The notes under the pieces were generated by a model. The model was given only the letters and a program-made list of their open reading frames with translations, ran no database searches and was not told where the DNA came from. A stretch of DNA of 37,123 bases from a virus (lineage: Duplodnaviria; Caudoviricetes). Position numbers and translations under genes: made by a program. Shown in pieces: positions 1 to 37,123 of the stretch (positions within the stretch are counted from its first letter, which is position 1; every line of letters starts with the position of its first letter). The stretch is from positions 1 to 37,123 of IMG/VR virus record IMGVR_UViG_3300016476_000621; one strand, written 5' to 3'.

Positions 1-416
1 GCAGGCAGATACTTGTAAACAAGCGGCTGCTGCATCTGAACGCTGCTCATGTTCGTAGTGTGGACACACCAGACCCGTTTATCGGGATTCCGGCTCAACA
101 CCTGGGCGACCCGCTTGGCAGCGTATTCAGACTTGCCCGCTCGGTTTCCCCCCAGGATAACCAGTTCATTGACCTCGGGGTCGGAAAGCAGGTTGTCGGC
201 GGTCTTCCAGTGGTCAGGCTCGTAGCCATGACGGTAGGGGTCCATCCGCTCGGCTAGAATCTTGTCTTCCCGCAGTTGCAGGCGGCGGACGACCTCATCC
301 ATGCCAACCTTTTTGACGAGGGCGGCAATCGTCTCCGGTGAAGGAGCAACTAGGATAGGGTGCGGAGTCGGGCGATACTGCCCAAGGTTCTCCTTGGTTA
401 CTTCAAGCTGGAACAT
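1..416 (-). CDS. terL: Terminase large subunit, N-terminal part (continues across the window junction into 37123..35890)
   Basis: Manual translation from ATG at 416: MFQLEVTKENLGQYRPTPHP...LVILGGNRAGKSEYAAKR...YKYLPA, containing Walker A GGNRAGKS. It is open to position 1 and joins the window end in frame (416+1234=1650 nt, 549 aa). Confidence 0.93.
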   Translation of the reverse strand, partial: MFQLEVTKENLGQYRPTPHPILVAPSPETIAALVKKVGMDEVVRRLQLREDKILAERMDPYRHGYEPDHWKTADNLLSDPEVNELVILGGNRAGKSEYAAKRVAQVLSRNPDKRVWCVHTTNMSSVQMQQPLVYKYLP

Positions 417-437
417 GGAGGTTTAAGACCTCAATCC

Positions 438-746
438 TTAAGCCAAGTAAAACAAAAGCGCAACAGCCCATTTAGTCTTATCGGCCCAATAGGCAGCCGA
501 CATTTTGCCTTTCTTGATATTCTCGGAATGGCGAGCTTTGAAGGACTCGCGGCGGTTCTTGTCCGCCTCGCTTTCGCCTTTCTTGTAGGGAGAGCCGGAA
601 ACACCTTGCTGGCCAAAGCGGATGGTCTTCACCTTGTCGCCCTGCTTGGCAACGACGACATGGCTTTTTGTGGGATGGCTCGGCGTGCGTTTGGGCTTGT
701 TGTAGCCAGTCACACCGACCCTGGCGAGGCGGGGGTCAGTCTTCAC
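438..746 (-). CDS. Small basic conserved phage protein (KTIRFGQQG...RRESFKARH...SAAYWA; DUF5754/DUF6321-like)
   Basis: ORF track 438..776; probable GTG start at 746. Motif pattern recalled from many phage hypothetical proteins. Confidence 0.7.
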   Translation of the reverse strand: MKTDPRLARVGVTGYNKPKRTPSHPTKSHVVVAKQGDKVKTIRFGQQGVSGSPYKKGESEADKNRRESFKARHSENIKKGKMSAAYWADKTKWAVALLFYLA

Positions 747-912
747 GCTGGAAACAAGAAGCGGAAAGTTTGTCAATCAAGGCTTCAGCGAAGTCATCAG
801 CCTTGCCGAAGTCGCTGATGTGGTCAACGAACAGCGGAAAGTTGTCGTCCAGGAACGTGGACAGGCATTCCAGTTCCTCGGCGGTCAGGCGGTTGAGGTC
901 ATTCGCTTTCAT
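736..912 (-). CDS. Small acidic hypothetical protein
   Basis: ATG at 912 (MKANDLNRLT...); its stop overlaps the start of the next gene. Confidence 0.6.
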   Translation of the reverse strand: MKANDLNRLTAEELECLSTFLDDNFPLFVDHISDFGKADDFAEALIDKLSASCFQRED

Positions 913-938
913 CGGTGAAAAAACATATTCATCCTTGC

Positions 939-967
939 TTGACGAGCAAGAGGGAGCATGGTAAAGC
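939..967 (+). promoter_or_regulatory. Sigma70-like promoter facing against the genome's coding direction
   Basis: TTGACG (939-944), 17-nt spacer, TAAAGC (962-967). The same -35 hexamer occurs at the 8475 and 14730 promoters. Confidence 0.55.
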
Positions 968-974
968 AACAATA

Positions 975-1325
975 AGGTTTGCGTCGTGATGGGCGTAATC
1001 TGCCCTCAGCAAACTGCTCAGAGGCCGGCGTTTCCATCACAGCGCCGGCCTCTTTGTTTGGGTATTCCTCGCCCAGCAGAAGCCAGTAGCGTCCCTGAGC
1101 GGGCAACGCGGGCTGGCGGAGGATTCGGCGCACGATGGACCAGCGAATCAGTCGTGCAAAAGGCGCATCTGCAAAGATGGGTTGCGCTCCCTGCCATTTG
1201 ACCCGGCTTTACTGAGCCAGCCGACCGGGAAGGCAGTGAGACTTGCGACGGGACTCCCGATTCCTATACGGAAGTGGAGCTTGGAGCATGGCAGTTTCCT
1301 GCAAAGGGATTGCTATGCTCTGAAA
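975..1325 (+). ncRNA. Candidate large structured non-coding RNA
   Basis: No convincing ORF. Dense helices, two GCAA tetraloop hairpins (1166-1179, 1284-1320), G-U pairs favouring the + strand, and an upstream promoter. Confidence 0.5.
1020..1059 (+). terminator. Intrinsic terminator / attenuator hairpin
   Basis: AGAGGCCGGCG-12 nt loop-CGCCGGCCTCT (perfect 11-bp stem) followed by TTGTTT. Confidence 0.7.
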
Positions 1326-1465
1326 CAGCCCTCAAGCCTACCGGAAGCACAGCTACTGCACCTCGTCTTCTCGTTCTTGTCGCCGTCTAGCGGCGTTCTT
1401 GTCTGCATCCATGACACAGACCCAAATGACCCAGAAACAGAAGATGTTCAGCAGGATTTCCATAG

Positions 1466-1660
1466 CTAAAGGTGCCTGCGAAGCTCGTCACCGTCAACTG
1501 CAACCTTGTCGCCCGTCTTGTGCAGCCTGACGCACCATTCGCCATTCCAGCCGTCTTGGTCAGCACCAGGGTGCAAAGGCTCCAAAACGGCACCAGATTG
1601 CAGCAGAAGGGGGCGTTGAGCGTCCCAAGTCACCGCGGCGACCGGGTGACGCAGCTTCAT
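1466..1660 (-). CDS. Hypothetical protein
   Basis: ATG at 1660 (MKLRHPVAAVTWD...) overlaps the upstream stop in ATGA fashion. Confidence 0.6.
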   Translation of the reverse strand: MKLRHPVAAVTWDAQRPLLLQSGAVLEPLHPGADQDGWNGEWCVRLHKTGDKVAVDGDELRRHL

Positions 1661-1824
1661 TGCGCCTGGGAGTCCGTAGGGCATTCAATCGGCTCAATAT
1701 CCGGCACCGGCTCAACCTTGCGACTGCACTCAGGACAGACGGCAGTGCCATCGTCCATGATGTCCATAAAGTCACCGCAGCATTCTGGCGGTTCCGGCAT
1801 TTCAGGTGGTTCATCCCATCTCAT
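1657..1824 (-). CDS. Small zinc-ribbon-like protein, 55 aa (not in ORF track)
   Basis: Manual translation MRWDEPPEMPEPPECCGDFMDIMDDGTAVCPECSRKVEPVPDIEPIECPTDSQAQ; ATGA overlaps at both ends. Confidence 0.65.
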   Translation of the reverse strand: MRWDEPPEMPEPPECCGDFMDIMDDGTAVCPECSRKVEPVPDIEPIECPTDSQAQ

Positions 1825-1991
1825 GGCTTCAATGAAGCGTTTTCCAGATTGGTTTCAAGTGATTTCACCAACATGATTCGAGCGTTTTTGCCGGTCTTCT
1901 CACAGAAGCTCTTGCGCCACTGCTTCGTGCCTTCGCGTTCAACGGTCTTGCCGCAGTGCTTGCAGCGGTAGAGGCTGGTGACGGGCTTCAT
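1821..1991 (-). CDS. Small CxxC protein, 56 aa (not in ORF track)
   Basis: Manual translation MKPVTSLYRCKHCGKTVEREGTKQWRKSFCEKTGKNARIML...; ATGA overlaps at both ends. Confidence 0.7.
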   Translation of the reverse strand: MKPVTSLYRCKHCGKTVEREGTKQWRKSFCEKTGKNARIMLVKSLETNLENASLKP

Positions 1992-2197
1992 TTCGGCTTG
2001 TGCTTCTTGATGACCTTCCCAACCTCATGCGCAGCTACGCGGTAGGTGCCCGCCATGTAGCCGCAGGCAAGCTGCCAAGGCGTGATTTGGTGTGGTCTGG
2101 CACCGTCTGGCACTTGACCCTGCTTGGTGTAAATGCGGGCCTCCTTGGCGAATGACTCGCGCAGGGCTTCAAGGTCGGTGAGGATACAGTCGGGCAT
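1988..2197 (-). CDS. Hypothetical protein
   Basis: ATG at 2197 (MPDCILTDLEALRESF...); coupled to the downstream gene. Confidence 0.6.
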   Translation of the reverse strand: MPDCILTDLEALRESFAKEARIYTKQGQVPDGARPHQITPWQLACGYMAGTYRVAAHEVGKVIKKHKPK

Positions 2198-2440
2198 TGT
2201 AGTTTCACTGACCCGTGAATCGTGGCTAATCAACGCAAGATTGCACTTTCTGAAAGGTAATGCCTACCGCTGCAAGGCACAGCCTCGCAACCCTGAACAT
2301 GGAGAACCCGTTTATGTCAGAGCGTCGGAATGACACGGCAGGCAAAGTGGTGAGCGGTTTCGCTTTTATGCGCTTACGAAACTGGCGAGTTATGTGACCA
2401 GTGCTGATTGCACCGACGCAATGCCACGACGCTCAAAGTC

Positions 2441-3004
2441 TCAGAACTTCCCCAACCTCCTTGGCTGGAACTTGGCAACCAGGTTGTCACCGTCCTGGCG
2501 CACCGGAATGACCATACCAGGCACAAAGTAGCGGGAGTCCTTGCAGAGGCACAAACGGTCACTTCCGTTGTGATGAACAAGCAATACGCGCAGGTTTGTG
2601 AACCGAGTATGCTTGACAACGGCGGTGTCAGACTCGGCAAGAAGGCGCTCCAGTGCGCTACCAGTCTTGGGGGCATCAGGCTCAATGCCGTGTTGCTCCA
2701 ACGCTTCGGTGATGGCTTGCGAGGCTTCAGCCCAGCTAGCCTGCACCTCAGAAGGCGCAACCTCAGGCTTAGAAGGCGTTTCTGGCTCGCTTACAGGCTC
2801 AACGTCGGCTTCCTGCTCCACAGGGGCGGCAACAAGCTCCTTCAGCCTGTCCTGGCCTGCTGCGGTGAGATACGTCTTGTTGTAGCGTCCGACAATCCAG
2901 TGCTTGCCACGCTTTAGCTGGGCTTTGAGCGACTTTATCTGGTCACTGGCAACGCCTAGTGAGGCGGCGAACTGTTCTAGGGGAATGGCTTTAGTTTGGT
3001 CCAT
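2441..3004 (-). CDS. Hypothetical protein: N-terminal HTH-like region, acidic Pro-rich linker, beta-rich C-terminal domain
   Basis: 187-aa ORF with A/C-rich leader; N-terminus LEQFAASLGVASDQIKSL resembles an HTH. Confidence 0.7.
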   Translation of the reverse strand: MDQTKAIPLEQFAASLGVASDQIKSLKAQLKRGKHWIVGRYNKTYLTAAGQDRLKELVAAPVEQEADVEPVSEPETPSKPEVAPSEVQASWAEASQAITEALEQHGIEPDAPKTGSALERLLAESDTAVVKHTRFTNLRVLLVHHNGSDRLCLCKDSRYFVPGMVIPVRQDGDNLVAKFQPRRLGKF

Positions 3005-3014
3005 GATTGTGTTT

Positions 3015-3173
3015 TTATTCTTCTTCTCGTCTTACAATTCTAGGAAAAAGGCAAACTGCGATAAACAAGAACCAACCCCATCCATCAATATTGCTGCAAG
3101 CCATGTGGCCGGCAATACAGACAGATGCAATACTTGGAATGCAGGCAAGTGCGGTTATAAACGTAAACTTCAC
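3015..3173 (-). CDS. Small membrane protein with GWGWFLF motif, 52 aa (not in ORF track)
   Basis: Manual translation from GTG: MKFTFITALACIPSIASVCIAGHMACSNIDGWGWFLFIAVCLFPRIVRREEE; fills the gap between its neighbours. Confidence 0.65.
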   Translation of the reverse strand: MKFTFITALACIPSIASVCIAGHMACSNIDGWGWFLFIAVCLFPRIVRREEE

Positions 3174-3179
3174 GCAAGT

Positions 3180-3566
3180 TCAGGCTTTCGGCTTCTTGCA
3201 GGGTTCCCAGGTAGTGCGCACCACGCTGCCGGGGGGCGGGTCGGGCAGACGCCATTCGGTAACTTCGCGGTAAAAGTTATTTGCATCGCCGGACTCAACA
3301 AAAAGCCCAGCACACACGGTTTTGAGAAACCCTTTGCCCGGCGGGTTTCCTTTGCTGGCAACCCAATCCCCCTCTCGAATCACCTCCCCGACTTTCAGCT
3401 TGCGGAACTTCTTCCCCGGCATGTCGGGGGGATCGAACAGTTCTTCCGGCTCGGGCTTGGACTCGTAGTGCGCACGCATCTGGTCGTAGATGGCGCGGGC
3501 GGTGTGAATCGCGACCGCTTGGTAGGGGCCGCTCCAGTCAGGCAATTTCAAGTCTTCGAATTTCAT
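3180..3566 (-). CDS. Hypothetical protein
   Basis: 128-aa ORF with ATG start, tiling with neighbours. Confidence 0.65.
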   Translation of the reverse strand: MKFEDLKLPDWSGPYQAVAIHTARAIYDQMRAHYESKPEPEELFDPPDMPGKKFRKLKVGEVIREGDWVASKGNPPGKGFLKTVCAGLFVESGDANNFYREVTEWRLPDPPPGSVVRTTWEPCKKPKA

Positions 3567-3580
3567 GGGTTGGGGTGTGT

Positions 3581-3775
3581 TCAGTTCGCGCCATGGGCGA
3601 AGTTGTGGCTAGGATGGGTGTCAGGGTCAAGAACGTCAAGCAGTTTCTCAATGTCCTCGAGAAGTTCCTCGACATGCTCGGCGTCCACCGACTCAGGCTC
3701 GTCCTTGAGGTGGTCAATGACGATGAGGCACTCCAGCAGGGTGTTGTAGGACAGGCGGCGAAGGGGAGGGGTCAT
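3581..3775 (-). CDS. Small acidic helical hypothetical protein
   Basis: 64-aa ORF with ATG start. Confidence 0.6.
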   Translation of the reverse strand: MTPPLRRLSYNTLLECLIVIDHLKDEPESVDAEHVEELLEDIEKLLDVLDPDTHPSHNFAHGAN

Positions 3776-3943
3776 AGGGCTTTTGGCGAAAATTTCCAGA
3801 GGGGGCTACTCATCAGCCTTTTTTACTGCTGCGAAAATCTGGACCCCCTCCCCCCCCGTCTTTGCTGCCCAACTTTGCTAACCGACTGTGTTTCAACGTG
3901 TTGTGCAAGTGCCATAGCTTTACATTATGCTTATAGTATGTAG

Positions 3944-4408
3944 TTATGCCTCGTCCTGAACCTCGCTGAACTCACCCTCGATGACGATGTTGTTTGCGTC
4001 AAAAAGGGAGTTCACGCTTTGATGATCAACGCGAAGGCGATGTTCGACCACTGTTTGCGGTTGGTCGTGGAGCGCCTGGATTTTGTCAATGGCCACGGCG
4101 ATGGCGATGGGTAAACTCGCCAGTGGCATATTGTCTACCTCGTCCACAAGTCGCTGACTCCCTTTCGCTGCGAAGTGCGACAGTGTTGCAGCAGTCTGCT
4201 TCTTCCATGCTGCCAGGTTGAACGCAGGGTCACCTTCCTCGGCCTTGTCCCTCAATGCCGCGACAATGTGGTTGGAAAGCTCGAACTTCTTCGCAGTCGC
4301 CACGATGCCGTTTCCGTCCTTCAGGTAGGCTAGCACCTCCTGTTTCACTTCATCAGGTAGGTTCTCGCCTGTGTGCCTGTTCGATGTTGTCTTCAGCTTT
4401 CCTTCCAT
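3944..4408 (-). CDS. HTH protein, putative terminase small subunit
   Basis: ATG at 4408. N-terminal HTH (KQEVLAYLKDGNGIVATAKKFELSNHIV), helical core, then beta-strand/acidic tail (QTVVEHR...VIEGEFSEV), which is the usual TerS architecture. Confidence 0.55.
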   Translation of the reverse strand: MEGKLKTTSNRHTGENLPDEVKQEVLAYLKDGNGIVATAKKFELSNHIVAALRDKAEEGDPAFNLAAWKKQTAATLSHFAAKGSQRLVDEVDNMPLASLPIAIAVAIDKIQALHDQPQTVVEHRLRVDHQSVNSLFDANNIVIEGEFSEVQDEA

Positions 4409-4409
4409 T

Positions 4410-4775
4410 TTAAGCCTTTCTAGTGCGTTTCCGCTGTGTTGATACTGCCTTCTTGCTAGAACGCCGTTTCTCGGCCTTCTTGCCCCATTGCCAGCCCTGC
4501 TCCAGCAGGTGTTCCCAAGCTGGGAAGAATATGCCATCCATGCATCGGACAATCTGTTCTTCCTTGTCATCGTCCAGCCCAAAGCCAACACCAGAGATTG
4601 CCAGTGCAGCGTGCATCAGTTCATGCCTTAGCGTGTTCAACGCCTCGATGGGATTGTCCTTGAGGTCTGAGCGCAGCACAATGGTGCCAGCGTCGTGGAA
4701 ATAGCTGCCGTAGTCGTCAATTTCCGACCAGATTAGCGTTAGCTTCTTGCCGCCGATGGTGATGAATGCGCTCAT
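4410..4775 (-). CDS. Zincin-like HEXXH metallopeptidase
   Basis: TLRHELMHAAL motif with a downstream EE (KEEQIVR). Confidence 0.75.
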   Translation of the reverse strand: MSAFITIGGKKLTLIWSEIDDYGSYFHDAGTIVLRSDLKDNPIEALNTLRHELMHAALAISGVGFGLDDDKEEQIVRCMDGIFFPAWEHLLEQGWQWGKKAEKRRSSKKAVSTQRKRTRKA

Positions 4776-4776
4776 G

Positions 4777-5127
4777 TCATTTCCACTCCTTCAGATGACA
4801 CATTGCTCCGATAATGCCGTAGTTTGCCAAGTCCAGCCAGGAATCCAGAATGCTCTCGTTCCTCGGTGCCATCTGGCACTCAGCCGGGTCATCGGCCAGA
4901 ACCATGGTCTTCTGGTTCTTCAGCAGGTTCTGAAGCCTCGCAGTCTTGTCATCGCAGCGGACTAGGACGCCTAATTCACCATGCCTAGCAATGTTCTGCG
5001 AGCCGTAGTCCTGCTGTTTCCGGTCAAGCGTCTGGATGTTGTCCAGCGCGATGACCAGAGCTTTACGGCCAATTTCAGTCTTAAGGCCAAGCTGATCGGC
5101 CAGGTTGTTGTAGAAGTCGGGGTCCAT
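4777..5127 (-). CDS. DUF1599 / nucleotide modification associated domain 1 protein
   Basis: KQQDYG...RCDDKTARL...ESILDSWLDLANYGII pattern. Confidence 0.8.
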   Translation of the reverse strand: MDPDFYNNLADQLGLKTEIGRKALVIALDNIQTLDRKQQDYGSQNIARHGELGVLVRCDDKTARLQNLLKNQKTMVLADDPAECQMAPRNESILDSWLDLANYGIIGAMCHLKEWK

Positions 5128-5130
5128 GGT

Positions 5131-5733
5131 TTAAGGAAGGTTACTCCACTGTTCAGCCATTGCGTCGGCAATGCCTTGGTATGTTGCGCTGCGAACTTTC
5201 CAGCGGTCTTTGCTCGGTGGTAGTTTGTTTTGCCCTCCGTCAGTTTGGTTCGCCCAGCGTTTCTTGCCGTTCACAATTCTGGGTTCTACAATGGCAGTAG
5301 ACTTTAGGGCAGGCAAGTCCTTTAACCAAAGGCAGGTTGCCTTGCTGGCGTCGTGACCAAACTGCCATGGTTGAATAGTCTGGTCAGGCTTCCTGATGCG
5401 GCTTGAGATGACTGAAACTGGGTTCTCGATGGCGATGCGGCGAATTGGGGCATCCATCAGCAGCCTGACAAAGGCCAAGGCATCCTCGGTCAGTTGCGGG
5501 TCACGCAGTCCTCTTGCCGTCCAGTGCATCCCACTGACAGACAGGTAGGTACAAGGAGGGTGTGCAACCATCAAGTCCCAATGTTGGTTGAGCATGTCAC
5601 GAACATCGCCCTGATAATGGTTGCCAGGCTTGTCGCTGGGCAACAGGTCACAAGACCAGGCTTCCCAACCTTTTTGCGCGAAAGCATCGCGGACGGTTCC
5701 AGAGTATTCGCAGGCTACAAGTATGCGTTTCAT
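5131..5733 (-). CDS. Phage-type DNA cytosine (C5) methyltransferase-like protein
   Basis: ATG at 5733; ILVACEYSG, SCD, AHPPCTYL (catalytic PC) and IENP motifs. Confidence 0.8.
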   Translation of the reverse strand: MKRILVACEYSGTVRDAFAQKGWEAWSCDLLPSDKPGNHYQGDVRDMLNQHWDLMVAHPPCTYLSVSGMHWTARGLRDPQLTEDALAFVRLLMDAPIRRIAIENPVSVISSRIRKPDQTIQPWQFGHDASKATCLWLKDLPALKSTAIVEPRIVNGKKRWANQTDGGQNKLPPSKDRWKVRSATYQGIADAMAEQWSNLP

Positions 5734-5746
5734 GTTGTCGTGTTGT

Positions 5747-7000
5747 TCAGATCGGTGCCGGTTCCCGAAACTTGTAGAATCGCCCGAGGAAGTCAAGCTC
5801 AAGTTGCCAGAAGCGTTCGCCTGTTCTGTTCTTCTCACAAGTGAGAATGCGCTTTTCGTCGTTGTCCTCCACCTTGTTGAGGAACAGGATATGGTCGGCA
5901 TCCTGCCCAATCGCTCGGCTTTCCCGCAGCTGGTTGTTGTCGTTTAGCTGGCTGGCTGTCAGAATCACCTTCTTGGCCCTCACTGCCGTGCGCTTCAGCC
6001 TCCTGGAGATACTGGCAACCAGTTCTTCGCGGGTGCCACCCTTGCGTCCTTCGTCTTCCATCAGTTGCAGGTAGTCCACCATCACAACGTCAGCGTCAGA
6101 CTGCTCAATATCCGCCAGAATCTCGGTCGCTGTGGCACCGTTTACGTCCACAATATCGGCTTTGGCGCGGTGCAGTCGCTTGATAGCCTCATGCAGGGCT
6201 TGCTGCTCGGCACGGCTCATCAGTCCTTTCCATACAGCTTGGTTGTCTAGACTCCCTTGGCTGCACAGGATGCGGTATGCCTGTTCCTGCTGCGACATCT
6301 CCAGCGGGTAAATTCTCACCTTCTTGCCCTGGTCTAGTGCTGCTTCAAGGAAGTTCTGCATCAGGACGGATTTGCCGTCACCCGGCTTGCCTGCGATGAC
6401 CCAAACACGACCGGGCTGCATCCCTTGCGTCTTTGCGTCCACTGTGTCAAAGCCCGTCGAGATGCCCGGCAGGGTGTTGCCGTGTAGTGTCCTGCGCTCA
6501 ATCTCCTCGATAATCTCGGCGGATAGCTCTCCCATCGTCTTTGACGCTAGCGGCTTGCCAGGGATTCGCCCAGCTTCGGCCAGCATCGTTTCCACCTCGG
6601 CAATGGCTGCGGTCGTATCGGTTCCGGCCAAGACTGCAACTTCAAGCGTTTCCTTGGCTTTTTCGAGCGTTTCGATACGCTTCCGCACCTCATACCCTTG
6701 GCGAACGCTCTGAAGCATTCTGGTGGCGTTTCTGTGCAAAACAGGGCTGGTCCAGAGGTCTGAGAGCCTGGCAGCACCTCCAGATTCGTCCAACAGCCCC
6801 TTTTCGCGCAGCTTGGCGGTCGTTACGAGCAGGTCTGGGGCTTCCTCGCGGCCAACGGCATCAACCAGTTCGCGGAACAGCGGTCGGTTCTCCTGGCTGA
6901 ACATCTCGGCAGTGACGGCATGTAGCGACTTCCGCAGGGCTTCAGGGTTCTGAGCGAAGATGGCCAGCAGGCTTTCCTCGGTTGCGGCTTGGATGTTCAT
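5747..7000 (-). CDS. dnaB: DnaB-like replicative helicase
   Basis: Walker A AGKPGDGKS, LEMS, Walker B MVDYLQLM, SQLN, LRESRAIGQDAD, KNRTG. Confidence 0.93.
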   Translation of the reverse strand: MNIQAATEESLLAIFAQNPEALRKSLHAVTAEMFSQENRPLFRELVDAVGREEAPDLLVTTAKLREKGLLDESGGAARLSDLWTSPVLHRNATRMLQSVRQGYEVRKRIETLEKAKETLEVAVLAGTDTTAAIAEVETMLAEAGRIPGKPLASKTMGELSAEIIEEIERRTLHGNTLPGISTGFDTVDAKTQGMQPGRVWVIAGKPGDGKSVLMQNFLEAALDQGKKVRIYPLEMSQQEQAYRILCSQGSLDNQAVWKGLMSRAEQQALHEAIKRLHRAKADIVDVNGATATEILADIEQSDADVVMVDYLQLMEDEGRKGGTREELVASISRRLKRTAVRAKKVILTASQLNDNNQLRESRAIGQDADHILFLNKVEDNDEKRILTCEKNRTGERFWQLELDFLGRFYKFREPAPI

Positions 7001-7002
7001 GG

Positions 7003-7644
7003 TCAAAGGAATGTCATTTGTGCTGTTTCTCGTTCAATTCGCTTGCAGGCTGCTTGAAAGTAGCCGTAGTCAAGCTCAATGCCGGTAAAGTCCATGTCGG
7101 CATAATGGGCGGCAATGGCGTGAGAACCGCTGCCTAAATGGGTGTCGAGGATGCGTTGACCGGGCTTGGCGTATTTGGCAAGCAGCCAACGATAAAGGGC
7201 GACGGGCTTCTGTGTGGGGTGAATGCGTGCCGTTTCGTTCGGGTGTTTATCGAACTTCTTTGCGGAAGTATTAAAAGACGACCACGCCAGTTCAAATTGA
7301 GCAAACGTAACGTCTTCCGAAAATCCTTTATCCCACAAAATCCAACATGGAGATGGCTGCAGGTGTTCGGTCATGTAATTTCCACCCCAAACAATTTGAT
7401 TACTGGAAACCCTTCTGAGTTCATTAAAATAATCAGCGCTTGGAATTTCTGAATCCCCACCTGCAAACTTGTGATAGTTGCTTGGCTTATCGCCTTTGCG
7501 ACGACCCATATTGACATTGATAGAAATACCATATGGGGGGTCCACGATTGCAAGATCAAAGTGCTTGTTGGGCAATTCCCTCATTACGTTCATACAGTCG
7601 GCGTGGAATATTGATAGTTTTTGATATTGCCAGGTCGGAGTCAT
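7003..7644 (-). CDS. DNA N6-adenine/N4-cytosine methyltransferase (beta class)
   Basis: ATG at 7644 overlaps the upstream stop; DPPY, HPTQKP and LDTHLGSGS motifs. Confidence 0.92.
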   Translation of the reverse strand: MTPTWQYQKLSIFHADCMNVMRELPNKHFDLAIVDPPYGISINVNMGRRKGDKPSNYHKFAGGDSEIPSADYFNELRRVSSNQIVWGGNYMTEHLQPSPCWILWDKGFSEDVTFAQFELAWSSFNTSAKKFDKHPNETARIHPTQKPVALYRWLLAKYAKPGQRILDTHLGSGSHAIAAHYADMDFTGIELDYGYFQAACKRIERETAQMTFL

Positions 7645-8336
7645 AGGCTGATGCGTGCTTGTATTGAGGTTGTCGCGGGTTTCTCGTCTTCCCAGCGTCG
7701 CTGGTTGAGGTAGGTGCCAGGGTGGGGGATGAAGGCACCTCCGTCTTTGGTCCAGCCGTCTTGCTTGGTCTGCCAAGCTAGAGCGGTGAGAACAGCTTGC
7801 AAGTCTGGGCTGGCTTTGGCCCAGGCTTTCTCTGCTGCACCTTTACCGACTTTTCGAGGGTAGGCTTGCCAAAAAGCCTCAAACTCTGCGGAAACGCCTT
7901 GTTCCTTGTTCCTTTCCCTTCCCTTCCCTTCCGCTTTACTGGCGTGGTCCACGCGTGCCTCACGCGTGCCTGACGCGTCAAAGTGTTCAATTTCAAAGCC
8001 TTTCAAATATTCCGGCAGGTCGGACGGTCTTTCCCGATTGTTGATGACTTGGTGCCTGTGAAACGATGGAATGCAGCCAAATTCACGCGACTCTGACGCG
8101 TAGTGGACGAGAAATCCACGCGTGGTCAACGCGTCAAGCACGCGTGAAAAGTCAACGTCATCATAAGGCAGGATGGAAACGCCAAGCCTGCGTGGTTCCC
8201 ATTTAAAGCGTCCTTCTCGGTCGGCTGCACACCAAAGCCCAATGAAGGCGAGGCGGATGGGTAGGCCGGTTTCCTGTTCAAGCTCATGGAGTCCTTCATG
8301 GAGGAAGAACTCGGGCTTAATCGTTCGGATTCTCAT
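7641..8336 (-). CDS. Phage replication initiator / replisome organiser
   Basis: MRIRTIKPEFF...LWCAADREGR N-terminus and FEAFWQAYPRKVGK...FIPHPGTYLNQRRWEDE C-terminus. It lies upstream of dnaB and contains iterons. Confidence 0.85.
   Translation of the reverse strand: MRIRTIKPEFFLHEGLHELEQETGLPIRLAFIGLWCAADREGRFKWEPRRLGVSILPYDDVDFSRVLDALTTRGFLVHYASESREFGCIPSFHRHQVINNRERPSDLPEYLKGFEIEHFDASGTREARVDHASKAEGKGRERNKEQGVSAEFEAFWQAYPRKVGKGAAEKAWAKASPDLQAVLTALAWQTKQDGWTKDGGAFIPHPGTYLNQRRWEDEKPATTSIQARISL
7949..8146. repeat. Iteron array (ACGCGT palindromes), putative replication origin
   Basis: ACGCGT at 7951, 7962, 7973, 8096, 8118, 8129 and 8140; variants at 8085 and 8107; AT-rich stretch at 7981-8011. 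Confidence 0.75.
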
Positions 8337-8340
8337 GGCA

Positions 8341-8443
8341 TAAAAACGCCTCCCACCTGGACGACCCGATGCGTAGAAGGCACCGGCAGGGGGAGGCAAA
8401 TCTCTGAGGTGTTAAACACGCCGGTCGTCGTCGGCATGGTTAA
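8341..8443 (-). promoter_or_regulatory. Structured leader / attenuator of the replication operon
   Basis: Hairpin at 8412-8443, then a branched terminator-like stem GCCUCCC/GGGAGGC followed by GUUUUU just before the ATG at 8336. Confidence 0.65.
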
Positions 8444-8452
8444 TGATGCGGG

Positions 8453-8480
8453 AACCTAGCCTAGCGGCAGGCAGCGTCAA
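8453..8480 (-). promoter_or_regulatory. Sigma70-like promoter for the replication operon
   Basis: TTGACG-16 nt-TAGGTT on the minus strand. Confidence 0.5.
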
Positions 8481-8646
8481 GGCGTTCTTTGCGCCGAATG
8501 CTCCTGGTCATTCGGCAGGCGTAGCAGTCCGACCGCTTCTCAGCCTGCTTCAACTCTTGACCGCAACGGGTGCAGCGGCGGTCGGCGCGGCAGGCCTTGC
8601 GCCAGCGGCGATGCGTTTCGAGCTTCTTTGGTGGTGTCTTATTCAT
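8461..8646 (-). CDS. Small basic zinc-finger protein
   Basis: CTRC...CYAC motifs; Arg/Lys-rich; 61 aa. Confidence 0.65.
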   Translation of the reverse strand: MNKTPPKKLETHRRWRKACRADRRCTRCGQELKQAEKRSDCYACRMTRSIRRKERLDAACR

Positions 8647-8654
8647 GTTCTATG

Positions 8655-8852
8655 CTATGTTGTGGAACTTGTTCTGTAACGCTTGAGCAGTAGTGCAGTG
8701 ATGCCGATGAATGTCAACAAGGTTGCGCTTGGCTCAGGAATGACAACGGGCGGTCCTTGTTCGTGCGGGTCTTTGTGATGGTTGGGAATGACGAGCGGCG
8801 GGTAGTCCTTTGGGGCCAGGTCATACCAGTCTAGAAGCGGGTCAATATTCAT
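8655..8852 (-). CDS. Mini PEP-CTERM sorting-signal protein
   Basis: VIPEPS + hydrophobic helix ATLLTFIGITALLL + basic KRYR at the C-terminus; no N-terminal signal peptide. Confidence 0.8.
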   Translation of the reverse strand: MNIDPLLDWYDLAPKDYPPLVIPNHHKDPHEQGPPVVIPEPSATLLTFIGITALLLKRYRTSSTT

Positions 8853-8994
8853 CTAGGAACGTCGCCGCAGCCTGCTTTGAGGCAAACCCGATTCGCTGTC
8901 CTTCGCGGTAGTAGAACCGCCAGAACGGCCACCACCAGCTGCGGTGTTGCGGATAATAGAGGCGACCTCGGCGCAGGATGCGGTGTAGCTTCAT
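8842..8994 (-). CDS. Small Trp-rich protein, 50 aa (not in ORF track)
   Basis: Manual translation MKLHRILRRGRLYYPQHRSWWWPFWRFYYREGQRIGFASKQAAATFLDEY; ATGA overlap with the upstream gene. Confidence 0.65.
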   Translation of the reverse strand: MKLHRILRRGRLYYPQHRSWWWPFWRFYYREGQRIGFASKQAAATFLDEY

Positions 8995-9233
8995 AGGATA
9001 CCAGCCCTGTGCTTTGACCGTCCATGTTCGTCCTCAGTTGTCCACTCCTGCGGCTTGAGTACATGGAGCGGGCAGTCGCCGGAATAAACAAAGATTCCAG
9101 CGACGCCCATGTAGCCTTTTCCGTGGGCGTTGTCCATGACAGGGCAGGTGCAGCCTTTGGCAATGGCGGCATCGCTGCCGGGGGTGTGAGGAATCCAGTC
9201 GAATCCGCTGTGTTGGAATTTGGTGGGGGTCAT
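8991..9233 (-). CDS. Cys/His-rich small protein with KFQHxGxDW N-terminus (chimeric array member 3)
   Basis: GCTCPVMDN...DCPLH body fused to the N-terminus shared with the two upstream genes. Confidence 0.75.
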   Translation of the reverse strand: MTPTKFQHSGFDWIPHTPGSDAAIAKGCTCPVMDNAHGKGYMGVAGIFVYSGDCPLHVLKPQEWTTEDEHGRSKHRAGIL

Positions 9234-9445
9234 GGGGTGTTAGTTTCGATAGGGTGCCAGCCGATGACCTCCGCATTAATAGAACCGGCGAGTTCGCACC
9301 AATCAACCATGTGTGCAAAATGTTCTTCTACTATTTTATCTCGGTATAGCACCCGCACCATCGTATCGCCGGGACACGGCATCGGGTCGCCGGGAACGTG
9401 CGGAATCCAGTCTAGTCCAGCGTGTTGGAATTTGGTGGAGGTCAT
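9230..9445 (-). CDS. Small protein, tandem paralog (array member 2)
   Basis: KFQHAGLDW..H.PG.PMPC.GDT.VRVL...AE.IGWHPIETNTP, shared with 9442..9675. Confidence 0.8.
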   Translation of the reverse strand: MTSTKFQHAGLDWIPHVPGDPMPCPGDTMVRVLYRDKIVEEHFAHMVDWCELAGSINAEVIGWHPIETNTP

Positions 9446-9675
9446 GGGGTGTTAGTTTCGATAGGGTGCCAGCCGATTATTTCAGCCATCGGCTCGGTTG
9501 GGCAAACGTCCCAGTCCCATATTGACGCAGATGTTTCGTAATTGGTGGCGTCACAAAGGGCGTTAAGGTCGCCGCGCATCAGCACCCTTACTGGCGTATC
9601 GCCGCTGCACGGCATCGGGTTTCCGGGTGTATGGGCATGCCAGTCGAGGCCGGCGTGTTGGAATTTGGCTGTCAT
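9442..9675 (-). CDS. Small protein, tandem paralog (array member 1)
   Basis: Same N- and C-terminal motifs as 9230..9445 with a divergent middle. Confidence 0.8.
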   Translation of the reverse strand: MTAKFQHAGLDWHAHTPGNPMPCSGDTPVRVLMRGDLNALCDATNYETSASIWDWDVCPTEPMAEIIGWHPIETNTP

Positions 9676-10076
9676 GGGGTGAGGAGTTGGGCTGCTTGTT
9701 CTCGGATGTAAGATGGCAGCGGGCCGTCCCAGCCAGCGCCCAACACTACGCTCAGAGCCTCCCGCAGCCTCGCATTTTCCTCGCGAGCCTGCCGCAGTTC
9801 GCCTTGCGCCTGAACCAACTGGTCAGTGGCGATGGCGAAGGCTTGGCGGGCCTCGTTGCGCTCGCGTTCGAGGTGTCGGGCGAAATCAGACTTCACTGCC
9901 GCGTAGTCCGTGCCTATCAGCGCGAACTCCTCGGCATCCGTCTCCGGCGTCGGGCGCAGGCACTCGTCTTGGTCGTGGCAGACCAAATCGTTCTTGCAGG
10001 TGGGGCAGGCGTTCATTTGCCACAGAGGCTCAGGCTTGAAAGGTTCTGGGAACTTTGGTGGGTCAAAGAGGTTCAT
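9672..10076 (-). CDS. Coiled-coil hypothetical protein (TPETDA...FARHLERERNEAR type)
   Basis: 134-aa ORF coupled to its neighbours; C-terminal heptad pattern. Confidence 0.7.
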   Translation of the reverse strand: MNLFDPPKFPEPFKPEPLWQMNACPTCKNDLVCHDQDECLRPTPETDAEEFALIGTDYAAVKSDFARHLERERNEARQAFAIATDQLVQAQGELRQAREENARLREALSVVLGAGWDGPLPSYIREQAAQLLTP

Positions 10077-10266
10077 TGGGTTTGCAGGAGTTAATGATTT
10101 CTTCGGCTTCTTCTGGAGGCCAGTTGCTCCGAATAATTTCTTGAAGGTTATGGCGCTCGGCGATGATCGCGGCTATGCGCTCGCGGTGGCGAGCATTGGC
10201 CAGCGTGGCAACTTGTCGATCAGTCCAGCAGTCACGTAGATCAGCGGAAGAAATGAGGTCGCTCAT
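10063..10266 (-). CDS. Hypothetical protein
   Basis: ATG at 10266 with ATGA overlap. Confidence 0.6.
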   Translation of the reverse strand: MSDLISSADLRDCWTDRQVATLANARHRERIAAIIAERHNLQEIIRSNWPPEEAEEIINSCKPNEPL

Positions 10267-10580
10267 CGCGCACCCCCTTGTTTCCACAGTTCAAACGCGG
10301 CGTCCTTGTCCTTGGCGTCGAGCTTGGACTCGGCGAAGGCTTGCTCGAATTCGGCAGGGTAGGTTTCGACGGGCAACCCGAAATTATCGTTCGGGTATTT
10401 GCCGCGCTTGGTCTTGCGCTTCGGCTGGACGATGCGGCATTCGATTTTGACGACTGCAACACCAACGTTCGGCTTCCAACAATCTGCATCATGACGTGCC
10501 TGGATGCGTGTTTTGTGCACAACCAAAATTTTGCGAGTCTTGGCGCTTTGCACGCCCCAAAGTGTAAATGTGTCATTCAT
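10263..10580 (-). CDS. Hypothetical protein
   Basis: 105-aa ORF with ATGA overlaps on both sides. Confidence 0.65.
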   Translation of the reverse strand: MNDTFTLWGVQSAKTRKILVVHKTRIQARHDADCWKPNVGVAVVKIECRIVQPKRKTKRGKYPNDNFGLPVETYPAEFEQAFAESKLDAKDKDAAFELWKQGGAR

Positions 10581-10726
10581 TGTGCGCCTCCTTTCTTGCT
10601 GCTAGCAATCTTCTCCTTAACCGCCTGGCGGATAAACTCGCTCATAGTGGTTCCGGCCTTGGTGGCACCTCGCTTAATCGCGGATGCCAGGTCAGGGGTG
10701 ACGTATAGTTGTAGTGGTGTTTTCAT
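10577..10726 (-). CDS. Ribbon-helix-helix (CopG/Arc-like) regulator, 49 aa (not in ORF track)
   Basis: Manual translation MKTPLQLYVTPDLASAIKRGATKAGTTMSEFIRQAVKEKIASSKKGGAQ: alternating beta strand, helix, G-x-T-x-S-E-F-I-R helix. Confidence 0.8.
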   Translation of the reverse strand: MKTPLQLYVTPDLASAIKRGATKAGTTMSEFIRQAVKEKIASSKKGGAQ

Positions 10727-10763
10727 GGTGTTTTCCGCGTGTAGGATGCGCGACCCCCGTTAA

Positions 10764-10940
10764 TCATTTGCCCGGCTTTCCTGAGTTCAGTTCGGCATAT
10801 TTAACAGCCAATTCTTTAGACGGGAATAGCACTGGCTTAAAACCGTTCCTCTTAGCAGCAAAAACTCCGTTCCAATGCAAGATTTCATAAGTTCTGGTAA
10901 TGCCTTTAACGGTCGCAAGAAAGTCGGGCGTTTTTGTCAT
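10764..10940 (-). CDS. Small hypothetical protein (AT-rich)
   Basis: ATG at 10940 after an A/C-rich leader; first gene after an intergenic control region. Confidence 0.6.
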   Translation of the reverse strand: MTKTPDFLATVKGITRTYEILHWNGVFAAKRNGFKPVLFPSKELAVKYAELNSGKPGK

Positions 10941-10975
10941 AATGTTGTGGGCGTGTTTTGTTCCGCTGACAACGC

Positions 10976-11056
10976 CATCTTGCCACATGGCCAAAGGACT
11001 GCAACAAGATTCTTCATGAAAAGTTCATGAACACTGCAACACGTTGATTTTCAACG
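10976..11056 (-). promoter_or_regulatory. Promoter/operator region
   Basis: TTGCAG-16 nt-CAAGAT on the minus strand; tandem palindromes TTCATGAA at 11013 and 11024; inverted repeat CGTTGA-TTT-TCAACG at 11042-11056. Confidence 0.5.
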
Positions 11057-11069
11057 AAACAAAAAAGCA

Positions 11070-11270
11070 CTAGCCCTGCGCTTCTGCCTGCTCCTGGGGA
11101 TGAAAAACCCGCTTTTTCAGCGGGATTCCGTTCGGGTTGTATGCGTCCACTGCCCTGAGCGCATACTGAAGCGAGTTGATGACTTTTCGATTACCCTGCC
11201 AGTCGTCCAGCAGGTGCCCCATCAGCAGGTTGAGATGAGCCTTTACCGTCTCCTTGTTCGTGCGTTGCAT
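11070..11270 (-). CDS. Hypothetical protein
   Basis: ATG at 11270 after an ACAACACACC leader. Confidence 0.6.
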   Translation of the reverse strand: MQRTNKETVKAHLNLLMGHLLDDWQGNRKVINSLQYALRAVDAYNPNGIPLKKRVFHPQEQAEAQG

Positions 11271-11610
11271 GGTGTGTTGTGAGTGGTTGGTTGGTTTCGC
11301 GCAGCAAAGCAAACAGGTCTTCTGCGCGTATGATGCACAGCCAGTCCTTGCCGTTGCGCTTGTGTGCTACTACGGGCATTTTCGCCGGTCCTGAGTCACG
11401 TTCGGCCTGCTGCATCCAAAGATATGGATTGCCAGCCTCAACGCGCTTTACTTCCCAGTGCAGGCCAGGAAGGCTTTCGCAGATTACGTCAGGACTGTCG
11501 GCACCACCTGAGAACTGCTGCCCTCGTCGTGCGTCAAAGCCTGCGTTGCGCAACTGGTCGCGCCATTCTCGTTCTCCCCTTGCGCCTTTTGCTCTGCTGT
11601 TGATCGGCAT
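11191..11610 (-). CDS. Holliday junction resolvase (Hjc-like PD-(D/E)xK nuclease)
   Basis: NSRAKGARGERE...SPDV...EVKR...PVVAHKRN motifs; ATG at 11610. Confidence 0.85.
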   Translation of the reverse strand: MPINSRAKGARGEREWRDQLRNAGFDARRGQQFSGGADSPDVICESLPGLHWEVKRVEAGNPYLWMQQAERDSGPAKMPVVAHKRNGKDWLCIIRAEDLFALLRETNQPLTTHHATHEQGDGKGSSQPADGAPAGRLAG

Positions 11611-11687
11611 GACCTGAAGATTTCCTCGTAGTTCGCTTCGTATGCGGCCAGGTTCATCGGCCTGGGTGTGTCTCCTTTGCCTGCCAT
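11484..11687 (-). CDS. Small conserved phage protein (GKGDxPRP...YxxNYxxIF)
   Basis: Start overlaps the upstream stop; the 3' part overlaps the resolvase gene. Confidence 0.55.
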   Translation of the reverse strand: MAGKGDTPRPMNLAAYEANYEEIFRSCRSTAEQKAQGENENGATSCATQALTHDEGSSSQVVPTVLT

Positions 11688-11896
11688 CAGTAATCCTCCT
11701 CAAGCGGTTTCATCGTCGGCACCGGAATGAGGTCATCGCCAGTGCGGAAGCTGTCCAGAATGTTCTCAATGTTGTAGCCCATAGCGAAGGCTGCACTACG
11801 GCAAGCCTCCACGACCTCATCCAGGTTGGCGTTGTCGCAGATGGTCACTTCCACCTTGGTTGAAGGCGGATTTTCGAGTTGAAAGGTGATGGTCAT
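11687..11896 (-). CDS. Hypothetical protein
   Basis: ATG at 11896 with ATGA overlap. Confidence 0.65.
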   Translation of the reverse strand: MTITFQLENPPSTKVEVTICDNANLDEVVEACRSAAFAMGYNIENILDSFRTGDDLIPVPTMKPLEEDY

Positions 11897-12060
11897 GTGA
11901 GTGCTTGGTAGAGTGCTTTGGAAACCTTGTCCCATTTGCTTTGCGGCGGTTCCTCCAGCCGCTTCTTAACGTCCAACTGGTGCCGCAGGTCGCGGACCTC
12001 GCGTTCCAGTTCCTCGATGCGTTGCAGGAATGCTATCTTGTTGAGTTCTTCGATTTGCAT
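11893..12060 (-). CDS. Small coiled-coil protein, 55 aa (not in ORF track)
   Basis: Manual translation MQIEELNKIAFLQRIEELEREVRDLRHQLDVKKRLEEPPQSKWDKVSKALYQALT. Confidence 0.65.
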   Translation of the reverse strand: MQIEELNKIAFLQRIEELEREVRDLRHQLDVKKRLEEPPQSKWDKVSKALYQALT

Positions 12061-12075
12061 AGTGTAGAGAGTAGA

Positions 12076-12177
12076 GGGTGGTGCCGCTGAGTGTTGTCTT
12101 AGCTATCCAGTCCTGCCCAACACCGGGGACAACAGGCGACAACATCACCGCCGCTGGAAATCCCGGCAGCACCACCC
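12076..12177 (-). ncRNA. Candidate structured intergenic RNA element
   Basis: 12-bp closing stem GGGUGGUGCUGC/GCGGCACCACCC (one G-U pair, on the minus strand) enclosing further complementary segments. Confidence 0.45.
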
Positions 12178-12184
12178 AAATTGT

Positions 12185-12421
12185 TCACCAGGGAATCTCG
12201 TCTTCTGGGTCGGACTTCTTGACCGCCTGCTTCTGGTCCTTTGGCTTGACGCTCAGGCTGAAGAAGCGGTTTCCGGCCTTGCTGGTCTTCTTCCAGCCGT
12301 TCAGCCAGTATTCCTTGCCGTCAACGTTGATGCTGCCGGTGAAGTCGGGATGCGTGTCCTTCTCCTTCTTGTCGTTGTCGAAAAGGCTGCCTCGGTTCGT
12401 ATTGTCGTATTCCTTGCTCAT
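12185..12421 (-). CDS. Small ssDNA-binding protein (DUF736-like) with acidic-aromatic tail
   Basis: GSLF.N..K....HPDFTG.I.VDG.EYWL.GW pattern; ends EDEIPW; located in the recombination module. Confidence 0.75.
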   Translation of the reverse strand: MSKEYDNTNRGSLFDNDKKEKDTHPDFTGSINVDGKEYWLNGWKKTSKAGNRFFSLSVKPKDQKQAVKKSDPEDEIPW

Positions 12422-12762
12422 TTGGTTTTGTTCGGTTTGATTGACCGCTTCACTGCGCGGACAAAGTGTTCAGGTGTTAGTTTCAAAATGCCATCGGACC
12501 ATTGGTTTAAATGGAGGCACAAGTCTGCACAGGATTCTCCACGGAGGAACTGCGCCCCATTCTGCCATTCCGCCATTTCTTCGCGCATTAGCGGAGAATA
12601 AACGGGCTTTAGCGTCACAGGGTCAACAATGCCAGCGTGAATGCCTTTCACAGCGTCTTGCACCGCCGTCTTGATGACCTCGATGTATAGCCAGCACAGA
12701 CGGTTTTCCAAGCCCTTTTCAGGGTCGGCAAAGAAGGACCAGTCTGAGATTGGCTGAGACAT
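12418..12762 (-). CDS. Hypothetical protein
   Basis: 114-aa ORF coupled to both neighbours. Confidence 0.7.
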   Translation of the reverse strand: MSQPISDWSFFADPEKGLENRLCWLYIEVIKTAVQDAVKGIHAGIVDPVTLKPVYSPLMREEMAEWQNGAQFLRGESCADLCLHLNQWSDGILKLTPEHFVRAVKRSIKPNKTK

Positions 12763-13583
12763 TAGAAGTCAATCGTTTCAGGTTCGGCCTTGCTCATCCA
12801 GCGAGGAAGGTTCAATTCCAACGGATGACTTGAGATGCCAGACCAGTCGCCGGTTTCGATGCAGGTCTTGTAGGTAGCCAAGTCCTGCTGGTATTCCTTG
12901 CGGCCCTGCTCAACCATGTCCTGCCCGACGATGTAAACGCAGGTCAGGTAAGGTGGCTTTTTCTCCTGGGCGATGAAGATGAAGGTGCCGTCGTCGCCGG
13001 TAATCGCCTTGATGCCGTCCAGGTAGTATGCAGCCTGGACATGGTAACGGAAGTTCATCACTGACCGCAGGAATGCCGATGGGCTGGCATTGTCGGTCGT
13101 CTTGTAGTCAATGATAATGCCATCCTTGCGAATAGCATCCGGCCTTGCTCGGCATTGAACGTCCTGGGTCTTATCAATCCAGTAGCAGGACGCCTCAATA
13201 TGCTCAAGGTCGTGCAGTGTGTTCCGGCAGGCTCTATCGGAATAGAAAGCATTCTTCATGCCCTCCAACTGCTTCGCCTCGTCCAAGGTGATAACAGTCC
13301 TGCCAGCAGCCTCACGCATGGCTTGTGCATACGTCTCTTTGCCCTCCTTGGTGCGACGGTCGCAGGGCGGCAGGACGTAAACCTCATCGTCGAACTTGTC
13401 AGGTTCAAGGATGACGGTGTGCGCCAGCGTTCCCCAACGCATTGCGGGCGTCTGCTCCTCGGGGTTGTCCTTTCGGTGCAGGTAAAGCGCAGGGGCGTGG
13501 CGGATGAGGTCAAGACCGTGCTTGCTGATGCCTGCGCTATTGTGATAGGAGGCGGCATCCATCTGTGGGATTAGTTCGTTCAT
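12762..13583 (-). CDS. RecE/exonuclease VIII-like PD-(D/E)xK nuclease (DUF3799)
   Basis: YH...IS, GTLAH..ILEP, CRARPD, IIDYKTT, YHVQAAYY and FIAQEK motifs. Confidence 0.9.
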   Translation of the reverse strand: MNELIPQMDAASYHNSAGISKHGLDLIRHAPALYLHRKDNPEEQTPAMRWGTLAHTVILEPDKFDDEVYVLPPCDRRTKEGKETYAQAMREAAGRTVITLDEAKQLEGMKNAFYSDRACRNTLHDLEHIEASCYWIDKTQDVQCRARPDAIRKDGIIIDYKTTDNASPSAFLRSVMNFRYHVQAAYYLDGIKAITGDDGTFIFIAQEKKPPYLTCVYIVGQDMVEQGRKEYQQDLATYKTCIETGDWSGISSHPLELNLPRWMSKAEPETIDF

Positions 13584-14416
13584 GCTTCCACCTCCTTCGC
13601 TTCAAGAACCTTCTGGATGCGACCAAGCTCGGTTTCCGTGCATTCGTCCAGATTAGCTTTGTTGAGCTTCAGCAACAGGCCAGGGACAACGCTGCGTGCC
13701 AGTTTGTGCTGCCGGATAACGGGTTTCAGGTCAACGGGTGCAGCCTCGGCAACAGGTGCCGTAGCTTCGCCAGCGGATAGCCATTTGGCAAGGCGTTCGC
13801 CAGTCTCTGCGGTGATGACCTCCGGCTTGCCGTCAAAGAGACGGGTTCGGTCTTTCTGTGCTTCTGCCATGTGCTGTGCGTTTATGTTCCAGCAGACTGT
13901 GAACTCGAAGTCAATGCCGTCACGCTGTTGCGGGTCCATGCCGGACTTCTGCACCTTTCCCTTCTCGTCCATGGAATAGCCTTGTTTGGCTCGCACCGTG
14001 GCAATGATGTGCGCCTTGGAACGCATCATGGCCTGAATGAAGCGGTCGTGCCTTGGCGTCACCTTGGCCCAGTCTTGGAAGCGGTCGCCCATCTTGGTCT
14101 TGATGTCGAGGCATCCACCTGGGCCAGACCATTCGTGCGTGATGCTATCAATCACGATGACCTCGTATCCGGCTTGCTCTGCGGCTTCAATGGCTTCAAT
14201 GAAGCGCTCAGGAGCGTATGGAGGACTAAGCTCCAGAACATCGAAGTCGAAGCGGTCAGCATAGAGACTGGCAGAACCAGCCTCGGTGTCAATGAAGGCA
14301 ATCTTCTTGCCCAACTGAGCAGCGACGGTGAGTGCTGCCGTAGTTTTGCCAGAACCGCTGGCACCGGAGAAAAGCAGGCGTGCTTTAGCCTGCGCTTTGG
14401 TTGCTTTCTTGAACAT
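13580..14416 (-). CDS. AAA_24 / Sak4-like ATPase (recombination)
   Basis: ATG at 14416; Walker A GASGSGKT, IDTE, Walker B IVIDSITHEW; adjacent to the exonuclease. Confidence 0.88.
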   Translation of the reverse strand: MFKKATKAQAKARLLFSGASGSGKTTAALTVAAQLGKKIAFIDTEAGSASLYADRFDFDVLELSPPYAPERFIEAIEAAEQAGYEVIVIDSITHEWSGPGGCLDIKTKMGDRFQDWAKVTPRHDRFIQAMMRSKAHIIATVRAKQGYSMDEKGKVQKSGMDPQQRDGIDFEFTVCWNINAQHMAEAQKDRTRLFDGKPEVITAETGERLAKWLSAGEATAPVAEAAPVDLKPVIRQHKLARSVVPGLLLKLNKANLDECTETELGRIQKVLEAKEVEA

Positions 14417-14438
14417 GCTGTTGTGTGTGAATAATGCT

Positions 14439-14678
14439 TTACATGAAGAATCCGGCCAGACCTGCGCCAACGACGGTGAAGACGATGAGCGCCAGAACCG
14501 CATCCATAACCGCTTGGAAGCGGCGGAATGCAGCGAGCTTGTCCATGCCGCGTGAATAGTCGGCGGGAATGGTTTCCGAAACGTCTTGGCGACGTTCCAG
14601 TTCGCGACGGAATGTCGTCACGTTGTCAGTGATGCGGTCGGAGTTGCGACCGATACGGGTGTTGCGTTGTGTTTTCAT
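14439..14678 (-). CDS. Small protein with C-terminal transmembrane helix
   Basis: ATG at 14678; ends AVLALIVFTVVGAGLAGFFM; first gene after a strong promoter. Confidence 0.7.
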   Translation of the reverse strand: MKTQRNTRIGRNSDRITDNVTTFRRELERRQDVSETIPADYSRGMDKLAAFRRFQAVMDAVLALIVFTVVGAGLAGFFM

Positions 14679-14706
14679 GTTGTGCTGTCCTGTGTGGGAC
14701 GCGGTA

Positions 14707-14748
14707 GTTTTAGACCAGTGCCGCAGGGTCGTCAAACGGTTTTTTTTC
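14707..14748 (-). promoter_or_regulatory. Sigma70-like early promoter with A-tract UP element
   Basis: A8 tract, then TTGACG-17 nt-TAAAAC. Confidence 0.65.
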
Positions 14749-15079
14749 AGCCAATGATGCGGTAGTGCGGAAGCTCATGGCAAACACCGTCTGCACGGGC
14801 AACGCGGAACTTCCTGCACTCAATGCGACCTTCCTTTATGCCGTTCTGAAGCCTTCCCATCAGGGCACTACGCTTCAGGCCAAGTTCTGCTTCCAGTGCG
14901 GTTCTTGTCTTCCACTCGGGTCCGACATGCTCCCTGTTCTGCTGAATCGAAAGTGCCTCAATCCACCTGGTAACGTCGGAAGTTGGTTGGCAGGTGCCAT
15001 GAGCCGTTGATTTGCCGCGCTTCTTGGACGGTGTAGCTGCCGTCGTCGTGGATGAGTCCGTAGATGAATCCGTTTTCAT
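14747..15079 (-). CDS. Winged-HTH-like protein (start uncertain)
   Basis: WKTRTALEAELGLKRSAL...GRIECRKFRV...PHYR; its 5' end overlaps the phosphoesterase gene. Confidence 0.6.
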   Translation of the reverse strand: MKTDSSTDSSTTTAATPSKKRGKSTAHGTCQPTSDVTRWIEALSIQQNREHVGPEWKTRTALEAELGLKRSALMGRLQNGIKEGRIECRKFRVARADGVCHELPHYRIIG

Positions 15080-15692
15080 GTCGTAGTGTTGAGGTGTGTC
15101 TCTTGTTGTATTCTTGGTCAACGTGCAGCAGTCCGCCAGACGAGTGCGCTGTTTTGCGCTCGTTGAAGGTGCCGAACGTGTGACTGTCGAAAGCGTGTAT
15201 GTGGCCAAACAGGCAGGAACCGTAAATGGCTGCGTGCTGCTTTGCGGCATAGATGCCATGGTGGAAACCGTGCAGCATGTTGAGCTTGCCAAAGGAGAAC
15301 ACGCCATGCCGCTTGTGATAGGGCTTCCAGGTGCAATGCAGCTTGCGGAGGGTGTTGTCCAATTCGCCGCAAAGTTTCCGCGCATAGTCGGCTTTAATGC
15401 CGTCCGTGCTGCTCTCGGCTAGCTCAAACAGGCGGTCGTCATGGTTGCCCATAAGCAGGTGCGTCGGCTTCCAAGCGTGCAGGAACTGGACGCCTGCGTT
15501 CCAGTCGTCTTGCATGGACTCGCACTGTTCTTCCGCAGACACGCCTCGGCGTAGCGGTCGGAGGTCAAACAGGTCGCCACCGAAAACGCGGATTTCTGGC
15601 TTGAAGTCCTTGGTGAACTCCCGCAGGACTTTGACGGCAGCAAGGTTCTGCCTGTCGCCGTGCAGGTCAGTGGCAAAGATGAATCGCTTCAT
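14958..15692 (-). CDS. Calcineurin-like metallophosphoesterase
   Basis: DLHG, GGDLFD, GNHD, HG and GHIH motifs. Confidence 0.9.
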   Translation of the reverse strand: MKRFIFATDLHGDRQNLAAVKVLREFTKDFKPEIRVFGGDLFDLRPLRRGVSAEEQCESMQDDWNAGVQFLHAWKPTHLLMGNHDDRLFELAESSTDGIKADYARKLCGELDNTLRKLHCTWKPYHKRHGVFSFGKLNMLHGFHHGIYAAKQHAAIYGSCLFGHIHAFDSHTFGTFNERKTAHSSGGLLHVDQEYNKRHTSTLRHENGFIYGLIHDDGSYTVQEARQINGSWHLPTNFRRYQVD

Positions 15693-15724
15693 GGTAGGGT
15701 GTTGCCAGCAGGCAGCATTCCGCC

Positions 15725-15753
15725 ACCATGAAGGCGGGTTTTTACGGTGTCAA
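15725..15753 (-). promoter_or_regulatory. Sigma70-like promoter
   Basis: TTGACA-17 nt-CATGGT upstream of the phosphoesterase gene. Confidence 0.45.
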
Positions 15754-15760
15754 CAGATTT

Positions 15761-15910
15761 TTACGGCTTGCGCTTGCCAGCCTTCTTAAGAGCGGCTTTC
15801 TGCGTAGCGTAAGCAATGGCAACGGCCTGCTTCTGCGGCTTGCCAGACTTCATTTCCATGGAGACGTTTTTGGAAAACGACTTGGGCGAGTATCCTTTAA
15901 TCAGGGGCAT
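15761..15910 (-). CDS. Small basic conserved phage protein (MPLxKG...GKPQKQAVAIA)
   Basis: ATG at 15910; motif recalled from many phage genomes. Confidence 0.75.
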   Translation of the reverse strand: MPLIKGYSPKSFSKNVSMEMKSGKPQKQAVAIAYATQKAALKKAGKRKP

Positions 15911-15914
15911 AGGG

Positions 15915-18900
15915 TTATTTGGTTGCGAGCTTTTGCGCTGCTTGTTCACTGTCACGGATGCCGAGCAAGGTGCCAGTCATGGAATAGACGCGGAACTTGC
16001 CAGACGGGGATTTGATGATGCGGGTGCCGTTGGTGCCGATTTGGATGTTGGAAGAGGCGGAGTCGGGCTGAAAGCGAATGTCAGGCGACTCAGGGTTGAA
16101 ACGCTGGGAAAGCGGGATGACGTTGCCGTTGTCGTCGTAGGTGACGGGGTCGGCGGATTTGATTTGGTTGTCAATTTTGCCAACCTTTCCAATAACAACA
16201 GCACCTCTCAACAGTGGCTCACTGTCACCTCCTGTTGTATTATACGGGTCGAGCATCCAACCGATAACATAATTGTCAGGCTTATCAAAAAGGGTGATGT
16301 CATATTGACCTCCCTTGCCTTGATTTTCAGGCTTTAGAACTTCAATAACCGAAACCCCTTTCTCCATGGTATTTTCACGCAAATTCCTGCTTCTGCCAAT
16401 CTCAGGAACTAAACCCCTTCTTCTAGCAATAACTAGTTCTGGTTTTTTATTGCCAAGAACTCCTTCAATAAACATCTGACCCTCATCGTCAACACCTAGC
16501 CATCTATCCCATCCGTCTGGCATAGATTCATCACGCAAAGCAGCGTTCCAATTCACTTCATAATTTTCTGAAAACCCCTCTTTAGCATGTCCATTTTTTA
16601 TCAGTAGGTTTCTGATTTTTTGCCCATAGTCATACCCTTTAATTGATGAAGGAATTGGAATTTTTTCAGTCACGAAAAGTTCGCCAACTCGATTTAGAAA
16701 CCCCGCCTTCTTCGCCGCCTCATCCACAAGACGCTGCGCCGCAGCCGTATCGCCAGCTTTCGCCGCGTTCAGGTAAGCGGCGTCCTGCTCGGGTGTCACA
16801 GGCTGGAACCTAGTCTGCTTTTCCTCCTTGGTGGCCTTCTTTGCGAAGTCACTCTGAGCCTTACGCATCGCTGCCTGTTCGGTTGATGCCGTTCCAAGTA
16901 GCTCTCCTTTGTCGTCATAGACCCGGAACAGCTTGCTGCCAGTCTTCTTCAGGATGCGGTATCCGTCAGGATTGGTCAGCGCCTCACCGTTGGGCAGAGT
17001 CTCGCGGGTGAATGCGTCGGGCTGGAAACGGCGCACAATGTTCTCGTATGCGTTTTCCTTGACCATCTTCAAGCGTTCTGTGGTCGGACTCACTTCGGTC
17101 AGTCGCTCAATACGGAAGTCACGGAAGGCACTGCCACCAACTCGGCGTTCCTTGTTGGCTAGCGTCAGAGGGTCAATCGTCGGCTCATTGACGTAGCCTT
17201 TGCCAGCCAGGCGTTTCGGCAGAGTGACGTTCATCGCCTCTGCAATCAGGTCGCGCTTTGTCGCACCAATCTTGGCATTGCCATTCCCAAGCAGTTCAGC
17301 GGTCGGAATCGGGTTCGGAGTCGAAAGGTTCCGCATACTACGCCCAAAGTCAGCCATGAAGCTGTTTAGGTCCGTCCAGACTCCCTTGTATTGCGGGTTC
17401 TGAAGAATCTTCTGGGCGTTTGCTTTGACTCGGCTGATGTCAATGTATTCGACATTGAAACCACCGGCAGAGTTGACGGTGATGGCTGTCGGGTAAATCT
17501 CCTGACGAGTCGGAGGACGCACCTTCGCCTTCATGGTGCCGGTTCTCTTGTCGAACTCATAAACCGGGTTGTTCACCGTGTTGAAGGTCGGTCCTTCATT
17601 GGCGACCATTGAGGCGAACAACTGGCGCATGTTGGCAAGCTGCTGGTTGCCCATGCCTCTGCTCTTGGCTACTGCCAGGAACTTCTCAAAGACGCTTTCG
17701 GGCGTTTGCGAGGTGATTTGAATGCGTGCACCAGTCTGGTTTACATCAACAGGTTCTCCAACCTTGTTCGTCACCCTGACAGTCTGCTTTTCCGCATCTG
17801 GCAAGGTCTGATACATGGCCTTGGCTTCATCGAAGTCGGCAGCAGTAACGGCTTTCTGCTCCTGCGGGGTCAGGATGCGAGGGTTGCCATTCTCATCGGT
17901 TCCAAGAACGTCACGGGTAGCGCCAAAGGTGGCGTTGGCAAAGACCAGCAAATCACGCGGCTTGTTCGGAATGACGACTTCCTGCGCCTTCTGGGTCTTG
18001 CCTGCAACCTGGCCTTTTTCACGGCTCATCTTGTTGGCAAAAGCACGCTTTAGAACCTTATCCAGTTGCGGAACACGAATAGGCTTGCCCTGCTCGTCAG
18101 TGAAGGCAACGGTCGGGTCTTTGATGTTGCGATTGGCATACAGCTTGTCGTTGATGGTGTTCAGAATGCGGTCGTCAATCTGCTGCAACAGTCTGCGGTG
18201 CCAGAGAGGAAGCCGGTCAGGATTGAACACGCCAGGACGAGAACGGCCCATGAACGCTTCGGCATACTCGGCAGTCATCTCGTCAATGACGAACGACCTG
18301 GCGTTGTCCAAAGCGGCTTCGCTGTATCCTGCGGGGTTCTCCAAGACGGATTGCGCTTCCAGAGCAACCCGATAGCCTTCAGGATTGTTCTTGTAACGCT
18401 CGGCAAGTTGAGCGGCCTTCTTTGCAAACTCAGCGTCGTCATACAGACCCGGCTTGACGATGTTGCCGTCTGCGTCACGTGTCGGAAGGTATGTTTCCCG
18501 CAAAGCCTTTTGCAGTTCAGCCTTCACGCCAACATTGAAAAGTTGGTGGAAGACCTCATGGGAAACCGTTCCCTGAGTCATTCGGTCAGGATTGATGGTG
18601 ATGGTTCCTCCGTTGGTGCCATCATAGGAAAACGAGTTGAAGACGTTCTTGCGCTGGGATGGCGGAACGACCTGAACGCTTGCGCCCATGGCTTCAGCCA
18701 GTCGCAGGTTGTCCAGCATGTCGGCGGCACGTTCTGGACCCGCCACCCTGATAGCCTGGTCCATGACTTCAGCGTAGTCGCTCCTTGCCTTGTCGTCTGT
18801 GATGTCGTTGACAAAGCTCTTGATATCGCCCATTGCGTTGCGCTGAGAACGAGCTGTTGAACGGCCTGCAATCGTCTTTGCAGCGTCAATAGAAGCATCC

Positions 18901-20309
18901 AGAGGTCCACCAAGAGCAGAGATGCCAACGCCTGCCCCAAAGCCTGCTGCTGCGCCCTGTTCGCCATCTGCGGCATATCCCAAGGCGGCACCGATGGGCG
19001 CACCAATTAATGCACGCTGTGCTGCCTGTCTAACAGACTCAGAAGCGTATTGAACAAAAGGCTGCGTGAAAAGCACCTTCTCAGCAAGTTTCCGAGCTTC
19101 AGGGCTGATGTTGGTAGCCTGTGCCATCTTTTCAAAGATGCCTGTGCGAGATGGGCCGGTCTTGGCAACCTTCGCGGCGGCACCGATGAAGTCAGCAGTG
19201 CGGGAAACACCTGCCAGACCTGCACGGGCAACCTTGGGAACTACGCTTCCGACAACTGCGCCAGTAATGGCACCTTGCGTTCCGCCTTCATTGTAACCGA
19301 CTGCTGCACCGATTGCGCCACGAACGCCTGCATCGCTCAAACCAACCTTGCCAGCCGTATCAATAACGGCTTTCCCAAGGTCTGCGGCACCTTTTACAGT
19401 GCCAGCACCGAGTTGAACACCAGTCAGACCGGCTTTCTTTGCGCCTTCGCCAACCTTGGCAGCAAACGCTTCAGCGTTCTGGCGCATGGTAGCAGGAATG
19501 ACAGACTCGCCACTCTCAATGGTTGCTGCTGCGGCAGTTGGAAGAACACTTGGAGCAGTTCCGACAGCGGTAGAGATTGGAGCTTGTGCAGTCTTCTTGA
19601 AGATGGTCTTCACCCCGCTTTTTGCGATGTTCTTGGCCAAACCGCCAAGGGTGATGGCATCAAGGTAGGAAGCACCCCTGGCAACTTCCTCAACGGGTGC
19701 GCCTTTGATGAGGTTTTCTGACGCTTCTGCAAGGTCAAGAGACTGAAGCTCCATCGCTCGTTGCTGGTCAATCAGCGTCTTGTAGTCTTCGGGAGTAGCA
19801 GCAACCTGCGAAACGGAAGGCCCACCAGGACCATAAGCGTAGCCAAACTGAGTCTTTGGAGTCTGCAAGAACTCGTCAATACTCGGGATGCGCTCATTGG
19901 GAGTGATGAGCTTTTGACCAAGGTTCACAAGGTCAACGGTTCCGGCACCAACGCCTCTGGCAGCGGACTCAAGAACGCCTTCACCGGCTTCAGTGACGGC
20001 AGATTTGACCCCTTTAACCACATCGCCAACAATGGTGCCGATGGCTTCACCAGAGATGCCAGCAAGCTCACCCCATGACAACTTCTTGTCGGCACGGTAG
20101 TTGTTGAGCTTTACATAATCTTCGTCGGGGATGGCGGCAATGAAGTCACGAATGTCAGCAGCACTGCCCATCTTGGACATGTCATAAGCAACGTCCTCAC
20201 CTGTGCGAGGAAACTCTGCTGCAATGACCTGGTTGATTTCCTCCTGAGTCGCATCATCAGGAAATTCAAGAGTTTGATTGCGAGACTCAATGAAGACTTG
20301 TTTAGGCAT
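15915..20309 (-). CDS. Large internal virion/ejection protein with polyvalent-protein-type domains
   Basis: 1464 aa; Gly/Ala-rich N-terminal third; HEVFH zincin motif; AYL.A...GD..AAQRLVDEAAKKAG and QIKSADPVTYDDNGNVIPLSQRFN...DIRF motifs; last gene of the virion module. Confidence 0.8.
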   Translation of the reverse strand: MPKQVFIESRNQTLEFPDDATQEEINQVIAAEFPRTGEDVAYDMSKMGSAADIRDFIAAIPDEDYVKLNNYRADKKLSWGELAGISGEAIGTIVGDVVKGVKSAVTEAGEGVLESAARGVGAGTVDLVNLGQKLITPNERIPSIDEFLQTPKTQFGYAYGPGGPSVSQVAATPEDYKTLIDQQRAMELQSLDLAEASENLIKGAPVEEVARGASYLDAITLGGLAKNIAKSGVKTIFKKTAQAPISTAVGTAPSVLPTAAAATIESGESVIPATMRQNAEAFAAKVGEGAKKAGLTGVQLGAGTVKGAADLGKAVIDTAGKVGLSDAGVRGAIGAAVGYNEGGTQGAITGAVVGSVVPKVARAGLAGVSRTADFIGAAAKVAKTGPSRTGIFEKMAQATNISPEARKLAEKVLFTQPFVQYASESVRQAAQRALIGAPIGAALGYAADGEQGAAAGFGAGVGISALGGPLDASIDAAKTIAGRSTARSQRNAMGDIKSFVNDITDDKARSDYAEVMDQAIRVAGPERAADMLDNLRLAEAMGASVQVVPPSQRKNVFNSFSYDGTNGGTITINPDRMTQGTVSHEVFHQLFNVGVKAELQKALRETYLPTRDADGNIVKPGLYDDAEFAKKAAQLAERYKNNPEGYRVALEAQSVLENPAGYSEAALDNARSFVIDEMTAEYAEAFMGRSRPGVFNPDRLPLWHRRLLQQIDDRILNTINDKLYANRNIKDPTVAFTDEQGKPIRVPQLDKVLKRAFANKMSREKGQVAGKTQKAQEVVIPNKPRDLLVFANATFGATRDVLGTDENGNPRILTPQEQKAVTAADFDEAKAMYQTLPDAEKQTVRVTNKVGEPVDVNQTGARIQITSQTPESVFEKFLAVAKSRGMGNQQLANMRQLFASMVANEGPTFNTVNNPVYEFDKRTGTMKAKVRPPTRQEIYPTAITVNSAGGFNVEYIDISRVKANAQKILQNPQYKGVWTDLNSFMADFGRSMRNLSTPNPIPTAELLGNGNAKIGATKRDLIAEAMNVTLPKRLAGKGYVNEPTIDPLTLANKERRVGGSAFRDFRIERLTEVSPTTERLKMVKENAYENIVRRFQPDAFTRETLPNGEALTNPDGYRILKKTGSKLFRVYDDKGELLGTASTEQAAMRKAQSDFAKKATKEEKQTRFQPVTPEQDAAYLNAAKAGDTAAAQRLVDEAAKKAGFLNRVGELFVTEKIPIPSSIKGYDYGQKIRNLLIKNGHAKEGFSENYEVNWNAALRDESMPDGWDRWLGVDDEGQMFIEGVLGNKKPELVIARRRGLVPEIGRSRNLRENTMEKGVSVIEVLKPENQGKGGQYDITLFDKPDNYVIGWMLDPYNTTGGDSEPLLRGAVVIGKVGKIDNQIKSADPVTYDDNGNVIPLSQRFNPESPDIRFQPDSASSNIQIGTNGTRIIKSPSGKFRVYSMTGTLLGIRDSEQAAQKLATK

Positions 20310-20310
20310 A

Positions 20311-21303
20311 TTATTGCTGGCGAATCATCCGACCGGTTTGCGGGTCACGAACAAACTGAATAGCACCTGGGCTTGAGACTCGCGCAGGTTCAGCAGGCGC
20401 AGTTGGACTTGGTGCCATCTGTGGCGCAGAAGGTTGCGCCTGTTCTTGCGGCACAAATCCCTGCAATCCTGTGGCTGCTCTGCTGCTGAAGTCAATGTAG
20501 GTTCCACGAAGCTCAAGCAAAGCCTTCTTGAACTCATCAACAGACAAAGCCGGGTCAAGTCTTGCCAATGCTTGCGTAGCCTTTTCACCTTCTGGTTGTG
20601 TGATTTGACCACCACCCTTCAGGCCTTCATACGCTTTCAGGAAAACATCACCTTTGATTTGGTCAATTTTGGTTTTGAGTTCTTTGGCCTTTGTCTCTGG
20701 AAGCACTCCCAAGGTGCTTTTCCAACCAACACCAGAAGCTAGTTCAGGGTCGGTCAATAGGGAATCAATCATATTGAGCGCCCTAGCAGAGTTTGCCATG
20801 GAAGATTGCAGCTTCAAAGCTCGGTCAAGGTCTTTGACCTGAGCTTCCTTCTGCGTCAATTGAAGTTTCTGCTCTGCTTCTTGAAGGTCAAAAAGAGACT
20901 TCTGAATGCCAATTTTTTTGGCTAGCTTTTCTTCTTCAGTTGGAAGAACGACAGGCGACCTCAATACCCCACCTGCTGCGATATTGGTTCCTTCAATGTT
21001 CAGGACTTGAGGTGGTTCAGGGTAAATGCTAGCAACGTCATCCATTGCGGCTTTTCTAGCCTTTTCAACGCGTCCAGTTTTAACAAGGACATCCATACCG
21101 CCAACCATGTTGGCAATCTCGTTGAAACGACGTTCCACCAGTGCGTTGTATTGCATCCTGCCTGGAGACGGTTGCAACTGCGGTTGCGCTTGCTGTGGCA
21201 TTGGTTGCGGAGCATAGGCGGCAACATTTGGCTGCTGTTGAGGCACAGGAATACCCATTTGGGCATAGTAGCTCAACGCTTGAGGTGAGAGAGGTTCAGC
21301 CAT
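20311..21303 (-). CDS. Internal virion/ejection protein
   Basis: Gln/Pro-rich ends, coiled coil, FLKAYEGLKGGGQITQPEGEKA motif; gene position. Confidence 0.7.
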   Translation of the reverse strand: MAEPLSPQALSYYAQMGIPVPQQQPNVAAYAPQPMPQQAQPQLQPSPGRMQYNALVERRFNEIANMVGGMDVLVKTGRVEKARKAAMDDVASIYPEPPQVLNIEGTNIAAGGVLRSPVVLPTEEEKLAKKIGIQKSLFDLQEAEQKLQLTQKEAQVKDLDRALKLQSSMANSARALNMIDSLLTDPELASGVGWKSTLGVLPETKAKELKTKIDQIKGDVFLKAYEGLKGGGQITQPEGEKATQALARLDPALSVDEFKKALLELRGTYIDFSSRAATGLQGFVPQEQAQPSAPQMAPSPTAPAEPARVSSPGAIQFVRDPQTGRMIRQQ

Positions 21304-21321
21304 AATGGGGAATCTTTGTTC

Positions 21322-21855
21322 TTAACGGTAGGGAGGGAAAAGCGCAGAGGAAGCACCACCCTGACCCGTTGGCAGAGTGAAAGCAGGGCGTTGCATAATG
21401 GCTTGGTCAATGAAGCTGCCAGCCTGCTGCAATTCCTGCTGTTGCATAGCACGTTGCGCAGCCTGTTGTTGCATCTGGAAAGCCTGCTGTTGGCGTTGGA
21501 TATTCGCCAGGGCAATAGCCTGCTGTTGAGCGGCTGCAACGTCCTGGTTGAACTGCTGTATCTGCGGACCGCTCATCTGGCCAATGTTCTGGTAACGCTC
21601 CAAGATAGTCGGGTCAACCTGCTGGCCTGTAACTTCGGCAACCTGCTGGTATTGGGAAAGCAGCGTTGGAGCGGATTCTTTGTTCAACTCATAATCCATC
21701 TTCTGCGCTGCAAAGCTCTTGGCGGCATCACTCAAGCCCTTGCCAATAGCTTCAATACCAGCAGCATAGTTGCGACCAGGAGCAGTTGCTTGTTCCATCC
21801 AACCTTGTGGGAGAACTTGATAACCACCTCGATAAGCGCCAAAGGGAGATTCCAT
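21322..21855 (-). CDS. Gln-rich internal virion protein
   Basis: Q/A-rich helical 177-aa ORF within the ejection gene cluster. Confidence 0.65.
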   Translation of the reverse strand: MESPFGAYRGGYQVLPQGWMEQATAPGRNYAAGIEAIGKGLSDAAKSFAAQKMDYELNKESAPTLLSQYQQVAEVTGQQVDPTILERYQNIGQMSGPQIQQFNQDVAAAQQQAIALANIQRQQQAFQMQQQAAQRAMQQQELQQAGSFIDQAIMQRPAFTLPTGQGGASSALFPPYR

Positions 21856-21856
21856 A

Positions 21857-22660
21857 TCAGTCTTTCATGTAGGTTAGCTTTTCCTGAGCCGCCCAGGGCA
21901 CAAGCGAAGCGATGTTTTCAACGGTCATGCCTAGTTTTGGGCATGGCACAAATTTAGCGGCATTTTCACGCCTATCAAGGCATCGAGTGCAGGCGTGGAC
22001 ATAATCCACGTTATGCAGCTTGTCCTTGCGCTCCTGCCAGCCGGTTTCGGTTTTCTCGTAACGTCCTTCGTCGTAAGGAACACCGTTCTGTTCAAGGTAT
22101 TCCCAAACCTCGGCATGTGTCCAGTCTCGCAGCGGGAAAAGCATCGTTCCCTGTCCAGGAACCATTCTCGCCTCGATACGGGTGCCAGCGTCACCGCCTA
22201 GGATAGGGTCAGAGTCGCAGCCCTTGTGGCCAATCCAAAGCGCCTGGAACTGCGGCATTTCTAGCAGTGTTTGCTTTGGCCGGTTGAGAATGTCCAGAGC
22301 GCAGACCCAAGGAGCGTTTGCAGCAGGTTCAACGATGCCAGTAGGGCAGGTCAACTTGGTGCCGTTCACCTGGTAAAGGTTCTGCACCTCAAATTCGCTG
22401 TCAGTCTGCTGGAAAGCGGATTCCTGCGGGTGCCAACTGTAAACCAACAGTTGCCAGTTGCGAATGATGCGGTCGTGAAACTCGTATTTCCAAGGTTGCC
22501 AAGGCTCTCGGAAGAAGATGACCGGCAGGTTAATGCCCATGCTGCGCATGATGTGAAGCAACGCCATGCTGTCTTTTCCGCCAGACCAGCAAATCAGGCC
22601 GTTCGGAAAGTGCTTGAAGCCGTCAGCGATTAGCTGTCGGGTCTTTTCGAGCTTGGTCAT
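21857..22660 (-). CDS. PAPS reductase family (PP-loop) protein
   Basis: WSGGKDS PP-motif and PLRDWTHAEVWEYL motif; C-terminal CTRC. Confidence 0.85.
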   Translation of the reverse strand: MTKLEKTRQLIADGFKHFPNGLICWSGGKDSMALLHIMRSMGINLPVIFFREPWQPWKYEFHDRIIRNWQLLVYSWHPQESAFQQTDSEFEVQNLYQVNGTKLTCPTGIVEPAANAPWVCALDILNRPKQTLLEMPQFQALWIGHKGCDSDPILGGDAGTRIEARMVPGQGTMLFPLRDWTHAEVWEYLEQNGVPYDEGRYEKTETGWQERKDKLHNVDYVHACTRCLDRRENAAKFVPCPKLGMTVENIASLVPWAAQEKLTYMKD

Positions 22661-23508
22661 CAGATGAGGGCAGCCGCGTAAATAGTCGCCCCAGCAGTCA
22701 TGGCGGACCTGGCCAAGCCCATACCTGCGCTTGCCATGGAACTCCTATTTGCGGCACCGGCTGCGCTGGCTGCGGCTTGTCCTTGGCTACGCTGGGCGGA
22801 AATATCCATGGCCATCTGGCTTTCAGGGTTGAAGAAGCGTCCAGAAGTCAAGCCCTGAGCACCACCGGCAAGCCCCATCAGGTTTTGCAGGCTCCCGCCA
22901 CCCATCATGGTGTTGTAATACTGCGGCATTCCAGAAGACTCAAGCTGTGCGGCAGTCTGTCCAGCGAACTGGCGACGCTGCTGCAAACGCTCCTGGCCAA
23001 GCCCATACTGGTTCAGGATTTCAGCACCAATCGCTCGGTTAGTCAGGCCAAGGCCGCGACCTGCGAAAGCTGCTCGGCTAGCCTGCTGCGCTTGGCGTTG
23101 TTCCTCGGGAGTCAGGGAAGAACCGGCAGTAAGTTCCTGCTCGGCCTGCTGCTGTAATCCAGAAAGCAAGCCCTGAGTGCCTGCGGCTTGTCGGTAGGTC
23201 TGGACGTATTGCGGCGCAAACTGCCCAAGCTGGCGGGTTTCCTCGGCTCGCAGGGCGGCAGTATCTTCAGCTTCCATCTTGCGATATTCCGGCGCAAGCT
23301 GTTGCAAGATGCCAAGATAACCCGGTTGACCACCAGTGCCAAACAGAGCGCCACCAAGCTGTTGCAGGTTCAGGGCAGTGAACTGCGGCTGATATTCTCG
23401 CTCAAGGGCAAGCAGACGCGGTGCAATGCGTTCTTGCGCCCGCAAAGCGGACTGCATTTGTGCGCCGTAGGAAGGGACTTTTGGAGCGTCAGGAGTGGAG
23501 GAACCCAT
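22660..23508 (-). CDS. DNA injection / pilot-like internal virion protein
   Basis: MGSSTPDAP N-terminus; Gln/Ala/Gly-rich; hydrophobic Ala-rich C-terminus. Confidence 0.65.
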   Translation of the reverse strand: MGSSTPDAPKVPSYGAQMQSALRAQERIAPRLLALEREYQPQFTALNLQQLGGALFGTGGQPGYLGILQQLAPEYRKMEAEDTAALRAEETRQLGQFAPQYVQTYRQAAGTQGLLSGLQQQAEQELTAGSSLTPEEQRQAQQASRAAFAGRGLGLTNRAIGAEILNQYGLGQERLQQRRQFAGQTAAQLESSGMPQYYNTMMGGGSLQNLMGLAGGAQGLTSGRFFNPESQMAMDISAQRSQGQAAASAAGAANRSSMASAGMGLARSAMTAGATIYAAALI

Positions 23509-23833
23509 GGATTTTGGAGGCTAGGAGTTTGAAGGGATACGCATGGAATTGCTGCTTACCATGGCGCTGAAATACTACGTGTTCAAGAGGAAATGGAAAC
23601 CGCTTGTGGAAGTCTGCCATGTCACCGGCAGCAAGGTGAATAAACCAAGCATTCCAGGTGTCTGTTTCGGTGAAGATGTCTTTGCCATCCCAGAACACAG
23701 GGCGGAACAATAGGAAGGAAAGCGGCGACGACCAGACAAACCCATTTTTGACATAGGCGGCAAGCAGTTCCTCAAAGGTTGCTCCATCGGAGAACCTAGA
23801 GAACCAATTTGCAGCTTTTTGCCAAGGAAGCAT
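23489..23833 (-). CDS. Small protein between tail and ejection genes (possible GNAT-fold, T7 gp13-like position)
   Basis: 114-aa aromatic-rich ORF with AWFIHLAAG; assignment is by synteny only. Confidence 0.5.
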   Translation of the reverse strand: MLPWQKAANWFSRFSDGATFEELLAAYVKNGFVWSSPLSFLLFRPVFWDGKDIFTETDTWNAWFIHLAAGDMADFHKRFPFPLEHVVFQRHGKQQFHAYPFKLLASKIHGFLHS

Positions 23834-23835
23834 GG

Positions 23836-25173
23836 TTAGATGTTGCCGAAGACGGAAAGCGTCAACTGACCTTCGTTTTCGGCTCCGTTAGTGTAAGCCG
23901 GAGTGATTTTGACGCCGAAGTTGTTGACAGTCTTGTTGAGCGAACCAAGTCCAGTATCGTTAATAATGCCAGCAACGCAAACGTAGGTGCCAGCAGTCGA
24001 AGCGGCTTGGTTGATGAAGCCAATCTGCGGAGCGTAGTTCACGCTCGTAAACGGCACCGTGAAGTTGACGTTGACGATGTTGCTGCCAGTGGACTCCTTA
24101 AAGGCAGACGAGATGCCAAAGCCGTTGACGGTCAGGGCATACCACTGCGTTGCAACGCTAGAAAGCGCAGTCGTGGCAACCGTCTGGACATTGAACGTAT
24201 TGGCATCAGGAACGGCTTTAATGTCATACCAGCCATCCGCAACACCGTTATCAAGGTATATAACGTCGCCAACCTTGAACCCGTGTCCAGCCTTGGTGAC
24301 GGTTGCGGTCGTGCTGCCGCCAGTGCGGGAAACGGTCGCTGCAACCGTAGCGGTGTCGGCAGTCTTGGTTGAGATGCAAGCCCATGCTTTCGGCAGGCAG
24401 GCGGCGACAACTTTTAGCTTGTCCGAGTCCGAAGCATCCTGAATCAGAACCTTGTCGCCATAGGCATCAGTCGTGGAGATAAGCGAAACCGCGGGCGTTC
24501 CACTAATTGCCCCAGCCAACGGAGATTCCAGCGTGGTGCTTTTCTCATACCAATAAACATTCCCGGTGGTTGGAGCTTGGTCGTCATCAACCACGGTGAT
24601 TGTGAAGGTGCTGGAAGTCAGAACCGTTACAGTGTAATATCCAAGATAATCCTGATTGTTTTCGATGTTGAACCAGCGAACGTCACCAGTCGTCAAGCCG
24701 TGGTCAACCTGGGTAATGGTCATCACCGTATCAAGACGGGAATAGGTGCCAGCTTCAGCGAGTTCGCCAAGCGTTACGTCATTCTTAAAGGTTGCGGTGC
24801 CATCGAATCGAGCGTCACCGCCAAAGGTTGACTCAGCGTTGACCGTAACGGTGTCACTATCGTTGCTGCCAATCGTCGTGTTGCCGTTCACCGTAACGTT
24901 GCCGTTCACCGTGGCGTTGGTCGTCACCGTCAGCGAGGCAACCGTGGTGTCGGGCATGTTGCTGGCGATATTGGCAAGAGTCACCTTCTTAACAGCACCG
25001 CCGTCAATGTCATTGACAAGGAACTCGTCACCAGTGACCGGAGTCGTCAAAGCCGTTTGCAGGCCGATGAAATCCGGCAGCGGTGAAGCTCCAGTGACAT
25101 GGTTGTTGAGGTCAGATGCGGTAAGCGTCTGTCCAGTGGTAAAGGGCGAAACGCCTGATTGAAGTCTAGCCAT
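23836..25173 (-). CDS. Tail fibre-like protein with two HG(L/F)xxGD beta modules
   Basis: Thr/Val-rich; FTTGQTLTASDLN N-terminus; NATVNGNVTVNGN repeats; DHGLTTGD and GHGFKVGD modules. Confidence 0.75.
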   Translation of the reverse strand: MARLQSGVSPFTTGQTLTASDLNNHVTGASPLPDFIGLQTALTTPVTGDEFLVNDIDGGAVKKVTLANIASNMPDTTVASLTVTTNATVNGNVTVNGNTTIGSNDSDTVTVNAESTFGGDARFDGTATFKNDVTLGELAEAGTYSRLDTVMTITQVDHGLTTGDVRWFNIENNQDYLGYYTVTVLTSSTFTITVVDDDQAPTTGNVYWYEKSTTLESPLAGAISGTPAVSLISTTDAYGDKVLIQDASDSDKLKVVAACLPKAWACISTKTADTATVAATVSRTGGSTTATVTKAGHGFKVGDVIYLDNGVADGWYDIKAVPDANTFNVQTVATTALSSVATQWYALTVNGFGISSAFKESTGSNIVNVNFTVPFTSVNYAPQIGFINQAASTAGTYVCVAGIINDTGLGSLNKTVNNFGVKITPAYTNGAENEGQLTLSVFGNI

Positions 25174-25175
25174 GG

Positions 25176-27083
25176 TTATTCAGCGGAAGTAAGGTTTCTA
25201 CCGGAAACAGTAGCGTCAAGAGAGTAGGAACGCAAGACCGGCCTGCCTGCGTTGCTTTGAATGAGAACGTCCATGGCATAACCTCGGCGTCCGATACGGG
25301 TGCGCACCGTCTTGTCTTCATCTGCCTGAGAAGCAAAGCGGATAAGCTCAACCGTGGCATCAGGGTTGGTCATCACGGCAGAAATGGTAACGTCGTCGCC
25401 CTGGTTCAGTACAAAGTCCGACTGCAAGCCACTGAACCGCTTTTCATCGAACGTTTTGAAGTTGTAGCGGCGGCTAAGAATCTGCCCGTCCATCGGTGCG
25501 CTAGAAGTGCCTTCCGTGAACACGGCAGAGGTTGCGGGCGTCGTTGAACCAAGCTGTGCAGTGCCAAGGACAGGCGTTCCGGTGCCATTGTTAATAGCAT
25601 CAATGTCTTCTTCCTCTAGCAGGAAGTAGTTGTTCAGAGCGACCGCATACATGCGCTTGCTGTTCTGATACAATGCCTGCATCAGGTTCTTTGGCTGCAT
25701 CTGGCTAGGATAGCTGTCCATGGACTCCCAAGCCTGATTGAGCAACGAATAGACCAGAATGGCGTTGTTGCCAGTGGCACCGTCCATCGGCACCGCCAAG
25801 TAGTAGCGGTTATTCCAGAACAAGCCGCAGGCACCGCTAGAAGTGTTGGCGTTGATGCGGTTCACCAAGTCGGAAATCGGCTCGGAAAGCGGTCGCTGGT
25901 CGCCAATCAGCTTCAGGTCAAGAGTGTGCGAAAGCTGATAAACACCACGGTCGGACAGGAAGAACACCTGTTGACCGGCAAGCTGGATGGAGCGGCGAGC
26001 AGAGCAGCCAAACTGAGCGGTTAGCGTCTGAATGAAGCTGTTGGTGTCAATGCCACGGTCAATGACAGAGGCAATGGCAGGCGGCGGAATGTAAGCATAG
26101 TAAATGCTATTGCGCTGGAAAATCAGGAACTTATCTTCTTGGAAGGGCGTAAAGCCAACAATGTAATCGTTGGCACCAGTGTTGATTCGGAACTGGTCAA
26201 GCGTTACGTCAAAGACGTTCGGTTCATAGTAGTTGGAAGCTGCAATCTCGTCCCTGCCAACGCAAAGGACAATACGACCTTGGAAATACATACCAAAGTC
26301 AGCGGGAGGCATGCAAACGTCGTCGCCGCCTTCAAGGTAAGGATACTGCGTTGCAGTGGCTTGAGGAACCACACTGACAGTGCTGCCATCCCAAACTAGA
26401 GGGGCTTTGGCTTTAATGCTCGTGAAAGTCGTATGAGTCTTATTTCCCGATGTTGCGGTAACGTATGTAACCGAATAGACCCCGGTAGCAAAAGTTGCTG
26501 TTTGGACAAAAAACGATCCAGACAAGTCTTGATGCCCAGGAACATAAACAATAATCTCGTCACCAACAGCGTATCCAGGGTTTGTTCCTCCAAAAGTCAA
26601 GGTGACTGTTGATCCTGTTCGGCTAATAGCTGGCGATCCTGTGATTGTTAAAGCCGTGTTTCGGCTGTATCCACGCAGGATGTAAACCTTGTCAGCAGCC
26701 TGAAAAGCGTCGCAAGGGTCTCCAGCGTCAATGTCGCGCACATAGGTCGTTGCGCTGATTGTCTCGCTCGGAAAGGCGTATTTGGACGAGGTGTTGCCCG
26801 TGCTGGTGTTGTAGGTGTAAAGACCGTCTTCAGCGACCAGAATCAGATATTCCGTGCCAGCCGTATCGAGAAACGTGCAGCTAGTGCGGAAATCGACGTT
26901 GTTCGTCACGAAGCTGGGTAGCGTCAAATCCTTGCAGCCAGACCGAACGGCAGCATTGCCCCTATCCATGCGGATATTCTTGGCAAACTGGACAAAGCCA
27001 GGCTGGATATTGACGGGGTTGTCACGGCTTGCCATGCCGACAAAGCCAGAGTCACCGTCCGTCTGATAAGGGCTGTTCGGCAT
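25176..27083 (-). CDS. Tail nozzle / tubular protein B (P22 gp10-like stabilisation protein)
   Basis: 635-aa beta-rich protein with FGCSARRSI...VFFLSDRGVY...PLSEPI...RYYLAVP pattern. Confidence 0.8.
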   Translation of the reverse strand: MPNSPYQTDGDSGFVGMASRDNPVNIQPGFVQFAKNIRMDRGNAAVRSGCKDLTLPSFVTNNVDFRTSCTFLDTAGTEYLILVAEDGLYTYNTSTGNTSSKYAFPSETISATTYVRDIDAGDPCDAFQAADKVYILRGYSRNTALTITGSPAISRTGSTVTLTFGGTNPGYAVGDEIIVYVPGHQDLSGSFFVQTATFATGVYSVTYVTATSGNKTHTTFTSIKAKAPLVWDGSTVSVVPQATATQYPYLEGGDDVCMPPADFGMYFQGRIVLCVGRDEIAASNYYEPNVFDVTLDQFRINTGANDYIVGFTPFQEDKFLIFQRNSIYYAYIPPPAIASVIDRGIDTNSFIQTLTAQFGCSARRSIQLAGQQVFFLSDRGVYQLSHTLDLKLIGDQRPLSEPISDLVNRINANTSSGACGLFWNNRYYLAVPMDGATGNNAILVYSLLNQAWESMDSYPSQMQPKNLMQALYQNSKRMYAVALNNYFLLEEEDIDAINNGTGTPVLGTAQLGSTTPATSAVFTEGTSSAPMDGQILSRRYNFKTFDEKRFSGLQSDFVLNQGDDVTISAVMTNPDATVELIRFASQADEDKTVRTRIGRRGYAMDVLIQSNAGRPVLRSYSLDATVSGRNLTSAE

Positions 27084-27112
27084 AGGCTAAGGTTCCACCG
27101 TTTCTAAGGCAA

Positions 27113-27673
27113 TCAAGCCGTCGCTTGGAAGTGCATGGCATCACGACCCCAAAAGGCACCGGCAGCAAGCCAGCCCTCCTTGGCAAAGGCTTCCATGACT
27201 TCCAGCGGCATCGTCGCTTTAACCGGCCAAGCAGTGTGATTCCCGTTCGTTCCTGGCATCAGGTCAATGGCGGCACCTCTGGCGTGCAGGCTAGGCAGGG
27301 AACCGCCTCGCATCGTTCGGTTGTTGAAAACTCCGGCGTATTCTTTCAACGCCTCATGGTTGTTCTTTGCGAGTTCTTCCAGCACCCTGCGGAGGCTTTC
27401 GGCAACCTTGCCATGGCAACGGATGCTGGACACAGGTGCGCCGTCGTAGCGCAATCCTAGGCCAAAGACGGGCAGTTTGACCAGTTGCGATTCGTCACCG
27501 GCTTCACCGTAGAATGCGGTGAGGCTTTTCTGGTCGGTTTTCGGCCAGGGGTTCGGCTTGGGCATCAATGCCCGCAGATGCTTCTGGCAAGCGGCAATGG
27601 ACTTCGGACCCCAGAACCCGTCAGGTTCGGTTCCAATGCGTTCCTGAATGCGCTTGATGCCGTATTGCGTCAC
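27113..27673 (-). CDS. Endolysin, peptidase M15 family with N-terminal peptidoglycan-binding segment
   Basis: DGFWGPKS; R...SLHARGAAID...DAMHFQ zinc ligands. Confidence 0.88.
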   Translation of the reverse strand: MTQYGIKRIQERIGTEPDGFWGPKSIAACQKHLRALMPKPNPWPKTDQKSLTAFYGEAGDESQLVKLPVFGLGLRYDGAPVSSIRCHGKVAESLRRVLEELAKNNHEALKEYAGVFNNRTMRGGSLPSLHARGAAIDLMPGTNGNHTAWPVKATMPLEVMEAFAKEGWLAAGAFWGRDAMHFQATA

Positions 27674-27837
27674 TTCTTCGGAGTGATGGCGACAAGGGCA
27701 ACACCGGCAGCAGCCTGAACAAGTTCACCGACCACGCTGGCGACCTCTGGAGGCAGCGGAACGCCAAAAGCGGTCAGGATGGTGGCAATGCCAAGCCAGG
27801 TGGATTTCTCACGGAGTTTAGAGAGGATGAGCTTCAT
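27670..27837 (-). CDS. Holin-like membrane protein
   Basis: LREKSTWLG followed by two hydrophobic helices; directly upstream of the endolysin. Confidence 0.7.
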   Translation of the reverse strand: MKLILSKLREKSTWLGIATILTAFGVPLPPEVASVVGELVQAAAGVALVAITPKK

Positions 27838-27878
27838 ACGTTTGGAGGGTCGGAACAGCGGGTGATAGTTCGGTCGTT

Positions 27879-28073
27879 TCACTTCTGTGCAGTGACTTCA
27901 ACAGCTTTCAGGACTTCGTATTCCTGCTTCAATTGCTCGCCTTTGAGCTTGGCGGAAAGGCCAAGGGTGATGACGGCAGCGGTGTCGAGTCCAGTCTTTT
28001 CCAGTAGCCACTTGTCAGTAGAGGCGCAGGAAGTCAGGCACAGGACGGCAATGAGGATGACAACGGTTTTCAT
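27879..28073 (-). CDS. Small lipoprotein (possible spanin component)
   Basis: Signal peptide with LTSC lipobox; located in the lysis cluster. Confidence 0.65.
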   Translation of the reverse strand: MKTVVILIAVLCLTSCASTDKWLLEKTGLDTAAVITLGLSAKLKGEQLKQEYEVLKAVEVTAQK

Positions 28074-28303
28074 TTCTTGACGAGGTTTCGCAGGGTTTCC
28101 AGAATCATGACAGTTCTCTCATCCAAACGGTTCAAAACTGCGCTTTGTTGTCGGTCAGACTCTTGAAGGGCGACGATTTCTCTTTGCGCTGTCTCGATAG
28201 CTGATGCTTTTGCGCTTGCAAGCCATGTGATGTAACCCGCCGTCCCAAGCGAGGAAACGACCACGCTCATCCACGCTGTGTTGAATTTGACTAAATTGCT
28301 CAT
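28070..28303 (-). CDS. Membrane-anchored coiled-coil protein
   Basis: N-terminal hydrophobic helix followed by a heptad region (LNRLDERT). Confidence 0.6.
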   Translation of the reverse strand: MSNLVKFNTAWMSVVVSSLGTAGYITWLASAKASAIETAQREIVALQESDRQQSAVLNRLDERTVMILETLRNLVKK

Positions 28304-28680
28304 GTAAGAATTTCCGCCTTGCGTTCAGCAGAAATAATACCATTTGAGACAAGCGCATCAAGCCCGGTTATCACTCGCGGGTCATTGGCATGAACAGGGG
28401 AATGCCAAGTTGAAAGCATGAAGCGCAAAGCGGCAATAGTCGTGTCGGAAGACAGGTCAATGCTAGCCATTTCGGCCAAGGTGAACTCTGCGACGAATCG
28501 CTCGGCATCCGGCCAAATCTTGACAGGGCTTTGAGCCTCCAGCCAAGCAGCTTCTGCGTCGTCTCGGGTTGCGTCTAACTCGGCTTCCGTAGGTGGTGGC
28601 AGACCGTCAAGGTATTCAATCACATCGCCAACAATGCGAACCTTGCGACCAATGAAAGAGAGATGGAAGGAAATGGGCAT
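28300..28680 (-). CDS. Fibre-associated/assembly-like protein
   Basis: Follows the fibre gene; PTEAEL...GLDALVSNGIISAERKAEIL pattern. Confidence 0.55.
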   Translation of the reverse strand: MPISFHLSFIGRKVRIVGDVIEYLDGLPPPTEAELDATRDDAEAAWLEAQSPVKIWPDAERFVAEFTLAEMASIDLSSDTTIAALRFMLSTWHSPVHANDPRVITGLDALVSNGIISAERKAEILT

Positions 28681-28682
28681 AA

Positions 28683-29453
28683 TTAAGCGGTCTGCCAGTA
28701 GATGATGCGGGAACCAGCCTTGAAGGTGATGCTTCCAGAAACTGCGGTTTCAACCTTGGCGGTGAACTGCAACGTCCCTGCGTTGCTGCCGTTCTGGAAC
28801 ACGCCAGAACCGACAACTTGCGTTCCGACTACGCTACCATTGGCTGCGGAAGCAATGCTGCCGTATGCGCCCGAAACACTGTTCAACATGCCTGGCGTGT
28901 TAGCTCCAGCCGTAGCGTTGAAAGCACGCGCTTCGGTCGCCCAGAAGGTCGGGCTACTCGGGCCGGTAATACCGAACTCGTATCCAGTGCCAGCGGCAGA
29001 GGTGACGATTACGCCAATGACGTAGAAAGAATAGTTGGTGTTTGCCGATACGGAAAACGAAAGCCCGGTGATGTTTTGCAGCGTCGCATTATCCGTGATG
29101 GTCACATCACTGCCAAGGATTACGTGCGTTGCACTGCTACTGCCACCACTAGGCGTCGCATAAGTCAAATCGCCGCTGCTGTTAATGCCATTTACAAACT
29201 GCCCAGCACTGCCAGCGTTTCGCTTAACACCGCCAAGGGTTGTGGTTCCTGGCGTTGGCAACCTTGCAGCATCAAGGGTGCCAGCAGTGATTGCGCTTGC
29301 GTCGTGGGTATGGTCGCCGGTTGCAACCGTTCCAGCCGTTGTGCCGGTGTTGAGCGTTGCAGAGTTGCCAAGGGCAAGAGCAGAACGCAAGTCAGCTTGA
29401 TCGCTGGCCTGCATCATGGTATCAACAGCAGATGAAACAGTAAGGTCAGGCAT
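28683..29453 (-). CDS. Fibre-like virion protein
   Basis: LGNSATLNTGTTAGTVATGDHTH, TTTLGGVK and ITGLSFSVSAN motifs typical of fibres. Confidence 0.8.
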   Translation of the reverse strand: MPDLTVSSAVDTMMQASDQADLRSALALGNSATLNTGTTAGTVATGDHTHDASAITAGTLDAARLPTPGTTTLGGVKRNAGSAGQFVNGINSSGDLTYATPSGGSSSATHVILGSDVTITDNATLQNITGLSFSVSANTNYSFYVIGVIVTSAAGTGYEFGITGPSSPTFWATEARAFNATAGANTPGMLNSVSGAYGSIASAANGSVVGTQVVGSGVFQNGSNAGTLQFTAKVETAVSGSITFKAGSRIIYWQTA

Positions 29454-29626
29454 TACGGTCGGAAGTAGCTGGAAGTGCCATCAGGACGCAGGAAAAGCGA
29501 TGTTCCGTCAGGGCGGTAGAAAGTGGAAGCTCCAGGCGGTGGTGGAGGAGGTGGTGGTGGTGGTGACTCGGAATCAATATAGTCTCCACCGAAACCTAAA
29601 GCAAGAGCTAGAGAAAATCCATTCAT
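29453..29626 (-). CDS. Small poly-proline adaptor-like protein, 57 aa (not in ORF track)
   Basis: Manual translation MNGFSLALALGFGGDYIDSES-P10-GASTFYRPDGTSLFLRPDGTSSYFRP; start and stop overlap both neighbours. Confidence 0.75.
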   Translation of the reverse strand: MNGFSLALALGFGGDYIDSESPPPPPPPPPPGASTFYRPDGTSLFLRPDGTSSYFRP

Positions 29627-29958
29627 GGTGTTGAGCCGCCAGATGAAAATGGAACTGAATATTCTCCACCTTTTATGCTTACAATCTCATACGAGAAGCT
29701 GGAAGATGCAGGAACACTTGAAACGGAAACTGATGAGCTAACTGTGTTTGTAGAATACGAAACAGCGCCAGAAAAAGAAAAGTTGTAGCTATCAGGAACA
29801 GGGCCAATTGAAGGAGCGTCCCAGGTAAAGTCAACATTATAACCACCTGAGCCGTCATCGTTAAATGACACCTGCACATTTTCAGGCGGTTGCACTGGAG
29901 TTTCAGCGGCAGCACTTGCGCCGAATCCCAAGTTTAAAGCCATGGAAAGCCCGTTCAC
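29623..29958 (-). CDS. Fibronectin type III-like virion accessory protein
   Basis: PPENVQV...FTWDAP...PDSY...YEIVSI..G..S FN3 pattern; AT-rich. Confidence 0.7.
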   Translation of the reverse strand: MNGLSMALNLGFGASAAAETPVQPPENVQVSFNDDGSGGYNVDFTWDAPSIGPVPDSYNFSFSGAVSYSTNTVSSSVSVSSVPASSSFSYEIVSIKGGEYSVPFSSGGSTP

Positions 29959-30221
29959 GGCTTCATCTTGTATGCACGCACCTTACCACTGGACAGGGTA
30001 AAAGCAGTGATGCCAAGGCCGTTGTAAAGGATAGTGCCAGCAGGAACTGAAAAGCCAGTCATGGCATCGCCAGAAGCACCGTTTTCAGTGAACGTGGTGA
30101 AGGTAGCAGCTTCAAGCACCTGGATGGCGTAAAACTTGCCGGTGACGGCAGTGGTTCCGGTTTCGACAACGACGCCAAGAGCGGCACCGGTATGACCTGA
30201 GATTTGGACGTTTTGATTCAT
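29955..30221 (-). CDS. Small beta-rich virion (decoration-like) protein
   Basis: 88 aa; AIQVLEAATF...PAGTILY...TAFTLSSGKVRAY. Confidence 0.6.
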   Translation of the reverse strand: MNQNVQISGHTGAALGVVVETGTTAVTGKFYAIQVLEAATFTTFTENGASGDAMTGFSVPAGTILYNGLGITAFTLSSGKVRAYKMKP

Positions 30222-30224
30222 TGG

Positions 30225-30989
30225 TTAGTAAGTGTTAATCATGTTCATGCGGCGCACCTGCCCTTCAGCACGAAGAACCCGGTCAATTTGCAGCATCTTG
30301 ACGTTTTCAGCCTCGGCTTCTGCCATGGCGGCGTTGTCAATCTGTCCTTCCGTGCGGAGGTAGTCGGAAAACACGGCTTTCGTCACGTAGTCACCGCAAA
30401 AATACGGAATCTTGACGATGGACCAGCTTGCTGGCGTCGTGTTTGGCGACTGTCCCTGAGTCGTCGTCGTGGTGCAGGTGTAGAAGTTGCCAGCAGAAGC
30501 GGCAGTCGTGGAAGGCAGATAGCTGCCGGTTCCGGTGCCAGTGTCAAAGTAGATTTGCGCCCCGACTCCATAGGTCGCAGTGGCGCTGTAAGGCTCGCCA
30601 AACAGGTCTGGCTTTGGCTGGCGGTATTCCACCCAGACCGGCGTTGTGCCGTCCATCACAATGATGCGACGATTCGTGCCGTCGTCATCGAGGTAATAAG
30701 CGACCGGAACGGCTCGGGCGGTCACTTTCGGATTGAGCGAATAGACTTGCAGAATGTCACCCATACTGCTTGTCATGTTCACGTAATTCACGCCATCAAC
30801 ATCGGTTGCCGGTGTCATCTCAGCAACCCGCACAATATCCGGCCAGGGTTCCTGTTCCCAAATGTGGGCAATGCGCTGCGAAGCGAAGTCACGGACCATA
30901 CGGAACGTGCTGTCCTGGATTGCGCTGCGGTCAAGACCGCAAAGCGTCACAGCACGGTAAAGAATGTCGCTGAAGTTGATCGTTCTCAC
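30225..30989 (-). CDS. Head-tail adaptor / tail tubular protein A-like protein
   Basis: Position after the capsid genes; helical N-terminus ending WEQEPWPD; inserted beta module near the C-terminus. Confidence 0.65.
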   Translation of the reverse strand: MRTINFSDILYRAVTLCGLDRSAIQDSTFRMVRDFASQRIAHIWEQEPWPDIVRVAEMTPATDVDGVNYVNMTSSMGDILQVYSLNPKVTARAVPVAYYLDDDGTNRRIIVMDGTTPVWVEYRQPKPDLFGEPYSATATYGVGAQIYFDTGTGTGSYLPSTTAASAGNFYTCTTTTTQGQSPNTTPASWSIVKIPYFCGDYVTKAVFSDYLRTEGQIDNAAMAEAEAENVKMLQIDRVLRAEGQVRRMNMINTY

Positions 30990-31345
30990 GCGAAGACTTT
31001 ACGATACTTTACGTTGCGAGTCGAGGACGGTTCAGCAGTAAATCCAAACTGCATCTTGGTGCCTTTAGAGTTCACCTTGCAGTAAGGGTTGGCCTTTTCG
31101 TATTCGTCAAGAAACGTCTTGTCCTTCCAGCAGCCATACCCAAGACGCTGGCCCCAGTAATGGTAAGAGTCAGCATCAACACGCATTCTCAGACGACCAA
31201 TGCCGTCTAAGCTGCGGTGTTCAAGTTGGTTTACCTTGCCAACTTCTTGCGCCCGCGCCTCTGCCATCACCTTACGAAAGTTCCATCCGGTCTTGAACTC
31301 CTTGAGCATATCGCCATGAAGTTCTTCGGGAATCGTTTCAATCAT
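30986..31345 (-). CDS. Conserved hypothetical protein downstream of the capsid gene
   Basis: 119-aa ORF (YHYWGQRLGYGCWKD..F) coupled to the adaptor gene. Confidence 0.7.
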   Translation of the reverse strand: MIETIPEELHGDMLKEFKTGWNFRKVMAEARAQEVGKVNQLEHRSLDGIGRLRMRVDADSYHYWGQRLGYGCWKDKTFLDEYEKANPYCKVNSKGTKMQFGFTAEPSSTRNVKYRKVFA

Positions 31346-31382
31346 AAAGTGACGGCAGAGGGGTGTTACGGGACGCTAGCTA

Positions 31383-32381
31383 TTAGGCAGGGTCAAACTT
31401 GCCAAGGCCAAGCGGGTTCTTAACCACCAGACCGGCAACCGCCTTGATGAGACGGGCAGGACCGCCACCAGCGTCAGGAAGTTCCGTCACCTCGGGAAGG
31501 TTGGTGTAACGGAGTTCCAGAAGTTCCATATCCAGGACGTAGCCGTTGTCGGCATCCGGCATGAAAAGGCTCGGGTGCAGCTTGATGCGACCAAAATCAC
31601 CTTCAAAGATGTCAACGCTGGCGATATAGGCATCGCTGTTGGCGTCGCGGCTGAAGGTGCGGATGGCGGTGCCACCGGCACCGGTCACGCTGGCACCAGT
31701 CGTGGTGCTCAGGGTGGTGGTGAACAGCAGGTTAGAGAAGGCGCGCTTCAGGTTGGTGCCGACAACGCCATCGTATTCCTTGAAGGTGCCGGTCTGGCCG
31801 TAGATGGAGGTCAGAACCGCCTGAATGTTCGTTTCCGTCAGGCTAGCAGTGGCAGTGGTGTCAATGCTGGCGCTCGGGGTGCGATAGGCGGAAGGAACCT
31901 GAAGGGTGGAACCGCCGCTAGTGCTGATGAAGGTGCCAAGCGCCTTGGTCAGGTAGGGGACGGTGCCATTGTCAGCCTGGGCGTCGTTGTTGCTCGAAAC
32001 CGTGGCTTCCATGTCACGCTTGAGCAGCTTAATGCCCTTGGCGACCATGCCAGCCAGTTCGTCACGCAGACCAGCGACCACCGAAACATCAACCGCAAGC
32101 GGCGAAACGCGGATAGCACGCTGGAAAACCTGGACGTAGTTGCTGATGATGGCACGACCGCTGTTGAGGTTTTCATAGGCGGAAACGTCCACACCATCAA
32201 CCGAACCAGTGGTAACGGCGGAAGGCATGTTGTCAGCCTGCCACTGAAGCAGGGTGTTACCGGGCTTGTTGCCCTTGGGAGCCATCGAAACGATGGGGGT
32301 GTCCTTGGCATCAACCAGGGAGATGTAGTCGGCGAGGTCTTCGCGCTTGCCAACCTGGGAACGTTCAAAAAGTGCGGCCAT
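31383..32381 (-). CDS. Major capsid protein (DUF5309/SU10-like)
   Basis: REDLADYISLVDAKDTP...WQAD...NYVQVF...KRDME...EGDFG pattern; follows the scaffold gene; strong codon bias. Confidence 0.9.
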   Translation of the reverse strand: MAALFERSQVGKREDLADYISLVDAKDTPIVSMAPKGNKPGNTLLQWQADNMPSAVTTGSVDGVDVSAYENLNSGRAIISNYVQVFQRAIRVSPLAVDVSVVAGLRDELAGMVAKGIKLLKRDMEATVSSNNDAQADNGTVPYLTKALGTFISTSGGSTLQVPSAYRTPSASIDTTATASLTETNIQAVLTSIYGQTGTFKEYDGVVGTNLKRAFSNLLFTTTLSTTTGASVTGAGGTAIRTFSRDANSDAYIASVDIFEGDFGRIKLHPSLFMPDADNGYVLDMELLELRYTNLPEVTELPDAGGGPARLIKAVAGLVVKNPLGLGKFDPA

Positions 32382-32412
32382 AGTAGTTTATTCTTTCTTT
32401 GTTTTGGATTGT

Positions 32413-33435
32413 TTAGAGGAACTTTTCGGCAATCAATGCCTTGAGGTTCGCTTCATTGGGGGATTTTCGGAAACTTTCGTCCACGAATTTGGATTTGGCA
32501 GTTTTGGAGGTAACGGAAGCGGGTGCAGAAGTGCTTTTCGGTGTCGCAGGTGCCTTCTTCACAGGTTGCGCCGGTTTCTTGCCCTTGCTTTCCCGAATTT
32601 TGCGCCCTTCAATCATGTCTCCAATGGATAGCTTGAAGTCAGGGAACTTTTGGATTTCAGGGAAGCTACGGATAAGCTCGTTTGCAAACTGGTATTCAGG
32701 ACTCTGCCGTTGTTTCCAGAAGGGATACGTCTTTTCCGCTTCGGCATCAAACTGCTTGCGAACTGCAACGTACTGAAGCTGGGCGGGAAGGTATTCTTCC
32801 AGGGCATCAATAGCATTCAAACGAATCTTCCGCACTTCTTCAGCGGAATACTCAATCTCCTGACCATCGTTACCCCTGATAACAGCACCGTCAGCATTTT
32901 CCTCAGCCCACCGTCTGACCTGTCGAGCGTTCTTGATTTCATCCTGGATTTCCTTTTCCGATTGGAGTTGGAAATACGGGTTGAGGTCTTTCCCGACCGG
33001 AACCACCTGCTTTTCAGCCGGTCCAGCCGTTTCAAGCTCTTTCAGTCGTTCAGTAAGCTCGTCAATCTGCTTCTCGGCTTCCTTGCGCTTGGCAATTAGC
33101 TTGTCAATGCGCTTCTGGACGCCTTTGGGCAGACCTTTGGAACTCTGCTCGGCTTCCTCATCCGTCTCCTTTTCCTCGTCCGCTTCTTCAGCTTCCTCGG
33201 TTTCGGTTTCAGATTCGGTTTCAGATTCCGTGTCCTCGTCTTCCTGCTCGGCGTCTTCTGCTTCGCTTTCGTCCTCGGTTTCGGTTTCTGTCTCAGTCTC
33301 AGCCTGAGTTGGCTGCTTTTCTTCATCAGCGAAAAGGGACTGGCGCAAAAGCCCGGTCAACTGTTCAGTGTCAATCGGCTTGGTGGGCATCGTGATTTTG
33401 GAAGGTTCACTAACCGCTTGGGTATTTTCGGGCAT
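32413..33435 (-). CDS. Scaffolding protein
   Basis: Very acidic N-terminus and GVQKRIDKL coiled coil; lies between portal and capsid. Confidence 0.8.
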   Translation of the reverse strand: MPENTQAVSEPSKITMPTKPIDTEQLTGLLRQSLFADEEKQPTQAETETETETEDESEAEDAEQEDEDTESETESETETEEAEEADEEKETDEEAEQSSKGLPKGVQKRIDKLIAKRKEAEKQIDELTERLKELETAGPAEKQVVPVGKDLNPYFQLQSEKEIQDEIKNARQVRRWAEENADGAVIRGNDGQEIEYSAEEVRKIRLNAIDALEEYLPAQLQYVAVRKQFDAEAEKTYPFWKQRQSPEYQFANELIRSFPEIQKFPDFKLSIGDMIEGRKIRESKGKKPAQPVKKAPATPKSTSAPASVTSKTAKSKFVDESFRKSPNEANLKALIAEKFL

Positions 33436-33502
33436 GGGTCAGAAGGTTTAATGACCGTTCAGAGGTCGAGGGGCATGGTTTGTAAAACCAAGAAACTAAA
33501 GA

Positions 33503-33530
33503 ATGCTAACGGACTGCCTAGGCCGGTCAA
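33503..33530 (-). promoter_or_regulatory. Promoter for the scaffold/capsid genes
   Basis: TTGACC-16 nt-TAGCAT. Confidence 0.5.
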
Positions 33531-33769
33531 GGGTTAAACTTCACCTCGTTGCCAGCCCGTTCGGCGTATTCCTGGAGAACGGCACGCAGGTCAATGAGTG
33601 CGGCAACCTGTCCAGCGTAGTGCGCTCGCGTTTCGCCAGTGCTGGCAATGTCCAGCAGGTTTGCCAGTGCGTTGTTGTGTTCGCTCTGGATGACGGCGTT
33701 CAGGGCTTCCCAGAAGGCTTGTGGACCTTTGGCGAAGGTGAAAGCTTCAATTACGTCTTTTTCGTTCAT
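33527..33769 (-). CDS. Small conserved protein after the portal gene
   Basis: 80-aa helical ORF (RAHYAGQ) with ATGA overlap. Confidence 0.7.
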   Translation of the reverse strand: MNEKDVIEAFTFAKGPQAFWEALNAVIQSEHNNALANLLDIASTGETRAHYAGQVAALIDLRAVLQEYAERAGNEVKFNP

Positions 33770-35889
33770 GCCTGCGGGGTCATTTGTTCGCTAACCGGGG
33801 TCACGCCAAGCCTTCCAATGGTGGCGTTCTGCTGCTGCTGGATGCTCATTTGGAGATTCTGGACGTAGTTCTGAAGCAACGTCTGAAACACCGGGTCGCC
33901 CTGTGCGGCCTGCTGCGCCTTCGGGTTCTTGCTCAGAACGTCCTGGGCGTATTGCAGTCGGGCTTGGGCAGTCGGGTCGTTCTCACGGTAAAGCGGTTCA
34001 TTGCCCAGCATCATCATGCCAATGTCGGTTTGCACCTCGCGGAACATCTTTTCCGATGCGGCAGACTGGTCAACGATGAGGTCACGCGCAGACTCCGGCG
34101 CCACAGCTTCGATAATCATCTGGATGAGCTTGTTCCGGTTCAACACGCCACCGGCATCGAGCGGAACCACGAACTGCGAGATGGCTTGCAGCTTCTTGGC
34201 AACCAGGTCGTTGTCGAGGGTCTGGATATTGAAGCGAATGAGGAAGTCAAAGTTGCCAGCAATGTCGGTGACGTTCTGGTTGAGCGGAACTCCAGTCACG
34301 CGCACAATCTCCTCCTGCGGCATGTATTGCAGGCACAGGCTGAACATCTGCGAGTAGATGCGGCCCCAGGTAGCAAGCCAGCGGTTCACAAGCTGCTGCT
34401 GCATCAACTGCGACTTGATAGGCACCACCGTTGCCCGGTTGAGGCCAAAGTAGTTGGCATGATTGTTCTCAACCCGCTCAATGAGGTTGAAAGCCGTCGT
34501 CGGTGCCCGTCCTGGGGCTTCCAGCCATGAGTAGTCATCTGGACGGGTGACGGGAAGCTGAACACCTGGGCCAATCTTGTTGATTTGGCCGATGCGCTTC
34601 ACGACCTTCATAGGTGGCAGCGTCTCGAAAGCAGTCCGGTCGCGGATACTGTCGTGCTGCGCCTTGATTTCGTCCTGGTCGGTCATGGCAATCTCAGGGA
34701 TGCCACGGCTTTCTGTGATTGGACGGCGGACGACCTCGCGGCGGAACTCCACAAACGGATAGTCACCATGAGCGTAGTCGAGCAGTTCGTGCTTGGCGTA
34801 AAGACCTTCTTCAACCAGCGGGCTGAACACCGTGCAGTAGATGCCAGCAACGCCGTCAGGGCCAATCTGGCGGGCGTAGGCATAGACAATCTCAATCAGG
34901 TTGTCTTGGCGAACGATAGGAGCTGCACCAAGGGTTGTGATTGTATCAAGCGGGTCGGAATACCAGGACTGCTTGCCAGCCGTGTTTGCAGCTTGGTCCA
35001 CAAAAGCCTCGTCCCAGCCGTCGTCCTTCACGTGCGACCGAAGTTCAACCTCGGTCATGTAAACGCGGCGGAAGATGACGCGGGCGTTTTGTAGGTCAAT
35101 CGTCTCAGGCGGGAAAGCAACTTCATCGAATGGCTTCAATGCCGTTACCATCGGCAGATTGCGGCGAACGTATGTTTCCTCAATCTTGCCAACGCCAGTT
35201 TCGCGCAGTTCGTTGACGAGCTTTTTAGCATCCTTGACGCTGTATTGCGGAATTGCGGCGGTGATAAGCTGCGCTGCCAGGTCTGCGCTCTCTTTGTTGG
35301 CAATGAGATTCGGAAGGTCTGCAAGCGAGGAATCCGGCATCTGCTGGGCAATGGCGGCAACCTCGTCCATGGTGATGGACTGGAAGCGGGTGCCTAGTTG
35401 CTGGTCCCAGCCAACATGGTAAACCGTCCAGCCGTAGTGCAGACCATACTGTGCGCCAAGTTCGGCCTCACGGGCAATGTCAGCACGCAGCTTTTGCTGG
35501 GTAATCCAGTTCATCAGCGTATTGGCACCGGATGCCGCAGCCATGTCGTTGAACTCGGTCGCCGTAACGCTCAACTGACTGCGCTCAAAACTGGTCGTCA
35601 GTAGGCATGAAAGCTCGTTGATGGTGGCATCAACCAGACGGTTGCGAACGTCAGAAGCACCTTCAAACGGGAAAGCCTGGCGGTTGTTCGGCAGGTTCTC
35701 TGAGTGCTTTTTACCATCATCGGACTGCCCCGACCAGCGGCAAAAGCGAATATCATCAGAGTTGGAAAGCCGTTCAAGGTCTGCCGTGGTGTAAAGGCAC
35801 CGGGTAAGCTCGCTGGAAAGCTCATTAACGTCTGGCGTCTCAGAGTAAAAAGTCAGCTTGTCGCCGTTCGTGTTGTTCTTGTAGTCCAT
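33766..35889 (-). CDS. Portal protein
   Basis: 707 aa directly after terL; PFEGASD and SRGIPE motifs; Gln-rich tail. Confidence 0.88.
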   Translation of the reverse strand: MDYKNNTNGDKLTFYSETPDVNELSSELTRCLYTTADLERLSNSDDIRFCRWSGQSDDGKKHSENLPNNRQAFPFEGASDVRNRLVDATINELSCLLTTSFERSQLSVTATEFNDMAAASGANTLMNWITQQKLRADIAREAELGAQYGLHYGWTVYHVGWDQQLGTRFQSITMDEVAAIAQQMPDSSLADLPNLIANKESADLAAQLITAAIPQYSVKDAKKLVNELRETGVGKIEETYVRRNLPMVTALKPFDEVAFPPETIDLQNARVIFRRVYMTEVELRSHVKDDGWDEAFVDQAANTAGKQSWYSDPLDTITTLGAAPIVRQDNLIEIVYAYARQIGPDGVAGIYCTVFSPLVEEGLYAKHELLDYAHGDYPFVEFRREVVRRPITESRGIPEIAMTDQDEIKAQHDSIRDRTAFETLPPMKVVKRIGQINKIGPGVQLPVTRPDDYSWLEAPGRAPTTAFNLIERVENNHANYFGLNRATVVPIKSQLMQQQLVNRWLATWGRIYSQMFSLCLQYMPQEEIVRVTGVPLNQNVTDIAGNFDFLIRFNIQTLDNDLVAKKLQAISQFVVPLDAGGVLNRNKLIQMIIEAVAPESARDLIVDQSAASEKMFREVQTDIGMMMLGNEPLYRENDPTAQARLQYAQDVLSKNPKAQQAAQGDPVFQTLLQNYVQNLQMSIQQQQNATIGRLGVTPVSEQMTPQA

Positions 35890-37123
35890 TTAATAGCTCC
35901 CGATTTGGCCTTGAGGTTGGTAACTGGTGATCGTTTCGTCTGCCGGGTTCATCACGGCAAGGTAGCGGAGAACGTCAACCGGGTCTTTGGTTGCGCCCTT
36001 ATCGCCGTCTGCGCCTGTCCATTCGCGCAGCGAGTAAATGAGGTTGCGGCAGTTCTCACTGATGTAAAGTTTAGGCTCATTATGGAGAGCAAGCAAGGGT
36101 TGGTCCTTGTCCCATGCAAGCCAGTCGTTGATAATGCTGATTCCTTCCTCAACCCGCAGACCGGCAGCAGGCGTGAACCACATCGGGTCAGGGTCTTCCT
36201 GCAAAAGGTCAATGAGAGAGGTGCCACCATCCCTTCCGATGGCTTGAGTGCCACCTGCTCGGGGGTCAATGAAGCGTTCCGCGATGGTTTCGCGGCCTTC
36301 TAGCTCCCGAATCAGGGCTTTGTAGTCAGCAATGCCTCGGCCTGCGCCGTTTCGCTGCGCTGTGCCTGCTTTTCCGTCCGATTTATCGCTGGGAATCGCC
36401 CATTCACCGTAGGAAATGTCAGGCCATTCGCGGTAAATGAACCTTCTGCCGTATTCGTCCACCCTGAGCCAGAGCATGAACCAGTTTCTTGCTCCGGCAG
36501 GGTCAACAGCCATGTAATTTGTGCCGTTTTCTGGGATTTTGTCGTGAGGAATCACGTTCCAGTCACCGAACCGCGGGAATTGCGACCCGGCAAGGCTCTC
36601 AGCGTAGCCATAAGCACGAATTTTGACCTCATAGCCCGTTCTCCCGTGCAGTGCCCGCTGGATTTCGGTGAATGGCGAGTATTGGTTAAGCTCCGAATGG
36701 AACCACATCACCCTTCCGTTGGGCTTGTGGCACCTGGCAACGTGCGGCATCATGCCTCTATCGCCGCCAGGGACGTTGATATGGTCGGCAAGCAGGCTTG
36801 CAGGCTTCCAATCGGTGATGGAAGCACCGGCCATGTATTCCTTGACCACGCTCGTATAGCCTGAAATGGGCGTGAAGGTCAGCACCATCTTGCCTCGGCG
36901 GCTCGCCAGACGGTAGCGGAGGGTCTTTAGCCAGTCATTGTTCACCTCTTCGTCAATCCACAGGAAATCAATCTCACCGCCTTCGATGACTTTAATGTCC
37001 TGTGACTGGTTCAGGAACCAGCACTGGCTGCGGTTCGGTAGAACGAAGGTGTTTTCACTGAAGCCGTTCTTCTGCGTGAAGCTAACGTTGGTGATTTTGG
37101 TCTTCTTGGCGGTCTTGAACTCG
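35890..37123 (-). CDS. terL: Terminase large subunit, C-terminal part
   Basis: Open from 37123; Walker B FLWIDEE, FTP coupling motif, nuclease AVDPAG and KDPVDVLRY. Confidence 0.93.
   Translation of the reverse strand, partial: EFKTAKKTKITNVSFTQKNGFSENTFVLPNRSQCWFLNQSQDIKVIEGGEIDFLWIDEEVNNDWLKTLRYRLASRRGKMVLTFTPISGYTSVVKEYMAGASITDWKPASLLADHINVPGGDRGMMPHVARCHKPNGRVMWFHSELNQYSPFTEIQRALHGRTGYEVKIRAYGYAESLAGSQFPRFGDWNVIPHDKIPENGTNYMAVDPAGARNWFMLWLRVDEYGRRFIYREWPDISYGEWAIPSDKSDGKAGTAQRNGAGRGIADYKALIRELEGRETIAERFIDPRAGGTQAIGRDGGTSLIDLLQEDPDPMWFTPAAGLRVEEGISIINDWLAWDKDQPLLALHNEPKLYISENCRNLIYSLREWTGADGDKGATKDPVDVLRYLAVMNPADETITSYQPQGQIGSY

What the first reader, a model, noticed from the sequence alone, without database searches (positions are those of the whole stretch)
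1060..1400. ~350-nt densely structured, ORF-poor region on the otherwise unused strand: candidate large ncRNA
Seen: GCCAGT/GCTGGC enclosing GCGT-CCC/GGG-ACGC; competing helices GATTCG/CGAATC (1122/1144) and GCACGAT/GTCGTGC (1130/1151); CATCT-GCAA-AGATG (1166-1179); nested CTGCC/GGCAG and CCCGG/CCGGG (1191-1236); and a 16-bp hairpin with a GCAA tetraloop (1284-1320). GNRA loops and G-U pairs work on the + strand, matching the upstream promoter. This compact genome has few gaps this large. Inference: an undescribed phage RNA gated by the attenuator. It could be a replication-primer RNA (ColE1 RNA II-like, since no primase is visible), a packaging-associated RNA (it lies between terS and terL) or a protein decoy.
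Basis: partly seen in the sequence, partly recalled or inferred. Interest (0 to 1): 0.78.

Follow-up and report, generated by a model that had tools for sequence, protein, structure and literature searches.

The report
Swappable large-RNA cassette in freshwater phages
This gene-free stretch encodes a conserved, predicted pseudoknotted RNA fold of about 290 bases that matches no catalogued family; it sits behind a likely promoter and stop-signal switch in an optional slot that related phages fill with either of two unrelated large RNAs, so it likely acts as an exchangeable accessory RNA, probably by binding a host protein.

Summary
The structure is real and selected on the + strand. The RNA (class A, 1061-1350) was found as 21 distinct sequences (51-99% alike) in one clade of uncultured freshwater tailed phages. 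Of 55 pairs, 28 change on both sides and 94.5% of cells pair; one pseudoknot covaries; the overlapping ORF is not conserved. No Rfam family matches. It follows a promoter-like site and a 90-nt leader whose terminator loop pairs with an upstream strand in 23 of 23 leaders despite free sequence change. The new point is that the slot is modular. Of 31 close relatives, 27 carry the leader, followed by class A (16), an unrelated class B RNA (9) or class C (2). One has a clean empty site and two carry other DNA. The payload changes at least 9 times on the terL tree. A packaging role is therefore unlikely, and an iteron origin in the initiator gene removes the need for a primer RNA. Function is inferred only: most likely a stable protein-binding decoy or antitoxin-like RNA (about 40%). 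A small nuclease gene directly follows class A in 5 of 23 contigs. Transcription is not shown.

The parts
935..962 (+). Promoter-like site (TTGCTT 935-940 / TTGACG 939-944; -10-like CATGGT 957-962); start predicted near 969
   Evidence: Sequence. Homologues have TATGGT, TATGTT, TATAGT, GATAAT, TAAAAT, TATGAT or TATTAT at the same distance from the leader. Not called by the consensus scan. Inferred.
969..1059 (+). Leader RNA: P1 976-982/1009-1015, small hairpin about 991-1005, hypervariable helix 986-992/1034-1040 into the terminator loop, terminator stem 1020-1053 with U-tract 1053-1059
   Evidence: 23 leaders: 12 of 20 pairs change on both sides. Loop helix of at least 6 Watson-Crick pairs in 23 of 23 (mean 7.7) against 3.3 with swapped partners. 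Terminator-like hit; 5-7 T in 8 nt after the stem in all 23.
1061..1123 (+). Class A 5' domain: helices 1067-1070/1119-1122, 1082-1087/1112-1117, 1089-1091/1107-1109, 1093-1095/1101-1103 (CUNNG loop)
   Evidence: helices 1-3: 12 of 16 pairs change on both sides
1124..1250 (+). Class A core: pseudoknot 1124-1129/1220-1225; hairpin 1130-1136/1151-1157; GNRA hairpin 1166-1179; long arm about 1189-1195/1232-1238 and 1202-1205/1226-1229; invariant GGA, AUCAG, UACUGAG; possible short helix 1164-1166/1245-1247
   Evidence: these helices 97-100% paired. The 1164/1247 helix is 100% paired but shows only one one-sided change, so it is unproven.
1251..1350 (+). Class A 3' domain: small hairpin about 1262-1274, long hairpin 1284-1320, possible long-range helix 1179-1184/1326-1331; no conserved terminator after it
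   Evidence: long hairpin 92% paired, G-U/A-U and G-U/G-C changes. The long-range helix is 83% paired, with no two-sided change, and own vs swapped pairing is not different: unproven. Conservation ends at 1349.
7942..8146 (.). Context only: iteron clusters (ACGCGT, 11-nt spacing, two inverted clusters) inside the replication initiator gene, the likely main origin

Best explanation
This is an optional, exchangeable non-coding RNA cassette of a freshwater phage clade: a likely promoter and a 90-nt leader with a predicted terminator switch sit in front of a 290-nt RNA whose covarying pairs predict a pseudoknotted fold, and that RNA likely works in trans as a stable protein-binding decoy. SHOWN: conserved fold on the + strand, non-coding, same slot next to the terL operon, swapped for unrelated class B or C RNAs, absent in some relatives. 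INFERRED step 1: host sigma-70 polymerase starts near 969; most transcripts stop at 1053-1059; when the upstream strand (986-992) captures the terminator loop first, or a factor stabilises that helix, polymerase reads through. INFERRED step 2: the read-through RNA has no terminator of its own, so its 3' end is probably set by trimming back to the folded domain. INFERRED step 3: the folded RNA binds and titrates a host protein such as a defence nuclease or an RNA-binding regulator; different hosts or defences favour different payloads, which explains swapping and loss. Class A may have begun as the RNA partner (antitoxin-like) of the small PD-(D/E)XK-like nuclease that follows it in 5 of 23 contigs, and been kept after that gene was lost. 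Confidence that it is a real structured RNA cassette is about 0.9; the figure below is for the whole account, including the decoy function.
For: Covariation. Strand: G-U pairs and GNRA loops work only on +; + folds better than - against shuffles in 8 of 9 subfamily representatives. More conserved than neighbouring genes (82-83% vs 72-77% DNA identity). Modularity: 27 of 31 close relatives have the leader, followed by A 16, B 9, C 2. L148 lacks 424 nt present in L144, at one point. L096 (A) and L231 (B) are 100% identical over 2727 nt right after the payload. The window and L161 share only the leader, 972-1059, 90%, ending at the U-tract. At least 9 label changes on the terL tree. A, B and C show no significant similarity to each other (best E 0.19). 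Leader switch: the upstream-strand/loop helix is the nested minimum-energy fold at some length before the terminator is complete in 22 of 23 leaders. The nuclease gene was found only directly behind class A among all fetched loci and its family is small (8 proteins). Precedent for an RNA neutralising the toxin encoded behind it: AbiF/RCd22 (10.1101/2025.04.15.648962, abstract).
Against: No transcript, partner protein or host is identified. No host homologue that it could mimic: 0 of 151 sampled Verrucomicrobiota genomes match the RNA model and 0 of 401 match the nuclease, and that phylum is only a guess at the host. 18 of 23 class A contigs, the window included, lack the nuclease, and classes B and C are followed by different ORFs in one contig each, which also fits genes hitch-hiking on a promoter. 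The loop helix overlaps the terminator stem by only about 3 bp, so both may form together and the leader may not switch at all. The counts include near-identical contigs (about 9 subfamilies), and the shuffle control ignores relatedness. The promoter is not called by the scan.
Confidence: 0.4

Rival explanations
1. Accessory R-loop origin: the read-through RNA folds, stays hybridised to its template and primes replication (ColE1 RNA II-like, or like the ARRPOF/GEBRO/PAGEV plasmid motifs); A, B and C are alternative origin modules and the variable leader helix is a specificity (incompatibility) determinant.
For: Own promoter, no terminator and usually no gene behind the RNA. Size matches the plasmid motifs, 223-349 nt (PMC5737381 section 24). 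Class B ends in a G6(A/T)G6-8 tract, like G-runs that stabilise primer R-loops (mitochondrial CSB II, PMC3488243 passages; the exact CSB II sequence and the ColE1 G-run are recalled). An optional second origin could be dispensable.
Against: Class A has no G-tract. An iteron origin with initiator and DnaB-like helicase is present. No skew switch at the site. No match in plasmids or to those Rfam families.
Confidence: 0.2
2. Selfish RNA-plus-endonuclease units: each payload is the control region or cofactor of a small nuclease (A: PD-(D/E)XK-like; C: HNH) that spreads the cassette by homing between co-infecting phages; nuclease-free copies are remnants.
For: The nuclease start overlaps or abuts the RNA 3' end (-12 to +6 nt) in 5 contigs from three class A subfamilies; Pfam HSDR_N/NERD-like weak hits and an HNH hit; precise swapping between conserved flanks.
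Against: The fold stays intact with compensatory changes in the 18 contigs without the nuclease, including whole subfamilies; nothing essential is interrupted (empty site in L148), so there is no splicing reason to keep it.
Confidence: 0.17
3. A new ribozyme or RNA-only oligomer (GOLLD/ROOL-like cage) whose activity needs no protein.
For: Size, at least one covarying and two possible pseudoknots, invariant unpaired nucleotides and GNRA loops. GOLLD and ROOL are phage RNAs of unknown function that form RNA-only cages, and ROOL is non-essential (PMC12286853 passages).
Against: No known ribozyme core by Rfam or by inspection for group I, group II domain V, RNase P P4, HDV and tmRNA features (recalled motifs). 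Three unrelated folds would all have to be catalytic.
Confidence: 0.15
4. The function is only convergent (antisense) transcription that times early or late gene expression, or a packaging RNA; the payload fold is incidental.
For: The promoter faces against all phage genes, just upstream of the terL operon.
Against: Interference needs no pseudoknotted fold, yet the fold is under selection. Loss in L148, L147 and L152 argues against an essential packaging role.
Confidence: 0.08

Closest known systems
GOLLD and ROOL RNAs (large ornate phage/prophage ncRNAs; PMC5737381, PMC12286853)
   Same: Phage-encoded, multi-stem, pseudoknotted, function unknown, apparently dispensable.
   Different: 290 nt against about 580 and over 800 nt; no Rfam match; no tRNA genes in this genome; sits behind a terminator-bearing leader in a slot shared with unrelated RNAs.
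ARRPOF, GEBRO and PAGEV plasmid motifs; ColE1 RNA II
   Same: Similar length, gene-free context, no obvious downstream gene.
   Different: No match by Rfam or in plasmids; found only in a phage clade that has its own iteron origin; class A lacks a G-tract.
Type III toxin-antitoxin and AbiF/RCd22 systems
   Same: Structured RNA, with a terminator in the transcript, upstream of a small nuclease gene (in 5 of 23 class A contigs).
   Different: No tandem antitoxin repeats; the terminator lies before the large RNA, not between RNA and gene; the nuclease is PD-(D/E)XK-like, not ToxN or HEPN; most copies have no protein.
ZTP (pfl) riboswitch and antisense-controlled plasmid attenuators (recalled)
   Same: Leader topology: P1 enclosing a single strand and a hairpin, with that strand pairing to the loop of a downstream hairpin linked to termination.
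   Different: The loop-pairing sequence varies freely here, so it is unlikely to form a ligand pocket; no Rfam match; it controls an RNA, not a protein gene.
Phage morons (recalled)
   Same: Optional unit with its own promoter and terminator, swapped or lost between conserved flanks.
   Different: The cargo is a non-coding RNA and the terminator precedes it.

Membership tests
Any Rfam 15 family | Covariance-model score at or above the gathering threshold | tested here: not met
   0 hits in the window; best E 0.3 in 900-1500, all on the terminator hairpin; only tRNAs in 12 related loci; classes B and C best E 0.7 and 1.3
GOLLD / ROOL | Length about 580 to over 800 nt with the family's conserved structure | tested here: not met
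   Conserved block is 290 nt (390 with leader); no Rfam match
GOLLD / ROOL | Often near tRNA genes | tested here: not met
   No tRNA in the window
GOLLD / ROOL | Forms RNA-only oligomeric cages | not testable with these tools
   Needs cryo-EM or mass photometry
ColE1 RNA II-type primer | Own promoter, long structured transcript without terminator at the origin | tested here: inconclusive
   Promoter-like site and no conserved 3' terminator, transcription unshown
ColE1 RNA II-type primer | G-rich tract for a persistent hybrid (recalled) | tested here: not met
   None in class A; present in class B
ColE1 RNA II-type primer | RNase H-processed R-loop primes DNA synthesis | not testable with these tools
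   Needs in vitro transcription and replicon assay
phi29-type packaging RNA | Essential and present in all members | tested here: not met
   Empty site in L148, other DNA in L147 and L152
Type III TA antitoxin | Tandem repeats of a short pseudoknot, then a terminator, then a ToxN/CptN/TenpN toxin (recalled) | tested here: not met
   Single non-repeated RNA; the following protein has no PADLOC family shared by its members and is absent in 18 of 23 contigs
Type III TA antitoxin | RNA binds and neutralises the protein | not testable with these tools
   Needs co-expression and binding tests
Group I / group II intron | Catalytic core and interruption of a gene | tested here: not met
   No Rfam hit; no flanking exons, the empty site lacks promoter and leader too
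Intrinsic-terminator attenuator | GC-rich hairpin plus U-tract, and an upstream strand that pairs into it | tested here: met
   (sequence features only)
Intrinsic-terminator attenuator | Read-through changes with a signal | not testable with these tools
   Needs single-round transcription assays
Protein-coding gene (ORF 1182-1469) | Frame kept in homologues | tested here: not met
   no PHROG or Pfam match

The most novel reading that the evidence does not exclude
This phage clade has a dedicated, regulated expression slot for large non-coding RNAs, a kind of RNA moron, into which at least three unrelated, undescribed ornate RNAs are swapped under selection as RNA-only counter-defence or host-takeover effectors; class A is a domesticated RNA partner of a new nuclease family.
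Probability: 0.3. Interest if true: 0.92.

Novelty: new variant of a known kind. Interest (0 to 1): 0.76.

Why it matters
Large structured phage RNAs are rare and their functions (GOLLD, ROOL) are a long-standing open question. Here three new ones share one promoter-leader slot, with natural swaps between near-identical flanks and a natural deletion. That gives ready-made comparisons: whatever one payload does, the others probably do by a different fold. At 235-290 nt they are small enough for probing, cryo-EM and pull-downs. The leader is also a new candidate transcription switch with an unusually clear, freely varying loop helix.

Tried and rejected
Single-sequence folding energy: not significant. 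Rfam: nothing; a 14-bit whalefall-1 hit on class B is chance-level. Cultured phages and plasmids: no DNA match beyond one 29-nt chance hit; TerL has no close cultured relative (best 31%); the nuclease has none. Pattern scans gave chance matches that were dropped after profile search: 2 of 2, 20 of 29, 2 of 8. Of the 80 loci fetched with the neighbouring phrog_7595 gene only 2 held the RNA. No leader or class A in the 49 loci with TerL 56-65% or in 8 genome-bin loci; some have little upstream DNA. Expression: no RNA holder listed; the one run guessed as RNA covers the whole 12 kb patchily, so it says nothing. L138 is uninformative: the contig ends before the slot and the whole record has no class A match. 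Helices considered but unproven: 5'-3' closing helix, 1179/1331, 1164/1247, 1109/1259, loop-loop AUCAG/CUGA and the small hairpin at 1262 show no own-partner advantage. Model R1 had a one-column error in two helices and was not used. Resemblances to HDV, RNase P, tmRNA, group I and group II domain V were checked by eye against recalled motifs and rejected. Host: TerL relatives lie in bins of mixed taxa, 3 of 8 Verrucomicrobiota and 1 Lentisphaerae, not enough to name a host. Literature: searches showed no description of this RNA. For PMC10690425 I read part 1 of 5 (its candidates are at most 151 nt) and searched 6 supplementary files for 4 contig names and one motif without a hit; files 1, 2 and 4 were not searched and could hold sub-hairpins of this RNA. 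Earlier notes of this scan: no look-alike by sequence or place.

Full report
Setting. The window is a 37,123-nt virus record, 96% complete by CheckV, held by freshwater, lagoon and wastewater metagenomes. Its recognisable genes (portal, major head, endolysin, initiator, DnaB-like helicase, methyltransferases) all lie on the - strand. terL is split across the two ends; its start is at 416. An HTH-type protein at 3944-4591 is a terS candidate by position and look-alikes only. The finding lies in a gap between small ORFs, about 0.5-0.9 kb upstream of terL.

Observation. Every motif quoted is present, but the region alone folds no better than shuffles (z -0.66). Rfam has no match. Homologues decided the matter. 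A first set of four contigs keeps 958-1349 at 82-83% identity, above the 72-77% of neighbouring genes. Pattern scans and a TerL-based search widened this to 21 distinct class A sequences from 23 contigs, window included, with mean identity 68% and minimum 51%, in about nine subfamilies. On alignment A5, 94.5% of cells pair and 28 of 55 pairs change on both sides; 3 of 500 shuffles reach that count and slid structures give 1-6. G-U pairs and GNRA loops fix the + strand. The ORF at 1182-1469 is broken in 16 of 20 homologues and frame-shifted in the other 4.

The leader. Upstream, 969-1059 is a second conserved element (23 distinct sequences, mean identity 61%). It has P1 (GGUUUGC/GCAAACY, conserved in sequence), a small hairpin, and a terminator-like hairpin with 5-7 U in the next 8 nt. 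The single strand inside P1 is complementary to the terminator loop in 23 of 23 leaders (6-10 Watson-Crick pairs, mean 7.7) although the sequence differs freely; swapped partners give 3.3. In nested folding of growing transcripts this helix is favoured before the terminator is complete in 22 of 23. It overlaps the terminator stem by only about 3 pairs in the window, so it could be an anti-terminator or a pseudoknot that coexists with the terminator; switching is inferred. A -10-like hexamer lies at a fixed distance upstream in all homologues viewed, though the consensus scan does not call the window's copy.

The slot is modular. Among the 80 loci kept of 131 TerL relatives, 31 have TerL at 77% identity or more. 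Of these, 27 carry the leader. Directly after its U-tract, 16 have class A, 9 have an unrelated class B RNA of about 235-260 nt and 2 have a class C sequence of about 290 nt. Class B shows its own compensatory changes (10 of 40 predicted pairs in 9 sequences) and ends in a C/U-rich strand, a G6(A/T)G6-8 tract and an AG repeat; class C has only two near-identical copies, so its structure is untested. The classes show no significant similarity to each other. L148 has a clean empty site: 424 nt of L144 (promoter, leader, RNA) are missing at one point. L147 and L152 carry other DNA, apparently a - strand ORF. L138 ends too early. L096 (A) and L231 (B) are identical over 2727 nt after the payload; the window and L161 share the leader (90%) up to the U-tract and then differ. 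On a terL DNA tree of 33 rows the payload label needs 9 changes where 3 would be the minimum (L209 was left out; recombination within terL could add to this). A contig in run X2 also replaces 970-1471. A class B pattern scan found 10 loci, all in this clade. The 49 more distant loci and 8 genome-bin loci have neither leader nor class A.

What follows the RNA. No conserved terminator follows it. In 5 of 23 class A contigs a 111-129 aa protein with a PD-(D/E)XK-like motif starts within -12 to +6 nt of the RNA end; among all fetched loci it occurs nowhere else and only 8 relatives were found. One class C contig has an HNH gene and one class B contig an unknown 80-aa ORF in the same place. The window has none.

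Mechanism. An essential packaging role is excluded by loss. A primer is not needed, since the initiator gene holds iteron clusters beside a DnaB-like helicase; an accessory R-loop origin stays possible, mainly because of class B's G-tract and the size match to plasmid motifs (PMC5737381, section 24 and passages read; PMC3488243, passages). Optional presence, repeated exchange among unrelated folds, retention of the fold without any protein, and occasional linkage to a small nuclease fit best with a trans-acting RNA that binds a host protein, as a decoy or antitoxin-like molecule (precedent: 10.1101/2025.04.15.648962, abstract only). I put this at 0.4; origin 0.2, homing unit 0.17, ribozyme or RNA cage 0.15, mere convergent transcription 0.08. 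No step beyond fold, position and exchange is shown. No host counterpart was found in 151 and 401 sampled Verrucomicrobiota genomes, and the host itself is unknown.

Comparison and novelty. It works like GOLLD and ROOL in being a dispensable ornate phage RNA (PMC12286853, passages) but is not a member of either or of any Rfam family. Six literature searches showed no description; PMC10690425 (part 1 of 5 and six supplements searched, three files not) could list fragments; 10.64898/2026.09.22.753630 (abstract and passages) concerns other RNAs. I rate it a new variant of a known kind, with the shared slot for unrelated large RNAs as the part that may be new in kind.

Noticed in passing
L161:5316-5553 (-), also L141-L143, L155, L162, L163, L169, L209, L228, L231: Class B RNA, about 235-260 nt, undescribed: several covarying stems, a UGAGA loop, and a 3' C/U-rich strand, G6(A/T)G6-8 tract and AG repeat that could form a triple helix, a switch or a G-quadruplex.
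   Followed up: partly
L151:726-1025 (-), L149:994-1293 (-): Class C sequence, about 290 nt, many predicted hairpins, only two near-identical copies; an HNH gene follows in L151.
   Followed up: partly
L133:949-1299 (-), L128, L094, L156, L157: Small PD-(D/E)XK-like nuclease family (8 proteins found) seen only directly behind class A RNA.
   Followed up: partly
window 7942-7978 and 8090-8146: Two inverted clusters of ACGCGT iterons at 11-nt spacing inside the replication initiator gene; likely origin.
   Followed up: partly
window 933-951: Inverted repeat CTTGCT-TGACG-AGCAAG over the -35 region; CTTG...CAAG palindromes recur at this place in several homologues. Possible operator or overlapping divergent promoter for the terL operon.
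   Followed up: no
window 1260-1274 and 1337-1349: The 3' domain carries two similar CC..GAA motifs on either side of the long hairpin that change together across subfamilies (e.g. CAGAAUGAG/UAGAAUGAG in L094); alternative pairing or a duplicated binding site.
   Followed up: partly
window 1309-1338 in run X17: Short contigs matching this stretch have depth 2500-4000 against 9 for the window's own phage in a wastewater metagenome; their loose ends match the L094/L095-type class A, so that relative can be very abundant.
   Followed up: partly
window 1650-1684: A 34-nt stretch at the start of the 72-aa ORF is 85-92% conserved across otherwise diverged relatives; likely a recombination junction.
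   Followed up: no
L206:4979-5308, L210:4773-5205, L175:2932-3233, L207:2239-2808, L218:734-1148: More distant relatives (TerL 56-60%) have 300-570 nt gaps without a sense-strand ORF upstream of terL; they match neither model and were not folded.
   Followed up: no
L094:1454-2107, L096:22-693: Free-standing HNH/AP2-like endonuclease genes inserted between the phrog_7595 gene and terL in some relatives (label from sequence appearance, no call).
   Followed up: no
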